In this document: positions 1 to 64,000 of the stretch, piece by piece | Position numbering within the stretch: the stretch's first letter is position 1 | How the letters are laid out: each line of letters opens with the position of its first letter | Assembly: GCA_018175075.1 (NCBI GenBank) | Contig: GCA_018175075.1_4100.2 | Reading direction: 5' to 3' (one strand) | Source: a phage | Length of the DNA: 64,000 nt | Made by a program: the position numbers and the translations under genes | The notes under the pieces: model-generated | The model's database searches: none | The model's input: the letters and a program-made list of their open reading frames with translations, nothing else | Told to the model about the DNA's origin: nothing

Positions 1-1
1 G

Positions 2-118
2 GATAAGTATAGTTCAGATGTTATACCAGAGGTAATTAACGGATTACAACGAAGGGTTGATATACTTTCATATGATATAATCAATGGAAATATAACAATA
101 AGTATAAACCAAGTATAA
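2..118 (+). CDS. 3' end of an upstream gene (partial, hypothetical)
   Basis: Only open frame from the window edge; stop TAA at 116-118; no start in window. Confidence 0.3.
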   Translation, partial: DKYSSDVIPEVINGLQRRVDILSYDIINGNITISINQV

Positions 119-130
119 GGAGAATACTTC

Positions 131-652
131 ATGGAAGAAGGGAAAAAGAAAGACAAATTGGCAATACACTACACATCAGGTCACGATGTATGGTGTACCC
201 CAAAAGATTTCTTTAAGAAATTGGATGATGTGTGGCATTTTACATTAGATAGTGCATGTGTTAAAGAAACTGCGTTATGTTCTAAGTACTATACACCAGA
301 AACTAATGGTTTAGTACAAGATTGGGGTAATGAAATTGTATGGTGCAATTGTCCATATAGTGATATTAAATCATGGCTAATAAAATGCACAGATGCATAT
401 AACAAAGGGGCAACTGTAATGATTTTAGTACCATCTAGAACAGAAACTATAGCTTTTCAAGATTATGCATGTCCAGTATCTGATGCAATTTGCTTTATTA
501 AAGGAAGATTGAAATTCGTAGATCCACATAATCCACATAGAAAAACAACGGTAGCTCCGTTCCCGTCATGTCTATTAGTTATGGATAGAAATCTAACACA
601 AGCTAAAATAAACTTACTCAAATCTCTCGGAAACACGATGGTTAACATATGA
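131..652 (+). CDS. DNA N6-adenine methyltransferase (phage Dam-like small MTase)
   Basis: RBS AAGGAG upstream; motif WCNCPYSD resembles the (D/N)PPY catalytic motif of N6A MTases; ~173 aa as in small phage N6A MTases. Confidence 0.65.
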   Translation: MEEGKKKDKLAIHYTSGHDVWCTPKDFFKKLDDVWHFTLDSACVKETALCSKYYTPETNGLVQDWGNEIVWCNCPYSDIKSWLIKCTDAYNKGATVMILVPSRTETIAFQDYACPVSDAICFIKGRLKFVDPHNPHRKTTVAPFPSCLLVMDRNLTQAKINLLKSLGNTMVNI

Positions 653-1185
653 CGAAAGAAACATGTATATTATCATTTATGAGATGTAACCCAATACATC
701 ACGGACATGGTTTAGTGTTTGAAAAAGCTCAAGCACTACAAGAACAGTACAATGCTGATTTGAAAATATTCCTTAGTACCAGTACTGATAATATAAAAAA
801 CCCGCTTCCTCCTGAATTAAAGATGTATTACACTGAGGGTTTCTATCCTTCGGTTCAAGAAAACATTTATACTGAAGATAATCTTTTTGATATAATGCGT
901 GAATTAGATGGAAAATATTTAGATGTATTTTTTATATGTGGTTCAGACCGTATTGATTCTTTTCAGAAAACACTTGACAGTTACAATGGGAAGTTGTATA
1001 ATTTTTGTAATATAAAAGCAATTCAAGCAGGTATTGACCGCCAATCAAGTCAATATAGCTCAACACAAATGCGTAACTTCGCAAAAAATGAAGATTTTGA
1101 TAGTTTTCGTGAGTTTTTACCTGGAAATGACGAGGACTTAAAAATACAATTATTTGAAGACGTTATAAAATACATGAGGAAATAA
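649..1185 (+). CDS. HxGH-type nucleotidyltransferase, NMN adenylyltransferase-like
   Basis: N-terminal RCNPIHHGH (H-x-G-H motif) and C-terminal SSTQMR (ISSTxxR-like motif) as in the NadD/NMNAT family; overlaps previous stop. Confidence 0.55.
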   Translation: MTKETCILSFMRCNPIHHGHGLVFEKAQALQEQYNADLKIFLSTSTDNIKNPLPPELKMYYTEGFYPSVQENIYTEDNLFDIMRELDGKYLDVFFICGSDRIDSFQKTLDSYNGKLYNFCNIKAIQAGIDRQSSQYSSTQMRNFAKNEDFDSFREFLPGNDEDLKIQLFEDVIKYMRK

Positions 1186-1187
1186 TT

Positions 1188-1481
1188 ATGTCAGTACTGT
1201 TCAAAACCAATCCAGTACTTTGGGATCAAAATGAGCAATCAGGATTTCGTTCCATCCATGTTGAATACAAAGGTAATACTGTAGTTGCAATTATTGCTAA
1301 CAAAACTCTAGGAAACTGGACTGCACAGGTTGTTCCTATGGGATATTCTTACACATCTGATGAGGTTCAATTCCTGGCTGAACTATATCGTCAAGTGCCG
1401 TTTATCATTAATGTACTAGAAGGTAATGATACATTAACCCATGAAGATGTGATTAATTTTCTTGGAAACTTACATGTGTGA
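1188..1481 (+). CDS. hypothetical protein
   Basis: ORF in tight plus-strand gene array. Confidence 0.5.
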   Translation: MSVLFKTNPVLWDQNEQSGFRSIHVEYKGNTVVAIIANKTLGNWTAQVVPMGYSYTSDEVQFLAELYRQVPFIINVLEGNDTLTHEDVINFLGNLHV

Positions 1482-1761
1482 TGAAATAAATCTTACAGGA
1501 TATTTTTTACAAGAATCAATGATTAAATTTAGTGATAAATTTTCAGTACTGGATGGTATCGAAATGTGGCATGTCAAACCACTGTTCCACACTTTCAGTA
1601 AAGAGCACAAAATGTTATTGACTGAAGCCAGTAAATCAAATAACATATGTGAAATCAAAATTGGTGTAAATGTCTATAAAGGGATGGTTATCTTTTTTGA
1701 CAATAACAGCAACTACTTTTATATTGTTAAGGAGCATTACGTTGACAAATACAAATACTAA
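1462..1761 (+). CDS. hypothetical protein
   Basis: ORF; overlaps neighbours, boundaries uncertain. Confidence 0.45.
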   Translation: METYMCDEINLTGYFLQESMIKFSDKFSVLDGIEMWHVKPLFHTFSKEHKMLLTEASKSNNICEIKIGVNVYKGMVIFFDNNSNYFYIVKEHYVDKYKY

Positions 1762-2356
1762 TACATACTTCCGTTATCTTCGCTTAGGTCTTTCCCTACG
1801 TCCGATCCGTGGAAAGTGCGATTCACTCGCTGACCTTGACTATGCATATGCATTACATCATGAAGGTGTACAGTATGTATTGGGTGATTATGGTGAATTT
1901 GAAGAAACAAATGACAGTACTGGAATTAATGCTGGTGTAGAAAATCTTAACAACATTGCTAACAGTTCTCGCCATGACATTGTGTTACAGATTCAAAACT
2001 TTATTGAGCAGCACACAGGTAAACGTGTTTGGTGCTATGTCGGTACGGATGCACAAATGTCAATTTCATTCGGTAACGATGAAGGATATGTTGCACAGCT
2101 TATTATGGATTTTGAATCTGAAGAGAAGTTTTTAGAATTCAAAGAAAAGATTATTCAGTCACTTGTTGATATGGGTATCCCCGAAGATAAAATGCCAGAA
2201 GTTCAAAACATTGATGAATTTGTTTTGATTCCATCTGATGAGAAATATGATGCAATGTTTACTGCTCTTAATATTCCAGGAGTTATTGTGGAGTACTTTG
2301 ATGATGGTGATGATAGTATCTATATCGATCTAGATGACGATGACGACGATGAATAA
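1670..2356 (+). CDS. hypothetical protein with poly-Asp C-terminus
   Basis: ORF ending DLDDDDDDE; 92-nt overlap with previous ORF so true start is probably downstream; followed by terminator. Confidence 0.45.
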   Translation: MSIKGWLSFLTITATTFILLRSITLTNTNTNTYFRYLRLGLSLRPIRGKCDSLADLDYAYALHHEGVQYVLGDYGEFEETNDSTGINAGVENLNNIANSSRHDIVLQIQNFIEQHTGKRVWCYVGTDAQMSISFGNDEGYVAQLIMDFESEEKFLEFKEKIIQSLVDMGIPEDKMPEVQNIDEFVLIPSDEKYDAMFTALNIPGVIVEYFDDGDDSIYIDLDDDDDDE

Positions 2357-2362
2357 TGTACA

Positions 2363-2391
2363 TAGCCCGACATAAGTTCGGGCTATTTTTG
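2363..2391 (+). terminator. intrinsic terminator
   Basis: Hairpin AGCCCGA...TCGGGCT followed by T-run. Confidence 0.6.
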
Positions 2392-2402
2392 TAAGGGGAT
2401 AT

Positions 2403-2678
2403 ATGAATTATAAAGTTCTACAATATACATACAGTGTTTTGTTTGATTTACATCACAATGGAAGATATCTCAATACAATACGAGAAAACACATTCACTCA
2501 TACTATCTGGATTAATCACTTAATAATGATACGTGAATATTTTGTTAATAGTGAGATAATCATTCGTGGTAAAAAACAGAAGATAGAACAAGTTAATAGT
2601 TTTGGTGGTAAATTAGTACTATCATTTATAGATAGTAATACTAATGAAAGATATAGTATAGATTTGGTGGACATATGA
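2403..2678 (+). CDS. small paralog-family protein (member 1 of tandem array)
   Basis: N-terminal LQYTYSVLFDL motif shared with downstream neighbours. Confidence 0.5.
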   Translation: MNYKVLQYTYSVLFDLHHNGRYLNTIRENTFTHTIWINHLIMIREYFVNSEIIIRGKKQKIEQVNSFGGKLVLSFIDSNTNERYSIDLVDI

Positions 2679-2941
2679 ATTATAAAGATTTCCTACTAAC
2701 ATACAAGATTATTCGAGATTTAGCACACGACAATGATAGCCCTAGTCTAGAAGACACATGCACTGAAATGATTCATACGATTCGTGGTAAGATTAAAAAA
2801 AAATTCAGTACTGTTATTATTGGTGATGACCATGCAGAATTTTCTGATATAATCATTAGACGTGATGGTAAAGTTGAGGTTCAGTACTACACTGATTTTG
2901 GATTTACCAGTATTCCGTTGGAGATATTCCCTTGGGATTAA
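2675..2941 (+). CDS. small paralog-family protein (member 2)
   Basis: Shared N-terminal LLTYKIIRDL motif; start overlaps previous stop. Confidence 0.5.
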   Translation: MNYKDFLLTYKIIRDLAHDNDSPSLEDTCTEMIHTIRGKIKKKFSTVIIGDDHAEFSDIIIRRDGKVEVQYYTDFGFTSIPLEIFPWD

Positions 2942-3243
2942 ATTTAAATGATATACAATTCACTTATAAGATCCTATATGATTTGTATGATGTATACCTT
3001 GTTAGTAACAAAATAGGTTCACATAACCCATACAAAGAACAACCATTTATTGATTTATATATTGAGTACTTAGATTCAGTAGGTGAATATATAAAAAAGA
3101 ATTACAGTACTTTTATCGACGGAAATGATATATTCGAGTTCTCTGGAGTTAAATCATACAATGGGATTATCCATGTTGAATTTCTTGAAATAACCGATAG
3201 GGGATTTATCGAGATTAAAGTTGTGAAGTTGGTGAATTTATAA
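2932..3243 (+). CDS. small paralog-family protein (member 3)
   Basis: IQFTYKILYDLYD motif; probable TTG start with GGAG upstream. Confidence 0.5.
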   Translation: MGLNLNDIQFTYKILYDLYDVYLVSNKIGSHNPYKEQPFIDLYIEYLDSVGEYIKKNYSTFIDGNDIFEFSGVKSYNGIIHVEFLEITDRGFIEIKVVKLVNL

Positions 3244-3253
3244 GAGGTTACAT

Positions 3254-3565
3254 ATGTTATTAAATGATATACAATTCACATACAAATTTTTGTATATCCA
3301 ATACGCTACGGTTGATGCTGGAGAATATCTCTACGGTGAAATCTATCGTTCGGTATGGATAAAGTTTTTGGATGAATTACATGAATATTACCATGATTTG
3401 TGTATAGTTCGTGATAATAAAATATACAAATTCCGCGATATTGTTAGTCATAGCGGTAAGCTACGATTGGAATTAAGTACTGATAGTGATGTTGATTGGA
3501 TTGGTGTAAATTTACTGGAGTTGGAGAATGAAAAACAACTTAAAGGAAATACAAGTATTTTATAA
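3254..3565 (+). CDS. small paralog-family protein (member 4)
   Basis: IQFTYKFLY motif; RBS AAGAGG; ATG start. Confidence 0.55.
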   Translation: MLLNDIQFTYKFLYIQYATVDAGEYLYGEIYRSVWIKFLDELHEYYHDLCIVRDNKIYKFRDIVSHSGKLRLELSTDSDVDWIGVNLLELENEKQLKGNTSIL

Positions 3566-3812
3566 ATTCTTATACTTGTCATATGTAAAAGATGAGTACT
3601 ATGAAAGTGTGTATTATTTTTTATGGCAACATTACCGTACTATAGTAAGAGATTTATATATAGGAAAATCTATCATATCCAATGGTGAAAAATGTATATG
3701 TACTGATGTTGTTAGTTTTAATGGTTCTTTAACACTGTGTTTCAGATGCGATAATAATAGTGGGTCATTTTCATTAAACGTATATCAGTTAGAAGGAATA
3801 AATTTTGAATAA
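3528..3812 (+). CDS. small paralog-family protein (member 5)
   Basis: IQVFYKFLYLSY and YIGKS motifs. Confidence 0.5.
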   Translation: MKNNLKEIQVFYKFLYLSYVKDEYYESVYYFLWQHYRTIVRDLYIGKSIISNGEKCICTDVVSFNGSLTLCFRCDNNSGSFSLNVYQLEGINFE

Positions 3813-4005
3813 ATGTCCATATTGTAACAGTACTCAATTAGCTCGTTTCCGTTTAGATTCAGACTGGGCGACTGGTGCTGGTGATTTCTTCCCTATTAAT
3901 GATGATGCAGAATACACCGAAGAACAGCACAAAGATTTTGATAAATCATGGCGACCTGACATTGAGTGCATTTATTGCCTTAATTGTGAGCGTGTTCATG
4001 ACTAA
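3805..4005 (+). CDS. small zinc-ribbon protein
   Basis: CPYC ... CIYCLNC cysteine pairs. Confidence 0.5.
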   Translation: MNKCPYCNSTQLARFRLDSDWATGAGDFFPINDDAEYTEEQHKDFDKSWRPDIECIYCLNCERVHD

Positions 4006-4261
4006 AGCTGAACTAATAGTTCATACATATAAAATGATATCAAGTACTGAGTTATCATATAGTGCAGATAATCCAGTACTAGATTATTTTGTTGAATTAT
4101 TGAAAGAGCATTATATTGGTAAATCACTGATTCTTAATAATATTAATTTCACGGTAAAGGATGTAGCACCTGGAAAAAACGTACTAATAGTATGTGTTAC
4201 TTCATCTGATAACCCAGTATACCCAATATCAATAATTTTTGAGATATTAGGAGATTTATGA
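3998..4261 (+). CDS. small paralog-family protein (member 6)
   Basis: IVHTYKMI and YIGKSL motifs; start taken at internal ATG overlapping previous stop. Confidence 0.45.
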   Translation: MTKAELIVHTYKMISSTELSYSADNPVLDYFVELLKEHYIGKSLILNNINFTVKDVAPGKNVLIVCVTSSDNPVYPISIIFEILGDL

Positions 4262-4548
4262 ATATCATTTTAATGCAGAAAACATATGCTATATTGGTGA
4301 AAGATTATTCCATTACTTTCGATTCACAAGAAAGTGCTCTACAGAACCTATACAAAAACGTAACACAAGAATACAGAAATATGTTTTCTGACTTAGTAGT
4401 AGGAAGGTATTTCAGTACTAAAAAACGCAAAAAACTCAAAGTTGTAGATATTACTTTTTTCTCCAACGGGCATATAACAATTCATGGTGTAGAACATAAT
4501 TCACAAATATATCGTAACTACTCATCTAACGAGGTAACATTTTTATGA
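4258..4548 (+). CDS. small paralog-family protein (member 7)
   Basis: LMQKTYAILVKDY motif; ATGA overlap with previous gene. Confidence 0.5.
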   Translation: MNIILMQKTYAILVKDYSITFDSQESALQNLYKNVTQEYRNMFSDLVVGRYFSTKKRKKLKVVDITFFSNGHITIHGVEHNSQIYRNYSSNEVTFL

Positions 4549-4718
4549 GAACAGTATTTTTTATCTGGAGTCTTTTTTCATTGGCAGTACTGACAGTATG
4601 TGGGATTTGTTTACTTTCGACAATGAATGTCTGGTACATTAATTTACTATTCCCATTCGTAGGTGTAGGTTTAGGATTTACTTTACATAGTGTTTGTAAG
4701 GATTTTAATGGCAAATAA
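4545..4718 (+). CDS. small hydrophobic membrane peptide (57 aa)
   Basis: ORF below the track threshold, found by reading; ATGA overlap with upstream stop; two hydrophobic stretches. Confidence 0.35.
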   Translation: MRTVFFIWSLFSLAVLTVCGICLLSTMNVWYINLLFPFVGVGLGFTLHSVCKDFNGK

Positions 4719-4992
4719 ATCGAATGAAGTACTTGTTGCTGAAACAATGAAGATGGTTTATGCCATAACAACTAGTAATGATTTGTCTTACCCAATTAAG
4801 TCCAAGTTGAGGGATATAACTCTTCAGGTTATACAGCAGTACTACAAATCTAAACACAAAAGTATTATTAATGTTTATCGTGACTATGAAAGGATTCGCA
4901 TTTTGTTCTGGAACAAGAATCGAGTTCGTTCGGAATGTGATATAGAAAACTTTAAATTTGAGAATCTTTATTGTTACAAAGCGGGACAATAG
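4708..4992 (+). CDS. hypothetical protein
   Basis: ORF; start set at ATG 4708 (track uses GTG 4690). Confidence 0.45.
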   Translation: MANKSNEVLVAETMKMVYAITTSNDLSYPIKSKLRDITLQVIQQYYKSKHKSIINVYRDYERIRILFWNKNRVRSECDIENFKFENLYCYKAGQ

Positions 4993-5010
4993 CTCAAGTA
5001 GTGATATAAT
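4983..5010 (+). promoter_or_regulatory. sigma70-like early promoter (GGGACA -16- TGaTATAAT)
   Basis: -35-like GGGACA at 4983-4988; extended -10 TGATATAAT at 5002-5010. Confidence 0.5.
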
Positions 5011-5050
5011 ATTGGATGAGGAACAATAACTAACACAAGGAGTGTGTAAA

Positions 5051-5974
5051 GTGCCAAGTAAAAAGCCAGATTCTGAAGTATTCAGACTGGTTGATGAAAA
5101 ATTGAGTTCAATTGGTTCATCGGTAAAAATGGATAGAACAACATACACTACCATATCAAACAAATCAACTTTTTTCTGTGATGAATGTGGGTTTAGTAAA
5201 AATATCATAGTTAGGAATGTGTACAAAAATGGAATATTTTGTCACTGTCCCACATTTAAAACTTTATATAATAAATTGGGTGAAATTAATTCAAAATTAA
5301 AATTAGATATTTCCACATTCACAACTACAAAAAACAAATCTAGATTTTATTGTGACGATTGTGCGTTTGAAAGATATATGACGGTGCATGATGTTAAGTC
5401 TAGAGGTTCATATTGTAAATGTCATTCATCATATTGTATGCCGTTAGATATCGACGAAGCATATAACACTATTATGAATAAAATAAAAGATTACTCAAAT
5501 ACAATATATATGGATAAATCTACATACCGTGGTACACAATATAAGGTTAGATTTTATTGTACAGCGTGTAATTTTGACAAATATATTAATTATAGTAGAG
5601 TTAAATGTGGATCTCTTAACTGCAATTGTATCAGACCAATCCCAGAAGAAAGTAAATTATATATTTTAGGAATATATGAACAAAATATTTTAATAAAATA
5701 TAAAGTTGGTATTTCTACAAAGATTGATAAATCAAGACTAATTAGTATTAGGTCAAAAACTAATTTTATAGTAGAGGAATTATATTATTTTACTGGAAAT
5801 ACCGAAGTTATTAAAAGTGTAGAATATAATATTTTAAATCTGCTTAAAAATAGTAGTAAATTGCCAAAGGATTATTTTGGTGATGGGTATACTGAAACAT
5901 TTGATTTACAAGACATAAATCTTGTTATTGATTATGTATGTAAATGTTTACTCGAAAATAAATTAAAAATATGA
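5051..5974 (+). CDS. putative nuclease: three zinc-ribbon repeats plus C-terminal GIY-YIG-like domain
   Basis: Three repeats of F-x-C-D-x-C...C-x-C; C-terminal GIYEQNILIKYKVGIS resembles a GIY-YIG/T5orf172-type motif; probable GTG start after AAGGAG. Confidence 0.45.
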   Translation: MPSKKPDSEVFRLVDEKLSSIGSSVKMDRTTYTTISNKSTFFCDECGFSKNIIVRNVYKNGIFCHCPTFKTLYNKLGEINSKLKLDISTFTTTKNKSRFYCDDCAFERYMTVHDVKSRGSYCKCHSSYCMPLDIDEAYNTIMNKIKDYSNTIYMDKSTYRGTQYKVRFYCTACNFDKYINYSRVKCGSLNCNCIRPIPEESKLYILGIYEQNILIKYKVGISTKIDKSRLISIRSKTNFIVEELYYFTGNTEVIKSVEYNILNLLKNSSKLPKDYFGDGYTETFDLQDINLVIDYVCKCLLENKLKI

Positions 5975-5999
5975 AAATCATAAACACAAGGAATGTGAA

Positions 6000-6728
6000 A
6001 TGATAGATAATATAAAATTTGCAACAGAAATGGCGAATCAACTCAATATTGCAAATTTCCAAATGTTAACATCTGTTATGGCTGAACATGCTGCGGCATA
6101 TTCATCTAGCGGTATACAATGTGGACAAGCTAACATGTTAGCTGATGTTTATAGTGAAGTTCAAAGCAAACAATATAGCGTAAAGACATACAAGGATAAG
6201 TTCGTAAGTCTTTATATGAATGAAGATATTTCAGAAGACCGCAAATTCACCGATTTTATTATTGAACGCCGTATTAGTGGGGTTTCAGACCCAAATGCAG
6301 CAAGTGATATTGTATTCGATGAGGTATTAAAAGATATATATGAAAATGAATTGAAAAGTAAGAATCATTACAATGTACGTGAAACTAACACAGTGCTAGT
6401 TGGATATGATGAAGACGACCAATATTTCTATTTTCGTATAACAGAAGTTCCATTTGAATATAAAAAACCATCCACTACATCGGTAAAAGAATTCACTGAG
6501 AAGAGTAAAAACTTCAAGAAACACGAAGGAAACCGTTGTAGTATTAATGGTTATGATGAAAATGGTGTTCATGTTTATGAATGGGTTTCACCTAATTGCC
6601 AAACATACACTCGTTGCTTGAAAAAACGTTATAATTTAGAAGAGCATGAATCATTCTATTTTAAAGTTAAGAAGCAAGGTTACACTCGCCCCGCCGATTC
6701 TGAATTGATGGGTATGATATATTTCTAA
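6000..6728 (+). CDS. hypothetical protein
   Basis: ORF with ATG start. Confidence 0.5.
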   Translation: MIDNIKFATEMANQLNIANFQMLTSVMAEHAAAYSSSGIQCGQANMLADVYSEVQSKQYSVKTYKDKFVSLYMNEDISEDRKFTDFIIERRISGVSDPNAASDIVFDEVLKDIYENELKSKNHYNVRETNTVLVGYDEDDQYFYFRITEVPFEYKKPSTTSVKEFTEKSKNFKKHEGNRCSINGYDENGVHVYEWVSPNCQTYTRCLKKRYNLEEHESFYFKVKKQGYTRPADSELMGMIYF

Positions 6729-6738
6729 GGAAACTTCT

Positions 6739-7020
6739 ATGGATTTTTATCTACACACATGGACATACGAACAATATATTACATTATATCTTGAAATTAT
6801 TAACACAGAACCTAGGTGTGGTTGTTGGTTCGCAGATATCATAAAAGAGTATGCTGACGAGTTCGAGTTTGTGTATCTTGGGTCTGATATATTTGTAAAA
6901 AGTGTAGGTAAAACCGGACGAATCACTGATATAGATTACGACACTGTTAGTGTGAATTTCTATGTTGATTTTCCTGATGCTGGCGTTGATGGTGTATATT
7001 GTCTTTATGAAATAATTTAA
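6739..7020 (+). CDS. hypothetical protein
   Basis: ORF followed by terminator. Confidence 0.5.
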   Translation: MDFYLHTWTYEQYITLYLEIINTEPRCGCWFADIIKEYADEFEFVYLGSDIFVKSVGKTGRITDIDYDTVSVNFYVDFPDAGVDGVYCLYEII

Positions 7021-7027
7021 ATTCTTA

Positions 7028-7051
7028 GGCCAGCGTTTGCTGGTCTTTTTT
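7028..7051 (+). terminator. intrinsic terminator
   Basis: Hairpin CCAGC...GCTGG plus T-run. Confidence 0.6.
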
Positions 7052-7064
7052 CGCAGGTACAAAG

Positions 7065-7367
7065 ATGTTCAGTATAGATTTAATTAACAGTACTATCAAA
7101 ATGTTGGCTGATTTGGTGAGACAATCAAATGGAACTTTATATTCTGCAATGTATAAAATGTTTGACCGATATATCAAGGATTGTAACATATCATTATATG
7201 GACTTGCTGTTGATATAGACGATTACTATGGAATTAATACTTCATATAAAACAGGAATTTTAATTGGTATTAATATAAAGATGGGGTATTTCCCTTATTA
7301 CTGTATAGGATTACCAGATAATACTTTGGTAGAATATCCAGCCAGTACTATTAAATTAAGAGGATAA
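7065..7367 (+). CDS. hypothetical protein
   Basis: ORF. Confidence 0.5.
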   Translation: MFSIDLINSTIKMLADLVRQSNGTLYSAMYKMFDRYIKDCNISLYGLAVDIDDYYGINTSYKTGILIGINIKMGYFPYYCIGLPDNTLVEYPASTIKLRG

Positions 7368-7374
7368 AACTAAA

Positions 7375-7953
7375 ATGAATGTATTAGAATTAAGTACTAA
7401 GCTGATTAGTATGCGTAATGAGTGGTACGATTGGTTTTATAATGGTACTGATATGGATTTTTCAAAATATCCATTTATGGAATCAGGATGTGATGCAAGA
7501 TACCGCTGGTTGAGCAAAGATTGTTCTGGTTTACATATTCTAGTTGACGATAGTGGTCAGGGAATTATAAAAGATTTACTTCAAGTTGAACAACTCGTCC
7601 ATGATAATTGGTGTGATAACGATCCATACCTTGGAAATATGATTTATGTAAGTGAAGATGATTGCATATTCGTTATCCAGCGTCATGGTAATTCTATGTT
7701 TTATGTAGCAGACAGCAGTACTCCAGAAGGTGCAGCAGCCGATGGTCTTATGCCTAAGATTGATATATTGGAATTTGGATTACCTGAGCACTTCCAGATT
7801 AGTACTTTATACGATATTCCACCACTTGAGTTCTTTGAAGAATTTAAATTGTACTACAATGATCTTCAAAAATTGAGTACTGATCGACGCATTGAAATAA
7901 CTGTTAAGTACATGGACGGAACGAAATTAACTGATACGGGGATAGAATTTTGA
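7375..7953 (+). CDS. hypothetical protein
   Basis: ORF. Confidence 0.5.
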   Translation: MNVLELSTKLISMRNEWYDWFYNGTDMDFSKYPFMESGCDARYRWLSKDCSGLHILVDDSGQGIIKDLLQVEQLVHDNWCDNDPYLGNMIYVSEDDCIFVIQRHGNSMFYVADSSTPEGAAADGLMPKIDILEFGLPEHFQISTLYDIPPLEFFEEFKLYYNDLQKLSTDRRIEITVKYMDGTKLTDTGIEF

Positions 7954-8639
7954 TTAAAGATTTAGATAGAATTTTATATGTACTAAGGGGTGTAATTACA
8001 TTACATCCACAAATCAATCGAATTGAAAGTACATTTCAGTTGGAGTCAAGAGAAACTCCATATTCACATATATCAAATGTAGTTGGTTCACTCAGTACTG
8101 AAGACTCGCCTTACGATATTTGTGTATGTGAAGTACAACCAAGTTCGGATCTTGGATTTGCTATTTTTGATAAAAATCAAAATCTCATTAGTATGTTTCA
8201 GTGCAATAATCCTTTTTGGAAAACATGCCTGTATCCAGAGTGGGCGATGCTTGATCCAACCAAGAGTACCATTAAAGTTTATGACTCTAAAAATGATGAA
8301 GTCGTTATTGATTTGGATGAGTCAATGTCAGAGGAAGAACACTTTCAGCTAATGATGATGCGTGCTATGCCTGAGTACAATGCAATGATTAACACTGTGC
8401 AATACATTAAGGATACTATGCCATCATTGCGTACACATGAGTTTTGTCATCCTGTATTGTATGAACATTTGGATTTAGATTTCAGTACTATTAAATTTAA
8501 AGATAGTGTTATTAGATATATCCAAGAGGTTACTAAATTTGATTTTATTAGTACTATGAACAATAATCCAAAAACTAATTTTAGGCATCAGTACAATGAA
8601 TCTTTGTCCGGTGGACGCGATACAAGTTGGTGGAAATAA
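7950..8639 (+). CDS. hypothetical protein
   Basis: ORF; start overlaps previous stop. Confidence 0.5.
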   Translation: MIKDLDRILYVLRGVITLHPQINRIESTFQLESRETPYSHISNVVGSLSTEDSPYDICVCEVQPSSDLGFAIFDKNQNLISMFQCNNPFWKTCLYPEWAMLDPTKSTIKVYDSKNDEVVIDLDESMSEEEHFQLMMMRAMPEYNAMINTVQYIKDTMPSLRTHEFCHPVLYEHLDLDFSTIKFKDSVIRYIQEVTKFDFISTMNNNPKTNFRHQYNESLSGGRDTSWWK

Positions 8640-8640
8640 T

Positions 8641-8904
8641 ATGAATATTAAAGATAGATTACAATTACTATACACTATTGAACAGGCTGCTTTTGAACTT
8701 GTTAATAAAATCTCCGAAGAACTTCCCAAAGGAACTATAGTTCGTGTAATTGAGAGGGATTATGAATCTGGAGAAATTGAAGAACTAGTACTAACCGTGA
8801 ATAAAGTAACATACTATGAATCTGAGTTGGCTATCCAATGTATATCGGAAGATGGTAAAATATACTATTATGACACTGGTGTAGATATAGAGGTAATAAA
8901 ATGA
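8641..8904 (+). CDS. hypothetical protein
   Basis: ORF; start moved to ATG 8641 (GGTGGA upstream) to avoid overlap. Confidence 0.45.
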   Translation: MNIKDRLQLLYTIEQAAFELVNKISEELPKGTIVRVIERDYESGEIEELVLTVNKVTYYESELAIQCISEDGKIYYYDTGVDIEVIK

Positions 8905-10043
8905 CCCTTTTACAAATATATGAAGATTTAATGCACTTATGTAATACAAACGATGCGTTTTTTTATGTGGATCATAAAAGTCCTGCTGGTGGTACGTATC
9001 GTGTATTCAGTTATCGTCTAGCATCATACACTGATTTCATGCAACCAAATGCGTTGGAAACCCGTGGCTCTATGTGGGAAATTGATGAAGAAGGTGACAT
9101 GATACGTTGTGCAGCACGTACAATGAAAAAGTTCTTCAATGCTTACGAGAATCCTGCTACAATGTTCCCTGCTAACACCACATGCGATGACATTGCGGTA
9201 GTGATGCCTAAGTTGGATGGTTCGATTATCAGTACTTATCGTGATAATGATGGTGAGATTCGTTGTAAATCACATACTGCATTGTATTCTGACCATGCGA
9301 TTAACAGTACTCGACTTATTAACGAGAACCAGAATTTGTACCAGTACATCGACGAAGCGGAACGTTTAGGTTACACAGTTAATATGGAGTATACAAGCCC
9401 AGAGTACCGAATTGTATTACCATATCAGGTAGAACAACTGTTTGTACTGAACGTTCGACATCGTGTGAGTGGTGAGTTGCTATGTGGTAAAGCACTACGT
9501 GATAAGTTTCCATGTCTTGCACAGTACAGTACTAATATGACTGGAAAAGATATTCATCACACTTTTCCGGTACGAAATACCTTCCGTGAAAGCGTGGAGG
9601 AAGTTCATAAAATGCTTGATATTGAGGGTTTTGTGTGCATCCTAAATAATGGGACAATGTGTAAAATAAAGACTGACTGGTACAGTTCATTACATCTTAC
9701 AAAAGATAGTATTATTATTGATTCTCATTTATATGAAGCAGTATTAAATGGTTCAAGTGATGATTTAAAACAATTGTTCAGTACTGATGAATATGCTATG
9801 CAAAAGATATTAAGAATGGAACAATTGGTATTTTCGTGCTATAATGCATTACAAGATGAAGTAGAAAGCTTCGTCAAGGAACACAAGCACTTGGAGCGAA
9901 AGGAATTCGCAATGAAGGTTCAGGAGTGTTTAACTAATGAACTGAATCGTCAGGGCTTGGCCTTTGCAATGTATAACAATAAGAAAGTTGATTACAAAGA
10001 GACTCTTATAAAATACATGAAAATTGTACTAAAGGATTTTTAG
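8901..10043 (+). CDS. rnlA: RNA ligase 1 (T4 gp63-like)
   Basis: N-terminal region closely resembles T4 Rnl1 as I recall it (FFY...YR.FSY..ASY.D...P.ALE.RG.M.E); length 380 aa; RBS GAGGT. Confidence 0.85.
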   Translation: MTLLQIYEDLMHLCNTNDAFFYVDHKSPAGGTYRVFSYRLASYTDFMQPNALETRGSMWEIDEEGDMIRCAARTMKKFFNAYENPATMFPANTTCDDIAVVMPKLDGSIISTYRDNDGEIRCKSHTALYSDHAINSTRLINENQNLYQYIDEAERLGYTVNMEYTSPEYRIVLPYQVEQLFVLNVRHRVSGELLCGKALRDKFPCLAQYSTNMTGKDIHHTFPVRNTFRESVEEVHKMLDIEGFVCILNNGTMCKIKTDWYSSLHLTKDSIIIDSHLYEAVLNGSSDDLKQLFSTDEYAMQKILRMEQLVFSCYNALQDEVESFVKEHKHLERKEFAMKVQECLTNELNRQGLAFAMYNNKKVDYKETLIKYMKIVLKDF

Positions 10044-10073
10044 TACTATCTAGCCTAAGCACAAGGAGAAGTG

Positions 10074-10328
10074 ATGGCTAAACCTAAGTATAAAAATGAC
10101 GGTTCCCTTTCTCCGACTGAGTTCAGGAAAATACAAGAAGAAATCGATGAATTACAGCACAAACGCTCAATGAAAGGTGTGAAGATAAGTAAGAAACGAA
10201 TCGAGAATACCTTCGGATGTAGTAGTACTGAATACAAGAAGAAAAGGAAACCAAAAGGTGTTAAGCCGAGAATACATGATGTAACTCGCTATACATCGAA
10301 ACGTGAAAATAAATTTGATCCACTATAA
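10074..10328 (+). CDS. small lysine-rich basic protein
   Basis: RBS AAGGAG 5 nt upstream of ATG. Confidence 0.5.
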   Translation: MAKPKYKNDGSLSPTEFRKIQEEIDELQHKRSMKGVKISKKRIENTFGCSSTEYKKKRKPKGVKPRIHDVTRYTSKRENKFDPL

Positions 10329-10337
10329 GGAGTTCAT

Positions 10338-10568
10338 ATGAAAGTTGAAGTTCAGCATAGTATTGTTCAGGATATGTCAGTAGTTAAATTTCTTTCTCTG
10401 AAAGATTACTTCAGATGTATCAAGTTCCTAGAAGAATCTCAATTACAGTGGACCCCATTAAAGTACAGTTCATCCAATGATACTGCTAGTATTCGTTGTG
10501 ATGAATCTGTACTTGTGAAAATCTCCAAGCGATTTGGAGTAGGAAAAGTTAATGAGCACAGTAAGTGA
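10338..10568 (+). CDS. hypothetical protein
   Basis: ORF. Confidence 0.45.
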   Translation: MKVEVQHSIVQDMSVVKFLSLKDYFRCIKFLEESQLQWTPLKYSSSNDTASIRCDESVLVKISKRFGVGKVNEHSK

Positions 10569-10806
10569 CCTAAAATACTACAACAAAACTGCGGATACGT
10601 TTATTACTCATTTATATGAAGAATTTAGTCGTATCCGTAAGGAATATACAGGTAAATGTATTTTATATAGTTCTTATCATAGTGGTGGAATTGAAAGTGC
10701 TTACATTACTAAAGTGAAGTTTTCTGATGACTATCAATTACTCTTTGAATTAGATGATTGTTTCGTTATTGAAGCTTGTTTGATAGTGGATGTTCTAGAT
10801 AATTGA
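10552..10806 (+). CDS. small paralog-family protein (dispersed member)
   Basis: EYTGKCILY motif resembling the YIGK-x-V family motif. Confidence 0.45.
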   Translation: MSTVSDLKYYNKTADTFITHLYEEFSRIRKEYTGKCILYSSYHSGGIESAYITKVKFSDDYQLLFELDDCFVIEACLIVDVLDN

Positions 10807-10812
10807 GGACAT

Positions 10813-11127
10813 ATGAATAAAGAACTTGTATTTGAGAGGATCGAAAAGTTAAAGTACATTGAAAAGGAACTAATAGAATCTGTCGAATCAATGGTCGAAG
10901 ATTACGTTTTCGATTTTAAGAAAACATTGATTGGATGTAAAGTTAAATGCTGGGATCATACAATCAGAGAATGGTTCAGTACTATAATTCTTGATGTTAA
11001 AGTATCGCGTACTGCTATTGGTAATTTAGTAAATGGTGAATGCTTTGTATACACTGAATACAATAACGGAACAAGAAACCTTTCAAGAGGATGGCACAAA
11101 CTCGAAGATGTAGAATTCATTGAGTAA
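10813..11127 (+). CDS. small paralog-family protein (dispersed member)
   Basis: TLIGCKVKCW motif. Confidence 0.45.
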   Translation: MNKELVFERIEKLKYIEKELIESVESMVEDYVFDFKKTLIGCKVKCWDHTIREWFSTIILDVKVSRTAIGNLVNGECFVYTEYNNGTRNLSRGWHKLEDVEFIE

Positions 11128-11139
11128 CAAGGAGTAATA

Positions 11140-12072
11140 ATGCCAACTATTACACTAACAGTTGGATTACCTGGGTGTGGTAAAACCACATGGGCAGTTC
11201 AAGAAATTAAAAATGCCAAATCCAAGACTATCAACATCAACCGTGATGATATTCGTGAATCTATGGCTGGGTCACATGATGCTTACAAATTCAACGATGC
11301 TAATGAGCAGTACGTAACTAATTTACAGTTCAGTGCAGCAAATTCAGCAGCAGAGAATGGTTGGAACATCATCATATCCGATACAAACCTTAAACAACAT
11401 TTCCGTAATCTCTGGAAAGTATGGGCTAAAGATAATGGTTATGATTACAAAGAAAAGAACTTCTATGATGATTTTGTACCTAATGAAGACCGTGGTGCAG
11501 ATGTTCATGAATTCTTTAAGATTAAAGAGTTCGTAAAACTTTGTAAGAAATATAACCTCCAGCGTGAGCGTTCAGTACAAGATGATATCATTGACACAAT
11601 GGCAGATACGTACTATTATAGTAAGGCATTACACATTGGTTACTATGGTAATTCACGCGAAGCTGCTATCATCGTTGATATCGATGGAACTCTTGCTCAT
11701 AAATGGGGTCGTAATCCTTACGATGAAAGTACTGTTCTTCAGGATACACCTGATGAAGAAGTTATTTTGTCTATTATCGCTGAAGCAGTTTTTCATAAAC
11801 GCAAGATTATCGTCATGAGTGGGCGTACTGAAGGGTGTCGTACTGACACCGAACAGTGGCTTAAGAATTGGGGTGTTCCTTACGATGCATTGTTTATGCG
11901 AGGCATCGATGATAAACGTCCTGATGATGTTGTTAAATTCGACCTGTACATGAAAAATGTGGTTAATCAATACGATGTTAAAAAGGTATATGATGACCGC
12001 GAAGCCGTGACGTTCATGTGGCGTAAGCTACTTGGTTTGAAGGTATTTCAAGTAGATTTTGGACGTTTTTGA
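11140..12072 (+). CDS. pseT: polynucleotide 5'-kinase / 3'-phosphatase
   Basis: P-loop GLPGCGKTT and overall resemblance to T4 Pnk (INRDD, VDIDGTLA phosphatase motif); RBS AAGGAG. Confidence 0.85.
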   Translation: MPTITLTVGLPGCGKTTWAVQEIKNAKSKTININRDDIRESMAGSHDAYKFNDANEQYVTNLQFSAANSAAENGWNIIISDTNLKQHFRNLWKVWAKDNGYDYKEKNFYDDFVPNEDRGADVHEFFKIKEFVKLCKKYNLQRERSVQDDIIDTMADTYYYSKALHIGYYGNSREAAIIVDIDGTLAHKWGRNPYDESTVLQDTPDEEVILSIIAEAVFHKRKIIVMSGRTEGCRTDTEQWLKNWGVPYDALFMRGIDDKRPDDVVKFDLYMKNVVNQYDVKKVYDDREAVTFMWRKLLGLKVFQVDFGRF

Positions 12073-12112
12073 TAAAATAAATAGTGCATATATGACAAAA
12101 AGGACTTTCTAT

Positions 12113-12799
12113 ATGCACTATTATATTATATATAAAATAACCAATTTAATTAATAATAAAATTTATATTGGTGCTCATATGACTGATGACATAAATGATG
12201 AATATATGGGTTCAGGTGTTCTGATAAAGAAATCCATTAAGAAATATGGAATTGAAAAATTCAATAAAGAAATACTTTATATTTTTGATAATAAAGAAGA
12301 AATGTATAACAAAGAAAGAGAAATTGTTAATGAACAATTTATACAAAGAAGCGACACATATAACATCAAACGTGGTGGAGAAGGTGGCTACGGCGTAATT
12401 GATAAAGAAAATTGGAAAAAACAAATATCAACGGCACAAAAGAAGCGATATTCTTCAGGTGTTGTGGCTTGGAATAAAGGTAAATCTGTATCAGAAGAAA
12501 CACGTATTCAAATGAGTCAGAGGATGAAAGGTCGTTTCCCTGGAGATAAAAATCCTATGCATGGTAAACCCTGTACATATAAAATGACAGATGAAGAAAA
12601 AACATCATGGTCCAACAATATAAAGAAATCAAACACTGGTAAAAAGAGAACTGATGTTCAAAAACAAAAATATTCTTCGGTCGCGTCAAAACGAATTTGG
12701 TTAGTTCATAAAAGTGGTAAAGTTACTAATACACAAAATGAAAATGACCCACGTTTGAATGATCCAGATTGGCAACGTGGTCAAAAGTGGAGAGAATGA
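12113..12799 (+). CDS. GIY-YIG homing endonuclease (Seg-like)
   Basis: YIIYKITN...KIYIGAH GIY-YIG motif; C-terminal NUMOD3-like repeats; start at ATG 12113 with AAAGGA upstream. Confidence 0.8.
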   Translation: MHYYIIYKITNLINNKIYIGAHMTDDINDEYMGSGVLIKKSIKKYGIEKFNKEILYIFDNKEEMYNKEREIVNEQFIQRSDTYNIKRGGEGGYGVIDKENWKKQISTAQKKRYSSGVVAWNKGKSVSEETRIQMSQRMKGRFPGDKNPMHGKPCTYKMTDEEKTSWSNNIKKSNTGKKRTDVQKQKYSSVASKRIWLVHKSGKVTNTQNENDPRLNDPDWQRGQKWRE

Positions 12800-12823
12800 A
12801 TATTTTTATGGATTATAATTTTT

Positions 12824-12850
12824 GAGGGATCATATGTTGGTCCCTTTTTC
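12824..12850 (+). terminator. intrinsic terminator
   Basis: Hairpin GGGATCA...TGGTCCC plus T-run. Confidence 0.6.
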
Positions 12851-12867
12851 TTTTAAGGAATATTATA

Positions 12868-13044
12868 ATGAATGTAAAAACACAGATGTTATTACAAAAA
12901 GAATACTTAGAAAATATAGAAATGTTCTATAGATTGTCTTTATACGAAAAAAAACATAAAAAATATAGCTTTTCTAAACATCTAAACACAAGTACTGATG
13001 ATTATCTATTTTCATCAATGTTTTATGTGAGAGGTTTATTATAA
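12868..13044 (+). CDS. small hypothetical protein (58 aa)
   Basis: ORF below track threshold; AAGGAA RBS 8 nt upstream; stop overlaps next ATG (TAATG). Confidence 0.4.
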   Translation: MNVKTQMLLQKEYLENIEMFYRLSLYEKKHKKYSFSKHLNTSTDDYLFSSMFYVRGLL

Positions 13045-13304
13045 TGGATAAATTTCACACAGATATAACACAGATAGGTAATCTTATCAATAGTCTAATT
13101 ACTGATTTAGAAGAAAAGTACTTAGGTCGAAATGTATACGTAGAAATGTATGAAACATATGGTGTTATTGATATGATTTATTACAGTGCATTGAAGTGTG
13201 AAATACGTTTAACAGTATGTTTGTTTGAAAAAAATACATTCAACAGAAGTACTGCAATTCGCCAAGTTGGAGTTGATGATATAGAATTATACGAGGAACA
13301 ATGA
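13044..13304 (+). CDS. small paralog-family protein (dispersed member)
   Basis: EEKYLGRNVYVEMY motif. Confidence 0.5.
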   Translation: MDKFHTDITQIGNLINSLITDLEEKYLGRNVYVEMYETYGVIDMIYYSALKCEIRLTVCLFEKNTFNRSTAIRQVGVDDIELYEEQ

Positions 13305-13555
13305 TGTTTGAGCAGGACTTAGAGATATTCAAAAGTCATATTGATTACTTGACTATATTAGAAAATGATTTAACTACAAAGTACAAAGGCATTCGTGTTC
13401 TGTGCTGGTATGATGATTGGGATTATAAACGTGAACTCACGATTGATCGAATTTATTTCAGTGACGGTGTACTAAATGTACATGGTGTAAATGATTTTGG
13501 TCATTCATATACATATTCTAATAATGCTAAATTTAAAAGGATCTACAATGAATGA
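13301..13555 (+). CDS. small paralog-family protein (dispersed member)
   Basis: TTKYKGIRVLCWYD motif. Confidence 0.5.
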   Translation: MMFEQDLEIFKSHIDYLTILENDLTTKYKGIRVLCWYDDWDYKRELTIDRIYFSDGVLNVHGVNDFGHSYTYSNNAKFKRIYNE

Positions 13556-13850
13556 ATATTATCATAATTTATTCGATTACATAAAACTAATAGATGATCT
13601 TTCTTTTGAATTTCTCAGTACTGAAAAAGTTCTTGAACCTCTCTATTATGATTGTATTAGTTCACTATGTTTAGATGAAAAAGAGATATTAGCAAACAAC
13701 TTACCATCCACGGTCTGTACAATCAATGGTTCCAAGGCATTAGTGTGCGAGGTTAATTTTCATAAATCACTTAATACAATTGTTTACAAGTTCGATAACA
13801 CTTGGGTAAATCATGTAACCAGTAATATTAAATCTGTGAGATTTTTATGA
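13548..13850 (+). CDS. hypothetical protein
   Basis: ORF; start at ATG 13548 after AAAAGGA. Confidence 0.45.
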   Translation: MNEYYHNLFDYIKLIDDLSFEFLSTEKVLEPLYYDCISSLCLDEKEILANNLPSTVCTINGSKALVCEVNFHKSLNTIVYKFDNTWVNHVTSNIKSVRFL

Positions 13851-14143
13851 ATATAAAAAAATTATTTGAACAAGTAAATTTATTGTACTGGTGTTCAGAC
13901 GGGTCAGATAAAGAAAATAGTGAAGCTTTTTTAGAATTATTCAGAAATGAAATACACATAATTAGAAGATACTTAATTGATAATAAAACTGAAGTAAAAG
14001 TTAGATACCATAATGGTACTTTAAAGAATGGTATAATTATTGGATTGATAGTTACACGAATGTCTAGTAATATTAAAGTTGCAGTAAGATTAATGACTGA
14101 TGATGGTGTCTACACAATAGAAGCTAGTGAGATTATATATTAA
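13847..14143 (+). CDS. small hypothetical protein
   Basis: ORF, overlapping start/stop. Confidence 0.5.
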   Translation: MNIKKLFEQVNLLYWCSDGSDKENSEAFLELFRNEIHIIRRYLIDNKTEVKVRYHNGTLKNGIIIGLIVTRMSSNIKVAVRLMTDDGVYTIEASEIIY

Positions 14144-14449
14144 ATGGATATACAAACATTCAATAAACTTAAGTACTATGATAATGGTTTTGCATTAATA
14201 ATTAACGAACTTGATGGAATACCATACGAATATCATAATCAATTAATGAAGATAATAAAATGTATATGTGAAGAATTAAAAAGTATATTTAAAAATGAAT
14301 ATGTTTATGATTTAGGTAATAGTAGCAAAAAACTATACATAAAGAAATTCTGGGGAACGCATTGCGGTTTGATGGTCGATTTAGGTTTAAGTTTAGACGA
14401 TAATTCTGAATCATGTTCATTATATATAGATGAAATGCGAATATCATGA
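14144..14449 (+). CDS. hypothetical protein
   Basis: ORF. Confidence 0.5.
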   Translation: MDIQTFNKLKYYDNGFALIINELDGIPYEYHNQLMKIIKCICEELKSIFKNEYVYDLGNSSKKLYIKKFWGTHCGLMVDLGLSLDDNSESCSLYIDEMRIS

Positions 14450-14475
14450 GACGTATCAGAATTCGGTGATATAAT
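14447..14475 (+). promoter_or_regulatory. sigma70-like promoter with extended -10 (TGaTATAAT)
   Basis: TGATATAAT at 14467-14475; weak -35 TGAGAC. Confidence 0.4.
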
Positions 14476-14506
14476 TTGATTACATCACCAATAGGGAGAA
14501 GTTGAA

Positions 14507-14833
14507 GTGAATGGTTCGTTTTTAACAATATTAGAAAAGACAACCGAGATGCTTTCTAGCTCGTTAATGCAGATTTTCAGTACTAATAATTTATACAATA
14601 CCCAGGTGTTAGATTCAATTAATAATAACTATGTGGTAAGTATATCTGATGAAATATGTCCATTTAACGCGTATTCAATTTATAGTGTAGAAGAGTTTCG
14701 TATATCCGAGATTCGATGTGGTTTTGGTGCTTGGTTAGTTCTAAATGAACGTTCAGGGTTGTCTTTATACATCGAAGAAGTTAGTAAATTTATATACAAA
14801 GGAGTAGAATATGTTAACCCCAATTATTCTTAG
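14507..14833 (+). CDS. hypothetical protein
   Basis: GTG start after AGGGAGAA RBS. Confidence 0.5.
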   Translation: MNGSFLTILEKTTEMLSSSLMQIFSTNNLYNTQVLDSINNNYVVSISDEICPFNAYSIYSVEEFRISEIRCGFGAWLVLNERSGLSLYIEEVSKFIYKGVEYVNPNYS

Positions 14834-15440
14834 CAGTGCATATGTAATCGGTATTATTATTTCTGGTATGCTTGCATATAACTATAACCGAAGTGTTCTA
14901 GGTTATGTAGTACTTGGTACAGTACTAAGTCCAGTGATTGCCATTGGTCTTCTTGTTATGCTAGGTGAGAAAAATACAAGCTTCTTTATTACTAAAGAAC
15001 TTGATAAAATCACTCCAGCACCAGAAACAGTTATTCCAGAAGTTAAAGAAGAAGTTAAAGAAGTTGAAGTTCAAATGCAAGTTAAAGTGTATAATACACT
15101 TGAAGAAACTGATCCTAAAGTTGTAGTGAATGTAGTTCCAGTCGTTGAAGATGTGAAACCAAAAGCTCCTAAAGTACAGAAAAATACTAAAACTGCAAAG
15201 AAAGCTCGTTACACTAAAGGTAAGAACAAAGGTAAATCTAAGGATGAACCACAACTAGGTGTTCATGACCATACTGCACAAATTGCAACGGCAGCGACCG
15301 CAGCAGCAATCGTAACATCACCAATCTACAACAATGATGATTACAGTGATTATAGCCGTCACAGCAGTTCTTCCTCTGATTCTTGTTCCTATGATAGCTC
15401 TAGTTCTGATTCAAGTTCATCGTCTGGAAGTTGTGATTAA
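14811..15440 (+). CDS. membrane protein with Lys/Val/Glu-rich linker and Ser/Asp-rich C-terminal tail
   Basis: Two N-terminal hydrophobic segments; C-terminus SSSSSDSCSYDSSSSDSSSSSGSCD. Confidence 0.5.
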   Translation: MLTPIILSSAYVIGIIISGMLAYNYNRSVLGYVVLGTVLSPVIAIGLLVMLGEKNTSFFITKELDKITPAPETVIPEVKEEVKEVEVQMQVKVYNTLEETDPKVVVNVVPVVEDVKPKAPKVQKNTKTAKKARYTKGKNKGKSKDEPQLGVHDHTAQIATAATAAAIVTSPIYNNDDYSDYSRHSSSSSDSCSYDSSSSDSSSSSGSCD

Positions 15441-15769
15441 TGTCAATGAAACCACTAATTCAACATAATATTTTTTATAGGTCATTATTCAAAATTCAAG
15501 ATGATTTTTATCAGACGTTGAGTAATGATCTTATAGGTAAAACTGTACGATATTCGGAACAATACATCAAACGTATGACAAGTCAGTATATTGACCCTGA
15601 ATACGAATACGACATTGAACACATTAATCCCAATACTAGAATGAAAATCATTGAGATATTTAAGAATGGGAGAACTATAGGTGCTGAAATTGAGTACTTG
15701 AATTGTGATTGTTACATAGATACAGAGTTGAGTTTGGATTATCTTGTTTTAGTGGATGATGAGGAATAA
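15440..15769 (+). CDS. small paralog-family protein (dispersed member)
   Basis: LIGKTVRYSEQY motif. Confidence 0.45.
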   Translation: MSMKPLIQHNIFYRSLFKIQDDFYQTLSNDLIGKTVRYSEQYIKRMTSQYIDPEYEYDIEHINPNTRMKIIEIFKNGRTIGAEIEYLNCDCYIDTELSLDYLVLVDDEE

Positions 15770-15771
15770 TT

Positions 15772-15987
15772 ATGATAACATTTTTTGCAATATATGGATT
15801 TGTAGCATTTGTTACATTTATAACCAACTTTCTAGTACTTAATTGGGGTTGTTTTAAAGATGAAATCATGATTATCATGAATCTCCAAACAGCAGCACTG
15901 ATGGCTATTATTTGGCCTGTAACATTAGTATATATTTTTATTTCACTTACCCAAGATATTATTAACAAATATAAGAGAAAGAAATAA
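15772..15987 (+). CDS. small membrane protein
   Basis: Hydrophobic ORF. Confidence 0.45.
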   Translation: MITFFAIYGFVAFVTFITNFLVLNWGCFKDEIMIIMNLQTAALMAIIWPVTLVYIFISLTQDIINKYKRKK

Positions 15988-16238
15988 TGTTCAACACTGA
16001 CTTATCACATCTGCGATATCTTATGTCTTTGGCTGATGATTTTATAAATGATCTGAAGCCAAAATATATTGGTCAAGAAGTACGATTAATAAACTCCAGA
16101 GGGTATGGAAAGTATATTATTACTGATATGTATATTAGTGGTGGTGAATGGCGTTTTAAAATTAATACTTATCTTAAAGATGGTTCTTTTGCTGGAACAC
16201 AAGTTACTAAACACACTAATATTATATGGTTGGAGTAA
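15987..16238 (+). CDS. small paralog-family protein (dispersed member)
   Basis: KPKYIGQEVRLIN motif. Confidence 0.5.
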   Translation: MFNTDLSHLRYLMSLADDFINDLKPKYIGQEVRLINSRGYGKYIITDMYISGGEWRFKINTYLKDGSFAGTQVTKHTNIIWLE

Positions 16239-16240
16239 TA

Positions 16241-16984
16241 ATGAAACACTTCTTAGAAGTAACCGTACCTGATGATAAAGATTTATACATTGTAGGTGAT
16301 TTGCATGGTAATGGTAAACTATGGGATGCTACAGTGAAAGAATTTGGTATTACACACAATGATTATGTTTTCAGTGTAGGTGATATTATCGACCGTGGAG
16401 AACAAAATTCAAAGCTCCTTTTTGAATTTTTGTTCGGAGAAAATCGTTACATGATTGCGGGTAATCATGAGATGATGTGCGTTGATTCGGAAACACTTCG
16501 AGATTGGTATCATTGTTGGATAAGTAATGGTGGTGATAAATTCCTTGATGAAGTTGGAGGAACAGGCATTCAATTCTTTCGTCAGTACTTAAAGGATCTC
16601 CCTATGATTATCCAAATCAATCACCGAGGATTGAAGATTGGGTTAGTTCATGCTGGTGTTCCGTTGGAATATACAACATGGGAACGATTTGTTAATGGGA
16701 CAAAATCACTTAGTGCTGATATAATTGATAAGTGCTTGTGGGATAGAAAAACATTCGATTATTGTAGAACTAATAATACATATTATGCACCTAAGTTAGA
16801 TGGAGTGCATTGTGTCTTTAGTGGACATACAGCAGTTACAGATCCACTCATTTACGGTAATCGCATTTGGATTGATAGTCAGTTCTTGACGGGTGACTTA
16901 ACTCTCGCTACTCCACAAAGTGGTGGAATGAGATACTTACGTAAAGAAAAAGATGAGTACTCATTCAATCGTTTCAAAAGGTAA
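16241..16984 (+). CDS. Ser/Thr protein phosphatase (PPP family, lambda-PPase-like)
   Basis: GDLHGN, GDIIDRG and GNHE motifs; start at ATG 16241 after GGAG. Confidence 0.8.
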   Translation: MKHFLEVTVPDDKDLYIVGDLHGNGKLWDATVKEFGITHNDYVFSVGDIIDRGEQNSKLLFEFLFGENRYMIAGNHEMMCVDSETLRDWYHCWISNGGDKFLDEVGGTGIQFFRQYLKDLPMIIQINHRGLKIGLVHAGVPLEYTTWERFVNGTKSLSADIIDKCLWDRKTFDYCRTNNTYYAPKLDGVHCVFSGHTAVTDPLIYGNRIWIDSQFLTGDLTLATPQSGGMRYLRKEKDEYSFNRFKR

Positions 16985-16989
16985 TAATT

Positions 16990-17232
16990 ATGCATGATGT
17001 AGTTAAAAAATATTTGAATGATAGATATATTATGAAAAAATCTATTAATTCTATCCTAAAAGACCATGCTAATCAAATACGTGAGATTCTATCAAATAAA
17101 CTTATTGGTTGTTCAGTTGAGTTCAACTACAAAAAGAATGTCGTGAAGATTGGAGTTATTAAACGTGTAGTTGCTGTTTATGACCAAAAGTATATGTTGA
17201 AATTGAATATGATGGTAAATTATCACAATTAA
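16990..17232 (+). CDS. small paralog-family protein (dispersed member)
   Basis: NKLIGCSVEFNY motif. Confidence 0.45.
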   Translation: MHDVVKKYLNDRYIMKKSINSILKDHANQIREILSNKLIGCSVEFNYKKNVVKIGVIKRVVAVYDQKYMLKLNMMVNYHN

Positions 17233-17268
17233 GTACTGAAGATTTAACATTTTTATAAGGAAATAGAA

Positions 17269-17496
17269 ATGAAAGTAATTCAAGTTATGGTAGAAAAATA
17301 CCAAACTGAAGATGGTCGTATTTTTGATTCAGCTAAACAAGCTGAACACCATGAACGTATTATTTCGGGTGCACGTAAAGTATGTCCTACATGTAATGGA
17401 ACACAACAAGTACCGTCAGAAGATTACCGCAGCTTTTATGCTTGTCCACACTGTGATGGGAAAGGCTACGTAGAAAAACAAGAGGTATGGAAATGA
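17269..17496 (+). CDS. small zinc-finger protein (CxxCxGxG type)
   Basis: CPTCNGT and CPHCDGKG motifs. Confidence 0.5.
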   Translation: MKVIQVMVEKYQTEDGRIFDSAKQAEHHERIISGARKVCPTCNGTQQVPSEDYRSFYACPHCDGKGYVEKQEVWK

Positions 17497-17906
17497 AATT
17501 GTATTGTTTAACTAATATGTACTGCCAAGGTGTCCAAGCTGGTATTCAAGCATTCCATGCTGGTGTTAAACTAATTAAAGAATATGAAGGTACTGCTTTC
17601 AGTACTATTATTGATGAATGGTACTATGAACACGAAACTATTGTAGTACTAAATGCTGGTGGACATGATAAGTTAAATTCTTATTATAACAACCTTAGCA
17701 AACAGGGAAAAGTTCCGTTTGCCAAATTCAATGAAGCTGGATTGAATGATGCTATTACCTGTGTAGCAGTACTGTGTACGTCTGAAATGATTGAAGACAT
17801 GGCTGTTATGCGTATGAATCTTCCTGCTGGTGATCAACTAATGCAAGTAAAATATGGTGCATTGTTTGACACACTAAAAGCAATCAGTACAATGAGGACT
17901 ATTTGA
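17487..17906 (+). CDS. hypothetical protein
   Basis: ORF. Confidence 0.5.
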   Translation: MEMKLYCLTNMYCQGVQAGIQAFHAGVKLIKEYEGTAFSTIIDEWYYEHETIVVLNAGGHDKLNSYYNNLSKQGKVPFAKFNEAGLNDAITCVAVLCTSEMIEDMAVMRMNLPAGDQLMQVKYGALFDTLKAISTMRTI

Positions 17907-19105
17907 TGGATTTTCCAGAGAAGTTATTTGTTGCACGTTCCTATGTAAACCACAACCAAGTTGATGGTTTTATTATCGATGCAACAAGATCACATACAAA
18001 AGCGTTTGAAACAAAGAAAGAGAGAGCAGAGTACTGGGCAAAGAAGAACAATCTTCCATCGTTATATATTGACAACGTTCCAACTACTGGATTTTGTGTA
18101 GTTGATAAATTAACAATTCATGCACGAGAAACATATTTCACAATCCGTCACCCAGAAGGATTTGAATTTATGATTAGTGCCAAAAACATGAATGATTTAA
18201 TTATCAATAACGATATAATCAAAGGTGTTTTTGTAGACCCAATGTTTTTCAACAATAACTTAGAATTAATTAATGGTAAAACAAAAACATTTGCTAAGTT
18301 AGTTGAAAAAGAAAATAAAAAAGAACAACAAAAAGAAACTGTAGCAGGTCTTAAAGTTGGTGATGGTTTCACGTATCTCAAAGAAGATTACTATTACTGC
18401 GGTAAAGTACATGCAATTTGTATAAAGAAAACTAAAGAATTTGCATACCCCGACAAAAGTTCTGTTTATCATTTACTTTTTAACAGTACTCGTGGAACTT
18501 ATGCATTGAATCAACGTTTGGATAATTACAATCTTGAACCTCGTGCACTCCTGAATAAGAAGACTACGGCAGATGAAGAAATTAAACTTGCTAATGAATT
18601 TTGGCAAAGCTATAGAACAAACAGACATAACCCATTAGGTGAATCTAATATTCCAGTACTGGTACACAATAAATCATTTAAAGCAAAAGACCTTAAAATT
18701 AAATACGAAGAAATAAATGTTGATGATCTTATGAATAATGGACGTTTCAACGAGAACGTACCATTTATGACTAAAGATAATGAACAAACATATCGCGTAT
18801 TTTTTGGTGTAAGTAATAATACAACGCGTAGTTATTATGGGCGTAGTGGAGATTATAATATCCATTATAATGATAAATTTGAACGCTTTAGTGCATATCC
18901 AGTTCAAATTGATGATAATGGGATTATGGTAATGGATGTTGATATTAATGAACACTCATCATTTAGTACATGGAATGGCTATCGTTCCCCATTCTTCCCA
19001 CCAAATGAACGCAAAACATCAAGCACTCGTTACTACCAAGACAAACCATGTCACGTCCAACTATCAATTAGTAATCCACTTTATATTGGAAAGTATTATC
19101 TATAA
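17903..19105 (+). CDS. hypothetical protein (400 aa)
   Basis: ORF immediately upstream of DNA ligase. Confidence 0.55.
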   Translation: MMDFPEKLFVARSYVNHNQVDGFIIDATRSHTKAFETKKERAEYWAKKNNLPSLYIDNVPTTGFCVVDKLTIHARETYFTIRHPEGFEFMISAKNMNDLIINNDIIKGVFVDPMFFNNNLELINGKTKTFAKLVEKENKKEQQKETVAGLKVGDGFTYLKEDYYYCGKVHAICIKKTKEFAYPDKSSVYHLLFNSTRGTYALNQRLDNYNLEPRALLNKKTTADEEIKLANEFWQSYRTNRHNPLGESNIPVLVHNKSFKAKDLKIKYEEINVDDLMNNGRFNENVPFMTKDNEQTYRVFFGVSNNTTRSYYGRSGDYNIHYNDKFERFSAYPVQIDDNGIMVMDVDINEHSSFSTWNGYRSPFFPPNERKTSSTRYYQDKPCHVQLSISNPLYIGKYYL

Positions 19106-19116
19106 AGGAATATACA

Positions 19117-20535
19117 ATGAGCATTTTAGCAATTCTTGAAAGCATTAAAAATACTAGCAGTACACTAGGCAAAAAAGCTATTCTTGAACAAAATAAAGAT
19201 AATGTAACTTTACAAAAAGTACTGAAATATACACTAGACCCTTCTATCGTTAGTGGCTATAAGAAGCTCCCTGCCGCTGATGACGTATATCAACATATGA
19301 CGTTAGATGAAGCAATTGATAAGCTAGAATGCATTTACAAGCGTGATGTGACAGGAAATGCGGGGCGTGATTTCATTGCTTCAGTACTGGGTTCAGTATC
19401 AGAAGATGATCAAGAAGTTCTCCGTAAAATGCTTACTAAAAACCTTGATTGTGGTATTCAAGAAAAGAACTGCAATGATGTATTTGGTAAAGGCTTTATT
19501 AAAGACGAACCATATATGCGTTGTTCTTTGATTGACAAAAAGACTGCAAAGAACATCAACTTCAAAGATTATGGTTACGCTATATCAGAAGTGAAAATGG
19601 ATGGTCAGTACTTGAACCACGTTGTCATTAATGGTTCATTAACTTCTACATCCCGTAATGGTAAACTATACGACTTCCTGGGTTGTCGTGATGGTGAGAT
19701 GGCAGGTCTTGCTCACATCATCCAAAGTAAAGATGAACGTTTTAGTAGTGGTGTAGTCTTTATGGGTGAAGGTGTAGTACTGGACAATGATGGAGAAACC
19801 ATTCTCCCACGCACTACTGGCAATGGTATAATTCAGAAAGCTGGAAAAGATAGTATCAGTCAGAATGAAGCAATGCGTACTGTATTTGTTCTATGGGATG
19901 TTGTTCCATATGATGCATTTTGTGAAGGTGTATGGGATGTAAAACGTAAAGAACGTCGCGAGATCTTAGTAGATGCAATTAACGAACTCAGTAGTGATTT
20001 TGTTCGTATGGTTGGATTCCGTAAAGTTCTAAACATCAAAGAAGCATTTGAGTACAATAGTGAACTAATGAGCGTAGGTGAAGAGGGTTCAGTACTGAAA
20101 TGTGAAGATGGTATCTGGAAATCTCACACTTCTCCTAAGCAATTGAAAATGAAACTCAAAATGCAACTGGACTTGCGTATTGTTGGTTTCAATGAAGGTG
20201 AAGGTAAGCGTAAAGGTAGCCTTGGTTCTTTACAACTGGAAAGTGCTTGTGGTACATTGAAAGTTAATGTAGGTACTGGAATTAAAGAGAAAGACGCAGA
20301 ATGGACGTTTAAAACCATTTGGGAAAGAATGCAAGAACTCATCGGTCAAGTAGTAACAGTAGAGTGCAATGATATTGTATTCGATAAGCGTACTGGTGAG
20401 CCATCACTGTTCTTACCAGTGTTTATTGAATTTAGATTTGACAAAAACACTTGTGATGATTATACTCGTATCTTAGAAATTCGTGAGAGTGCAGTTGAAG
20501 TGTTCTCAAACAGTATTATTGACGCATTAGGTTAA
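19117..20535 (+). CDS. ATP-dependent DNA ligase (T4 gp30-like)
   Basis: N-terminus resembles T4 DNA ligase (KQKQAILEKNKDN in T4 vs GKKAILEQNKDN here); KxDG-type motif EVKMDGQ; RBS AAGGA. Confidence 0.85.
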   Translation: MSILAILESIKNTSSTLGKKAILEQNKDNVTLQKVLKYTLDPSIVSGYKKLPAADDVYQHMTLDEAIDKLECIYKRDVTGNAGRDFIASVLGSVSEDDQEVLRKMLTKNLDCGIQEKNCNDVFGKGFIKDEPYMRCSLIDKKTAKNINFKDYGYAISEVKMDGQYLNHVVINGSLTSTSRNGKLYDFLGCRDGEMAGLAHIIQSKDERFSSGVVFMGEGVVLDNDGETILPRTTGNGIIQKAGKDSISQNEAMRTVFVLWDVVPYDAFCEGVWDVKRKERREILVDAINELSSDFVRMVGFRKVLNIKEAFEYNSELMSVGEEGSVLKCEDGIWKSHTSPKQLKMKLKMQLDLRIVGFNEGEGKRKGSLGSLQLESACGTLKVNVGTGIKEKDAEWTFKTIWERMQELIGQVVTVECNDIVFDKRTGEPSLFLPVFIEFRFDKNTCDDYTRILEIRESAVEVFSNSIIDALG

Positions 20536-20554
20536 CCATTTATTGGAGGTAATT

Positions 20555-21346
20555 ATGAAATTTGTTGTAACATCTGATGTACACGGTGGGACTGATTACC
20601 TCCATAGTGGTGATTACAGTGATACAGTACTGATTATTGCTGGGGACTTCGATGAAGTTAAACGCAGTCGTTACCGTACTGGTATCGAATCACTATGTAA
20701 GCAGTTTAAGAATGTAGTACTGGTTCCTGGCAATCATGAATATTATGGTTCCAATATCCACAAAACGCATAAAGTACTGTCCGATATACAAGATGAGATT
20801 CCAAATTTCATCTTTTTGCAAAACAAATTTGTATGGCTGGATGGAGTACTGCTTGTTGGTAGTACTCTGTGGACAGACTTCGATAAAGGTAATTCTTTGA
20901 CGAAGTTTGATGCTCGTCAGAAGATGAACGATTACAAACATATCCGTCATGGAACAACATCAGAGCCTTGGCGTAAGAAACTGACACCAGATGATACTGA
21001 GTTTATGCATCACAAAGATAAACAATTTATCAAAAATTCTATTGACACAGTTCGCTTTATGCATGATAATGATTTCAAGGTCATCGTGGTTACCCATCAC
21101 GCACCAAGTTATCAAAGTATTTCACCAAAATATAAAAATGATTCACTGAATGGTTGTTACTGTTCCGATATGGATCAGTACATTGAAGATTTGGGTGCTG
21201 ATGTTTGGATTCATGGTCATGTTCATAGTAGCTTTGACTACCACATTGGTAAGACACGTATCATTTGTAATCCACGAGGCTATGAATCATACAGTGGAGC
21301 TTGTGAGAATTTTGATTACAATCCTAAATTTGTATTTGAAATTTAA
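20555..21346 (+). CDS. calcineurin-like metallophosphoesterase
   Basis: SDVHGG, AGDFDE, GNHEYY, GHVH motifs; start at ATG 20555 after GGAGG. Confidence 0.75.
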   Translation: MKFVVTSDVHGGTDYLHSGDYSDTVLIIAGDFDEVKRSRYRTGIESLCKQFKNVVLVPGNHEYYGSNIHKTHKVLSDIQDEIPNFIFLQNKFVWLDGVLLVGSTLWTDFDKGNSLTKFDARQKMNDYKHIRHGTTSEPWRKKLTPDDTEFMHHKDKQFIKNSIDTVRFMHDNDFKVIVVTHHAPSYQSISPKYKNDSLNGCYCSDMDQYIEDLGADVWIHGHVHSSFDYHIGKTRIICNPRGYESYSGACENFDYNPKFVFEI

Positions 21347-21358
21347 TGAGAGGATATT

Positions 21359-21742
21359 GTGTCATTAATTTATTTTGAACTACCAGAATATACCAATTAT
21401 CCAAGCCGAGTTATTTGCTCAGTTTATAGTAATGCATATCATCACTTGTTAGTGAATAGTAATAAAGCTGTGCATTATTATCGAAATAAAGAACCACGTA
21501 CATTAAAGAATCGTTATGGTTTTGACCCAACTAACACTGAAGTTGAACTCTGTGATCTGTTTGGGGAAGTAATGGTGGTGTTGAAACGAGATATTCATCT
21601 TTTCCATACATACAAACTTAATCAGTACTTTATGGAAACACTGTCTATACGTTCCCATGCTCCGATGATTAAAGTTGATTTGAATTATGTTGATGATAAA
21701 TTGAAATATGATTTTATAAATTCACTTGTTTATTTGGAGTAA
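21359..21742 (+). CDS. hypothetical protein
   Basis: GTG start after GAGAGGA. Confidence 0.45.
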   Translation: MSLIYFELPEYTNYPSRVICSVYSNAYHHLLVNSNKAVHYYRNKEPRTLKNRYGFDPTNTEVELCDLFGEVMVVLKRDIHLFHTYKLNQYFMETLSIRSHAPMIKVDLNYVDDKLKYDFINSLVYLE

Positions 21743-21743
21743 T

Positions 21744-22148
21744 ATGAATATACGTTCAGTACGAATATTTTCATTTGTTGACATGAATGAAAAACACTCT
21801 TATGTGTTTGAAACTGTCAATAAGTTAAATCCTCATACGGCAAAAATGATTGAAACCATGAAGATCTTGAGTTTGCATATAGAAGTTTACTATCTTCATG
21901 ACGATTCTGTTTTTGTATATGATGATGGATGGTATGACGGTGTGTTTTATGATGACATTAGCACTACTGCTGATTACTACTTTCTAGTGAGTAATCCACT
22001 ATTCAGTACTAAAACTTTGTTTGACATTACCGATACAAGCGTGTATGATACAAGTCATGTTGAGTTACTTAAGTTTGATCCAGTATTATTCAACAAAGAG
22101 ACGGCGTATTGGATGACTGATTTCTTTTCAAATATTCCAGTAAAATAG
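21744..22148 (+). CDS. hypothetical protein
   Basis: ORF; start at ATG 21744 after GGAGT. Confidence 0.45.
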   Translation: MNIRSVRIFSFVDMNEKHSYVFETVNKLNPHTAKMIETMKILSLHIEVYYLHDDSVFVYDDGWYDGVFYDDISTTADYYFLVSNPLFSTKTLFDITDTSVYDTSHVELLKFDPVLFNKETAYWMTDFFSNIPVK

Positions 22149-22149
22149 T

Positions 22150-22178
22150 TTGGACATTTTAAATCTTAGTGATATAAT
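22150..22178 (+). promoter_or_regulatory. sigma70-like early promoter upstream of clpP
   Basis: -35-like TTGGAC/TGGACA at 22150-22156; extended -10 TGATATAAT at 22170-22178. Confidence 0.55.
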
Positions 22179-22212
22179 ACTCACAACAACGAAATAATAG
22201 AGGAAATTAATA

Positions 22213-22908
22213 ATGGTTGAACAATTCATGTTTGGTGGTTATGCTAATGGCGAAGTACGTAACATTTCTATTCCTTACGTAGTTGAGAAAGTTAATGGTT
22301 CAGAACGTACATATGATCTAGCATCTCGTATGATGCAAGACCGTATCATTTTCCTTGATACTGATTTCAATGATCAAATGGCACATATCATCAAACAACA
22401 ATTGGTATGGTTAGACTCACAAGGTGATTCCCCTATTACATTCTACATTAGTTCACCGGGTGGTTCAGTACACGCAGGTTTGGGTATTGCAGATGTTGCT
22501 AAGTCTTGTATTTCCCCAATTCGCACTGTAGTTATGGGTTATGCAGCATCAATGGGTTGCTATACACAATCTGTTATTGGGACTAAAGGTTTCCGTTTAG
22601 GTGGTAAACGCTCATACTTCATGTGTCACCAAGTAAGTTCTGGTACACAAGGTCTAATTACTGACCAGAAGATTTCACTTAAACATTCTGATGCCCTAAA
22701 CACTCTATTGACTAAAGAAATTGCAGAAGCAGTTGGTGTATCACACGAACAACTACTGAAAGATGCGGATCGTGACCTGTGGTTGAACGCTGAAGAAGCA
22801 CTCGAATACGGTGAACATGGTTTCATTGATGGTATCATCCTCGGACCACGCAACGAAGAAGGTAAGTATCTCGTCAAACGTCGCGGTGGCGTTGAAGAGT
22901 GGGTCTAA
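22213..22908 (+). CDS. clpP: ClpP-family serine protease
   Basis: ISSPGGSVHAG, catalytic GYAASMG and CHQ motifs; RBS GAGGAA. Confidence 0.75.
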   Translation: MVEQFMFGGYANGEVRNISIPYVVEKVNGSERTYDLASRMMQDRIIFLDTDFNDQMAHIIKQQLVWLDSQGDSPITFYISSPGGSVHAGLGIADVAKSCISPIRTVVMGYAASMGCYTQSVIGTKGFRLGGKRSYFMCHQVSSGTQGLITDQKISLKHSDALNTLLTKEIAEAVGVSHEQLLKDADRDLWLNAEEALEYGEHGFIDGIILGPRNEEGKYLVKRRGGVEEWV

Positions 22909-22920
22909 TTTGAATTTCAT

Positions 22921-22950
22921 TTGATGCCTCATTTGGGGCATCTTATTTCT
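22921..22950 (+). terminator. possible attenuator/terminator hairpin
   Basis: Hairpin GATGCC...GGCATC followed by interrupted T-run. Confidence 0.35.
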
Positions 22951-22959
22951 GGAGATTTT

Positions 22960-23250
22960 ATGAAAGTTCTTGTACGTAATAATACTGAAGTCAATGATGT
23001 GTTAGATGATTCAGAGTTTATTAATACCGCATTAGATCAGATTAGTGCAGTGGCTATTGAATTGAAAGGTGTTGACGAGGCAGAACGAGTACTCAATGGT
23101 TTTTCTATTGTTCTCGAATTAATGCAAGAAGTTCTTATTAAAAAGAACATTAATCCAATTAACGCAGTTCAACACGCAGAAGCTATGCGTCAAGAACATG
23201 GCACATTCTCAGATAAAAAATTCATCAGTACTGACGAGGGGAAAGAATAA
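22960..23250 (+). CDS. hypothetical protein
   Basis: ORF; start at ATG 22960 after GGAG. Confidence 0.45.
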   Translation: MKVLVRNNTEVNDVLDDSEFINTALDQISAVAIELKGVDEAERVLNGFSIVLELMQEVLIKKNINPINAVQHAEAMRQEHGTFSDKKFISTDEGKE

Positions 23251-23251
23251 T

Positions 23252-23698
23252 ATGTCTAATGCACAATACAAAGAAGGTTCTGCCGCGTTTAAAAACAAAG
23301 TAGTTTTTAACAATGAACAGCTAAAATCACAGCACCCATTATTCCGTCAAGGATATCGTGCTGCACAAGCTGAAGCTATGAAGAAAAATAACGTAACCTT
23401 CCCAACAACTCTGTATGATATTCCCAAACGTCCTTCAGTGTTTAAAGCAGAATGGACTGACATTATGGCAGCAACTAAACGTCCTCGTTTTGCTAAACTT
23501 CACACTGATGAAGGTCGCTGGATGTTGATGGGTATTATGAAAGCAGTTGAGAAACAGGCACATACTATTGTTCGTTACAAAGACGTTGTAGCTATGGTTG
23601 ATAAAGCATTTGATCTTATTCTCCAGTACGGTTATGATGAAGGTGTACTAACTGTTTCCGATTGTGAGCAGTACCAGTACACTCCATTCCAGAAATAA
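23252..23698 (+). CDS. hypothetical protein
   Basis: ORF; start at internal ATG 23252. Confidence 0.45.
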   Translation: MSNAQYKEGSAAFKNKVVFNNEQLKSQHPLFRQGYRAAQAEAMKKNNVTFPTTLYDIPKRPSVFKAEWTDIMAATKRPRFAKLHTDEGRWMLMGIMKAVEKQAHTIVRYKDVVAMVDKAFDLILQYGYDEGVLTVSDCEQYQYTPFQK

Positions 23699-23704
23699 TT
23701 ACTT

Positions 23705-23733
23705 AGGGAATCTTTCATGATTCCCATTTTATT
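23705..23733 (+). terminator. intrinsic terminator
   Basis: Hairpin GGGAATC...GATTCCC plus T-rich tail. Confidence 0.6.
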
Positions 23734-23811
23734 TGCTGCATATCAAAAATTATTGATCAAAAATTGATCCATACAAGGTAAATACCCAAGGTGTAATTGT
23801 TAATAGGGTAG

Positions 23812-24018
23812 GTGGATATGCAGCAATATAATTTAACTGAAGAACAAAGTGATATTTTTTATCATCATATGTTTTTAATTGATGAGTTTGCTTTGAAAAT
23901 TAATTCTGAAGCAATTGATATATTGAAGAAATGGTATTCATATTATAATAAAAACAAAAAGTGGTATTGGTTTAATAGAAATTTAAAGTCATTTTTTAAA
24001 AACAATAACACAAGTTGA
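23812..24018 (+). CDS. small hypothetical protein
   Basis: ORF. Confidence 0.4.
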   Translation: MDMQQYNLTEEQSDIFYHHMFLIDEFALKINSEAIDILKKWYSYYNKNKKWYWFNRNLKSFFKNNNTS

Positions 24019-24028
24019 TAGTGTAGAA

Positions 24029-24367
24029 ATGATACATAGTTCAATTGGATATAGTTATTTGACTAAACACAATAATACTATGATGTTATCCGGTTTTAAA
24101 GTTGAAAGAATTTCAAAGCTTACAGGTTTATCATTAAAAACAATTTTATATGATATAGAAAAGATTTGGAAAACTATAGAATTCATGCACAAAAATATGT
24201 CATTCATATATAGAAATTATGATATATTCACTGAGGTACGTCAATATCATAATAAACCTTATGTATTGAATGAAAAGTACTATAATCATATGGAAGTTTG
24301 TTCTAAACTCGTTGATGATTGGAATCTAGAGGGACATAATGAAATACACACACATAAGTATAGATGA
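24029..24367 (+). CDS. hypothetical protein
   Basis: ORF. Confidence 0.45.
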   Translation: MIHSSIGYSYLTKHNNTMMLSGFKVERISKLTGLSLKTILYDIEKIWKTIEFMHKNMSFIYRNYDIFTEVRQYHNKPYVLNEKYYNHMEVCSKLVDDWNLEGHNEIHTHKYR

Positions 24368-24863
24368 TACTAATATCTGGTTAGATAACATAATCAAGAC
24401 ATTAGAATTAATTAAACTTACATTACAAAAAACTACTGATATTGAAATTAATATTAAACAAGAAATATTAAACTATTATCATAGAAACAAATATAGCACG
24501 TTTATCTCTAAATTAATTTATGGATTATATGATATTGAAGATATTTGCATCGGTTACAGTACTGGTATTTGCTTCACTGTTAATGGTTTAAAAAATGATT
24601 TAAATTTCAGACTTTCCGATGAAGAGCAAGATTTTCGTAGATTTTGTGATAATATTATGGATACAGACAAAATTACATTTGTGATTGAATTAAATCAAAC
24701 ATGGTCTACATATGCAGATAAACCATTTGAAATTAATGAAACAGATGTGTTAAACTATATTCGAGTTATGAAAATTCATGATTTGTGTAAAAACGCATTG
24801 TTAAGTATTGGAGCTTATAATGAAACATACGACTTGGTTGAAGATAGCAGAAGTAGTTGCTGA
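24339..24863 (+). CDS. hypothetical protein
   Basis: ORF; 3' end overlaps cd start, boundary uncertain. Confidence 0.45.
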   Translation: MKYTHISIDDTNIWLDNIIKTLELIKLTLQKTTDIEINIKQEILNYYHRNKYSTFISKLIYGLYDIEDICIGYSTGICFTVNGLKNDLNFRLSDEEQDFRRFCDNIMDTDKITFVIELNQTWSTYADKPFEINETDVLNYIRVMKIHDLCKNALLSIGAYNETYDLVEDSRSSC

Positions 24864-25299
24864 GGAAAGTAAATGTATTTCACAAAAAGTTGGTTGTGTT
24901 ATTGTTAAAAATAATAGAGTATTGAGTACTGGATACAATGGAACGCCATCTAAGCAGCCAAACTGTTGTGATGTAAATCAACATTTAGTGAACGATGGTC
25001 GTTTTCAAGACTGGGTTGATGATGCAGCAAAACATGAACATCATGAGTGGAGTAATATTCATGAGATCCATGCAGAGATGAACGCTTTACTGTATAGTTC
25101 TCCGACTGAACGCCAAGGAGCAACTCTTTACACAACTCTACAACCATGCTATACTTGTTCTAAGTTAATCGCAGGTAGTGGGATTACCCGTGTAATTTAT
25201 CACAAAAGTTATCCACGAACACCACCTGAAGCGATTAAAGTACTGGAAGATGCTGGGATTATTGTTAACTGCATTTATGACAAGGGTATGAATCAATGA
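24820..25299 (+). CDS. cd: dCMP deaminase
   Basis: HAEMNAL and PCYTCSKLI zinc-binding deaminase motifs; start at ATG 24820. Confidence 0.8.
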   Translation: MKHTTWLKIAEVVAEESKCISQKVGCVIVKNNRVLSTGYNGTPSKQPNCCDVNQHLVNDGRFQDWVDDAAKHEHHEWSNIHEIHAEMNALLYSSPTERQGATLYTTLQPCYTCSKLIAGSGITRVIYHKSYPRTPPEAIKVLEDAGIIVNCIYDKGMNQ

Positions 25300-25550
25300 C
25301 ATTTATGATTGTTGGATTTCTATCAATATTAGTATTATTTTTTATAACAGTAATGTTTGTTATTGATGATAATGACATTTCTCAACGAAACTATGAAGTG
25401 CGTTTTTCTGCACAAAATAATAAGTACTATATTGTAAACTGTATACACCGTAGTGAGAAAAGGGTAACAAGTAGATTTGGATTTACCATTTATTATAAAG
25501 ACCGAGTAGAAGCTGACATGATTTGTCAGAAGCTTAATACTGTAGAATAA
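25296..25550 (+). CDS. small membrane protein
   Basis: N-terminal hydrophobic segment; followed by bidirectional terminator. Confidence 0.45.
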   Translation: MTFMIVGFLSILVLFFITVMFVIDDNDISQRNYEVRFSAQNNKYYIVNCIHRSEKRVTSRFGFTIYYKDRVEADMICQKLNTVE

Positions 25551-25578
25551 AAAAAGGAGCCACAAGGCTCCTTTTTTG
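25549..25578. terminator. bidirectional intrinsic terminator between convergent genes
   Basis: Hairpin GGAGCC...GGCTCC flanked by an A-run and a T-run. Confidence 0.65.
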
Positions 25579-25956
25579 TTAACCAGGGATGTTACAATAA
25601 TACAAATCCCAAGGGTGATATTTCATTTCTCCAGTACTCAATTTAATTTTATGAAACTGGAATGATTCGGCAAATGCACTATCATCAATCTTAATACAAA
25701 AAGTATTTTTTGCTAAAGTTGGTGCAATCTCTAGTGCAGTTTTAGATGCATCTAATCTGATTTTATCTTTATCAAAACTTGTTATAGTTACAAAACGATA
25801 AACATTAAAATCAGTGTCGATAAGATCGTAAACACAACTAGAACGTTGATTAAAGATGTTCAAGTTATATTTCAATTCACCGTTTATATTAGCGGCGGTT
25901 ACACAAAAGCCGCCGATATTGAATGGTAATTTACCTTGTGCTGCTATAGCTTTCAT
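25579..25956 (-). CDS. hypothetical protein (only substantial minus-strand gene in window)
   Basis: 125-aa ORF; minus-strand RBS AGAGGAAA upstream of ATG; convergent with plus-strand genes. Confidence 0.55.
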   Translation of the reverse strand: MKAIAAQGKLPFNIGGFCVTAANINGELKYNLNIFNQRSSCVYDLIDTDFNVYRFVTITSFDKDKIRLDASKTALEIAPTLAKNTFCIKIDDSAFAESFQFHKIKLSTGEMKYHPWDLYYCNIPG

Positions 25957-26084
25957 ATTTTATTTCCTCTTATTAATAAACAACTACTTTTACAGATTGT
26001 TGTACCTTTTATATTTACACCGTCAACTAAATATCCACCTAAAGTGAATGGAAATTGGTCTTGTCCTGCGATTGGTTTTCCCAT
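25955..26084 (-). CDS. upstream small ORF (43 aa) translationally coupled to 25579..25956
   Basis: Minus-strand ATG preceded by TAAGGAG; stop TGA overlaps the main ATG; peptide MGKPIAGQDQFPFTLGGYLV resembles the main protein N-terminus MKAIAAQGKLPFNIGGFCV. Confidence 0.4.
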
Positions 26085-26162
26085 TAAGGGCACTCCTTAT
26101 AAAAAAGCTTTACATTTGGTATGTGTTTGTGATAGAATCTTCACAGTGATTGTACTAAGGGG

Positions 26163-26190
26163 ATTATCAGATGAGGGAAATTTGAGTTAA
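26163..26190 (-). promoter_or_regulatory. candidate minus-strand promoter (TTAACT -16- GATAAT)
   Basis: Read on reverse complement; lies in divergent intergenic region. Confidence 0.3.
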
Positions 26191-26203
26191 GTACAGAAAA
26201 AGT

Positions 26204-26232
26204 TTGACTTAAGTGTTTAAGTACTATATTAT
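26204..26232 (+). promoter_or_regulatory. candidate sigma70-like promoter (TTGACT -17- TATTAT)
   Basis: -35 TTGACT at 26204-26209; flanked by TTAAGT(AC) repeats. Confidence 0.45.
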
Positions 26233-26265
26233 TTATATCTTCCTAACCAAAATTAAGGATTTGTT

Positions 26266-26874
26266 ATGAAAAGACTATGGCTTGAGGTAGTACAAGCAGT
26301 AATGCTTCTGATGTTGATAAATTTTCCAGCCAGTGCTGGTATTGAAAGTAAAAATGTGATAAAGTACAATCCTGAAACACGTAATGTATATTTCATCTCA
26401 GATATTACGGATGGGTCACTAAAGCGTATGATGGAGTTGTATGATAAAGAACACTATGATACCATTACCATCACATCGCCAGGTGGTGATTTTGATGCTG
26501 GGATTAAAATGGCAAACTTCGTTAGAGACAATGGTATAAATTTAATTGTTTCTAGGTATTGCAACTCAGCATGTACTGTGGTATTCTTCAGTGTAGCTTT
26601 TGAAAAGCGATACATGATAAATCGCTCAGTACTGGGTCTTCATAACATTTCGATTAAAAGTAATGTTACTGATGGTGATAATTCATTTGTGTCTGTAAGA
26701 CAGCTATCAACTTTTACCGAAGAAATGGCAACAAAGGTAGGTTTCCTTTTTTCACTATATGCAGCAAATGGAATCCCACCAGAAGTTCTATTTAGAGTTA
26801 GTCGTTCTCGTGGTGAAGATGTTGTAATATTAACAAAACCAGAACTGGTTTTTTACGGTTCAGTCAAACAATAA
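26266..26874 (+). CDS. secreted ClpP/S49-fold serine protease-like protein
   Basis: N-terminal signal peptide (hydrophobic core, AGI); ITSPGGDFDAG and NSAC motifs resembling the ClpP SPGG and Ser-site regions; a His is present. Confidence 0.5.
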   Translation: MKRLWLEVVQAVMLLMLINFPASAGIESKNVIKYNPETRNVYFISDITDGSLKRMMELYDKEHYDTITITSPGGDFDAGIKMANFVRDNGINLIVSRYCNSACTVVFFSVAFEKRYMINRSVLGLHNISIKSNVTDGDNSFVSVRQLSTFTEEMATKVGFLFSLYAANGIPPEVLFRVSRSRGEDVVILTKPELVFYGSVKQ

Positions 26875-26944
26875 AAATAATTAAAATAACAGGATGATTA
26901 TGATGTACTTCCTTTGTTATTAATTATATTGAGATTATATAACT

Positions 26945-27205
26945 ATGACAAACATCCAAAACTTGACATCTATTATTTTTTATGCTACTGTAGTAATGTA
27001 TGCTACAGTTATTTTTCTAACAGTTTTCATTTACAAAGATTATCGTAATGGCTTTATTGATCCAACTACAATGAAGTTCAATTCAAAATTCGAAGCAATA
27101 ATTTATTATGTACTATCAACTTCATACTTGGTGTGCCTAATGTTGTTAGGAGCACTAATTTATATCTTATACACAACATTATTTGCAATTGGAGCTATTT
27201 TATGA
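26945..27205 (+). CDS. small membrane protein
   Basis: Two hydrophobic segments. Confidence 0.45.
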   Translation: MTNIQNLTSIIFYATVVMYATVIFLTVFIYKDYRNGFIDPTTMKFNSKFEAIIYYVLSTSYLVCLMLLGALIYILYTTLFAIGAIL

Positions 27206-27795
27206 CCTGTATTATTGCACACACTGACGGAGTAAGTTCTTTTATTGCTGGGGATAAGTTAGGAAGCAATGGATTTACAAAAACTGTTCAAACTGAGCCA
27301 AAGGTATTCGAGAAAGAATTTATCAAGTTACATGATGATGGACTAACTAGAACTAAAGAAGTAATGGCATTGGGTTATACTACATCATTTCGTATGGGTC
27401 AGTTGTTAAATTATAACCTTAATTTACCTGAACAAGATGCTAGTCAAACATTTTCACAATATTTGGTTCTTAAAGTTATTCCAATCATTCGTCAAATGTT
27501 TAAAGAAGAATGGGGTGCACGAGATGCATCACAAGATGTAGGTGGTGGACAATTTATCATTCTCCACAATCATACAATCTATGAAGTTCAAGAAGACTTT
27601 TCAGTACTACAACCTAAAACAAGAATTACCGCAGTAGGTAGTGGGACATATCATGCAATTGCAGCAATGCAAGCATATATTGAAGTTGAGAACGAATCTA
27701 AAAAACCACTACACGAACGTATCAAATCAATTTTTAAAATTGTTAGTGATAATGTAACAAGCGTAAGCGAAGAGTTTGATGTTTTAAAATATTAA
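27202..27795 (+). CDS. HslV/proteasome-like Ntn-hydrolase peptidase
   Basis: Predicted N-terminus MTCIIAHTDG...IAGDK and AVGSGTYHAIAAMQAY, compared with E. coli HslV TTIVSV...IAGDGQ and IAIGSGGPYAQAAARA; Thr2 would be N-terminal after Met removal. Confidence 0.5.
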   Translation: MTCIIAHTDGVSSFIAGDKLGSNGFTKTVQTEPKVFEKEFIKLHDDGLTRTKEVMALGYTTSFRMGQLLNYNLNLPEQDASQTFSQYLVLKVIPIIRQMFKEEWGARDASQDVGGGQFIILHNHTIYEVQEDFSVLQPKTRITAVGSGTYHAIAAMQAYIEVENESKKPLHERIKSIFKIVSDNVTSVSEEFDVLKY

Positions 27796-27822
27796 AAGTA
27801 CTAATATTATAAGAGAGAATAG

Positions 27823-28023
27823 ATGATGGCATACACAATTTATGAATGGGTTTTGAGTTTTTTTATAGTTTTTTCTATTGTTGTAATTTATAACAATGCT
27901 AAATGCTTATATAGAGACTTGAAATCCAATGGTTATCACAAAGATAATAATTTTATGTATGCCTATCATATTGGAATCATTCTGTTATTATCAATATATT
28001 TAATTGTTTTTTATAAGGATTGA
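27823..28023 (+). CDS. small membrane protein
   Basis: Hydrophobic ORF. Confidence 0.45.
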   Translation: MMAYTIYEWVLSFFIVFSIVVIYNNAKCLYRDLKSNGYHKDNNFMYAYHIGIILLLSIYLIVFYKD

Positions 28024-28025
28024 AT

Positions 28026-28778
28026 ATGATATCAGAAAAATTTATAAGCAATGAAGGTAAAAAGCGATTACTGATTATATCAGGTGCAGGACTTTCTGTT
28101 GAAAGTGGTATGGAACCTTTTCGATTTGATGATGGTTTGTGGGATACATTTAAAATTAATGATGTATGTAACATTGCTAGTTTAACTACGAAATATCACG
28201 TTGTTCATTCCTTCTATAATACATTACGTGTAAAATTGGGACAATGCGAACCCAATGCAATGCATTATTTTATAAAATCGTTAGAAGATCAATATGGTGA
28301 TTGCTTCCTTCATATGACTTCTAACATGGACGATCTTTATACTCGTATTGGTGGTCATGAGCTTAAACTTCATGGAAACTTGTGCGAAGTTATTGAAAAT
28401 TATAGTATCAATTCCGATGATTATAATGTTATTAACTGCGGATACGAACCATACATACCAAAACATGATGTTTTTGCTAAACCAAATGTAGTAATGATTG
28501 GAGAATATCATCGTTATGTTGATGGTATTCGCTTACCAATTTACGAAGAACGAAATAATGTGTTGAAATCTCTTAATGAAAATGATACAGTTATTGTAAT
28601 TGGTAGTAGCGATACAGTACTGGTATGGTCGAGATTAGCAGCAGCATTACCATGTTATAGTGTTAATGTTAACATTCGTAAAAATGATAATGATTTTTTG
28701 TTTAATGAAAAAGTTATCAAGCCAGCAACCAAAGCAATACCGCATCTAGAGACTATAATTAAGGAACGTATGAAATGA
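28026..28778 (+). CDS. Sir2-family (sirtuin-like) NAD-dependent protein
   Basis: GAGLSVESGMEPFR NAD-binding motif and LHGN catalytic His motif; start at ATG 28026. Confidence 0.65.
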   Translation: MISEKFISNEGKKRLLIISGAGLSVESGMEPFRFDDGLWDTFKINDVCNIASLTTKYHVVHSFYNTLRVKLGQCEPNAMHYFIKSLEDQYGDCFLHMTSNMDDLYTRIGGHELKLHGNLCEVIENYSINSDDYNVINCGYEPYIPKHDVFAKPNVVMIGEYHRYVDGIRLPIYEERNNVLKSLNENDTVIVIGSSDTVLVWSRLAAALPCYSVNVNIRKNDNDFLFNEKVIKPATKAIPHLETIIKERMK

Positions 28779-29326
28779 GTGTTAAAGAAGTTCCCTTTGG
28801 TGAATATGGCACACGTGCAAATTTTGTATTTTGTTATTTCTTTGCAAGAAAATGCAACCCTTACAAAAACTATGAGTTGAATGATATACCAGAAGTAAAT
28901 TTAGTATTACTGCAATTACGATGGGATGGTCTTCTTGGTGGATGTGGTGGAACCGTAGAAAGTACTGATATCTCACTAGAAGATGCGTTGCGTCGTGAAG
29001 TTCAAGAAGAAATGGATTACAATATTTTTGTTTCCCATCTTCGACCACTCAAAACTTTTGAAATTTACCCAGGTGCAAACAGTCACAGTTTTAGCTATGA
29101 AGTAACCTATGACGAGTTGAAACACATTAGAGATGGATACACTAATGCTAAACATGCAAGTGCAGAAGTTGCTGGTGTAAATTTATGTCATATTTCTCGT
29201 TATTCTAAGGGACAAAATCGAGAAGCGGGATATAATAATCTTATGACACAGAACTTCATCGGTACAGCAAAACAAGAATTGGAGTATCTGGTTCAAAAAG
29301 AAAACTTACTAATTAGTTATCTATAG
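28775..29326 (+). CDS. Nudix-like hydrolase
   Basis: GCGGTVE ... REVQEE matches a Nudix box with atypical spacing. Confidence 0.45.
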   Translation: MSVKEVPFGEYGTRANFVFCYFFARKCNPYKNYELNDIPEVNLVLLQLRWDGLLGGCGGTVESTDISLEDALRREVQEEMDYNIFVSHLRPLKTFEIYPGANSHSFSYEVTYDELKHIRDGYTNAKHASAEVAGVNLCHISRYSKGQNREAGYNNLMTQNFIGTAKQELEYLVQKENLLISYL

Positions 29327-29335
29327 GAGTTTAAC

Positions 29336-29656
29336 ATGTCTTACTCAATGTTTTTGGATGATATTCGTGATGCAAATCTATATTATCCAAACCAAGATAT
29401 GGTGGTATGTCGTGACTTTAAAAGTGCATGTGAATATGTTATTGAAAATGGAATTCCAGCATTTGTATCATTCGACCATGACTTGGGTGATGTGAGCGAA
29501 GACGAAAAGACTGGATATTCTTTTGCTAAGTTTCTTATTGATTATATGTTTGATAATAATATTAAAGAACCGTTTGAGTACTTTGTTCACAGTAGTAATC
29601 CTGTTGGTAAAATTAATATTGAAACATACTTAAACAATGGATTTAACTCATTATGA
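29336..29656 (+). CDS. hypothetical protein
   Basis: ORF; RBS GGAG. Confidence 0.5.
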   Translation: MSYSMFLDDIRDANLYYPNQDMVVCRDFKSACEYVIENGIPAFVSFDHDLGDVSEDEKTGYSFAKFLIDYMFDNNIKEPFEYFVHSSNPVGKINIETYLNNGFNSL

Positions 29657-29955
29657 TTCAAACACACATCAAAAGTCTTATTTGTACTGTTCTGTTAGGT
29701 GCAGGAGTTCTTTGGTTCGGACAGTATCACGAGAACACTAAGCGTACCAACATTCACTACAATACCGCAGAAGTTGTTAGTTTAGGACAATGTAGCGAGT
29801 CCAAATGTTCATTTATGTATAAAACCCAAAGTGGTGAAGTACGTAATGGACTATCAAGAGAACCAGTTTCAATTGGTCAACTTGTTTACCAGGAGTGCTG
29901 GGAAGAAAAGGTTCGAGGTTCACGTTGCTATGTTGAATACGAACCAAATATGTAA
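29653..29955 (+). CDS. small membrane protein
   Basis: N-terminal TM segment; conserved cysteines. Confidence 0.45.
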   Translation: MIQTHIKSLICTVLLGAGVLWFGQYHENTKRTNIHYNTAEVVSLGQCSESKCSFMYKTQSGEVRNGLSREPVSIGQLVYQECWEEKVRGSRCYVEYEPNM

Positions 29956-30015
29956 TAATCCGAGTCAATAACATTAGTCGAGTACAAGGATGTACTCATA
30001 ACTCAAGGATGTTTT

Positions 30016-31455
30016 ATGAAAAAATATACAATTGACACAAACGTACTACTATCTGACCCTAATGCATCTATTGCTTTTGATGGTGCTGCAATCATTCTAC
30101 CATTTACAGTACTGGAAGAATTGGATTCAATTAAGAGTCGTAATGTAGATGTTTCACGCGATGCTCGTGTTGCTATTCGTAACATTGAAGCAATTATTGC
30201 AGATGCATCACATGATGAGATTAGTAGTACTGGTGTTAATATTGCTGATGTTCATACCAATATGAATCCTGATAGCAAATTGTTTGTTATTACAAACGAA
30301 GAAGCTGAAGCACTAATTCGTACTAAAGGTTCAGAAGAGAAAGTTCAAACCCTTCTCAAAAGCACAGTACCTGATGATAAAATCATTCTGGTAGCTTTAG
30401 CAACAGAATCAGTACTGGTAACTCGTGATATCAACATGCGTATCAAAGCACTAAGTTATGGTGTCGAGGTACAAGATTATCGCCATGATATTGTTATTGG
30501 TGATAGTGATTTGATTCACATTGGTCAACACCATTTGGAAATCAATTTTTGGGAAGTATATAGCAACTTAACCAATACTAATATTCAATCCGAACAAGTT
30601 GGTCGTCGTTTGTATCATTACATTTCCAAAAGCTTGATTGAGCATTTGCTCCCACAAAATCTATGCATCGGGGATTATCTATATGATGATGCAGACGTAT
30701 TATTTGTGTACGAAGGTCAATCAGCAATTGAGGAAGATGATGGAACACTAACACCAGAAGATATTTTGGTATTCCAAGATATTGGACAATCAGTAGCTTT
30801 ACGTGCTAAAGTATGGGATATTAAAGCAAAGAATATCCAACAAGCACTCGCCATCAACAGTATTCTCGATCCTGATGTACATCTAACAGTACTGCTAGGT
30901 TCTGCTGGTACTGGTAAAACACTAATTACGATTGCGACTGCATTAGAATTAGTACTGGAAAAACGTAAATACGACCGAATCATCTTCTCTAAAACTCAAG
31001 ACTCACAGTTTGAAGATATTGGTTTCTTGCCAGGTTCAGAAGCAGAAAAAGTGATTCCATTCTGTGGAGCCGCAATTGACGCGTTAGAGTTTCTTCATAA
31101 AGATGATGCTAACCCTCAAGGTAGTATTGAAGAGATTATGAAACGTAATGTTATTCAATTTAAAGCACTAAACTTTGTACGTGGACGTTCATTCACCAAC
31201 ACTATTCTAGTAGTTGATGAATTCCAAAACATTACACCTGCACAAGCCAAAACAATCTTGACACGAGCAGGATTAAACTGTAAAGTAGTAATTATGGGTA
31301 ACTTGAGTCAGATTGACAGTAAGTTTATTAGTCCTGTTAACAGTGGTTTGACATATGTAACTGAGAAGTTTAAAGATTGGGCAGGTTGTCGTGTCATCGA
31401 ACTAGAAGGTGTTGTTCGTTCACCACTTGCAGAATTTGCTGAAGAAAATATGTAA
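30016..31455 (+). CDS. phoH: PIN-domain / PhoH-like ATPase
   Basis: N-terminal IDTNVLL (PIN-like); Walker A LLGSAGTGKT; Walker B-like ILVVDEFQN; RBS AAGGA. Confidence 0.8.
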   Translation: MKKYTIDTNVLLSDPNASIAFDGAAIILPFTVLEELDSIKSRNVDVSRDARVAIRNIEAIIADASHDEISSTGVNIADVHTNMNPDSKLFVITNEEAEALIRTKGSEEKVQTLLKSTVPDDKIILVALATESVLVTRDINMRIKALSYGVEVQDYRHDIVIGDSDLIHIGQHHLEINFWEVYSNLTNTNIQSEQVGRRLYHYISKSLIEHLLPQNLCIGDYLYDDADVLFVYEGQSAIEEDDGTLTPEDILVFQDIGQSVALRAKVWDIKAKNIQQALAINSILDPDVHLTVLLGSAGTGKTLITIATALELVLEKRKYDRIIFSKTQDSQFEDIGFLPGSEAEKVIPFCGAAIDALEFLHKDDANPQGSIEEIMKRNVIQFKALNFVRGRSFTNTILVVDEFQNITPAQAKTILTRAGLNCKVVIMGNLSQIDSKFISPVNSGLTYVTEKFKDWAGCRVIELEGVVRSPLAEFAEENM

Positions 31456-31459
31456 TATT

Positions 31460-31482
31460 GTATGGGACATTATGTCCCATAC
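31460..31482 (+). promoter_or_regulatory. perfect palindrome overlapping a promoter -35 (possible operator)
   Basis: GTATGGGACAT-TAT-GTCCCATAC inverted repeat with no T-run. Confidence 0.4.
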
Positions 31483-31493
31483 ATGATATAATG
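31464..31493 (+). promoter_or_regulatory. sigma70-like early promoter (GGGACA ... TGaTATAAT)
   Basis: GGGACA at 31464-31469; TGATATAAT at 31485-31493; shares the 12-mer ATGGGACATTAT with the promoter at 55294. Confidence 0.55.
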
Positions 31494-31523
31494 TTGTTAT
31501 CATAATACAGAAGGAGATATAAA

Positions 31524-31712
31524 ATGGCTAAACAACCTAAGAAAAAAGAACCAGTAGCAAAAGTTAAGAAAGAGAAAGTTATTCAATCTAAAGAACAACG
31601 TATGTACGAACAACGTAAGAGTGAAACCCTATCCGGTCTTCAAGCTCTACGCAAACAAGGTGTACTAACTCGTGCACAGTACCGTGAACTAGTAGCTCAG
31701 AAAGGTTTTTGA
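31524..31712 (+). CDS. small basic protein
   Basis: RBS AAGGAG; Lys-rich. Confidence 0.5.
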   Translation: MAKQPKKKEPVAKVKKEKVIQSKEQRMYEQRKSETLSGLQALRKQGVLTRAQYRELVAQKGF

Positions 31713-31815
31713 TTCATTTGAAGACATATTGTGGAGTTCTTAATAAATACTTTTATAAGAATAATAATACTTTTTATTAAATTAAAAAGAACTCCATGTG
31801 TTATTTCAGTTTTTC

Positions 31816-31843
31816 GTCCCTGTCTTTTGGCAGGGATTTTTTA
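31816..31843 (+). terminator. intrinsic terminator
   Basis: Hairpin CCCTG...CAGGG plus T-run. Confidence 0.55.
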
Positions 31844-31938
31844 TATCTATATCTTGACAAAAGGAACAAATCATGAGAACATGTATTAAAGGAAGAATGA
31901 CTTTCCATTAGGTTATTTTAACTTAAAGGAGATTTCAT

Positions 31939-32496
31939 ATGTTTTTTGACCAAACATTTACGTTGTATCACGATTCTGGTAAAGTTGAGATTATTGATAA
32001 TCTGTTAGAGTACATTGCGGAACATGACGGTATAGACCGTTTCCACAGTAAGATGAAATTCGATTTAGCTGAATTCAACAAAAAGAATCGTGAAACATTT
32101 TGGAAGAACCGTTTCTATTACGAAATGTTTCCAGAAAAGTTTGTGGGTTATTATCTTTGTACTGAAAAAGGATTACTTGTATCTCCTGATTTACTTATGG
32201 GTGAATACATGATACTCTATAATGAGTACTGGGAACATAAACGTAAAGCTCGTGATACGGAATGGCGACATAAGCGTTCGTATATGTACAAACATAACCA
32301 CTCCCGATACAAGCGTCCTAAGACACAACAAGAGCGTCGTATGGCTTGTGCAGTACTGAAGGATGAGGGGGAACCTGATATACGTGGAAGACGTAAGATG
32401 CGTTCATTACCATCGTATTGGGACGATATCAGAACAAGACATAGTACTGGCTGGAAATACAGTACTAAACGTAAACATCAATACAAAGGGAGCTAA
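31939..32496 (+). CDS. hypothetical basic protein
   Basis: RBS AAGGAG; Arg/Lys-rich C-terminus. Confidence 0.5.
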   Translation: MFFDQTFTLYHDSGKVEIIDNLLEYIAEHDGIDRFHSKMKFDLAEFNKKNRETFWKNRFYYEMFPEKFVGYYLCTEKGLLVSPDLLMGEYMILYNEYWEHKRKARDTEWRHKRSYMYKHNHSRYKRPKTQQERRMACAVLKDEGEPDIRGRRKMRSLPSYWDDIRTRHSTGWKYSTKRKHQYKGS

Positions 32497-32511
32497 TGCT
32501 CCCTAATTTTA
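32487..32511 (+). terminator. possible terminator
   Basis: Hairpin GGGAGC...GCTCCC then TAATTTT. Confidence 0.4.
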
Positions 32512-32523
32512 TAGGTGAACTTT

Positions 32524-32853
32524 ATGAACAAAATTGACGTTACTGTAGTAATTGGTTATATTGAAATTGAACCGTGTGGCATTGATACCTTTATTGACAC
32601 TCTTAATAAGTATCGTGCTGAATATAACGGTCACATTAGTCTTTCACCAGACAGTGGTTACGGCGGTTTTCATGGATACAATGTAATTTGGACCAGAGAA
32701 GAAACTGACGAAGAATATAATACACGAATTGAAGCTGAATCTAAAAGATGTGAAGAAATTGAACGTCAAGAAATGAAACACTTAATGAACAAGAAATCAT
32801 TAAGTACCGAAGAGAAATCTAAACTGCTAAAATACATCAAGGATTACATGTAA
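32524..32853 (+). CDS. hypothetical protein
   Basis: ORF; start at ATG 32524. Confidence 0.45.
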   Translation: MNKIDVTVVIGYIEIEPCGIDTFIDTLNKYRAEYNGHISLSPDSGYGGFHGYNVIWTREETDEEYNTRIEAESKRCEEIERQEMKHLMNKKSLSTEEKSKLLKYIKDYM

Positions 32854-33503
32854 TGAAAAATGTAACTCAAGAAAAGATTCTGTACCTTGCAAAGTACAAT
32901 GGTGGTTTCAATATCATTAGCCGTGAGTACAGTGGTAATTTGGCTAAGTTGATTGACAGTTTGTTAGAATTTGATTTCATTAAATGGGAAACTAATGAAC
33001 TTTGGTACGAATATGCTGGTCAGAAATGGGAAAGTGATTATGATAATGCAATACATTCATACACTATCACCAAAGCAGGTGAAGTTCGATTAGCCATTAT
33101 GCGTTGTGCATATACTTACAAAAATCATAAAGGTGAAGAAAAACATATTCGCAGAAATGAAGAGCTATTACTTCTCATGGAAGCAGCAAAAGTTACAATG
33201 CATGATTTGTTCCACCACCCACGTTGGTATGAAAATCTAACAAAAGCAGAGTACAAAGCTTTACGTTACATTGATGAACAAAACAACAACCCAGTTGAAG
33301 TTGATGATGTTAGTGATGATGAACTAAGCCTCAAAAATGTATTTGAAAGTACCAGTACTGAAAGTATTACAGACATTTCTGTACAGATGGCACTAAAAGC
33401 AATGGAACTTTTCAAGACACAATATGAAGGACACAGTGCTGAAGAAGTAGAGCGTGAGTTCATTACACGCGTACAGATTGCATTGTTCCAATCGAAAAAG
33501 TAG
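32853..33503 (+). CDS. hypothetical protein
   Basis: ORF. Confidence 0.5.
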   Translation: MKNVTQEKILYLAKYNGGFNIISREYSGNLAKLIDSLLEFDFIKWETNELWYEYAGQKWESDYDNAIHSYTITKAGEVRLAIMRCAYTYKNHKGEEKHIRRNEELLLLMEAAKVTMHDLFHHPRWYENLTKAEYKALRYIDEQNNNPVEVDDVSDDELSLKNVFESTSTESITDISVQMALKAMELFKTQYEGHSAEEVEREFITRVQIALFQSKK

Positions 33504-33509
33504 GATGAT

Positions 33510-33689
33510 ATGAAATTTTTACTTGTACTAATCGCAGTTCTTATGGTATTATCTTGTTCAGTTAGTAATGGTTCATACATTTACGTATCAGTATTTGAAG
33601 AAGCTCCCGACAACTGTGTATTAACTCACACTGGAATTGTGTTAGTTAATGGTAAACCATCAATCGAGTACTTATGTATAGGTGATTAA
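33510..33689 (+). CDS. small putative lipoprotein (59 aa)
   Basis: ORF below track threshold; signal peptide with lipobox-like LSC. Confidence 0.4.
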   Translation: MKFLLVLIAVLMVLSCSVSNGSYIYVSVFEEAPDNCVLTHTGIVLVNGKPSIEYLCIGD

Positions 33690-33692
33690 ATT

Positions 33693-33923
33693 ATGAAATT
33701 ATTATATATTTTTATTATTTCTTCTATTGTATTTCTGAGTGGATGTGCTCCTAAAGTTGATGAGATGGATGCTGAAATCATCCGTCAAGGTTTAACAAAG
33801 CTAAATCACCAAGGAACACTATACGCATGTCATACTATGCGTCATGGGCAAGATCTTAATCTCATGTGCAGGAAGATTGTGAATCGCAAACGTCTTAATA
33901 CTGTTCCGAAGGATGCACAATGA
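33693..33923 (+). CDS. small putative lipoprotein
   Basis: Signal peptide with lipobox LSGC. Confidence 0.5.
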   Translation: MKLLYIFIISSIVFLSGCAPKVDEMDAEIIRQGLTKLNHQGTLYACHTMRHGQDLNLMCRKIVNRKRLNTVPKDAQ

Positions 33924-34090
33924 AAGAAGTAATTGACTACAAATGTAAAAATTGTGGCAAAGATAAGGGTAAGCATTCAGTACAAGGGATGGCTTGCCCG
34001 AATCCAGGTCGTGGTAATTTCAGAGGGTTCAGTACTGAAAAGTCTTACGAACCGGATCATACCAAACCTGTAATGGGTTATAAATTATGA
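33920..34090 (+). CDS. small zinc-ribbon protein (56 aa)
   Basis: ORF below track threshold; CKNCG...CPNPG; ATGA overlap with upstream stop. Confidence 0.4.
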   Translation: MKEVIDYKCKNCGKDKGKHSVQGMACPNPGRGNFRGFSTEKSYEPDHTKPVMGYKL

Positions 34091-34446
34091 GTGATTATGT
34101 AGCATTTCTTCATCGCTTTGGAGAAGCTAAAGAAAAACATATTATCCGTATGCCATTATATGGTGAAAAAGACTGGTACAAAAGTACTATCAGTGTAGGT
34201 GCATTTCGTGACCGTGAAGCTGGATTCTTTCTGGGTAAGAAACATGAACGAGAGGTACTTTGCTCACTGTGGCGTTTGGATGAATGGGATAGTGAGAACG
34301 TAAGAACTGCTGAGTCAATGCTGGCTATTGTTGGTATTGCGAACTATCAGCATCCATATGACCTATTACCTACATTTGAACATGCTTCTTTGTTTGATTT
34401 TTACAAAGCAGTAGGGTATGATTATAAAAAGAAACGTTACATTTAA
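34087..34446 (+). CDS. hypothetical protein
   Basis: ORF. Confidence 0.5.
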   Translation: MSDYVAFLHRFGEAKEKHIIRMPLYGEKDWYKSTISVGAFRDREAGFFLGKKHEREVLCSLWRLDEWDSENVRTAESMLAIVGIANYQHPYDLLPTFEHASLFDFYKAVGYDYKKKRYI

Positions 34447-34492
34447 TATCAGTACTACCACAGTGGGCAGTACTTTTTAATTGGAGATTACT

Positions 34493-35107
34493 ATGACTAC
34501 ATCGGAAAAGTACTGGTGGATTTTGGCTCATCCTAAATTCATAAACAAAGATATGGTTCCAGCTAGGATTGATATAGAACCTCATGATGTGTGTCCAATG
34601 ACAAATCGAATTGAAGATTTCAAAGCATTGAATACAAAGACTCAATTTTGGGTAGAATTTCTTTCACCAATGTATATTGAGCAAGACGACGAATGGGTAC
34701 AAGCACATGATTATCAATTGGATTGTGGTGGTGATACGTATGAAGAGGCGATTGATAAATTATACAAAAATGTGCTAAACACATATGGTGATTACACCCA
34801 ACAAGAAGCAGATAACACATTTAATAAGATCCATGCATTCAAATCTACTCCATCAATTTTTAATCCCACTAAAACTGTTTGGGAGGAACGACACAGTTGG
34901 AGTTCATGTGTAATCGATGAAGAAACCAAAGAAAAAATCATCGATGATATAAAAAATTTAAAAAATACGATAGAAGCCTTGCGTGAATTCATAATGTCTT
35001 GTACAATAGAACAACAGAAAGAGGCAAAGATACATTTGGAGAGTGAAGAATGTAAACTTTGGGTTCTAGAGAAATCTATTGAAAAGGGTATAGACTTAGA
35101 CTTATGA
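34493..35107 (+). CDS. hypothetical protein
   Basis: ORF; start at ATG 34493 after TTGGAG. Confidence 0.5.
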   Translation: MTTSEKYWWILAHPKFINKDMVPARIDIEPHDVCPMTNRIEDFKALNTKTQFWVEFLSPMYIEQDDEWVQAHDYQLDCGGDTYEEAIDKLYKNVLNTYGDYTQQEADNTFNKIHAFKSTPSIFNPTKTVWEERHSWSSCVIDEETKEKIIDDIKNLKNTIEALREFIMSCTIEQQKEAKIHLESEECKLWVLEKSIEKGIDLDL

Positions 35108-35472
35108 ATAGTAAATTGGAGAAACTAATCGAAGAATTACGCCAGATGCCACCTATTGAACAAGTAGGAAATTACAAACGGTATCGTGTTATTGCTCGTG
35201 CACTTGATAAAAAAGGTAGAGTACTGGCAACTCGCACAAATTCTTATACACAGACTCACCCAGTACAGAAGGGTTTCGCCATTCGTGCTGGGCGACCGCA
35301 AGGTGAGTTTCTTCATGCTGAAATTTCATGTTTACTGGCTGCTCGTGCTGATGTTCATACTTTACTGATTGCACGGATAAGTAAAGATGGAATTCCTGTT
35401 CCGGCTAAACCATGTGAAATTTGCTCATTAGCAATAAAAGAATATGGGGTGAAAGAGATTATCCACACATGA
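35104..35472 (+). CDS. CDA-fold zinc deaminase-like protein
   Basis: HAE and PCEIC motifs of cytidine/deoxycytidylate deaminase-like zinc enzymes. Confidence 0.55.
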   Translation: MNSKLEKLIEELRQMPPIEQVGNYKRYRVIARALDKKGRVLATRTNSYTQTHPVQKGFAIRAGRPQGEFLHAEISCLLAARADVHTLLIARISKDGIPVPAKPCEICSLAIKEYGVKEIIHT

Positions 35473-35690
35473 AAATTGAAAGATATGCTAAGCATACTGT
35501 TGGGTGTGTAAATGATATATTCTATTATTATATTTTTGCACCTGAACTACGTTTTCAAATCACAACATACAATGATGGCAGATTTAAAGATACAAACTTC
35601 CTCATAACCGACTTAGCAAAGTATGCGAATACAGAACATTTTAATCATTTAGTATTTGTGTACTGTATACCAAACCCAAATAAAAAGTAG
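35469..35690 (+). CDS. small hypothetical protein
   Basis: ATGA overlap with deaminase stop. Confidence 0.4.
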   Translation: MKIERYAKHTVGCVNDIFYYYIFAPELRFQITTYNDGRFKDTNFLITDLAKYANTEHFNHLVFVYCIPNPNKK

Positions 35691-35700
35691 GAGATTAAAA

Positions 35701-36060
35701 ATGGCTAAAACAATTTCTTTAAAAAATGAAAATGTAGGACAACGCAAAGATGGTTTCTTTGGTTTTTCTTGGACAACATTATTCTTTGGACCGTTCCCTG
35801 CATTGTTTCGTGGTGACTTTATTACGTTCATCGGTGCATTCGTAATTTACTTCATCCTCAACGCAGTGTCATTTTGGATTGTGGGTACAATTGCAATGGT
35901 TGTATGGGCATTTCTTTATAATAAGTACTACACCGTGAATCTCATCAAGAATGGGTATAAATTCAATGGCACACATGAAGAAAATGCTGAAGCTGCAATG
36001 GCTTTGCAAATTGATTTGAATAAAAACAACACAGTTGATAAAAATAAAGATCCTGAATAA
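35701..36060 (+). CDS. membrane protein
   Basis: RBS AGGAGA; hydrophobic segments. Confidence 0.5.
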   Translation: MAKTISLKNENVGQRKDGFFGFSWTTLFFGPFPALFRGDFITFIGAFVIYFILNAVSFWIVGTIAMVVWAFLYNKYYTVNLIKNGYKFNGTHEENAEAAMALQIDLNKNNTVDKNKDPE

Positions 36061-36279
36061 ATGGAAAAATATGACATAATTTACGATTATTATGGTAAGG
36101 CTTATATGAAGTGTGGGCGTTATGTTGAACTCTCTAATAGAGAATCAATAGATCCCCACACTCTTATAACAATTCATAATTCGTACTATAAAAAAGTTAC
36201 AATAGCTAATTTCGCTACATACGTGAATAATCCATTATTTCCTTACATTATTCAGTACTACTGTAGAGTTATCAAATAA
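36061..36279 (+). CDS. small hypothetical protein
   Basis: ORF. Confidence 0.4.
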   Translation: MEKYDIIYDYYGKAYMKCGRYVELSNRESIDPHTLITIHNSYYKKVTIANFATYVNNPLFPYIIQYYCRVIK

Positions 36280-36291
36280 GGTAAAAAAGAA

Positions 36292-36702
36292 ATGTTAGCT
36301 GATGAATTTATGTCACTAAGTATCAAGATATTTGATATACTAGGTGATGAAACAGATTTCAATCTAAGCGACAAAGATATTCCATTGGAAGATGGTGGAT
36401 ACTTTTTTGCGATTGGAACTACGTATAATCTGGATCTTTCAAAGCCTATCAGTGATGATAGTGATTATAATGCAACAACATATTTTGATTTCCAGCTTGA
36501 TGGACATAAAGAGCGTTTACTAACGTACAGACGTAAAGGTAGTTTCAATAGAACCGAGATTACAATAATGGATTTTGAAAAACGCATTGAACTAGCTAAG
36601 AAACATCCATTCATCAGTACTCATACATTTAATAGACTAATCGATCTATTAGATAATTATCCATATACAATCCGAGGGTCGTTACGTTTAAATGCAGAAT
36701 GA
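36292..36702 (+). CDS. hypothetical protein
   Basis: ORF. Confidence 0.5.
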   Translation: MLADEFMSLSIKIFDILGDETDFNLSDKDIPLEDGGYFFAIGTTYNLDLSKPISDDSDYNATTYFDFQLDGHKERLLTYRRKGSFNRTEITIMDFEKRIELAKKHPFISTHTFNRLIDLLDNYPYTIRGSLRLNAE

Positions 36703-36877
36703 AATCTTCAAAAAAGAATACGATGGTGAAAGTCTCTATGATATTCAAAGAGACGTACATGAAGCATTCGATTCAAGATTTAACCCATTAGCTGAACAAA
36801 TCCCACAAGATGAGTTTGGTTTTCAGGAAGGCACTTTCACAGTGACTATTACATGGAGTCCAGATGAGACTAGCTAA
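36692..36877 (+). CDS. small hypothetical protein
   Basis: ORF. Confidence 0.4.
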   Translation: MQNEIFKKEYDGESLYDIQRDVHEAFDSRFNPLAEQIPQDEFGFQEGTFTVTITWSPDETS

Positions 36878-36980
36878 ACTTGTCATAGGTTGTAGTGCAC
36901 TTGCTGCATATATGCTTTTTTCCGCACCAACCAATGTATTACTGTTAATTTGGGCAGTTGTTATATTAGCAGTACTTTAA
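36864..36980 (+). CDS. possible 38-aa hydrophobic peptide
   Basis: ORF below track threshold; GGAG 5 nt upstream; ends at terminator. Confidence 0.3.
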   Translation: MRLAKLVIGCSALAAYMLFSAPTNVLLLIWAVVILAVL

Positions 36981-37003
36981 AGCACCCTAGTGGTGCTTTT
37001 TCT
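36979..37003 (+). terminator. intrinsic terminator
   Basis: Hairpin AGCACC...GGTGCT plus T-run. Confidence 0.6.
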
Positions 37004-37139
37004 ATTTGTGCAAATAAAAACCAATGTGACTTTTCCTTGATATAGGTCAAGAGAAATAACCTGTTCTGACGCTATAATGTTGTCTGGTGATATTAAATAT
37101 CTTCACCCCCAGATGATTTCAAAATACAAGGAATGTACA

Positions 37140-38945
37140 ATGCAATTAGATAAATTATATACTGACGTAACGAATTTCCTCAATCAGAGCAATACTGATC
37201 TTACCAACGAAAATGCGAACAAAGATGCGAAATGCGTCAATACACACAGGGATTTACTTGCAGGTATCCTATCTAAGCATTATTCACAAGATGTTATTCC
37301 AAATGAGCTAATGCAGTGGCATAATGATGGTTATGGTCATATTCATGATTTAGACTACTATATCAGCCCATTAACCAACTGTTGCTTAGTTAACTACCCA
37401 GATATGCTAAAAAATGGATTTACCATTGGTTGTGCCAAAATTGAAGAACCAAAGAGTTTTAGTGTAGCATGTACAGTACTGACACAGATTGTACAAGCAG
37501 TAGCTAGTTCCCAATACGGCGGTCAATCGTTGGCTCACATTGATGTTGGTTTAGAACCTTACGTTCAAAAGTCATGGGATAAGCTGTTAGAAAAACAAAA
37601 GAAATATAATCTAAGTGATGAGTTCATTGAAGAAGAATTACGAAAAGAAGTATACGATGGATGTCAAACATTACTTTACCAGACTAATTCAATGATTAGC
37701 ACTAATGGACAAGCTGCATTCATTTCTCTTAGTTTAGGGCTTAATACTTCTAAATTTGGTAAATTAATCACTGAACAGTACTTAAAAGTTCATGAGAATG
37801 GTTTAGGTAAAGATAAGATTACTCCAGTGTTTCCTAAAGTAATTTTCTTTTTACAAGATGGTATAAACATGAATACCAATGATAGTAATTATGACCTTAA
37901 ACAGTTAGCTATGCGTTGTGCATCAAAACGAATCTACCCAGACTTTGTTTCAGTTCCATTAAATCACAAAGTGACGGGAAGTAGTAGTACTGCTGTAACA
38001 CCGATGGGATGTCGTTCATTCTTAGGAAAATGGGAAGATTCAAATGGAAATGAACAATACAACGGTCGTTTCAATTTAGGTGTGGTTTCTATCAATTTAC
38101 CTCTAATTGCTCTTGAGAGTGATTCTGATGGAGAGTTTTTTGATAAGATAGACGAGCATATGAATATTGCATATCGTGCTCAGATGAACCGTGTGGAGCG
38201 TTTAAAAGGCACTAAAGCGAAGCAGAATCCAATTTTGTTCATGGAAGGTGCATTAGCACGTTTAGGTGCAGAAGAAACCATTGACAAGCTATTTTACAAT
38301 GGTTATGCTAGTATTAGTATTGGTTATGTTGGTCTTGTTGAATGTTCAGAAATCCTCACTGGTTCTATCAGTAAGGAGTTTTGTATGTCAGTACTGAATT
38401 ATATGAAAGTAAAATGTGATGAGTTCAAAAAAGAAAGTAATATTGCTTTTAGTCTATATGGAACTCCAGCAGAGTCGCTTTGTTATAAATTTGCACGTTG
38501 CATTGAAGCAAAATATCCTTCAGTACTAAAACGTGATTACATCACAAATTCCTTCCATCAACCAGTATGGGTAGAAAGTTCTCCATTTGATAAATGGAGT
38601 TATGAAGAAGGCTTTGCTTACCTAAGTAACGGTGGAAACATCAGTTATGTTGAATCTCCAAACTTAGCAAACAACATTCAAGCACTTGAAACATTAGTTA
38701 ACTATGCTTACACGAAGATACCATATTTTGGTATTAACCAACCAGTTGACCATTGTTATGAATGTGGCTTCCAGGGTGAGTTCAGTGTAGATAAACATGG
38801 TTTCCACTGTCCGGTATGTGATAATCGTAATGAGAAGACAATCTCAGTGATTCGTCGTGTTTCTGGTTACTTGGGTAATCCTTCTTCGCGTGGATTCAAT
38901 AAAGGCAAACAACAAGAGTGTTGTGAGCGTATTCAGCACAAATAA
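37140..38945 (+). CDS. nrdD: anaerobic ribonucleoside-triphosphate reductase
   Basis: C-terminal glycyl-radical motif RRVSGYLG and CxxC...CPVC; N-terminal NENANKD resembles T4 NrdD; start moved to ATG 37140 (AAGGAA RBS) because the track ATG 37077 overlaps a TATAAT. Confidence 0.85.
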   Translation: MQLDKLYTDVTNFLNQSNTDLTNENANKDAKCVNTHRDLLAGILSKHYSQDVIPNELMQWHNDGYGHIHDLDYYISPLTNCCLVNYPDMLKNGFTIGCAKIEEPKSFSVACTVLTQIVQAVASSQYGGQSLAHIDVGLEPYVQKSWDKLLEKQKKYNLSDEFIEEELRKEVYDGCQTLLYQTNSMISTNGQAAFISLSLGLNTSKFGKLITEQYLKVHENGLGKDKITPVFPKVIFFLQDGINMNTNDSNYDLKQLAMRCASKRIYPDFVSVPLNHKVTGSSSTAVTPMGCRSFLGKWEDSNGNEQYNGRFNLGVVSINLPLIALESDSDGEFFDKIDEHMNIAYRAQMNRVERLKGTKAKQNPILFMEGALARLGAEETIDKLFYNGYASISIGYVGLVECSEILTGSISKEFCMSVLNYMKVKCDEFKKESNIAFSLYGTPAESLCYKFARCIEAKYPSVLKRDYITNSFHQPVWVESSPFDKWSYEEGFAYLSNGGNISYVESPNLANNIQALETLVNYAYTKIPYFGINQPVDHCYECGFQGEFSVDKHGFHCPVCDNRNEKTISVIRRVSGYLGNPSSRGFNKGKQQECCERIQHK

Positions 38946-38953
38946 GGTAAATT

Positions 38954-39286
38954 ATGGATTTAAAGCCAATTGTGGTTAACAAATACAAAGAACCGTATGA
39001 TGTGTATATTGGACGTGGGTCTAAATGGGGAAACCCATTTACCCATATTAAAGATAAACAAACCAAAGCCGAGTTCATTGTTAGTACAAGAGAAGAATCA
39101 ATTGAAAAATTCAGAGAATACATTATTGAACGTATTTCTTGTGGAGAAGTTAAGATTGATGAATTACTTGAACTCGCAGGGAAACGCCTTGGTTGTTTCT
39201 GTAAACCAAAATCATGTCACGGCGATGTTCTTGTCGAAATAGTGAGTGCAATATTAGATGAATTACCAGACGATAATCAAGGATGA
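38954..39286 (+). CDS. small conserved protein (GRGSKWGNPF motif)
   Basis: Motifs YIGRGSKWGNPF and CFCKPKSCHGD; sits between nrdD and nrdG. Confidence 0.5.
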   Translation: MDLKPIVVNKYKEPYDVYIGRGSKWGNPFTHIKDKQTKAEFIVSTREESIEKFREYIIERISCGEVKIDELLELAGKRLGCFCKPKSCHGDVLVEIVSAILDELPDDNQG

Positions 39287-39728
39287 TTTAGTAAATGGAG
39301 AGGGCGTTCGCTGCTCTTTATTTGTTAGTGGGTGTTCGCACGGATGTGATGGTTGCTTCAATGAAGAAGCATGGGATTACAGAAGTGGTCAATTGTTCAG
39401 TACTGAAACAGTTGAGATTATACTACAGGAACTAAAAAAACCATATGTTAGTGGTTTGTCACTTCTAGGCGGCGATCCATTAATGAAAAAGAATATAGAT
39501 GAAGTTTTAAATCTATGCAAAGTAGTTAAAGAAACTTATCCTAGTAAAACTATTTGGTGCTGGAGTGGGTATACTTTAGATGAGATTATAAAAAATCATG
39601 CTAAAGATATACTTCAGTACTTAGATGTATTAGTTGATGGTAAATTTATTGAGTCCGAAAAGAATTTAAAATTACCTTTCCGTGGTTCAAATAATCAAAG
39701 AATACTATATAAAAATAAAGATTTTTAG
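39258..39728 (+). CDS. nrdG: anaerobic ribonucleotide reductase activating protein (radical SAM)
   Basis: CSHGCDGC CxxxCxxC motif; N-terminus MNY...VNGEG resembles T4 NrdG. Confidence 0.85.
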   Translation: MNYQTIIKDDLVNGEGVRCSLFVSGCSHGCDGCFNEEAWDYRSGQLFSTETVEIILQELKKPYVSGLSLLGGDPLMKKNIDEVLNLCKVVKETYPSKTIWCWSGYTLDEIIKNHAKDILQYLDVLVDGKFIESEKNLKLPFRGSNNQRILYKNKDF

Positions 39729-39731
39729 CAT

Positions 39732-39756
39732 AAGCACCCGTTGGGTGCTTTTTTAT
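39732..39756 (+). terminator. intrinsic terminator
   Basis: Hairpin AGCACCC...GGGTGCT plus T-run. Confidence 0.65.
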
Positions 39757-39762
39757 TATGTA

Positions 39763-39770
39763 TATAAATA
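39763..39770 (+). promoter_or_regulatory. T4-type late promoter motif TATAAATA
   Basis: Exact TATAAATA about 35 nt upstream of the 39805 ATG. Confidence 0.45.
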
Positions 39771-39804
39771 CATTAACTAATATCTAATTTATAAGGGATA
39801 TATA

Positions 39805-42501
39805 ATGTCAAAGAAAATATATGGTGGCTTAGATGTCACACATAATGTGACAGTTAATGGTAAAAGAACAATTCAAGGAATAAATGAACAAGTTTTTGAT
39901 TCCAACGGTAACTTGGAATTAGATACTTATTCCAGAGATGAAGTACTAGATATAGTAAGTATGATGCCAATCTCCCATTATGGTTCACAAAACTATCTAC
40001 CTGCGGGTGTTTCTGGGGATTTCAATGGTGCATCAGAAAACCAGTCACAACGTAGAAATAAAATTTTATTAGAAAACGATGGTACACTAGTACTTTTACG
40101 TAGTGGGACAAACGGTAGTGTTGAGGGATTATTTTATTCATATTTGGCTAACGCATTATCAGTTGATGACATGAGCCGTACAATTAACACTAGTCGTCAA
40201 TACAAGCCTGGGTTTTTTGGTTCAAATAGAGTTGCGATTGGTTTATACAATACTGATCCAAATATTTTACTCGGTAGATATATTGATACTTCTAACAGTA
40301 CTAATGGTTTGTTCATATCAATTACCAATGGTACATTAGATGATAAATTGCATACTGGTTTTTTCGTTAACCAAGCAGATATATCACCTGAAGGTGGTAT
40401 TGAATATGCTATGATGGCAGAAGATGGTTCTATATATGTTTTTAACGTACTTAATGAAAATAACCAACTACAATTAGTTGTTGTTAAAGTTGTTTATAAT
40501 ATAAGCAATGGTACTTATACTGCAACTCGAATTACTGGATGGACTACTAAAACATTTTATAACACGACATATTCTGCACAAAATAATATGGTTATTACTA
40601 ATCAGGTAACATCAACAAATATTGCTGATAAACCTTATGTGTATGTTCCACAAAATCTACGCGGTATTGGGATTTACATGACATCAATTGATTTATATGT
40701 TGCACAGCAGCCAGGAACGCAGAATTTCCGCTTTAGAATGAACGGGGATGCTTGGTTTACAATGGCAACATATAATACACGTCCACAGCATAGTTACAGT
40801 TTTGTGTTCAATATGAGTACTAAACAATGTACATTAGATGCGGGTAACGATATTGGTTCATATCAAGCACCATTAGTTATAACTAATACTGGTTCGGCAT
40901 TAGTTCCTACTGGTAACGTTTTAAATAACGATCCATTGTATAACCATGCAAATGCAAGAAACATTTATAGTTCATATTTTTATTTAAATTCAGGTGAAGC
41001 ATTTTGTACTGCATGTCCAAACTTAGCAGAACCATTACTTATGCAAAAAGCTAAGTTTCCTATTCAAATAGTTTATAGTATGCTGAATGTCCGTGCTGTA
41101 CTTTCTACTGACTTCAAAGGTGGTATAGTTCGCCCGTCTTTTGGTTCAGCGGTTGGTTCATTTATTAATGGTGTAGAATTACTACCAGATAACAGTACTA
41201 AACAATATTCACGTGCATCAGGTAGTGGTGGATTTAGACCATCATATGCAGTTCATAAAAGTACTCCTAATTTTACATTTAAATCATTATCTTTAGGAAC
41301 AATACAAGGTTATGAACCTACAGTTGAACGTGCTAATGTTGATGATAATGCAAATAATAGAATTTTTATTAGTAGTATTTCTGGGTCAACTGTCACAACC
41401 AATGGTGGTATTTTTATGGTTGGGAAACGTTATTCACAATCATTATCCTATGATAAAAACTTAAATGGCACAGGAATTATAAGCGTTACACAATCAGTAC
41501 TGGACAATTTTAGAAATACTGAATATGCCAAAGTTCTAAGTGATTGGAATTTATCAGCACAAGCATACCGTGATATGACACTATTTGTTCCACAACAAAC
41601 AGACATTCCAGCTTTTGTTATGTTGAGTACAATTACTAATGATTATAGAAACTATATTAGAATTGCTGAAGTTAATGTCAATACTAGAGTTGGTAATATT
41701 ACATCTATTACATTTAAGCGTTTAGTACTTGAGAATACGTATGGTGATAACTTTACACCAACTGGGAATGGTTCGATTGCATCTTCTTCTGTTGGTTTGA
41801 CCATATATGATGGTGGTTCATTCTACTTCATTGGTGGTTCTGACCCATTATCACATCCAACAATAGGTAATACTGCAACTCATCAATTTAGAGCATATGT
41901 AACTAAATCAACTGCACAATTTACAAGTTTTATAATTACTGGATCTCATGCCAGTTATGAACAAGGAAGTCAACCAGCAGCATTACCTGGTATTGGTTTT
42001 GGAATTTTTGAACCAATGGATTACTCAAATAAAATGACATTCAAAAAATATGGAACAACGATTGCAGACTATAATAACTGGACTGCACAAGGTAGCCCAA
42101 TTAACGTAGTATCCCAGGACGTTGCTCAAGGGTTTATTGTATATTTTACAGAGGAAACACCAGTTATTCTTTCAGGTAAGTCATTTTCACTACCAGTTTC
42201 AAATATTGATTTGAGAACTATTAAGTCTAATCCAGCAAATACAACATTTTATGTATATGTTAAATTGGAACAAGGATTGGCAAACTATTACATAACTACT
42301 GATGTTATTTCTGAAACAGGAACAACTGCATATAATATTTTTTGGATAGGTACAATTCAAACTAATGCAATTCAAATCGAAACAATTAATATACAAAAAC
42401 GTTCCCGTTTAGATATATTTGGTGCTTCACTTGAATCAGCAGGTTCATCGTTCCCAGTTAGCTACGGTCTACCATCACAAACAGGAACCATAAACTGGTA
42501 A
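39805..42501 (+). CDS. large fibre-like structural protein (paralog A)
   Basis: 898 aa, Ser/Thr/Asn/Gly-rich; shares N-terminal (LRSGTNGS) and C-terminal (GSSFPVS.G.PS.TGT..W) blocks with 43117..45846. Confidence 0.5.
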   Translation: MSKKIYGGLDVTHNVTVNGKRTIQGINEQVFDSNGNLELDTYSRDEVLDIVSMMPISHYGSQNYLPAGVSGDFNGASENQSQRRNKILLENDGTLVLLRSGTNGSVEGLFYSYLANALSVDDMSRTINTSRQYKPGFFGSNRVAIGLYNTDPNILLGRYIDTSNSTNGLFISITNGTLDDKLHTGFFVNQADISPEGGIEYAMMAEDGSIYVFNVLNENNQLQLVVVKVVYNISNGTYTATRITGWTTKTFYNTTYSAQNNMVITNQVTSTNIADKPYVYVPQNLRGIGIYMTSIDLYVAQQPGTQNFRFRMNGDAWFTMATYNTRPQHSYSFVFNMSTKQCTLDAGNDIGSYQAPLVITNTGSALVPTGNVLNNDPLYNHANARNIYSSYFYLNSGEAFCTACPNLAEPLLMQKAKFPIQIVYSMLNVRAVLSTDFKGGIVRPSFGSAVGSFINGVELLPDNSTKQYSRASGSGGFRPSYAVHKSTPNFTFKSLSLGTIQGYEPTVERANVDDNANNRIFISSISGSTVTTNGGIFMVGKRYSQSLSYDKNLNGTGIISVTQSVLDNFRNTEYAKVLSDWNLSAQAYRDMTLFVPQQTDIPAFVMLSTITNDYRNYIRIAEVNVNTRVGNITSITFKRLVLENTYGDNFTPTGNGSIASSSVGLTIYDGGSFYFIGGSDPLSHPTIGNTATHQFRAYVTKSTAQFTSFIITGSHASYEQGSQPAALPGIGFGIFEPMDYSNKMTFKKYGTTIADYNNWTAQGSPINVVSQDVAQGFIVYFTEETPVILSGKSFSLPVSNIDLRTIKSNPANTTFYVYVKLEQGLANYYITTDVISETGTTAYNIFWIGTIQTNAIQIETINIQKRSRLDIFGASLESAGSSFPVSYGLPSQTGTINW

Positions 42502-42512
42502 AGGATTACATA

Positions 42513-43100
42513 ATGGCATATAAAATAAGAGCAGACCTTAAGGCAATGCAACAAGTAACAGTTCAGGGTAAAAGTACTGGTCTTGGTGTATTAGGTAATA
42601 ATATGACTTATTACCCAACAAATTCAAATGGGGAATGTACATTCCCCTCTATTACCAAAGATGAAGTTAACTTTATTGTCAATGGATTACCACTTACACA
42701 ATACGGAGAATTGTATGATGACGCTAGTCTAAATATTACTTCATCAGGCTATAGTCTTACATTTAACAGACAGATACCATCATTTATTGGTGGTTATCTT
42801 TATAAATTTCCAGCAGTTTCTATTTTTGCTTCAACTGTTTCATCTGGAACACAAACACAATACGTATATGCAACGTTAGTTCTCGGTGAACCAATTTATA
42901 AAATATCACCAACACAAATACAAGAATCTGAAATTATAATGTTTATTGGAACACTGACCGTTGGTACAAGTGGTATTACAAATATAAACATTAATAAAGT
43001 ATCCAGATTTAGTACATATAGACCTAGTGTTACACAAAAAGGTTCTTCATTCCCAGTCAGTACTGGAAAACCATCAGAAACTGGTACAATTGGTTGGTAA
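42513..43100 (+). CDS. short fibre-like paralog (195 aa)
   Basis: C-terminus ...YRPSVTQKGSSFPVSTGKPSETGTIGW matches neighbours. Confidence 0.5.
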   Translation: MAYKIRADLKAMQQVTVQGKSTGLGVLGNNMTYYPTNSNGECTFPSITKDEVNFIVNGLPLTQYGELYDDASLNITSSGYSLTFNRQIPSFIGGYLYKFPAVSIFASTVSSGTQTQYVYATLVLGEPIYKISPTQIQESEIIMFIGTLTVGTSGITNININKVSRFSTYRPSVTQKGSSFPVSTGKPSETGTIGW

Positions 43101-43116
43101 ATTAAGGAAAAGAAAG

Positions 43117-45846
43117 ATGTCATCAAAACGAATTATAGGAAGTGCCGAGATCCTTGGGAACTTGGCAATTGGACAAAGGTACGCTATGCGTACTTTTAAT
43201 GGAACCTCACCGAATGCCAATACTGGAATTGTTCAATATCCAATATATAAGCGTTCAGAAGTTCAAAGTATTTTAGATATGTTGCCTATATCACGTGTAG
43301 GAGAAATGGATTACTTACCATTAAACGTAAGTGGATCGTATGAAGGTGCTACACCTATGTCAAGTGACCAAGTAGTTCAGCCAACAATTATTGAAGATGA
43401 TGGAACCGCCGTTGTTCTGCGTAGCGGAACCAATGGTAGTACTAAAGGTTTTTATTATTCATTTATACGAGATCTCCGAAATATAACTATGATTTCACAA
43501 GAAAGTGTTATTTCAACCAATTCAATGTATAAACCTTCAATTATGAGTAGTACTGAAAATATTAAGTATTTTATTGGCTCTAATGGTTATGAGATGCTTG
43601 GATGTTTAAGTACTGAAGATAATTATATTTTTACTATAACCAATGGCACATTTAACGAAATATCACATATTCATGCTAAAGTTCCAAGTACTTCTTTTGG
43701 TAATGATATGCCAATATATACACATATTGTTGGGACAAAGGTTTATATTTGGTGTAAAGATAAAAGTGTTTCTAATTTAGGATTAGCACTTTCAATTTAT
43801 ACAGTAGAGCTAAGTGATGTGAAAGCAAGCTCAATGGCATCATTAACAAAAGTTACTGGGTTATCAGGTCAAACTGTTCGAAACACAAGTTATTCTGCAT
43901 CTAATAACATAAGAGTGTTCGATAAATTATATAGTGTTGGTACTAGCTCGGATTCATTATTCGAAGTTACATCACCAGTATCACGTGTAGAATTTTCAGA
44001 CTATACAGACTTTAACATTCAAGCCAACGTTAGTCCTGATTTATCAAAAATACGTGTAACTTTATATCCAACACATCGAATGGTTACACCTTTGTATATT
44101 TCAACAGTTTATGGTACTGGAATAAGTTTTGTTTATAATATAAACTCAAAATCTATGTCACTAGATGGTAGTGCTCGTGCACCTGCAACTGTTTCATATA
44201 ATAATGGATTTCAAGTTTCTAACCCATTTGAAATTAATATGGTCAACTTCACAGGGACAACTGCTGCTGGTGTATTAGGAAACGCAGGTGGTTTATGTCA
44301 AACTAAAGATGGTTTGGTATTTGCATCTAAATTTAGATGGAGTTCAACTGAATTTTATGGTCTACAACGATATAAGGTTAGTGGTACACCGTTTGATTCA
44401 TGGGTTGCCAGTACTAGAACCGCAAGTAACGTTATAAATGCAAACGTTTTACCAGTTTTTGGTAGTGCTGTTGGTGCAAACCTTTTAGGTGTACGTTTCA
44501 TCGATAATAGAAAAATATTATTAGCATGTTCTGGTACGTATGATGATGTAACATATAATTATAATAATACTGTTTTTTCTGAAATAGGTTCACAACCAAC
44601 ATATCAATATAACTCAGTTCAAAATAATACTACATTAAATGGTTTTGCACCACAATCTAATCGTAAACAAATAGGCGATGATTTTACATACACTGCTATG
44701 ATTTCTCTTGTTGATACCGATGGTAGTGTTAGATGCTATGGAACATCATTCATTGAAGGTGTATATAAAACAAGTGGTGGATTATTAAACCCAGATACTT
44801 TAGAATTTGATGAAACATATACAATAGAACCAACGGTATTAGAATCATTAAAACAAGATATTTTTGCTAATATAGGAAACTCTGGCATTGTTGGCACACT
44901 ATCTGGACAAATTGTATTATATTATGTACCTGATAATACTTTTTCTAAATCCATCGCAGTAGTTTCAGCATATAATCTTAACAATAACCAAGGTTATGCA
45001 ATCTATGCCGAAGTTGATGTTGTATTATCTGGAACTAACATAACTTCAGCTACATTGGTGAGTACTAGATATGAGACACTTAGTTCTGTTACAGGAATTA
45101 TTACTGAAGCATATATGAAACGTTGTACTGGTCTAACAGTTGCAAAATATTCAGGATTTGGTTACATTGGTGTTGATGCTGTTCATCAATTTTCACAACC
45201 AGGTAATGCACAATTTAAGATGATGATAGCTAAAACAGTAGATGGTGTCATAACATCAAATCGTTTTTTATCATCTAGTTACATCCAACTTGGTGCAGCA
45301 TATCAACATGGTGTTATTCCTGGTGTTGGTTTTGGATATTACAATTTTCAAGATTCTGACTATCAAACCAAATCTGTATTCAGCGTTTTTGGTACAACAT
45401 CTGCTGAAATGGATGGTTTAATTAGCGGAAATGGTAGCGTTAAAGAAAAGATTGTGGTAGTATCACAAGACGTTGCACAAGGATTCTCAGTGTACTTTAC
45501 ACGTGAAGTTCCGGTGTTTTTAGGTGGAATTTTCGACAGACTACCTATACAAAGTGTTGATTTAAGTACTGTAAAAAGTAACCCAGCTAATACTACGTTC
45601 TATTTGTATATACAAATGAACAGGAATACTAAGAAAGCGTCATATGTTATTAGTACTGAAACAATTGATGAATCTTTAACTAGCACTTACATTGGTAAGA
45701 TAGTTACTGGAACTTCAGGAATAACTTCAATTGATACAGAAAAAGTAACTCGTTTTTTGACATATCGTCCAAGTACAACGAAACGTGGTTCAGCGATACC
45801 TGCCAGTACTGGTGTACCATCAGGTCCAGGTACACGTTGGAAATAA
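43117..45846 (+). CDS. large fibre-like structural protein (paralog B)
   Basis: Start at ATG 43117 after AAGGAAAAG; shared N- and C-terminal blocks with 39805..42501. Confidence 0.5.
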   Translation: MSSKRIIGSAEILGNLAIGQRYAMRTFNGTSPNANTGIVQYPIYKRSEVQSILDMLPISRVGEMDYLPLNVSGSYEGATPMSSDQVVQPTIIEDDGTAVVLRSGTNGSTKGFYYSFIRDLRNITMISQESVISTNSMYKPSIMSSTENIKYFIGSNGYEMLGCLSTEDNYIFTITNGTFNEISHIHAKVPSTSFGNDMPIYTHIVGTKVYIWCKDKSVSNLGLALSIYTVELSDVKASSMASLTKVTGLSGQTVRNTSYSASNNIRVFDKLYSVGTSSDSLFEVTSPVSRVEFSDYTDFNIQANVSPDLSKIRVTLYPTHRMVTPLYISTVYGTGISFVYNINSKSMSLDGSARAPATVSYNNGFQVSNPFEINMVNFTGTTAAGVLGNAGGLCQTKDGLVFASKFRWSSTEFYGLQRYKVSGTPFDSWVASTRTASNVINANVLPVFGSAVGANLLGVRFIDNRKILLACSGTYDDVTYNYNNTVFSEIGSQPTYQYNSVQNNTTLNGFAPQSNRKQIGDDFTYTAMISLVDTDGSVRCYGTSFIEGVYKTSGGLLNPDTLEFDETYTIEPTVLESLKQDIFANIGNSGIVGTLSGQIVLYYVPDNTFSKSIAVVSAYNLNNNQGYAIYAEVDVVLSGTNITSATLVSTRYETLSSVTGIITEAYMKRCTGLTVAKYSGFGYIGVDAVHQFSQPGNAQFKMMIAKTVDGVITSNRFLSSSYIQLGAAYQHGVIPGVGFGYYNFQDSDYQTKSVFSVFGTTSAEMDGLISGNGSVKEKIVVVSQDVAQGFSVYFTREVPVFLGGIFDRLPIQSVDLSTVKSNPANTTFYLYIQMNRNTKKASYVISTETIDESLTSTYIGKIVTGTSGITSIDTEKVTRFLTYRPSTTKRGSAIPASTGVPSGPGTRWK

Positions 45847-45849
45847 ATT

Positions 45850-45880
45850 TAAAGCTCGTCTATTGACGGGCTTTTCTTTT
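45850..45880 (+). terminator. intrinsic terminator
   Basis: Imperfect hairpin AGCTCGTC...GACGGGCT plus T-run. Confidence 0.5.
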
Positions 45881-45891
45881 ATGTGTATAAT
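45863..45891 (+). promoter_or_regulatory. sigma70-like promoter (TTGACG -17- TATAAT) overlapping the terminator hairpin
   Basis: TTGACG at 45863-45868; TATAAT at 45886-45891. Confidence 0.5.
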
Positions 45892-45913
45892 TGAATAAAA
45901 ATAGGAGGAAATT

Positions 45914-46480
45914 ATGGTCAAATCTTTATTACCGCCACCAAAACGTCACAAAATCAAAGAAATGAAAGAACAACGTACATTAAAGATGTACATCAATTTA
46001 GTTAAGTTACTGTGTAAAAGTCCATCGCTCAAAGCAGAGTTTAAAACTGATGATGACCGCAAAGCACTAATTGAGATGAAGTATATGCTCAGTAAAATGT
46101 CCTTTTACAAATTTGTAAAAGAATACGCATCTGACCCATTTAGTCCTCGTTGGAGAGCCAAACCAAGAGAGTATTTTTACGGTGGTTCATATACGGATCT
46201 CATTCAAGACACAGTGATGGGAGTTGAATTTGAAATCGATTATGATCCGAATGGTGTGGAAAGCTGGCCGATTGAGAAACGTTTACCAAGTGAAGAAGAA
46301 ATTTATGTTTATGCAAGAAAACTTTCAAATTTCAGTTCAAGAATTACTCTAGGCAATTTAGATTCATTTATTATTTTCTATACACGTGTTGGTGTAGATA
46401 AAATGGTAACTAAACTCAATGAACTTTCATTACAACAAAAACAGATTAATGCATACAAAGACATTACTGATTTATACTAA
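45914..46480 (+). CDS. hypothetical protein (triplet paralog 1)
   Basis: RBS AGGAGG; KTDDDRKALIEMKYMLSK motif shared with next two genes. Confidence 0.5.
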   Translation: MVKSLLPPPKRHKIKEMKEQRTLKMYINLVKLLCKSPSLKAEFKTDDDRKALIEMKYMLSKMSFYKFVKEYASDPFSPRWRAKPREYFYGGSYTDLIQDTVMGVEFEIDYDPNGVESWPIEKRLPSEEEIYVYARKLSNFSSRITLGNLDSFIIFYTRVGVDKMVTKLNELSLQQKQINAYKDITDLY

Positions 46481-46492
46481 TGAGGAATGGAT

Positions 46493-47008
46493 ATGTTTTT
46501 TGGATCAGTTGGAAAACAAAACAGTACTTTAATTTGGCATGAAATTATCTTTAAAATTATATCTAAAAGCTACTCACTAAAGGATATTATCACCACAGAT
46601 AATGATAGACGTATCCTGTTAGATGCAAAATATAAATTGAGCAAACACCCTTTACTTTCTTTAATCATTGATTACGTTAATGATTATGAATCTAGTCGTT
46701 GGAAGTGGGAAGACGGCGGTTTATTTCGTGGAAAAACATTCTACGGTGCGGAACGATATGTTTTCAGTGATACATCAAATGGCGTTAAGTTTGCTATTAG
46801 AAACTTTAACTCCAAAGAAAATGATTATCTTGAAAGTGGAGTGAAAGTATATATCGATAATAATAGCAATGTACTAACATATGACGAATCACTAATTATG
46901 TTACAAATAATGCGTGGAGTTGAAGGTGTAAGAAACAACCTTACTAAATTGAAAATCCAGCAAAATGATATACATAATAGACAGAAAATTAAGGGTTTAT
47001 ATAAATGA
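46493..47008 (+). CDS. hypothetical protein (triplet paralog 2)
   Basis: TTDNDRRILLDAKYKLSK motif; start at ATG 46493. Confidence 0.5.
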   Translation: MFFGSVGKQNSTLIWHEIIFKIISKSYSLKDIITTDNDRRILLDAKYKLSKHPLLSLIIDYVNDYESSRWKWEDGGLFRGKTFYGAERYVFSDTSNGVKFAIRNFNSKENDYLESGVKVYIDNNSNVLTYDESLIMLQIMRGVEGVRNNLTKLKIQQNDIHNRQKIKGLYK

Positions 47009-47514
47009 TTTCATTTTTCAAAAAGAAACAAAAAGTTGATGAAACCGGATTAGAATCGTTTCTGTGGACTCTTATCATCAAAAAAAGCCCATTGATGAAA
47101 GAATATGCTATCAATGATGCTAATAGAAAAACTATCATTGAATACAAATACGAATTATCAAAATGTGATCCAATCGTTTATCACTTTGCGAAGTACTGTT
47201 CAAACAATTTATCGGATATCACAATCGACCACGAGTCAGTCCCGATGAGTTTTCCTTATGGTGATTGGGTAGATACTTTTGATATTTTTGATGGGTCAAA
47301 TGGTTTCAGTTTCTTTTACTCGTCAAATAAAGCAAGTGTTCGTATTAAAACAGACATAGGTTGGACACAGCATAGCTCAAATAAAGAAGATTATAATTTA
47401 TTAGCTGACGTATACCGAAGTGTGAAGAATTCAAAGGATATTGATGAAAGAATTAAAAAGCAAAATCGTATATCTTTATCACTTGAAACATACAAGTCAA
47501 AGTATGGTGGTTAA
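47005..47514 (+). CDS. hypothetical protein (triplet paralog 3)
   Basis: INDANRKTIIEYKYELSK motif. Confidence 0.5.
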   Translation: MISFFKKKQKVDETGLESFLWTLIIKKSPLMKEYAINDANRKTIIEYKYELSKCDPIVYHFAKYCSNNLSDITIDHESVPMSFPYGDWVDTFDIFDGSNGFSFFYSSNKASVRIKTDIGWTQHSSNKEDYNLLADVYRSVKNSKDIDERIKKQNRISLSLETYKSKYGG

Positions 47515-47516
47515 CT

Positions 47517-47918
47517 ATGACTACAGTTGATGATATCTATAGCACTATACGCAATATGAGTACAGATAGAAAAGTATTTGGCGATAAAGAAAAATCTAAG
47601 TGTTATGGTATTGATTCTTTTGATATAATTTCTTATGAGTACAATACAAGTGGAAATAGTTCACTGAATATCGTCTGTCCTCGTGACCCAGAAAATAATT
47701 TTATGTATGTTGAAATTAATAATGATGGAATGTTTTTTACAAAAGTTTTCAAAGGTGGAATTAATTACGAACCTATTGAATGTATGAATGAAGAAACTTT
47801 CTTTCAAGAAGATACAATTATCAATTTAGGTTTTAGTTTTGATGATTATAAAACATTAGAACATGACTTTAATCGTTATTATAATGGTTTCTTAAAGGAG
47901 TTAACAATTTATCTATGA
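47517..47918 (+). CDS. hypothetical protein
   Basis: ORF. Confidence 0.5.
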   Translation: MTTVDDIYSTIRNMSTDRKVFGDKEKSKCYGIDSFDIISYEYNTSGNSSLNIVCPRDPENNFMYVEINNDGMFFTKVFKGGINYEPIECMNEETFFQEDTIINLGFSFDDYKTLEHDFNRYYNGFLKELTIYL

Positions 47919-49147
47919 ATAACCAATATATTGAACAAACAATAGTGAAACACTTGGCTGGGTCACAAGCCTACGGAACCAGTACACCGGAAAGTGATAC
48001 TGATTATCGTGGTATTTTTCTTGCTAATAAAGAATTTATTCTTACACCCTTCTATAAGGTCAAAGAGGTAGCTGACAAAAGCGAAGAAGATACTAAATTC
48101 TATGAGTTGAATCAGTATTTAAAATTATACACTGAAGCTAACCCTAATATTCTTGAATCACTTTGGGTTGAACCTGAACACATTGTGGAAAGTACTGAAA
48201 TTTATGACTATCTTCGTTCATTTAACCAAAAACTTCTTAGTTCCAAGATTGCATTTTCATACACTGGATATGCATATAATCAGATTAAGCGTATGACAAA
48301 TCATCACGGTTGGATGGATAAAGAGCGTATTGCTGAAAAACGATTAAATGAGATTTTAGAAGAACACCCTGTCGATGAGGTTCTTGCGTGGATGTATGAT
48401 TCATTCCCACAGTATCTTGTTGAACGTTTAGATACATCCAACTTACATCCATTTAATGCTAAAAAGATTGATTTTGAAAAATATATGCGTGATACATCAT
48501 TGCAGTTAGTTTCGAAAAATCCATTAAAGCAATATCATTTCGTAAGATTAGTGCATAACTACACTACTGAAAAAATTCTTGATCGTGATTTCAATTTATT
48601 GAATTTTAATAATGGTTATGAACTAATTCATTACGGAGAAAACATTTTTGCGATTGTTAAGAATCCTAATGAAAGCACTATTAACCATGATGGTTCATTG
48701 CGTTATTTTTCAAAAGAACGTAGTACTGAAGAGTTGAAAACCAAACCAGAACTAATTGTAAAATTTAACGAAAAAGAATATCAGGAAAATAGTGAGAATA
48801 GGAAAAGTTATCATAAATGGAAAGAAAATCGTAATGCCAAACGTGCTATTTTAGAATCACAACACGGATTCGATTGCAAACATGCTATGCACACAATTAG
48901 ACTTTTGAATAGTGCAGAAGAAGCATTACAGAGTGGAATTATTCAAGTTAAACGACCTGATGCACAAATGTTGATGGATATTCGTAATGGTAAGTGGAAG
49001 TATGAAGAAGTATTAGAATATTTCGATGATAAAGTACAATACATTCGTGATGTTCTATATAAGAAATCAGTACTTCCCAAAAAACCAAACATTAAATTAG
49101 CATCAAAAATTATCATTGATATCAGAGAAATGCAATGGTATAAGTAA
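47915..49147 (+). CDS. Pol-beta-superfamily nucleotidyltransferase-like protein
   Basis: N-terminal GSQAYGTSTPESDTDYRGIF fits the hG[GS]...D.D minimal nucleotidyltransferase motif. Confidence 0.5.
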   Translation: MNNQYIEQTIVKHLAGSQAYGTSTPESDTDYRGIFLANKEFILTPFYKVKEVADKSEEDTKFYELNQYLKLYTEANPNILESLWVEPEHIVESTEIYDYLRSFNQKLLSSKIAFSYTGYAYNQIKRMTNHHGWMDKERIAEKRLNEILEEHPVDEVLAWMYDSFPQYLVERLDTSNLHPFNAKKIDFEKYMRDTSLQLVSKNPLKQYHFVRLVHNYTTEKILDRDFNLLNFNNGYELIHYGENIFAIVKNPNESTINHDGSLRYFSKERSTEELKTKPELIVKFNEKEYQENSENRKSYHKWKENRNAKRAILESQHGFDCKHAMHTIRLLNSAEEALQSGIIQVKRPDAQMLMDIRNGKWKYEEVLEYFDDKVQYIRDVLYKKSVLPKKPNIKLASKIIIDIREMQWYK

Positions 49148-49152
49148 CATAC

Positions 49153-49353
49153 ATGAGTATAATGGTACTAAAAATGCCATTATACTCGATAAATACTCAA
49201 TATAAATTAACGCAAGGATTAAGTATGGCACAACAAATTTTCACAGATATCCACACTACCGGAGTTATTAAATTTCAAAATAATTTTTCAGGTGCAACTG
49301 GCGTAGACATTAAAAATGATGGTTTTAACATTGTCAGTACTCGGATCTATTGA
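49153..49353 (+). CDS. small hypothetical protein
   Basis: ORF; overlaps next ORF in another frame. Confidence 0.3.
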   Translation: MSIMVLKMPLYSINTQYKLTQGLSMAQQIFTDIHTTGVIKFQNNFSGATGVDIKNDGFNIVSTRIY

Positions 49354-49852
49354 CGGTGAAGATAGTTCTCTTAGTGATTCGGTAATTGCATCATTTGGAA
49401 CAAATAAAAACAGTTCTTTTATTATTTCTGGCTGGACTGGAATGACTTCTTCCGAAAATAATGTAAAAATAAAAGCTAAAGCTACTAATGAGAATCATGA
49501 AACAGAATGGGTAACATTGTATGATAGTGCTAGTAACAAGTTATATAATGTATTGAGTTCTAATAATATTTTAATTAATCCCCTATCAGGTAATACAGTT
49601 TTTAATATTAATTTATCTGATAGAAATACCACTATTGCTATTGGTTCTGCTCCTACTGAAGTTTATTCAATTACTATCCTATTAACTCAGCAAACAGGGT
49701 CTAACCTCGTTAATTGGGGTTCAAATGTTAAATGGTCATATAATAGACCAGTTGTTCTTTCTTATGAAATTGGTGAAAAAGATATTATTTCATTAGAAAC
49801 ATATGATAAAGGAGTTACATGGTACGGTGCATTAATTAGAGCAGGAGTATGA
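49316..49852 (+). CDS. hypothetical protein
   Basis: ORF; start uncertain. Confidence 0.4.
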   Translation: MMVLTLSVLGSIDGEDSSLSDSVIASFGTNKNSSFIISGWTGMTSSENNVKIKAKATNENHETEWVTLYDSASNKLYNVLSSNNILINPLSGNTVFNINLSDRNTTIAIGSAPTEVYSITILLTQQTGSNLVNWGSNVKWSYNRPVVLSYEIGEKDIISLETYDKGVTWYGALIRAGV

Positions 49853-49853
49853 T

Positions 49854-52643
49854 ATGTTAAACAATAATATTGATAATATTGTACAACTTCTTTATGGGCA
49901 TCACAAATTTATTGAAAGAAATACTGGTGATACAATAGACCCAACAGTACAGCATTATGTGGTGAACAATCAGGGTGTTTTGGCGAACAACCGCCATTTT
50001 ATTAACTATTCTGCAATGGAAGGTCAACCAAACGGTGACGGGACAACAGAAGGTCAAAGTCTATTAATTTTAGGATACATTTATGCATATCTGGCTACAA
50101 ATGATCCATTGTTTTTAGATAAGGCAAAGTGGTATTGGGACGCATATCATCAGTACTTTTATGCTGGACGTGAATTACCAGATCCACCTACACCGCTACA
50201 ATGTAACTGGATAGTTAATGCAAAAGAACCTATATTGGCTAACTGGCCTTTAGCTGATGATGGATGGCCTACACATGGTGGTTTCAAGGGTGTAGAATTT
50301 ACATTTACAAATGGTCAATGCAAAATACCACATGGTGCACCATATTATGGTCAGTTCTTGGATAAAGTGACATTTGCATTCAAAGGTGCTTTAGCATGGA
50401 ACCAAATAAATGCGTCAGTAAAAGCTTTATTACCAGATGGTAGTGTTGATTGGGATACACCAGGTGAACAATATGATGTTGACTGGATTATTGATTTCAT
50501 GGGTAGAAAAATCGACTGGGATGGTAATATTTTAGCAGAAGGTTTTGACGAATCTGAAAAAGGAACTGTTCAATTAAAGAATACAACAATTAATGGTGTA
50601 TATAAATTAAATTTTGCTAATCGTCAACCAGTAGAATATGGTGGTGTAATAATTCAACGAAATGAAATGCAACACAACCGCCCACTTCATGTTCCAATTG
50701 ATTTAGAATTTGCTGATAACGCATCAGATGCAGAATTATGGTTTAGTGATGCTTCGTATTTGTTATATAAAATAACTAAAGAAAGAAAACATTATTTGGG
50801 TTGGAAATGTTCACTACTCACATGCTATGCTTATGGTGATATCGACTCCAGAGATAAATTTTTCAGACAAAGTACAATTGTAACCACACCATTCACTGAT
50901 GGTATTTCCTATGAATATTTTTATCCAAGTGATGCTATTGCTAAGTTTGGTAGAAATTCGTTAGGATACATTACTATCAGACAAGACCAAAGTGCACAGA
51001 GTACTATGGAGCAACAAGCTATTTGGTTCAGGGTAAATGCTGATTCAAAATTGCTAGTTGACTATGGTGGCGTGTGCGATGATGGTAAACCGTTATCATT
51101 TAAACCAGTACTGGAATTGTCAAAAACAAAAAATGACCATGATGTTGTTCGTTATCGTTGCGGCTTACCAGAAAGTAAAGACCAAAATATCACACATTCA
51201 TTAACACCGTTAAGTGCATTTGTTAGAGAAAAGAAAGCAGATGGTTCCCCTTATATAATTGCTGATAGTAGAATTGTTGTTCCTTATGGTGCAGCTACGT
51301 CCGAAATGTTATATAGTACTGATATATTAGTTACACGCCGCGATACCATTAATCAGTTAGTTTGTGGTGAAGATGATGGTGCTGTTATTGGATTTTGGCT
51401 ATTAGCAACAAATAAGTCTGAAGTTAAATCTTTTACCTATCGTTCATATGAAGATGATTACAATATAAGAATTGTAGATGATAATGGTTGGAGATGGTGG
51501 TGGATGATTCCTGCAACACACGGGGAATGGACTACAATCACACTAAGTTCCGATACATTACGTTTATCTGGGTATCAGCCAAATCATCCAAGTTCTGACC
51601 CAAGACCAGATGCACCAGTTTATAGTGAACTAGAAGATATTACTATTTTACCTGATACAACCCCAGTAGATGGTGTTGCTGCAATAATTGATTGGTATTG
51701 TATTAATGACATTCCAGAATTATACACGGATGCTGACGGTGATGACTATACTATGACATTTTCAATAACAATTGCAGGTGAATCACCATATACTGCACAG
51801 TTAGGGGATTGTGTAATCAAGGATTATTTGTTAAACTCATTGCATTACACACCAGGAACAATACCATTTTCTAACATCACTGACCCGTATGCGAACCAGT
51901 ATTCAGGATGGCGTGGTTTACCGTATCCAGGTTATCAATATCCTGTGATATATTGTTTTAAAGACCAGCCGGTAGATAACACACGCTTAGGAAACATGTT
52001 AAGCTTTATGAAAGATTCCCAAACATGGTTTACTCAACAATTCGGTACTGTTGGTCCGTGTGCACAAGCATATGTTTGGAACCGCTGGGATAACTTAAAA
52101 TATGGTGAACCAGATACATTTACTATGCTACATTGGGGTGATCAAGCATGGAGTGGGTATGAACCACGTGCGTTCTTTGGGGCTGCCAGAGCATGGCAAG
52201 AACTCGCAGAGAGAGGAATTGAACCACCAGCAGATCTTGTTGAATTTTGTGAGAATTGGATTCACTTTTTAATTCAATTTCAAAAAGATAATGATGGTCG
52301 TTCACCAACAATCTTCAATAAAGATGGCACAGTTGAAGGTCCAGATTGGGACTTTACAGGTCATATGTGTGGGTTGTGGTTAGCTGGGGCTTGTGCTGCT
52401 GGATTGGCTGGATGTAAAATAGAAGGTCTAACAACACTCGCTGATAACTTAGTTCTCGAACTTCAAAAGAATTATGTTATTGTAAATCCAGGTTCACCAA
52501 TGAATGGTTCATGGAGTCCAGCAGTTAGAGAAGGTACTGATAATGGTATGTTTTTTGGTTTCTGGGCAGGTGAGATTATGCGTGGATTGGGATTATACTC
52601 AATGTACCGCTTAAACACACCAAATCGTTTCCGTGATTTATAA
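49854..52643 (+). CDS. large hypothetical protein (929 aa)
   Basis: Long Trp/Tyr-rich ORF directly after the fibre-like genes; no motif I can assign. Confidence 0.5.
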   Translation: MLNNNIDNIVQLLYGHHKFIERNTGDTIDPTVQHYVVNNQGVLANNRHFINYSAMEGQPNGDGTTEGQSLLILGYIYAYLATNDPLFLDKAKWYWDAYHQYFYAGRELPDPPTPLQCNWIVNAKEPILANWPLADDGWPTHGGFKGVEFTFTNGQCKIPHGAPYYGQFLDKVTFAFKGALAWNQINASVKALLPDGSVDWDTPGEQYDVDWIIDFMGRKIDWDGNILAEGFDESEKGTVQLKNTTINGVYKLNFANRQPVEYGGVIIQRNEMQHNRPLHVPIDLEFADNASDAELWFSDASYLLYKITKERKHYLGWKCSLLTCYAYGDIDSRDKFFRQSTIVTTPFTDGISYEYFYPSDAIAKFGRNSLGYITIRQDQSAQSTMEQQAIWFRVNADSKLLVDYGGVCDDGKPLSFKPVLELSKTKNDHDVVRYRCGLPESKDQNITHSLTPLSAFVREKKADGSPYIIADSRIVVPYGAATSEMLYSTDILVTRRDTINQLVCGEDDGAVIGFWLLATNKSEVKSFTYRSYEDDYNIRIVDDNGWRWWWMIPATHGEWTTITLSSDTLRLSGYQPNHPSSDPRPDAPVYSELEDITILPDTTPVDGVAAIIDWYCINDIPELYTDADGDDYTMTFSITIAGESPYTAQLGDCVIKDYLLNSLHYTPGTIPFSNITDPYANQYSGWRGLPYPGYQYPVIYCFKDQPVDNTRLGNMLSFMKDSQTWFTQQFGTVGPCAQAYVWNRWDNLKYGEPDTFTMLHWGDQAWSGYEPRAFFGAARAWQELAERGIEPPADLVEFCENWIHFLIQFQKDNDGRSPTIFNKDGTVEGPDWDFTGHMCGLWLAGACAAGLAGCKIEGLTTLADNLVLELQKNYVIVNPGSPMNGSWSPAVREGTDNGMFFGFWAGEIMRGLGLYSMYRLNTPNRFRDL

Positions 52644-52644
52644 C

Positions 52645-52673
52645 TTGACATAGAAAAAGTAATTATGTATAAT
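52645..52673 (+). promoter_or_regulatory. consensus sigma70 promoter (TTGACA -17- TATAAT)
   Basis: TTGACA at 52645-52650; TATAAT at 52668-52673. Confidence 0.65.
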
Positions 52674-52674
52674 C

Positions 52675-52705
52675 AGAGAACTTCATATGGAGTTCTCTTT
52701 TTTTA
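52675..52705 (+). terminator. strong intrinsic terminator
   Basis: 10-bp stem AGAGAACTTC / GGAGTTCTCT, 4-nt loop, seven T's. Confidence 0.7.
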
Positions 52706-52717
52706 TAAGGTGATAAA

Positions 52718-53137
52718 ATGTTAAATGAACGTATTAAAAATGCACTACATGTATTGAACCAAGAAGTAAATTCTATTGATAAAAGTACTGACCGTTATAA
52801 AGTAATGCATGAAATCAAACAAGAATTGGAATCTATTAATAAGGGAGAATGGTGGTATCTTCAGCCCGAATATCAAACTCGTGAATTAAACGATGTTGAA
52901 AAAGAAATTGTCAAATTCATCACTACTCGTTACTGTGATACATCAGAGAATGAGGTATCAGCGAACTTCAATCTTACTAAATTGGAAGTCGAAGAAAAAT
53001 TCAATTTTGATTGGCTTGATTGGATTGAAATGGTCATGGAACTAGAAGAAAAATTCAATGTTGAAGTTGATGAAAAGTTCGAGAATAATGAAACGAAGCT
53101 GTATGAACTAGTAGAACATATTCAAAAAATGTTGTAA
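52718..53137 (+). CDS. acidic hypothetical protein
   Basis: ORF. Confidence 0.5.
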   Translation: MLNERIKNALHVLNQEVNSIDKSTDRYKVMHEIKQELESINKGEWWYLQPEYQTRELNDVEKEIVKFITTRYCDTSENEVSANFNLTKLEVEEKFNFDWLDWIEMVMELEEKFNVEVDEKFENNETKLYELVEHIQKML

Positions 53138-53190
53138 AACTATACAATTGTATACTCTAAATAATATCATCAACTATAGGAGATATTATT

Positions 53191-53565
53191 ATGAGTATGT
53201 TAGAAATAATTGTTTCAAAAATTCTTATTCCATTTTGGAAACCAATTTCTTTTGTATTATTAATTGGCGGTTCAGCTTATGCTGGTTGGGAAGCTAATAC
53301 TTATTACAGTGGATATCAACAAAGCATAGAGCAACAAATAGCTAAAAAAGTTGATACCGCCTTGGATAAAATGCAACAAGAAAATGCAAAAAATTACCTT
53401 GAAACTAAAAAAATCATGGAAGATAATGCTAAAGTTATTGAAACAAAGGTTCCTTTTATTGTAGAACGTGAAGTTTATAAGAATGTATGTTTAGATGAAG
53501 ATGGTGTAAAAGTACTGAATGAACTAAAACAAAATTCTCAAGCAGCGAGGAATAAATTCAAATGA
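53191..53565 (+). CDS. i-spanin-like protein (N-terminal TM plus coiled coil)
   Basis: N-terminal TM helix then charged helical region; RBS AGGAGA; adjacent lipoprotein gene, an arrangement like the T4 spanin pair. Confidence 0.45.
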   Translation: MSMLEIIVSKILIPFWKPISFVLLIGGSAYAGWEANTYYSGYQQSIEQQIAKKVDTALDKMQQENAKNYLETKKIMEDNAKVIETKVPFIVEREVYKNVCLDEDGVKVLNELKQNSQAARNKFK

Positions 53566-53870
53566 AAAAATTATTAGTTCCAATGATTTCTTTTTTAATT
53601 ATAAGTGGGTGTGCCGAGCAAGTAAAACTACAATCCCCCGCACCAATTAAACAAGAAATTCTGTTAGAAAGATGTGATGATGATACACCTCTACCACAAA
53701 AAATTATGATTGACAAAAATGGTTTTAAAGGTTATGATGGTGCAGAAATTCTTAAAGTACTTACTCGTTGGGATGCAGTATACAATGAATGTGCTTTAAA
53801 ACATGACGCATTGATTAAAACTATTCGTGATTTACAAGGTAAAGATATTAAAATCAATATCAAGGAATAA
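53562..53870 (+). CDS. o-spanin-like lipoprotein
   Basis: Signal peptide with lipobox LIISGC; start overlaps upstream stop. Confidence 0.45.
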   Translation: MKKLLVPMISFLIISGCAEQVKLQSPAPIKQEILLERCDDDTPLPQKIMIDKNGFKGYDGAEILKVLTRWDAVYNECALKHDALIKTIRDLQGKDIKINIKE

Positions 53871-53871
53871 A

Positions 53872-54483
53872 ATGAACAAATATCATGTTTACTATACGAC
53901 AAAATTATCACTTCTTGAAGAATTAAATCAACGAAGTACTAAGATGAAACGCTACACTTTAAATGGTATTACTTTTCGATATTTCCCACAAAAAGTTCTT
54001 ACTTTTGTTAAGAATCCAAAATGCGTGGCATGTGGGATTGAAGCTACTGAAGTACGCATTGAACGTTCATTATGTTCTGATCCAGTATATGGTAAACCAC
54101 ATTTAAATGTATATGCTGTATGTGGTCTTTATGAAGTTTTAATGACAGTTGACCATAATCATCTGGCATCTAAGGGTGGACCTGATTTAGAGTCAAACTT
54201 TAATACTATGTGCTCCAGATGTAATCAACTACGTTCGAATAAAACTGAAACAGTTGATGAGTTTCTTGAAAAAGTTAAAGGTCGTAATCTTCTCCAAGAA
54301 CATATGAATAATTTCTTTAATGTACAAAAAAAGAAAAATAACATTGACAAGTCGAAACTACTAGAAGAACGTAGGTTACGTCAAGAATTATGGGAAACCG
54401 ATCATCTATGGCATGTTCGAGAGTTTGGTCGTCATATGAAAGCTTTGAAAAAAGAACAGAAGAAATTGAATAAACATGATTGA
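53872..54483 (+). CDS. HNH homing endonuclease
   Basis: TVDHNH...SKGGPD...N...CSRCNQLR HNH motif; RBS AAGGAA. Confidence 0.7.
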   Translation: MNKYHVYYTTKLSLLEELNQRSTKMKRYTLNGITFRYFPQKVLTFVKNPKCVACGIEATEVRIERSLCSDPVYGKPHLNVYAVCGLYEVLMTVDHNHLASKGGPDLESNFNTMCSRCNQLRSNKTETVDEFLEKVKGRNLLQEHMNNFFNVQKKKNNIDKSKLLEERRLRQELWETDHLWHVREFGRHMKALKKEQKKLNKHD

Positions 54484-54495
54484 TATGATATTATA

Positions 54496-54526
54496 AGGAC
54501 TTGAGTATTCAAGTCCTTTTTTTTGG
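54496..54526 (+). terminator. intrinsic terminator
   Basis: Hairpin GGACTTGA...TCAAGTCC plus eight T's. Confidence 0.7.
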
Positions 54527-54535
54527 AGAAAATAA

Positions 54536-54892
54536 ATGAAATCTAAAATCTTTTTACCACAATTAATGTGGCATCTAGCAGAGTTAGATGAAAATGATGA
54601 ATTTACTGACTATGGTGCATGGGATGACAGTACTGAAACTTTTAAACCAGATGTAAAATATAAAATCATCTACAATGAAAGCAAAGGGCACAGAAGGTGG
54701 ACTGAAGAATTTGATCTCGTATTTCTTGACATGAGCACAAATAAGTTTTATCATTGTACTTATGAACGAGGTTTAACAGAAGATAGACCAGTACAACCAT
54801 TCAGTAATGAAACTGATGGTGTTAAGTGCAATGAAGTTTCTGTAACCAGAGAAGAAATTATCACTTATCGAACTTTGTGGAAATATTTGTAA
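54536..54892 (+). CDS. hypothetical protein
   Basis: ORF. Confidence 0.5.
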   Translation: MKSKIFLPQLMWHLAELDENDEFTDYGAWDDSTETFKPDVKYKIIYNESKGHRRWTEEFDLVFLDMSTNKFYHCTYERGLTEDRPVQPFSNETDGVKCNEVSVTREEIITYRTLWKYL

Positions 54893-54893
54893 A

Positions 54894-55292
54894 ATGCTTA
54901 AAGAATTAGATTTTTCAAACTTAGAAATTATCAGTGCTGTAAAAAACATTTCCGATATGGGAGATGAGAAAGCAGTTCTTGTTACTATTACTTTTGTAAA
55001 AGAAAAAGATAGCTATAGCCATTTAACTGGTATTGAAGAACTAATTCATAAAACCAATCTTGAGAATGATGGTAAACTCATCAAGCTTCAGGCTTCATAT
55101 ACGCAAAAAACGTCAAATTTTATAGACCTAAATAATGTAGTCAAGGTGGTATACAATCATCCTGAACACACATATAGGAACACGACAAGAAATGAAAATG
55201 TTGCTAACGATTCGAATATTATCGAAGATGTTGAATTCATAAACACAATTTTTGATCGTTGTTCTAAGGATTTAAAAAAAGTATACATGTAA
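54894..55292 (+). CDS. hypothetical protein
   Basis: ORF. Confidence 0.5.
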   Translation: MLKELDFSNLEIISAVKNISDMGDEKAVLVTITFVKEKDSYSHLTGIEELIHKTNLENDGKLIKLQASYTQKTSNFIDLNNVVKVVYNHPEHTYRNTTRNENVANDSNIIEDVEFINTIFDRCSKDLKKVYM

Positions 55293-55293
55293 T

Positions 55294-55321
55294 GGGACAT
55301 TATATGTTCCAATGATATAAT
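55294..55321 (+). promoter_or_regulatory. sigma70-like early promoter (GGGACA -16- TGaTATAAT)
   Basis: GGGACA at 55294-55299; TGATATAAT at 55313-55321; shares ATGGGACATTAT with the promoter at 31464. Confidence 0.55.
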
Positions 55322-55327
55322 GTATAT

Positions 55328-55843
55328 AGAAAATGACAACGGACATTGAAAAATGGACACTGAGAACCTACTTCTCTTGAAAATGTAAAGGATAGATGAG
55401 CTTTACCGTTGTAGCGAACAGCAGAAGAAACCTGTTAGAGTACTGGCATTCAAACAAACACGATGTAAGACCACGAATCACGGCGACACGGCTGTATAAA
55501 GAACTCCGATAAGCATACAGAGAGTTCCTAGATAGATGTATAAGGTTCGCACCTTACCAGATTTGCTAAGGGAGTTTAAGGATAGCGGACGCAATTTTAC
55601 AAGAAAGTTGCGTCCAAAATTTGAGAACAGGTACTTACTTTGATCGAATAGAGTTAGTACTGAGTGCTGTTGATGAAAAGACCAGCGACCGTTGCATATG
55701 ACTGCGATAGAGAGAAACCGAGCAACCCGCTTTCGCTCTCTAAATTTTGGTACAAGAAAGATCCGTCCAAAATTTGAGAAATTCGCAATTCGATAATATC
55801 CGATGCCATCATCGTCAAGAGAGACTTAATTGTCTCTTTTTTA
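55328..55843 (+). ncRNA. candidate structured non-coding RNA (~515 nt, unknown class)
   Basis: Promoter-to-terminator interval with no ORF of 60 aa or more inside it; visibly more GC-rich than flanks; internal repeated hairpin modules; terminator at 55817-55843. Confidence 0.4.
55817..55843 (+). terminator. intrinsic terminator
   Basis: Hairpin AGAGAC-TTAATT-GTCTCT plus T-run. Confidence 0.6.
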
Positions 55844-55982
55844 TTACCTTCATTCCCCTGCGGGGGGATGTAATAGTCCTCAACAAATCCCGTCAAGTTT
55901 TTAAAGTACATTATCATTTTCAGAAGGAACTAGTTTACGAAGTAAACGCAGTGACTTCTTGAGTTACGAGAGAACGAAGTGA

Positions 55983-56411
55983 ATGAGTAACACAACGAAA
56001 ATATCCGATAAATCCGAATTAACACAAATGTTATTCAAAGAATATTTTGAGTTTCAGATAAAAGACGAACAACAATTACCACAGCAATATTTGAAAAGAA
56101 TTAAAGATCCGTCAGTAATTACTAAAGAAACTAATTTTTATAATAGTATTTTGGATTTCGTTAAATCAGTTCATACAACAAGACCTATTGTAGTTTTGTT
56201 TTTTGATAAATCTATTCCTTTAGTAGTTCCTGAAAATGTATTTTTTATTTCAGAAACTGATTTAAATAATCAAAGTACTGTAAGTAGATTAAGAAATTGC
56301 TTACTTGTAGTATGTGATTCTTCTTTGTATAATAACAGAATACTATGGGATAGAAGTAAACGCAATGCAGTTTCGGAAATGAATCCTGAAATTACCTTTA
56401 TTATTAACTAA
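55983..56411 (+). CDS. hypothetical protein
   Basis: ORF. Confidence 0.5.
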   Translation: MSNTTKISDKSELTQMLFKEYFEFQIKDEQQLPQQYLKRIKDPSVITKETNFYNSILDFVKSVHTTRPIVVLFFDKSIPLVVPENVFFISETDLNNQSTVSRLRNCLLVVCDSSLYNNRILWDRSKRNAVSEMNPEITFIIN

Positions 56412-56443
56412 ATAATAAGAGAATAACTCTAAGGAGAGATATT

Positions 56444-56884
56444 ATGGAAGATATTAATGATTTACGACACGTAATGGACTTTATCGGAAGTACTGAAGAA
56501 GATAATTCATATGATGAAGTACTATTAACTTTTATTGAAAATAGTTTGTTTTTAAGTTCTGCTGCACATAACTGGCACTTACAATGTCATTTTTATACAA
56601 AGCATTTACAATTAGATGAACTATATAAAGAATTACCAGAATATGTAGACGCATTTGTTGAAGGTATCATGAATAATCGTGGTGCTTTGCAAGTTGGGAC
56701 TGGTAATAGTTATCGTTTTACACCAATTGAAGATTGTGTACCAATTCTTGAAGAATATGTTGAGCAATGCAGAGCAATTCATGATATGCTTGAAGAATCG
56801 GGTGATTACGGCAGTGTAAACACATTAGAAGATATTATGAGTTTTGTTGAAGGAACACTTTACAAACTTAAAGTTTTACAATAA
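56444..56884 (+). CDS. acidic hypothetical protein
   Basis: RBS AAGGAG. Confidence 0.5.
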   Translation: MEDINDLRHVMDFIGSTEEDNSYDEVLLTFIENSLFLSSAAHNWHLQCHFYTKHLQLDELYKELPEYVDAFVEGIMNNRGALQVGTGNSYRFTPIEDCVPILEEYVEQCRAIHDMLEESGDYGSVNTLEDIMSFVEGTLYKLKVLQ

Positions 56885-56889
56885 ACTAT

Positions 56890-56920
56890 ATGGAGAGTCG
56901 CTATGACTCTCCTTTTCTTT
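56890..56920 (+). terminator. intrinsic terminator
   Basis: Hairpin GGAGAGTC...GACTCTCC plus T-rich tail. Confidence 0.6.
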
Positions 56921-56932
56921 TGGAGAAATAAT

Positions 56933-57550
56933 ATGAAATCGCATGAGTTAGCAAAATTACTACTATCTCAACCAAATCTAGAAATTTATCATTATGATGC
57001 AGAGAGTGACTTGCATTATCAGAATTTTGATAATAGATTAATGGTTACACCATCTGGTATTTTCACAACGGTAAAACCTACATCAGTTTCTGAAAATGTA
57101 CTTACACCATACGAAACCCCCCTCTTGGGTCATGTGCAAATTTTCTTTAAGGATGGTACTATTACTCCAAAATTGGAGGGTTCACATATTCAAACTGTTC
57201 TTAGCTTAGAATATGGGTTGGTATTTAACATTCCTTATGAAAAGCCAATTGTTTTATTAGGTAAAAATAAATCAACACAATTCTCTAATCAACATGCTGT
57301 TTGTTATACATCTGATGATATTGATTTCATTTCAGTACTGACAGAATATGATCCTAATACTTGGAATGAAACATGGGAAAATATGTCATATGATGAAGCA
57401 ATTGAATGTGGTAAAAATTTAGCCAAAATGTTATTTCCACAAAAAGAAGAACTTTCACAAGAACAAAATGAATCATTTTCTAAAGATTTTCCTGATTCTG
57501 AATTCAATGTAAAAGTATCACCTTCTATGATTGATAAAATTGAAAAATAA
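56933..57550 (+). CDS. hypothetical protein (paralog of 58286..58870)
   Basis: Start at ATG 56933; N-terminus MKSHELAKLLLSQPNLEIYHYD parallels MKAKDLAALLLQNPEMEVYHEH. Confidence 0.5.
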   Translation: MKSHELAKLLLSQPNLEIYHYDAESDLHYQNFDNRLMVTPSGIFTTVKPTSVSENVLTPYETPLLGHVQIFFKDGTITPKLEGSHIQTVLSLEYGLVFNIPYEKPIVLLGKNKSTQFSNQHAVCYTSDDIDFISVLTEYDPNTWNETWENMSYDEAIECGKNLAKMLFPQKEELSQEQNESFSKDFPDSEFNVKVSPSMIDKIEK

Positions 57551-57562
57551 AAGAGGTTGAAC

Positions 57563-57916
57563 ATGAGTGATTACCGCGTAACATCTGGACTAATGGCACG
57601 TCTTATTGAAGCAGTTCCTGAAGATGATTATGAAGCTATTTCAGATCGTCTTTTTGACGCAGATTCTAAACTCCATATTACATATGATGGTGCATTGATT
57701 TACAGTACTGATATTGATATGTCTAGTTATGAATTTGAGATTTCTTTTGGTAACAAACTAACTACTGAAGAATTCGCTCGAAAATGTGAGCGTGAAGGAT
57801 TCTGTATTGATATTAGTTCAGTTCAGCCATATACATCACTGTGGTATGATGGTGCTGATAGTCCAATGTCTACTACATCTTTACAGGATTTTCTAAATGC
57901 AAATCAAAAAGATTAA
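57563..57916 (+). CDS. hypothetical protein
   Basis: RBS AAGAGG; ATG 57563. Confidence 0.5.
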   Translation: MSDYRVTSGLMARLIEAVPEDDYEAISDRLFDADSKLHITYDGALIYSTDIDMSSYEFEISFGNKLTTEEFARKCEREGFCIDISSVQPYTSLWYDGADSPMSTTSLQDFLNANQKD

Positions 57917-58289
57917 ATTCCACCAGCATTGTTCTATACATGAATGTGATGATTGTGGTATACAAATGAGTGACATTTATACAGTTTCCTGTAAAGGTTT
58001 CAAATTCACTCACGGTGAACCTGCTTATTGTTATGGTACAGAAGAAGGTGATATCGAAGTAGTACTGAAAGAATTGTTCCAGTACTTGCAAAGTGTAGGC
58101 CATGATGTTACAATACCCACATATTATGAAGATGATTATGATGCACATGTAGAAGAAAATACATATTATAATCAATTCGTTTATGGTAATGGTTTTATCA
58201 CATATCTACATGAGAATGGTATTGAGGTAAAAACTAAGTACACCAGTGATGATTATGATGATGATAATTCTATGGAGATTGAAGATTGA
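57897..58289 (+). CDS. hypothetical acidic protein
   Basis: ORF. Confidence 0.45.
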   Translation: MQIKKIKFHQHCSIHECDDCGIQMSDIYTVSCKGFKFTHGEPAYCYGTEEGDIEVVLKELFQYLQSVGHDVTIPTYYEDDYDAHVEENTYYNQFVYGNGFITYLHENGIEVKTKYTSDDYDDDNSMEIED

Positions 58290-58870
58290 AAGCAAAAGAC
58301 TTAGCAGCACTGTTGTTACAGAATCCTGAAATGGAAGTGTATCATGAGCACATGCACATTGATGACATGTGTGACGCTTACTATTCACCAGAAAATGTGT
58401 CTGGTATTGAAATTACCCCTAGTGGCGTATTCATCAGTACTGAACGTATTGATTATAATTCCCAGCAAGAAATCAAAACTCCACATAATAAACCTCGCAT
58501 TGGTGCTATTGACCTAGTATTTCATCAGGACCGTTTGGTAGAATATGATGAAGAAGATGGTACTACCCGAACTGATGTTGAGAATGTAGTTTTTCGTTTT
58601 TATAATGCATACGAAGACCCAACTACTGGAGAAGATTTCTTCCGTGAGCTATTAGAGGATGGAGAAGTTTATGGTCAGGATGGTACGGTTTTTGTACTGG
58701 ACCCTAACTATGAGCCAGATCACAATACATGGCAATTCTATACACCAGAAGATGTAATGGAAGTTAAAGTACTTACTGATCTTGACGATAAATGGAATCC
58801 TATGTATACTTCAATGACATATGAAGAAGCCAAAGAATACTTCGTTTCTAAACTAAACATTACAAAATAA
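58286..58870 (+). CDS. hypothetical protein (paralog of 56933..57550)
   Basis: Probable TTG start; shared N-terminal motif. Confidence 0.5.
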   Translation: MKAKDLAALLLQNPEMEVYHEHMHIDDMCDAYYSPENVSGIEITPSGVFISTERIDYNSQQEIKTPHNKPRIGAIDLVFHQDRLVEYDEEDGTTRTDVENVVFRFYNAYEDPTTGEDFFRELLEDGEVYGQDGTVFVLDPNYEPDHNTWQFYTPEDVMEVKVLTDLDDKWNPMYTSMTYEEAKEYFVSKLNITK

Positions 58871-58887
58871 TAAGGATTCACAAATTT

Positions 58888-59169
58888 ATGAAAATTGTTG
58901 CAAGTGCATGGATGAAACTACCAGATGGTACAACTGCTTTTGAAGAATATGGCTTTGTTGAAAGTGTCGATGAATTAAAGCGTTTCAAGAGTGAAAATGA
59001 TGATGATGTTTTTGATATTGTATTTGTATATCATCATATTCCTAATGATACTGATTATGAACATTATTATTATCATCCTGATTTGTTGGAAACACTTGTA
59101 TGCGACAACTATCATGAAATTGATGAAAATACAGCTTTACTAATGTTGAGTACCGTATCTCCGGTATAA
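58888..59169 (+). CDS. hypothetical protein
   Basis: ORF. Confidence 0.5.
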   Translation: MKIVASAWMKLPDGTTAFEEYGFVESVDELKRFKSENDDDVFDIVFVYHHIPNDTDYEHYYYHPDLLETLVCDNYHEIDENTALLMLSTVSPV

Positions 59170-59177
59170 GGAGTTAT

Positions 59178-59657
59178 ATGTATAACCTTACAATTATCCG
59201 CGAACCAAATGATTATGAAGGTAATACAATCTATGGTGAAGTTTTGGTATTTCAAAGTACTGAACAAAGTGGTATTGAACATAAATTAAAAGATTATTTA
59301 CGTGATCATTTATATCTGTACCGTACTGATGCAAATTGTAATTATGGTGATATAATGTTTATTGTAACGCACAATGGTGCGGTAATTGAACATGTGAATA
59401 TGACAAATGTAATGGATTTTTATAATTACACTGATACTTCTTTTCCATTGGATAACTATTTCAGTACTGTTTTTGATACGTTACGTAAGAACGTTGCTAA
59501 AAATGATAGATTCTGTACTAATTTTAGATTATTAGAAACAAATACAAGAAAGAATCTTTCTAAGAAGTATGATGAAGAACATAAGAAAAATCAGGAAATT
59601 CAACGTTTACATGAGTTAATGAAGAAATATCCCAACGAGGTCAAATATGGCTCTTAG
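59178..59657 (+). CDS. hypothetical protein
   Basis: RBS AAGGAG. Confidence 0.5.
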   Translation: MYNLTIIREPNDYEGNTIYGEVLVFQSTEQSGIEHKLKDYLRDHLYLYRTDANCNYGDIMFIVTHNGAVIEHVNMTNVMDFYNYTDTSFPLDNYFSTVFDTLRKNVAKNDRFCTNFRLLETNTRKNLSKKYDEEHKKNQEIQRLHELMKKYPNEVKYGS

Positions 59658-59985
59658 AGGACAAACTCAATATAAGTGTATTGAAGAAATCAGAAAGAAA
59701 GATGGAACACTTTTTGACAGGAAATTAAAACAAGAATATAAAGACCTAAGAGATGTTATCCGAAATGAAAGTTTCGGTGGGAAGCGTAGGCAGAAGATTT
59801 ATGAATTTCTGAAGAATGGTGTAGAAATTCAAGTCAATGGTCTTCATTGTGTACAAACCAAAAACGATCCAGATATTTTACGTCTTTTAAAAGAGGGTAA
59901 AATAGAAATGTTCAATATCCCAATTTCATCCTATGGTAATAGATTAAAATGTAAGCACACGTACTTAAGGATTAAAAATGGGTAA
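59647..59985 (+). CDS. basic hypothetical protein
   Basis: ORF. Confidence 0.45.
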   Translation: MALRGQTQYKCIEEIRKKDGTLFDRKLKQEYKDLRDVIRNESFGGKRRQKIYEFLKNGVEIQVNGLHCVQTKNDPDILRLLKEGKIEMFNIPISSYGNRLKCKHTYLRIKNG

Positions 59986-60562
59986 ATTAGTATATTACTA
60001 TGGTAGTATGTCTAGTGGTAAAAGTACTCATCTTTTACAAAAAGCATATAACCATAAGAAAAATGGAATGAAGGTAATTTACTTAACCAGTGCACTTGAT
60101 GATCGTTATGGAACAGGAAAGATTACTTCAAGAATTGGCATCGAAGCTGTGGCTGAAGTAATTCCAAAAAATGACATTAGTGTTCTTCTTAAAGTTAAAG
60201 AAACACTCAAAAATGACGTTGACATTAACAGTATCTATATTGATGAATGTCAATTTTTAAACAGAGAACAAATTGACCATTTAGCTGATATAGCAGATAA
60301 TTATGGTGTTGATGTTTCCTGTTATGGAATCCGAACAGATTTTGAATCCAATCTATTTGAAGGTTCACAAAGACTGTTCGAAATAGCTGATGACATACAT
60401 GAACTTAAGAACGTGTGTGAGAATCAGAAGTGTGGCAAAGAAGCCACTATGAATGCCCGTATAGTTGAAAGTACTGATAAAGTCTTTATTGGTGGTGATG
60501 AATCATACAAGAGTCTATGCAGAACTTGCTATATGGATTATATGAGGAATAAAAATGGTTGA
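59978..60562 (+). CDS. tk: thymidine kinase
   Basis: P-loop GSMSSGKST; C-terminal CENQKC...CRTCY zinc motif typical of type II thymidine kinases. Confidence 0.85.
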   Translation: MGKLVYYYGSMSSGKSTHLLQKAYNHKKNGMKVIYLTSALDDRYGTGKITSRIGIEAVAEVIPKNDISVLLKVKETLKNDVDINSIYIDECQFLNREQIDHLADIADNYGVDVSCYGIRTDFESNLFEGSQRLFEIADDIHELKNVCENQKCGKEATMNARIVESTDKVFIGGDESYKSLCRTCYMDYMRNKNG

Positions 60563-60779
60563 TTCATTTATGAAACGCGTTTTGAATGATGTACTATCTG
60601 GATTTAAAAAAGCAACTAGTCTTATTTTTAGTTCAGTAGTGATGGTTATTACCGTAATGGCATTTGCACTTGTACTGCATTTTGTACCATTCTGGTTAGT
60701 ATTCATTGTACTCATTGTTCTTCTAGGTACGCATGTTTATTATGTTTACCGTGAAGCTTTGGATGATGATAACGTTTAA
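60555..60779 (+). CDS. small membrane protein
   Basis: Two hydrophobic segments; followed by T-run hairpin. Confidence 0.45.
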   Translation: MVDSFMKRVLNDVLSGFKKATSLIFSSVVMVITVMAFALVLHFVPFWLVFIVLIVLLGTHVYYVYREALDDDNV

Positions 60780-60785
60780 AAGTGT

Positions 60786-60812
60786 TTGGCCTCACTATGT
60801 GGGGTCTTTTTT
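60786..60812 (+). terminator. possible terminator
   Basis: Weak hairpin then TCTTTTTT. Confidence 0.35.
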
Positions 60813-60823
60813 AAGGTATCTAT

Positions 60824-61267
60824 ATGCATAACGAAACTGAAGTCTTCAAACGTTTCATTGATATTTGTTTACACACGAATTTGGTATATTTGGGTCCAGG
60901 AGCAAACTTCAGAACTTTATCTTCAATTTTAGGATACACTGAACCATCATGCTTATATTGCGATGGGAACATGATCCATCTCACTGACGGTGATTTTAAT
61001 GTTCAGTACATTTCACAATGTGATATGTATGTGTTTAATACACCAGAATATAATATTATTATTGAAGAACGTACTAAAGATAATTACCCAACCCAATATG
61101 TAAGTTGGGATAGAACAGATTGCGTATATGCCACTGGTCCAGTACAGAAACCTATGAACTATCCTACTATTCATTTGAATGTTATCCATGATGAATTGAA
61201 AGATTACTGTAACAGTATTTCAGATTCGGAAACAAAATACTTTCCTATTATATTTTTTAAGGTTTGA
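60824..61267 (+). CDS. hypothetical protein
   Basis: ORF. Confidence 0.5.
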   Translation: MHNETEVFKRFIDICLHTNLVYLGPGANFRTLSSILGYTEPSCLYCDGNMIHLTDGDFNVQYISQCDMYVFNTPEYNIIIEERTKDNYPTQYVSWDRTDCVYATGPVQKPMNYPTIHLNVIHDELKDYCNSISDSETKYFPIIFFKV

Positions 61268-61659
61268 TTATGAGATGGCGTAAACGACATGTAACAAGAT
61301 TTGATAAAATAATCAAAAAGTATTTCTCGCATAAGTTAGATCCAATCATACTTCAACTAAGAAGTAGTATGTTTGATAGACGTTTCCCACAGTGTTTAGA
61401 ATCGTACAGTCGTAAACGTTACAAGAATGAATACCTGGTATATCGTTATGATTTATCAGAATTCTTTTTGAATACTCGTGTATCTGTACCCATCAGACTG
61501 TACTCAAGGGTAAAACGAAGTAGGGTTCAAGATATTACATATGGATATCTTATGATTGAAATCGACGACCTCAATGAAAAAACTGGCAGAAATTACAGTA
61601 CTTTATGTCTGGAAAACCATGATTCAATAAAAAGAATCATAGAAGAGTTGGGAAAGTGA
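61264..61659 (+). CDS. hypothetical protein
   Basis: ORF. Confidence 0.5.
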   Translation: MIMRWRKRHVTRFDKIIKKYFSHKLDPIILQLRSSMFDRRFPQCLESYSRKRYKNEYLVYRYDLSEFFLNTRVSVPIRLYSRVKRSRVQDITYGYLMIEIDDLNEKTGRNYSTLCLENHDSIKRIIEELGK

Positions 61660-61688
61660 GATTTTTAGTGCTATAATTGGAGATGAGT

Positions 61689-62033
61689 ATGAAATACATC
61701 GATAAAGGTACAGTGGAGACACAGTACTGGAATATCCATATTGCTGGTGATATTCAAACAGCAAGAGAATACACAAGAAAATTTGCGTTTAAGCATGGCT
61801 TTTGTGTACAATTAATTCCCTGTGAATATATCTACACTGGTGGTCTTGAAAGTGGGATGTGTGCTCGTATTATTCAGTACCCACGCTTTCCAAAAGAAGA
61901 AGTATATCTCAACCGAGATGTATTAAACTATGCAAAGGGTTTAGCTGAAGAGTTGTGTCAAAAGAGCTTTACTATAGAGCGAAATAATGATACAATTTAT
62001 TATGAAAGTGATGAACCTTTACACAAGAAATAA
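61689..62033 (+). CDS. hypothetical protein
   Basis: ORF; start at ATG 61689 after GGAG. Confidence 0.45.
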   Translation: MKYIDKGTVETQYWNIHIAGDIQTAREYTRKFAFKHGFCVQLIPCEYIYTGGLESGMCARIIQYPRFPKEEVYLNRDVLNYAKGLAEELCQKSFTIERNNDTIYYESDEPLHKK

Positions 62034-62044
62034 AAGGAAAATAT

Positions 62045-62176
62045 ATGAATGGACTAAAGAAATTTGGTAAAGATTTTCTAAAATGCATACGCTACACATA
62101 TGATGCAAATCCAGAAATGACTGCCATTGTGGGTGTGTTTATTACACTCGTTGTATTAAGCTTTATTGTGGTGTAA
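62045..62176 (+). CDS. small membrane peptide (43 aa)
   Basis: ORF below track threshold; AAGGA RBS; hydrophobic C-terminus. Confidence 0.35.
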   Translation: MNGLKKFGKDFLKCIRYTYDANPEMTAIVGVFITLVVLSFIVV

Positions 62177-62179
62177 AAT

Positions 62180-62383
62180 ATGATTGAAATTAATGCTGAT
62201 ATATATTGTAGTGCATCACCCAATTACTTCATTTATGCACTAAGTACATTTGGTGAAACTGAAGGTGAAACTTTTGTTTTAGTAGAGAATACTACATGGT
62301 TCAAAACAAGTAATAAAATTCCGAAAGATGTTTTGGAAACATATGTTCGTATTGAAAATAAAAACATATATGTAATTTTATAG
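62180..62383 (+). CDS. small hypothetical protein
   Basis: ORF. Confidence 0.4.
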   Translation: MIEINADIYCSASPNYFIYALSTFGETEGETFVLVENTTWFKTSNKIPKDVLETYVRIENKNIYVIL

Positions 62384-62390
62384 GTAACAT

Positions 62391-62801
62391 ATGATTGAAA
62401 TGGAAGGAACTCTGGTGTATGATCCAGATCGTGGCACTATGAAAAAGAAGAAGGACTTCTGGTTAGTACTACAACTTCCATTACAGTTGGTTCGATACTA
62501 CCAGTACTTCATCAGAACTGACTTACATATTGATATTAAAGACCCACAATGGGGAGCACATGTCAGTATCGTTCGTGGTGAAGTGCCACCAAATCCAGAG
62601 TACTGGAAAAAGTACGATGGAATGAAAGTAAAGATAAAGTTCAATCCTTGTATTGAGATAGTAAAAGATAAAAAGAATCCAGGTTCATTCTTTATCATTG
62701 AATTTGAAGATGATTTCATCACACATATTAGAAATGAACTAGGACTACCAACCAAGTACTTTAAATATCACATCACTGTAGGTAGAACTTACTACGATTA
62801 A
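62391..62801 (+). CDS. 2H-phosphoesterase-like protein (LigT-like)
   Basis: Two H-x-S/T-x motifs (AHVSIV and YHITVG) about 90 aa apart. Confidence 0.45.
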   Translation: MIEMEGTLVYDPDRGTMKKKKDFWLVLQLPLQLVRYYQYFIRTDLHIDIKDPQWGAHVSIVRGEVPPNPEYWKKYDGMKVKIKFNPCIEIVKDKKNPGSFFIIEFEDDFITHIRNELGLPTKYFKYHITVGRTYYD

Positions 62802-62825
62802 TGTGGTTTTTACAGTAAATATGTC

Positions 62826-62853
62826 TTGTAATAAAATAAAAATATGCTATACT
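62826..62853 (+). promoter_or_regulatory. candidate promoter (TTGTAA -16- TATACT)
   Basis: Spacing and hexamers approximate the sigma70 consensus. Confidence 0.35.
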
Positions 62854-62969
62854 ACTTAAACATTTGAAAAGAACGTTTTTGTACTGTAGAAAGTCCGATG
62901 AGGCTTTTGCAAATGGCCTCTTTGCCATCTTTGTGATTGCCCATCTTAACAATCAACAAAGGAGGCGTT

Positions 62970-63896
62970 TTGAAACAAGCGAAAAAAGCACTGAAAACTA
63001 AGACTACTTATGGTGTTCTAGTTTGCACAGTACTTGTCGCTGCGATTGGATTTTATGGTTTTTCTCAAAATGATCGTGTATCATCATCGGACGAAAGTCA
63101 GGTACACAATTTAAAACCACAAGTTACGCAAATTCAAAAGCAGGAATTACCAAAGGTAGAAATATCAAAGGATGTTCCACGCGGCGAGAAGCATTATACG
63201 GTTCAACCTGGTGATAGTTATTATTCTATTGCTAAAAAGTTTAAACCTAAAAATGTACAACTTGAAGAGTATGTTATTTTGTTGAAAAATATCAATTTAA
63301 ATGCTACTCTTCATACTTCTCAGGGTATCTTTATCCCAACAAAAGAGGATTTGAAGAACGTATTGTTACCAGATGTGACTGTACTGTTTGATTATAATGA
63401 TCCAGAAATTGTCAATCACATCAAAGAAGCTGAAGGTTCAATTGAATTTCAGTCCAAGAACAAACGCCGTTTACTTGGTGGGAAAGTCGGAGTTCCTTTC
63501 CACAATTCTAAATTTCATCCCTACAAGGACATGAAAGGTAATTATACAATAGGTTATGGGCATTATTTGGGTAGAAAAGAATCTGATGCGATTAAGTACA
63601 GAAACGGTATTACCAAAGCTCAAGCCAATAAACTTTTAATGCAAGATATGAAAAGAACATATAATGACTTTTTATTATTGATGCAGAAAAAAGAAGCAGT
63701 AAATCTGACCAAAGAACAACAACGTATTCTTTATGAAATGTCCTATACAATGGGTGTTGATAAATTAGCAACGTTTAATAAACTTTGGAAAAGTGTGAAA
63801 AATGATAACCCTAAGAAATTTAAAAAAGAAATTATGAATTCCTTATGGTATCGTCAAGTTACAAACCGAGCAGATTTGTTGTTAAGTTCACTCTAA
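62970..63896 (+). CDS. membrane-anchored LysM-domain lysozyme (T4 lysozyme-like C-terminal domain)
   Basis: Probable TTG start after AAAGGAGG; N-terminal TM segment; LysM-like YTVQPGDSYYSIAKKF; C-terminal YKD.KGNYTIGYGH...WYRQVTNRA resembles T4 lysozyme. Confidence 0.6.
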   Translation: MKQAKKALKTKTTYGVLVCTVLVAAIGFYGFSQNDRVSSSDESQVHNLKPQVTQIQKQELPKVEISKDVPRGEKHYTVQPGDSYYSIAKKFKPKNVQLEEYVILLKNINLNATLHTSQGIFIPTKEDLKNVLLPDVTVLFDYNDPEIVNHIKEAEGSIEFQSKNKRRLLGGKVGVPFHNSKFHPYKDMKGNYTIGYGHYLGRKESDAIKYRNGITKAQANKLLMQDMKRTYNDFLLLMQKKEAVNLTKEQQRILYEMSYTMGVDKLATFNKLWKSVKNDNPKKFKKEIMNSLWYRQVTNRADLLLSSL

Positions 63897-63912
63897 AAAA
63901 GGAAGGTGAAGT

Positions 63913-64000
63913 ATGCTAAATCTAAATATTCAAGGCAACGTTGATATCACTCCAGCAATCCAAGATGCTATTTACAATGAAGCAAAAAGTCTGGATAAGT
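63913..64000 (+). CDS. 5' end of a downstream gene (partial, hypothetical)
   Basis: RBS AAAAGGAAGG then ATG; runs off the window. Confidence 0.35.
   Translation, partial: MLNLNIQGNVDITPAIQDAIYNEAKSLDK

Follow-up and report, generated by a model that had tools for sequence, protein, structure and literature searches.

The locus at 55294-55843 of the 64,000-nucleotide stretch of DNA analysed here (the window) very probably holds a genuine gene for a structured non-coding RNA of a new family, an assignment drawn from the comparison of related sequences. The family was previously uncatalogued and, apart from two copies in Escherichia coli islands, is confined to Rak2-like jumbo phages. The + strand of the locus can form at least 16 conserved helices, arranged in two domains and locked by three pseudoknot-type pairings. 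The coordinates of all features are collected in Table 1.

Table 1. Features of the RNA locus and of the conserved sequence that follows it, in window coordinates.
Feature	Position	Strand	Description
Promoter	55294..55321	+	GGGACA (55294-55299), 16-nt spacer, extended -10 TGATATAAT (55313-55321)
Predicted primary transcript	55328..55843	+	~515 nt, structured body and terminator
5' hairpin H1	55344..55355	+	CAUU-GAAA-AAUG with GNRA tetraloop, read from the sequence
5' domain	55368..55556	+	Covariation on alignment A1
Ha	55368-78/55388-95	+	Compensatory changes in 7/8 pairs
Hb	55400-02/55413-15	+	5' domain helix
Hc	55418-22/55491-95	+	Compensatory changes in 4/5 pairs
Invariant helix of 5' domain	55432-35/55480-83	+	
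Pseudoknot Hd	55486-88/55537-39	+	Crosses Hc; compensatory changes in 2/3 pairs
He	55501-06/55522-27	+	Compensatory changes in 6/6 pairs
Hf	55541-44/55553-56	+	5' domain helix
3' domain	55574..55794	+	Covariation on alignment A1; basis of covariance model R1
Hg	55574-77/55625-28	+	3' domain helix
Optional insertion module, copy 1	55587..55627	+	Hairpin GGACGCAA...TTGCGTCC, then CAAAATTTGAGAA; tip of Hg
Hh	55631-41/55650-60	+	3' domain helix
Pseudoknot Hi	Hh loop 55643-49 with 55788-94	+	99.4% paired
Hj	55665-68/55683-87	+	3' domain helix
Pseudoknot Hk	55691-95 with 55722-26	+	GUUGC/GCAAC; crosses Hl and Hn
Hl	55703-07/55783-87	+	3' domain helix
Hn	55710-14/55730-34	+	GAGAG with CTTTC
Hm	55737-40/55776-79	+	TCTC with GAGA
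Optional insertion module, copy 2	55745..55780	+	Tip of Hm
Site 1	55808..55819	+	ATCATCGTCAAG, with CGTCA(A)G at 55813-55819; ahead of the terminator
Intrinsic terminator	55820..55843	+	AGAGAC (55820-55825)-TTAATT-GTCTCT (55832-55837), then TTTTTTA
10-bp C/G hairpin	55849..55872	+	UUCAUUCCCC-UGCG-GGGGGAUGUA, 3' arm also written GGGGGAUGAA; nearly invariant in all copies
Conserved tract	55878..55897	+	CCTCAACAAATCCCGTCAAG = CCUCAACAAAUC(C/U)CGUCA(A)G; ends in site 2
Site 2	55891-55897	+	CGTCAAG, after the C/G hairpin
Downstream hairpins	55933..55980	+	GTTTAC-GAA-GTAAAC (55933-55947) and ACTTC...GAAGT (55954-55980)

Transcription signals and composition of the locus

By BLAST, the window belongs to an Asteriusvirus jumbo phage, with 99.7% identity to vB_Eco_slurp01 and 98% identity to 121Q. 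The GGGACA element begins 2 nt past the TAA stop (55290-55292) of the gene at 54894-55292. A promoter scan of the window returned 31 promoter-like sites against 26.7 expected, so that the locus promoter alone is not above chance. The sigma70-like promoter that an earlier note on this DNA had proposed directly after that gene is nevertheless found at an equal distance in the homologues, among the phage copies that were aligned from the promoter onwards, and it falls in a class, TG(G/A)(G/A)ACA-N15/16-TGnTATAAT, that recurs across the 121Q genome. This class matches a divergent RpoD-like promoter (-35 TGAAACG) that the genome papers of CBB and GAP32 tied to DNA-synthesis genes (PMC5259590). Transcription would be expected to start near 55328, about 7 nt after the -10 box.

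The intrinsic terminator, said in the same note to close the interval at 55843, is corroborated by compensatory changes in all five pairs of its stem across the homologues and by the conservation of its U-run. A simple terminator scan of the window did not pick up this hairpin, probably because the scan stretches the stem into the U-run. With the promoter scan at chance and the terminator scan missing its target, the case rests on comparative evidence. The terminator hairpin is missing in paralogues A and B of 121Q. Copies of the B/E type carry a hairpin with U7 directly after the start site, that is, before the body.

The description of the interval as almost free of open reading frames also held: the only frames of at least 60 aa inside it are the two mentioned before, 55654-55917 on the - strand and 55747-55962 on the + strand, which overlap each other and cross the terminator, and a third (55157-55360, - strand) clips its 5' edge. 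The higher GC content noticed by eye amounts to 38-43.5% inside the interval as compared to 26-32% in the flanks. The predicted 518-nt RNA folds with an energy z-score of -3.2, better than 100 of 100 shuffled controls, which was one of the checks that had been proposed.

Fold of the RNA body

An alignment of 23 diverse homologues (A1) was used to derive the secondary structure. RNAalifold predicted 84 pairs, 53 of them with compensatory changes. The curated structure combines these pairs with three crossing interactions that emerged from an unbiased scan for covarying stacks, giving 96 pairs in 18 helices. Across the alignment 95.7% of these positions are paired, as compared to 38-42% when the 3' partners are slid, and 69 of the 96 pairs change on both sides; none of 500 shuffles attained any of the observed measures. 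Together with the strong conservation and with the lack of a conserved protein at this place in related phages, these compensatory changes uphold the original proposal of a large structured non-coding RNA. In the body helices G·U pairs (128) far outnumber A·C combinations (20), which identifies the + strand as the folded one.

The hairpin that the first inspection had drawn between GAGAG and CTCTC is not the conserved one; in its place GAGAG pairs with CTTTC in Hn and TCTC with GAGA in Hm. Of the crossing interactions, Hi shows cognate pairs that differ from paralogue to paralogue: UCGAA/UUCGA in the window copy and UUGUA/UACAA, UCAUA/UAUGA or UUGCA/UGCAA in others. The helix junctions contain invariant A-rich stretches. 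The 5' hairpin H1 varies in length among the homologues, several of which also have GAAA loops. A module of 30-40 nt, first seen as a 30-nt direct repeat, is present or absent depending on the paralogue and occupies the tips of Hg and Hm. Its motif is essentially limited to the family loci, with a single isolated match to a short half-motif elsewhere in 121Q. RNAduplex found no consistent long-range pairing across the homologues that would close the 5' end onto the 3' end.

The covariance model R1, built on the 3' core, recognized exactly one copy in the window (55629-55819, 156.6 bits, E = 3.9e-29), this copy being a member of its seed. Four copies were detected in 121Q, and non-seed copies scored 116-160 bits. 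The window copy has the 3' core of the family, consisting of Hh, Hj, Hl, Hn and Hm together with the invariant segments GACCGT, GAAAC and ACCCGC.

Conserved sequence downstream of the terminator

The element had been described as bounded by promoter and terminator. Both signals are real, but the conserved element does not stop at 55843 and continues to around 55971. The C/G hairpin that follows the terminator occurs in 121Q at the family loci only. Sites 1 and 2, which lie on either side of terminator and C/G hairpin, vary in concert, with the same variant at both places in nearly all 23 sequences: CGTCAG in 13, CGTCAAG in 8 and CTTCAAG in RaK2. The exception is a pair of 121Q copies with CGTCAA, where the last base differs. 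The variant is not the same among the paralogues of one genome. The UCG(U)C portion of site 1 is also the 3' arm of a small local hairpin. A search for a common complementary partner of the CGTCA(A)G sites found none.

Further downstream, the hairpins at the end of the unit extend as far as the next gene, whose ATG is at 55983. At the equivalent place in other copies (A1 columns 815-838) six of nine pairs covary, the window copy being divergent here. In D-like copies, namely those of CBB and of two IMG/VR contigs, the unit extends for about 250 nt more and includes a T4-late-like TATAAAT, two covarying hairpins and a second, bidirectional terminator. The near-perfect conservation of about 130 nt past the terminator and the existence of two paralogues that have no terminator suggest that the mature RNA may be longer than the predicted transcript, or that part of the unit works as DNA.

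Distribution and position in phage genomes

The homologues occupy 254-293 places in 72 phage records, each of which is from a Rak2-like jumbo phage. The hosts of these phages belong to Escherichia, Salmonella, Klebsiella, Erwinia, Yersinia, Serratia, Cronobacter, Pectobacterium and Xanthomonas. BLAST located 4-5 places per genome and at most two in the RaK2 group, which corresponds to four paralogues per genome and five places in some genera. In the complete 121Q genome the family is represented by four paralogues, located near 90.3, 192.8, 247.4 and 326.7 kb. Each of them is on the + strand and falls into a gap of the annotation, and their identity to the window copy is 64-74%. In almost all complete copies an nhmmer profile aligned the entire unit of about 650 nt, which begins with the promoter and extends some 130 nt beyond the terminator; in the window it found a single copy at 55293-55971 (E = 6.5e-142).

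Copy D lies between the genes for endonuclease VII and a baseplate hub protein, both on the - strand, in 121Q, EJP2, Munch, Hallingskeid and BF, and copy B lies upstream of the same gene and a Dam methylase in both 121Q and RaK2. From these shared positions we conclude that the paralogues are ancient and that at least these two are fixed in place. The flanking sequence is different at every paralogue. A gene on the same strand directly follows the unit in three of the four 121Q copies and in the window copy, whereas D-type copies are followed by convergent genes in each of the five genera, with no gene on their own strand downstream. When the downstream genes of the paralogues were compared, no shared family was found; their proteins are unrelated and of unknown function. 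A common downstream gene family was therefore rejected as evidence for a riboswitch-like leader. HNH endonuclease genes are located near two of the copies.

In GenBank, dozens of records carry spurious 'hypothetical proteins' across the family loci, 121Q gp516 being one example. When JGI metagenome contigs and 100k GTDB species genomes were scanned for exact patterns, nothing but GC-rich chance matches came up, non-homologous as judged from the sequences themselves in the first case and by nhmmer and the covariance model in the second. A search of a plasmid collection gave no match to the family.

Copies and cassettes in bacterial islands

Two of 5,426 complete E. coli genomes contain one complete copy each. 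In this copy, 75.6% identical to the window and 80.6% identical to BF copy D, the body is intact (454 bits with nhmmer and 154 bits with the covariance model) and is accompanied by a promoter of the phage type, by the terminator and the C/G hairpin and by site 2. The integrative island around it is about 10.5 kb long, is situated between ffs and ybaA and encodes a tyrosine integrase split by an IS3 element, proteins of unknown function, a resolvase and a candidate defence system, PDC-M45 (DuOB, DUF488, mSLOG/DUF4326). Among the island proteins, DUF4326 alone has a homologue in 121Q.

Klebsiella, Raoultella, Yersinia and Cronobacter also have related islands; these contain SMODS, SIR2 or other conflict genes and have no RNA body. 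In those of Klebsiella and Raoultella, a cassette that lacks the body precedes protein-coding operons. It comprises, in this order, the same type of promoter, ATCTCGTCA, a terminator with U7, a degenerate C/G hairpin, CTCAACAAATCTCGTCAG and hairpins. Partial matches to the island cassette occur in 48 E. coli genomes and, among phages, in Rak2-like jumbo phages only. The promoter, site 1, terminator, hairpin and site 2 thus form a module common to Rak2-like phages and enterobacterial islands, which can function without the RNA, and by comparison of these sequences the structured body of about 480 nt is an addition seen in the phage copies. A link between the RNA and the island proteins p303 and p257 was considered and rejected, since homologues of both are present in other islands that have no RNA. 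The E. coli copy is therefore a rare acquisition, probably gained by recombination through the shared cassette.

Coding potential and known RNA classes

No conserved reading frame was found among the homologues, whose longest stop-free stretches lie on different strands, in different frames and at different places. Variable sites make up a similar fraction of each codon phase (0.66, 0.70 and 0.74), there is no 3-nt periodicity, and the indels are not multiples of three.

The first inspection had been unable to place the locus in any RNA class, and our searches agree. The 4227 covariance models of Rfam 15, which include GOLLD, ROOL, HEARO, OLE, raiA, RNase P, tmRNA and group I and II introns, gave no match in the whole window at the gathering threshold, and within a 1-kb region at E values up to 10 they gave just snoRNA and sRNA noise of 13-22 bits. 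The same scan of six other loci (three paralogues and three other homologues) returned nothing over the element. ARAGORN predicted no tRNA or tmRNA gene in the window, and a search of the published literature found no description of this RNA family.

The helices Hc, Hd and He of the 5' domain, which show covariation, may correspond in topology to the P3/P7 pseudoknot of group I introns with P8 between the 3' strands, but Hd is only 3 bp long. The candidate for the invariant, guanosine-binding G-C pair of P7 (A1 columns 209/260) is G-C in 15 and A-U in 7 sequences. We rejected a group I intron on account of this variable pair and of the missing match to the Rfam model at E values up to 10, and also because the element is intergenic, with its own promoter and no host gene or exons.

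Discussion

We favour the reading that the folded molecule acts as an RNA; its main rival is a role in cis, either in the control of read-through or in the priming of replication. The RNA would be transcribed by the host RNA polymerase in the middle, DNA-metabolism phase and may build up as a distinct molecule of about 515 nt, part of the transcription continuing into the conserved region of the C/G hairpin. Its action would depend on the three-dimensional fold, as a scaffold, as a protein-binding RNA or as a catalyst, and not on simple antisense pairing. Since the body always lies inside the cassette and the islands make use of this cassette, the action is probably tied to the RNA's own transcription unit. 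Action purely in trans is a possible but tentative reading, and action in cis is somewhat doubtful. The occurrence of copy D in five genera with no downstream gene and the unrelated downstream genes of the other copies speak for a stand-alone RNA, as do a size and complexity far above those of known leader devices. Dispersed copies at conserved positions are not obviously explained by an RNA that works in trans.

A leader device in cis would work as an attenuator close to the promoter, like lambda PR'-tR' or HK022 put. Transcripts would end at the terminator as long as no read-through is set off, and the body would act on its own polymerase or sense a signal and so control the downstream genes. 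We regard it with some doubt. It agrees with the constant position of the body within a cassette of promoter, terminator and hairpin, with the body-less cassettes ahead of island operons, with the same-strand genes that follow most 121Q copies and the window copy, hairpins reaching up to the start codon, with the dispersal of copies of which at least two types are syntenic, and with the terminator-like hairpin that B/E-type copies carry ahead of the body. The convergent genes at D-type copies, the second terminator at which the D-like copies examined (CBB and two UViGs) end and the unrelated families of the genes downstream of the paralogues argue against it, and so does the body itself: the known antitermination RNAs are small, about 70 nt for put and about 120 nt for EAR, and some 480 nt with three pseudoknots far exceeds any of them. 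The CUCAACAAAUC tract, moreover, bears only a loose resemblance to boxA. The unit may alternatively be an origin of replication with a structured primer RNA, by analogy with ColE1 RNA II and with oriF and oriG of T4, where an RNA transcribed from a middle-type promoter would form an R-loop or serve as a primer close to the G-rich hairpin and the identity of sites 1 and 2 would let the 3' region of the RNA anneal downstream. Such a function is consistent with the four to five copies scattered over a 350-kb genome whose replisome is of the T4 type, with the promoter class linked to DNA-synthesis genes, with the conserved C4/G6 hairpin and AT-rich tract after the RNA, with the direct repeats of sites 1 and 2 that vary in concert within each copy, and with a promoter-to-hairpin distance of about 520 nt, similar to that of RNA II; capture of the unit by an integrative island would moreover permit its amplification by an infecting phage. 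The GC skew, however, tracks gene orientation and is uninformative as a test for an origin, with no switch of the kind expected there at copy A, B or C. The unit is accompanied by neither an initiator gene nor iterons, and invariant junction nucleotides and pseudoknots go beyond the needs of a primer; T4 origins are not known to require RNA structure. The whole reading rests on analogy, and we consider an origin quite unlikely. A composite in which a cis-acting 'ribo-device', employed by the phages at four to five landmarks of the genome, drives terminator read-through or primes replication, the islands having copied the cassette, and in one case the entire RNA, to eavesdrop on infection or to be amplified by it, would be unlikely as well, though less so than an origin as such.

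The insertion of a group-I-like ribozyme, or of a self-propagating RNA or DNA module, into a leader cassette is very unlikely. The topology of the 5' domain would fit it if read as P3/P7, with a P8-like hairpin between the 3' strands and, ahead of a P4-like helix, an A-rich junction, and so would the position of the body relative to the terminator, which varies by copy type, its insertion-like absence from the island cassettes and the HNH endonuclease genes nearby. Against it stand the silent Rfam model, the variation of the P7-like pair and the location of the element outside any gene with a promoter of its own. The paralogues are about 70% identical, that is, as diverged as the genera are, and at least two types are syntenic, which indicates that there was no recent mobility and argues against a mobile module. 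Finally, the small hypothetical proteins annotated in several GenBank records could point to a degenerate or unconventional coding region, to which a purely DNA-level protein-binding element may be added. The differing strand, frame and position of the open stretches, the flat codon phases and the irregular indels contradict coding, and the compensatory changes with their excess of G·U pairs reveal a constraint at the level of RNA, leaving this explanation hardly credible.

Known classes of bacterial or phage non-coding RNA above 400 nt with a conserved tertiary-type architecture are very few, and those discovered to date, RNase P, group I and II introns, OLE, GOLLD and ROOL, each proved to be catalytic or structurally unprecedented. 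The present family comes with a curated alignment, three pseudoknots supported by covariation and a working covariance model, and about 290 natural copies are at hand for a deeper covariation analysis. Its host phages grow on E. coli K-12, which makes deletion, probing and cryo-EM feasible. The cassette is common to islands with candidate defence genes (PDC-M45, SMODS nucleotidyltransferase and SIR2), which makes it possible to test whether islands of bacteria place their genes under the transcription signals of one particular group of phages. If the composite cis-acting device were true, it would amount to a control or replication element of a new, RNA-based kind and would add a new path of crosstalk between phages and islands. 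In summary, the locus represents a new and well-defined family of large phage RNAs with pseudoknots, for which a link to defence islands of bacteria was unexpected.

Comparison with known systems

For the related jumbo phage PA5oct, four lncRNAs defined by RNA-seq were described in large ORF-free regions (PMC7318152). PA5oct ncRNA004 resembles the unit in that it lies between genes on opposite strands and ends in a C/G-rich hairpin after a small hairpin and a U-rich tract. With ncRNA001, ncRNA002 and ncRNA004, the best nhmmer E value was 0.085, for the terminal hairpin only, and model R1 detected no homology; on these two results the three lncRNAs were rejected as expressed homologues. Synteny with copy D was likewise rejected, since the neighbouring PA5oct proteins are unrelated.

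With the core of group I introns, the 5' domain may share a P3-like helix crossed by a P7-like one, a P8-like hairpin and an A-rich junction ahead of a P4-like helix, but the family has no flanking exons, no P6 and an unrelated 3' domain of 250 nt. The transcripts of ColE1 RNA II and of T4 oriF and oriG are comparable as structured RNAs of about 500 nt that end near a G/C-run; the promoters belong to the middle or replication class, and each genome has several loci that act in cis. Unlike ColE1 RNA II, the family has no evident antisense regulator and its structure is far more conserved.

Antitermination leaders include the '6S' RNA of lambda PR'-tR', HK022 put and the nut sites of lambda and rrn operons with their boxA and boxB. 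The order of promoter, transcribed region, intrinsic terminator and operon is the same in these leaders and in the family unit, which also has a hairpin and a conserved single-stranded tract nearby and several copies at the head of different operons. It differs from them by a pseudoknotted transcribed region of about 480 nt and by one copy type that heads no operon. The C/G hairpin and the CUCAACAAAUC tract, which in a nut or put site would precede the terminator, are found downstream of the adjacent one; the tract lacks the U-rich core of the boxA consensus, and no antiterminator protein was identified.

A further parallel is offered by GOLLD and ROOL, large 'ornate' RNAs often borne by phages or prophages and seen by cryo-EM (10.1101/2024.12.08.627333). 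Their covariance models do not match the present family. Like it, they are non-coding RNAs of 500-800 nt with many helices, pseudoknots and invariant junction nucleotides, and they are associated with phages and have their own transcription signals. In contrast to GOLLD and ROOL, the family described here belongs to jumbo phages that are lytic and infect enterobacteria. Each genome has 4-5 copies that have diverged from one another, at least two of them at fixed loci, and the leader cassette of the family is also used in bacterial islands.

Repeats, copy types and surroundings of the RNA

The two CGTCA(A)G direct repeats of the cassette carry a matching variant within nearly all of the 23 homologues. 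This concerted variation holds also for each of the paralogues within one genome and for the G-to-T change of RaK2, and the only exceptions to the identity of sites 1 and 2 are two 121Q copies with CGTCAA, in which the last base differs. A shared pairing partner for the repeats was sought and not found.

D-like copies, present in CBB and in IMG/VR contigs, continue for about 250 nt beyond the first terminator. A conserved ORF was not found in this extension, which may be a separate small RNA. In B/E-type copies (121Q copy B, L005:42771-42810; L042:6720-6770; L050) a terminator-like hairpin followed by U7 lies 5' of the body, immediately after the predicted start site, and these copies have no internal terminator. 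The promoter type TGGGACA/TGGAACA-N15/16-TGnTATAAT occurs many times across the 121Q genome; the + strand of the window has 15 TGnTATAAT sites, and its - strand 2.

Many GenBank phage records annotate small 'hypothetical protein' ORFs over the RNA, up to four per locus; these lack conservation and, most likely, are spurious. A weak match of R1, the covariance model built on the 3' domain, at window 11096-11241 (14.9 bits, E = 1.4) was regarded as noise.

In the window, the RNA is preceded at a distance of about 800 nt by a free-standing HNH endonuclease gene; in 121Q, paralogue A is followed at about 650 nt by another HNH gene, gp170. A terminator-like hairpin at window 56892-56912, GGAGAGTC...GACTCTCC, is a perfect palindrome; it was scored on both strands and overlaps the start of an ORF at 56903.

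Features of the RNA unit, its copies and its surroundings
Feature	Location	Description
CGTCA(A)G direct repeats	window 55813-55819 and 55891-55897	on either side of terminator and C/G hairpin
D-like extension	L041:6700-6900; L044; L048	T4-late-like TATAAAT, two covarying hairpins, conserved ATGGCAAATC, second bidirectional terminator
gp516	121Q 247799-247954	small 'hypothetical protein' annotated over RNA
Recurrent promoter type, example sites	121Q 5208, 10459, 101459, 258205, 321919	
Body-less cassette, in order	L062:3300-3600	phage-type promoter, ATCTCGTCA, terminator, degenerate C/G hairpin, CTCAACAAATCTCGTCAG
HNH endonuclease gene	window 53827-54483	Pfam HNH, E = 1.3e-5
Strong terminator	window 54495-54518	after HNH gene
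DUF7325 protein gene	window 54894-55292	flanking; annotated structural in 121Q
Gene immediately downstream of RNA unit	window 55983-56411	sole match a PHROG of unknown function
DUF5856/ferritin-like protein gene	window 56444-56884	flanking; annotated Dps-like

Occurrence in bacterial islands

In E. coli LR-29-1 (NZ_AP027515.1; L056:10900-21500), the phage RNA unit occurs once, complete, within an integrative island that spans about 10.5 kb and has ffs and ybaA on either side; the same island with the unit was found in strain EEC_W5 (L057). The copy adjoins PDC-M45, a candidate defence system (DuOB, DUF488 and mSLOG/DUF4326), and the integrase of the island is interrupted by IS3. Only two complete E. 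coli genomes out of 5,426 carry the island with the RNA unit.

Klebsiella/Raoultella islands (L062, L063, L064) hold the cassette without the RNA body, and the island genes downstream of it include a SMODS nucleotidyltransferase. Partial matches were present in 48 E. coli genomes. Since this body-less cassette precedes island genes and its phage matches are confined to Rak2-like jumbo phages, the data suggest that islands borrow transcription signals from this group of phages.

Comparison with PA5oct ncRNA004

The 3' end of ncRNA004 of PA5oct (L039:2654-2735), an lncRNA defined by RNA-seq, carries three elements ordered as in the window cassette: first a small hairpin, then a U-rich tract, and last a hairpin rich in C/G, UUCCUUCCC-AAAC-GGGGAGGAA. 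The similarity to the cassette is not significant (E = 0.085), and the body of ncRNA004 is not homologous to that of the window RNA.

Follow-up and report, generated by a model that had tools for sequence, protein, structure and literature searches.

The window examined here, a 64,000-nucleotide stretch of DNA from an Asteriusvirus jumbo phage, contains a 690-nt gap without open reading frames (55293-55982), flanked by two plus-strand genes. The G+C content of the gap is 0.40-0.43, as compared to ~0.30 in its flanks, and its sequence is 99.7% identical to Escherichia phage vB_Eco_slurp01 and 98-99.4% identical to phages PBECO4, 121Q, phAPEC6 and Sharanji. The gap encodes a structured RNA of ~520 nt, and about 480-540 nt align at 66-76% identity to other Rak2-like jumbo phages. 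Within this RNA a 30-nt module occurs twice in direct orientation, each time as part of a hairpin arm. The features of the locus, in order, are as follows.

55294-55321, plus strand: sigma-70-like promoter candidate directly upstream of the RNA (GGGACA, 16-nt spacer, TG-extended TATAAT; 10/12 matches)
55364-55846, plus strand: conserved core of the structured RNA, from P1 to the terminator-like hairpin, 66-76% identical to homologues in other genera and in bacterial elements
55574-55628, plus strand: arm A (site S1), a variable hairpin arm after the invariant GCUAAGGGAG, from per-sequence folds
55587-55615, plus strand: hairpin of module copy 1, GGACGCAAUUUU paired with AAAGUUGCGUCC, loop ACAAG; a 12-nt inverted repeat, 92% complementary
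55598-55627, plus strand: module copy 1, TACAAGAAAGTTGCGTCCAAAATTTGAGAA
55736-55779, plus strand: arm B (site S2), a variable hairpin arm after GCAACCCGCUUUCG, within the helix TGCGA (55703-07)/TCGCA (55783-87)
55742-55775, plus strand: hairpin of module copy 2, AAAUUUUGG(U)AC paired with GUCCAAAAUUU, with the 11-nt loop AAGAAAGAUCC
55751-55780, plus strand: module copy 2, TACAAGAAAGATCCGTCCAAAATTTGAGAA
55820-55845, plus strand: terminator-like hairpin AGAGAC/GUCUCU with a U run, read in the sequence; both-side changes in 4/4 pairs of this helix (helix 12)
55850-55873, plus strand: nearly invariant hairpin UCAUUCCCC-UGCG-GGGGGGAUGUAA (3' part also given as GGGGGGAUG), directly after the U run
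55881-55897, plus strand: conserved block CAACAAATCCCGTCAAG (also given as CAACAAAUCCCGUCAAG), from sequence comparison
55934-55991, plus strand: two more conserved hairpins, UUUA-CGAAG-UAAA and GUUAC...GUAAC with the loop ...GAACGAAGUGA..., overlapping the ATG at 55983

RNAalifold analysis of 26 diverse copies of the RNA predicted 78 base pairs, and 72 of these, arranged in 13 helices, were counted on the alignment of the 26 homologues. At these 72 pairs 96.5% of the alignment cells were paired, as compared to 37-45% when the partners were slid by 1-3 columns; compensatory changes affecting both sides were found in 40/72 pairs (8-16 in the slid controls), and the covariation score was 0.444 (0.05-0.08 in the controls). 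None of 500 shuffles reached the observed pairing and covariation values. The single sequence folds with z = -2.67, over 100 positions are invariant in the family, and the stems contain G.U pairs, which places the signal in RNA of this strand.

The longest open stretch in the gap region spans 50-115 codons in the 26 homologues, with strand and frame inconsistent among them, and the indels that separate homologues are not multiples of three. Hence the small hypothetical CDSs that many Asteriusvirus records carry across the gap are very unlikely to be genuine genes; the records inspected all leave the RNA unannotated or annotate it as tiny hypothetical ORFs. For the same reason we rejected the idea that the repeat is a degenerate coding duplication, since the longest open stretch shifts both strand and frame between homologues. 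Having compensated pairs above the controls and no conserved reading frame, the gap RNA is demonstrated by this comparative evidence to be a real structured non-coding RNA, and it matched none of the Rfam families in covariance-model searches. The copies of the module thus sit where the preliminary description had provisionally placed them, inside a non-coding RNA.

A search against Rfam 15 found no family at the gathering score in the 64-kb window and no relevant match at E<=10. At 55100-56100 only chance-level snoRNA and sRNA matches were obtained (E 0.9-8), and eight homologous loci gave only an unrelated TPP riboswitch and SRP RNA. ARAGORN reported 0 tRNA or tmRNA genes in the window. A literature search returned no description of this RNA, and the RNA-seq-defined ncRNAs of the related phage PA5oct showed no homology to it.

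Several further features surround the conserved core. The sigma-70-like candidate at 55294-55321 may serve as the promoter of the RNA, and extended −10 boxes (TGGTATAAT, TGTGATATAAT) are also found upstream of three bacterial copies (L115, L117 and L118). At the other end, the T run after helix 12 is nearly invariant and the position of the hairpin is conserved, as expected for a predicted intrinsic terminator; a simple consensus terminator scan did not list the 55820-55845 hairpin. The hairpin at 55850-55873 (helix 13) has a fixed stem sequence, a variable loop and no compensatory change, and is present in the bacterial copies as well. The invariant C4/G6 hairpin appears to resemble the E. 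coli type I-E CRISPR repeat (UUCCCC...GGGGAUAAA). In some paralogues TATAAAT comes after the 55881-55897 block; it is similar to ATAAATA, a late-promoter motif that has been reported for phage CBB (PMC5259590).

The hairpins beyond the terminator have C(GNA)G-type loops, and the loop GAACGNAGUGA abuts the ATG at 55983. In the pair at 55934-55991 the loops are kept and the stems vary between homologues. Hairpins of this type are followed by a strong terminator and by no ORF in BF_c1, Hallingskeid, EJP2 and L045, and the copies located between the endonuclease VII and baseplate hub genes carry the downstream hairpins and a strong terminator without an ORF. These copies indicate that the hairpins are part of the element and not of a particular downstream gene. 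A role of the RNA as leader of a conserved downstream protein was considered and rejected, since the downstream genes vary and are missing altogether for some copies. No inflection of the GC skew is seen at the locus.

Homologues of the RNA were found in phages GAP32, CBB, XbC2, fHe-Yen9-04, BF, Munch and fENko-Kae01 and in Erwinia phages, with weaker matches in K64-1, RaK2 and XaC1. The phage copies are confined to the Rak2-like clade (70-72 of 50,697 phage records), where they occupy 3-5 places per genome and are kept in diverged form across at least four giant-phage genera. Phage 121Q has three or more diverged copies, located near 193, 247 and 327 kb, and one 366-kb metagenomic phage carries four. 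The paralogue 121Q_c3 would map just upstream of the start of the window. A more specific pattern search retrieved 26 viral, 39 metagenomic and 4 bacterial-genome loci.

Single copies of the RNA also occur in a few enterobacterial prophages and genomic islands. The bacterial copies from Serratia fonticola, Serratia sp., Silvania hatchlandensis and an Enterobacteriaceae MAG are placed at the margin of integrated elements, where ParB/RepB-like genes, a CI-like repressor or a large serine recombinase adjoin them. Integrases are found next to the RNA in E. coli, Serratia and Silvania. Among 5,426 complete E. coli genomes two contain the RNA, and the one of these two copies that was inspected resides in an integrase-bearing island adjoining ffs, together with the candidate defence genes PDC-M45. 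No match was found in 72,556 plasmids. The presence of copies in phages, prophages and islands indicates that the RNA travels on several kinds of mobile element.

The two copies of the module, spaced 153 nt apart, are identical at 28/30 positions. When the 690-nt gap was shuffled 200 times with its dinucleotides preserved, the best 30-nt direct repeat had a mean of 19/30 and a maximum of 22/30 matches, so that the near-identity noticed in the preliminary description holds up; its coordinates do not, the repeat being located 5-8 nt further upstream. That description had also proposed looking for a core 20-mer elsewhere. We ran the search in the window with the 17-mer CGTCCAAAATTTGAGAA, which occurs only at these two sites (<=3 mismatches, both strands), and no further copy of the module or of the whole RNA was found in the 64 kb. 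A pattern describing the module core had 26 matches in the 911 kb examined, all of them within members of the RNA family and on the RNA strand. The repeat is present in related phages too. The copies differ by two bases (UUGC in copy 1, AUCC in copy 2), and these belong to precisely those two rungs of arm A whose pairs are found inverted, with full compensation, in other members of the family.

The two hairpins drawn in the preliminary description exist, and each copy indeed sits in a different hairpin context, as judged from folds and pair probabilities. In arm A, GGACGCAA (55587-55594) pairs with TTGCGTCC (55608-55615), and the pairing extends to a 12-bp stem (55587-55598/55604-55615). In arm B, AAATTTTGG (55742-55750) is paired to CCAAAATTT (55767-55775), and AC (55752-53) with GU (55765-66) prolongs the stem. 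Within the 482-nt RNA the computed pair probabilities are 0.89-1.0 for the arm A stem and 0.63-1.0 for the arm B stem.

Comparison between homologues provides further evidence for both arms. Seventeen homologous A arms fold with z between -2.6 and -7.2 relative to dinucleotide shuffles. With the conserved CGU as reference, A:U (7 arms) alternates with U:A (9 arms) at rung -4, and C:G (6 arms) with G:C (8 arms) at rung -2. The numbers were taken from energy folds of the individual sequences and not from a separate structural alignment, the MAFFT alignments of the arms being structure-inconsistent. In the lineage of the window the 5' strand of arm A carries an uncompensated A.C in ph0011 and U.U in JNE01. 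In the region of arm B, both-side changes were found in 4/4 pairs of its base helix (helix 10) and in 3/5 pairs of the enclosing helix (helix 8). In the hairpin of copy 2, JNE01/Turkey5 and the E. coli island have AG:CU in place of GG:CC, the island also has A:U in place of U:A, and A4 shows a compensated base.

The number and placement of the module vary between members of the family. Among 59 distinct members, 23 carry it in arm B only, 17 in arm A only, at least 12 in both arms and 7 in neither, the "both" class being undercounted by the regular expression used, which missed A4, the E. coli island and L102. In two metagenomic members arm A holds the module twice, in tandem. An arm that lacks the module is a short hairpin of 4-9 bp. 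As 7/59 members do without it altogether, the module is dispensable for whatever the core does.

Such variability might mean that the second copy is a functionless leftover of an internal duplication that has persisted by chance, and the module is in fact missing from one paralogue (121Q_c2) in the same genome as well as from those seven members. However, both copies are retained across nine Asteriusvirus orthologues, including orthologues that differ by up to 21% (A4, JNE01), and in the more distant JNE01, Turkey5 and A4 the two copies diverge independently of each other. We found no sign of a recent duplication or of gene conversion between them, and the 28/30 identity seen in the window therefore reflects constraint on both copies. 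Two-module RNAs also occur beyond the lineage of the window, in the Serratia, Silvania and E. coli elements, and RNAs with no more than 66-71% overall identity retain one and the same sequence at either site. We therefore regard a neutral relic as improbable.

The preliminary description had suggested that the same core could be sequestered in alternative helices, suiting either a switch or a repeated protein-binding site. In a switch, one core would alternate between two helices, or the copies would compete for flanks, and the outcome would gate an event such as termination at 55820-55845. The prediction of one 30-mer in two hairpin contexts is in keeping with this, as is the terminator-like hairpin 3' of the RNA. 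The minimum-energy fold of the single sequence also gives UCUC, at the base of arm B, an alternative partner in the invariant GAGAGA (55710-55715). Yet each copy has a separate partner strand of its own, in two separate arms. The pairing probability is 0.0 both for the arm B flank with the core of copy 1 and for GGAC with the GUCC of copy 2; a structure made to contain the cross helix is less favourable by 9.4 kcal/mol. The covariation supports the simultaneous presence of both hairpins, and neither mutually exclusive helices of comparable stability nor a conserved alternative pairing, as would be expected of a riboswitch-like device, was found. Moreover, 40/59 members have a single copy and 7/59 have none, which means that competition between copies is not the conserved mechanism. 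A conformational switch is accordingly very improbable, and it is the other part of the earlier interpretation, the repeated binding site, that remains plausible, given that the module is conserved beyond pairing.

This conservation becomes apparent when the folds of individual arms are compared. In arm A the 3' two-thirds of the module form the 3' strand of a long hairpin; in the window and in many other members, AAAG-UUGCGUCC is the 3' strand of a continuous stem, with UACAA forming the tip. For arm B of the window, the 11-nt loop is closed by the AC and GU of the module itself, and a 5' strand of its own serves as partner of the A/U-rich tail. In ph0011, CMSTMSU and JNE01 this loop is closed further by single substitutions (GGA/UCC or ACG/CGU), and in the GAP32 group UACAA is paired with UUGUA around a GAA loop. 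Open and closed apical forms are thus found at either site, depending on the member, and the constant feature is the sequence UACAA..AG-WUSCGUCY-AAAAUU-YRGAGAA and not one fold. The 3' strand and loop of the module are kept between RNAs that are 66-71% identical, and between the two sites, the 5' strands being merely complementary; the 3' strand is clearly the more constrained. Judged from these alignments and predicted folds, the comparison establishes that the sequence of the module is conserved beyond the needs of pairing, and that the module constitutes the distal part of two variable peripheral arms mounted on a strongly conserved core.

One way to account for this conservation is intramolecular. 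The module could be a tertiary-contact or stabilising element that docks on the same RNA, the two arms being close in space. It does move between arms and is mostly present on at least one, and some module-less arms end in GNRA loops (GAAA in the GAP32 group and BF_c2; GAGA, GUAA and GAAA in BF_c1, 121Q_c3 and L041). In several members with the module in arm A only, a neighbouring loop AUUGUAUAG is complementary to the module tip UACAAU. But no covarying partner was found for the module, and each specific contact that we considered failed. A swap of GNRA tetraloop and receptor between the arms was rejected because GNRA is not present in all or nearly all members, many of which have UUUA, UUAG, UUAU, CUUGU or UCAAU loops instead. 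Kissing of UACAAU with AUUGUAUAG suits some of the arm-A-only members, but neither the window nor 121Q_c3 has the UACAAU/AUUGUA complementarity. A helix between GGAU (55580-83) and the AUCC of copy 2 is contradicted by near-identical phages in which GGAU has become GAAU with no compensation. We consider docking within the RNA unlikely.

Conservation of one strand with the other merely complementary, in arms that form irregular duplexes of 20-25 bp, also recalls a small-RNA precursor, in which the hairpins would be processed (for example by RNase III) and the conserved 3' strand (..AGAUCCGUCCAAAAUUYAGAGAA) released to act by base pairing. No complementary site was present, however, in the 5,426 complete E. 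coli genomes (E<=10), where only the two islands with the RNA itself were matched, nor in the 64-kb window (<=3 mismatches in 17). A released small RNA appears decidedly improbable.

Alternatively, the repeats could act in the DNA, as iterons or operators bound by a protein, for instance within a replication origin. The direct orientation of the copies suits this, as do the recurrence of the element in 3-5 copies over a genome of ~350 kb and the ParB/RepB-like genes that adjoin it in one Serratia case. Against this, the partner strands covary and use G.U pairs, which makes sense only for an RNA of this strand and is not a property of iterons or origin repeats. In addition, the copies are 153 nt apart and unphased, and they lie within helices of a structure with 40 compensated pairs. 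We would hardly expect sites of this kind here. ToxI-like RNAs of type III toxin-antitoxin systems consist of head-to-tail tandem repeats of ~36 nt beside an endoribonuclease toxin gene; the copies described here are 153 nt apart inside a larger structure, and the downstream genes vary between paralogues.

Our preferred reading, which we put forward tentatively and would place just short of an even call, is that the module acts as a sequence-specific recognition element for one common trans-acting partner. The partner would most likely be a protein, with another RNA, or another copy of the same RNA, being less likely. The two arms would then represent interchangeable mounting points for the module, and the RNA of the window would offer two recognition sites where most of its relatives offer one. 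Conservation of sequence beyond pairing fits a repeated binding site of this sort. The apical fold is not uniform, comprising closed hairpins, self-paired tips and open 11-nt loops, and this is awkward for a single rigid binding site.

More speculatively, and on the doubtful side of possible, the module may dock the partner of large RNAs of a new class that mobile elements carry. In phage-host conflict such an RNA could provide an RNP scaffold or act as a decoy; alternatively, it could be a structured primer or organiser of multiple replication origins. The number and position of modules (0-3, in arm A or B) would tune how many partners each paralogue binds. The idea of an RNP or decoy was prompted by the presence of the RNA on a defence island and in prophages. 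That of an RNA-primed origin was prompted by the dispersed copies in a T4-related genome of 350 kb and by the G/C hairpin after the U run.

Large, intricately folded RNAs are rare in bacteria and phages, and every one discovered to date has led to new research. The module is the most accessible handle on the function of the present RNA, being short, defined by its sequence, exclusive to the RNA and naturally available in 0, 1, 2 or 3 copies. It is therefore an obvious bait for pull-down experiments and an obvious target for mutation.

Several known systems share some of these properties. Riboswitch and attenuator platforms likewise have one sequence that can be drawn in two helices, with a terminator-like hairpin downstream; here, in contrast, there are two copies, the helices coexist, cross pairing is negligible and no aptamer was matched. 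In the CsrB/RsmZ sponge RNAs a short motif is also carried on separate hairpins in variable copy number, with a role as binding site inferred, as we propose for the module. However, the module has no GGA motif, is present in only 0-3 copies, and decorates a large, rigidly conserved scaffold and not a string of simple hairpins. In group I introns and RNase P RNA, peripheral elements such as tetraloops with their receptors or extension arms can be relocated; these RNAs similarly combine a conserved core and variable arms with an accessory element at differing positions. In contrast to these, no GNRA loop-receptor pair is demonstrable in the present RNA, its module is conserved on one strand, and its members may have two or three copies or none.

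When the whole RNA is compared, RNA-primed origins come into consideration. RNA II of ColE1, ~550 nt long, serves an RNA-primed origin, and ori(uvsY) and ori(34) of T4 are R-loop origins. Common to these and to the present case are a structured transcript of ~0.5 kb (predicted here) and a G/C hairpin after it, along with several dispersed copies in a T4-related 350-kb genome and additional ones on integrative elements. Unlike at such origins, GC skew does not inflect at the locus, and the 72,556 plasmids searched gave no match.

GOLLD (RF01998) and ROOL (RF03087) are large ornate RNAs often found on phages and prophages. The present RNA resembles them in size (~0.5-0.8 kb), in its many covarying helices around highly conserved junctions, in its carriage by phages and prophages, and in having no protein-coding role and no established function. 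It differs from both in giving no covariance-model match at any threshold tried, and in its occurrence in Enterobacterales jumbo myoviruses, with 3-5 diverged paralogues per genome and a movable, repeated hairpin module.

Within the family of this structured RNA, the two variable side arms A and B that bear the conserved hairpin module in the window do not exhaust the variation in its architecture. In two metagenome contigs (L091 and L084), arm A carries two tandem modules (GUGAUGGAUUU.UACA.UA.AGAUCCGUCCAAAAUUCAGAGAA, twice) and is thereby branched, so that three module positions are possible in the family. Further elements in the window are as follows:

55420-55470: helix CCUG/ACGG (closing pairs also written CCGU/ACGG) with an insert
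55850-55873: hairpin UUCAUUCCCC-(UGCG)-GGGGGGAUGAA, nearly invariant, also in L003-L009 (loci with homologues) and L114-L118 (bacterial copies)
within 55881-55991, overlapping the start codon at 55983: hairpin with loop GAACGNAGUGA
56103-56120, same strand as the RNA, within the downstream ORF: third, partial module copy AAAGATCCGTCAGTAATT

In the window, as in the GAP32 group, the insertion within the ACGG-closed helix measures ~45 nt; in other paralogues it measures ~25 nt, and the Munch group lacks it. Since its length varies between groups, this helix is a third variable arm of the RNA, on which no family member carries a module. The partial module copy contains the exact 11-mer AAAGATCCGTC; it is probably a chance occurrence, because it is not conserved in the Asteriusvirus orthologue JNE01. 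A further paralogue, equivalent to 121Q_c3 of phage 121Q (which has the module on arm A but not on arm B), is expected shortly before the window begins, ~0.5-1.2 kb upstream of position 1, since the window is collinear with 121Q (L053).

In many GenBank records the gap (window 55654-55917, minus strand, and the corresponding positions elsewhere) is annotated with between one and four small hypothetical CDSs, for example 121Q gene 516 and A4_511. These overlap the structured RNA, their reading frame is not conserved, and they are probably spurious. Between 55881 and 55991 lies a conserved block, CAACAAAUCYCGUCA, followed in some paralogues by a late-promoter-like TATAAAT. Downstream of the block come hairpins whose loops are of the C(GNA)G type (UUCGAAGAA, UACGAAGUA, AUCGUAGAU), together with the start-codon hairpin listed above; in part of the RNA copies a terminator without a gene comes after them.

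The RNA also occurs in bacterial chromosomes:

L114 6463-7044: RNA copy
L115 3490-4047: RNA copy
L116 5399-5940: RNA copy
L117 3655-4153: RNA copy
L118 8605-9201: full-length copy with both modules, E. coli LR-29-1 (NZ_AP027515.1)

The first four sit at the edges of integrated elements, flanked on the element side by large serine recombinases, ParB/RepB-like genes (two in L117) or CI-like repressors (L114, L115), and on the other by host genes (rof-tilS, dapE-arsC, and thiM with its TPP riboswitch). The LR-29-1 copy, from a species in which just 2 of 5,426 genomes have the RNA, lies on an island inserted next to ffs, in a gap of 1.4 kb that has no annotation. The island also has DuOB, DUF488 and mSLOG-DUF4326 genes, a set matching the candidate defence system PDC-M45. 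Direct repeats, TATCGATCGTT-like, lie downstream of the RNA at L118 ~9590-9650.

Every RNA copy has the nearly invariant hairpin immediately 3' of the terminator-like U run. Its stem sequence is constant across copies while its loop varies, which suggests that it would be recognised by sequence, and not as a bare structure. The hairpin may be similar to the CRISPR repeat of the E. coli type I-E system (UUCCCC...GGGGAUAAA).
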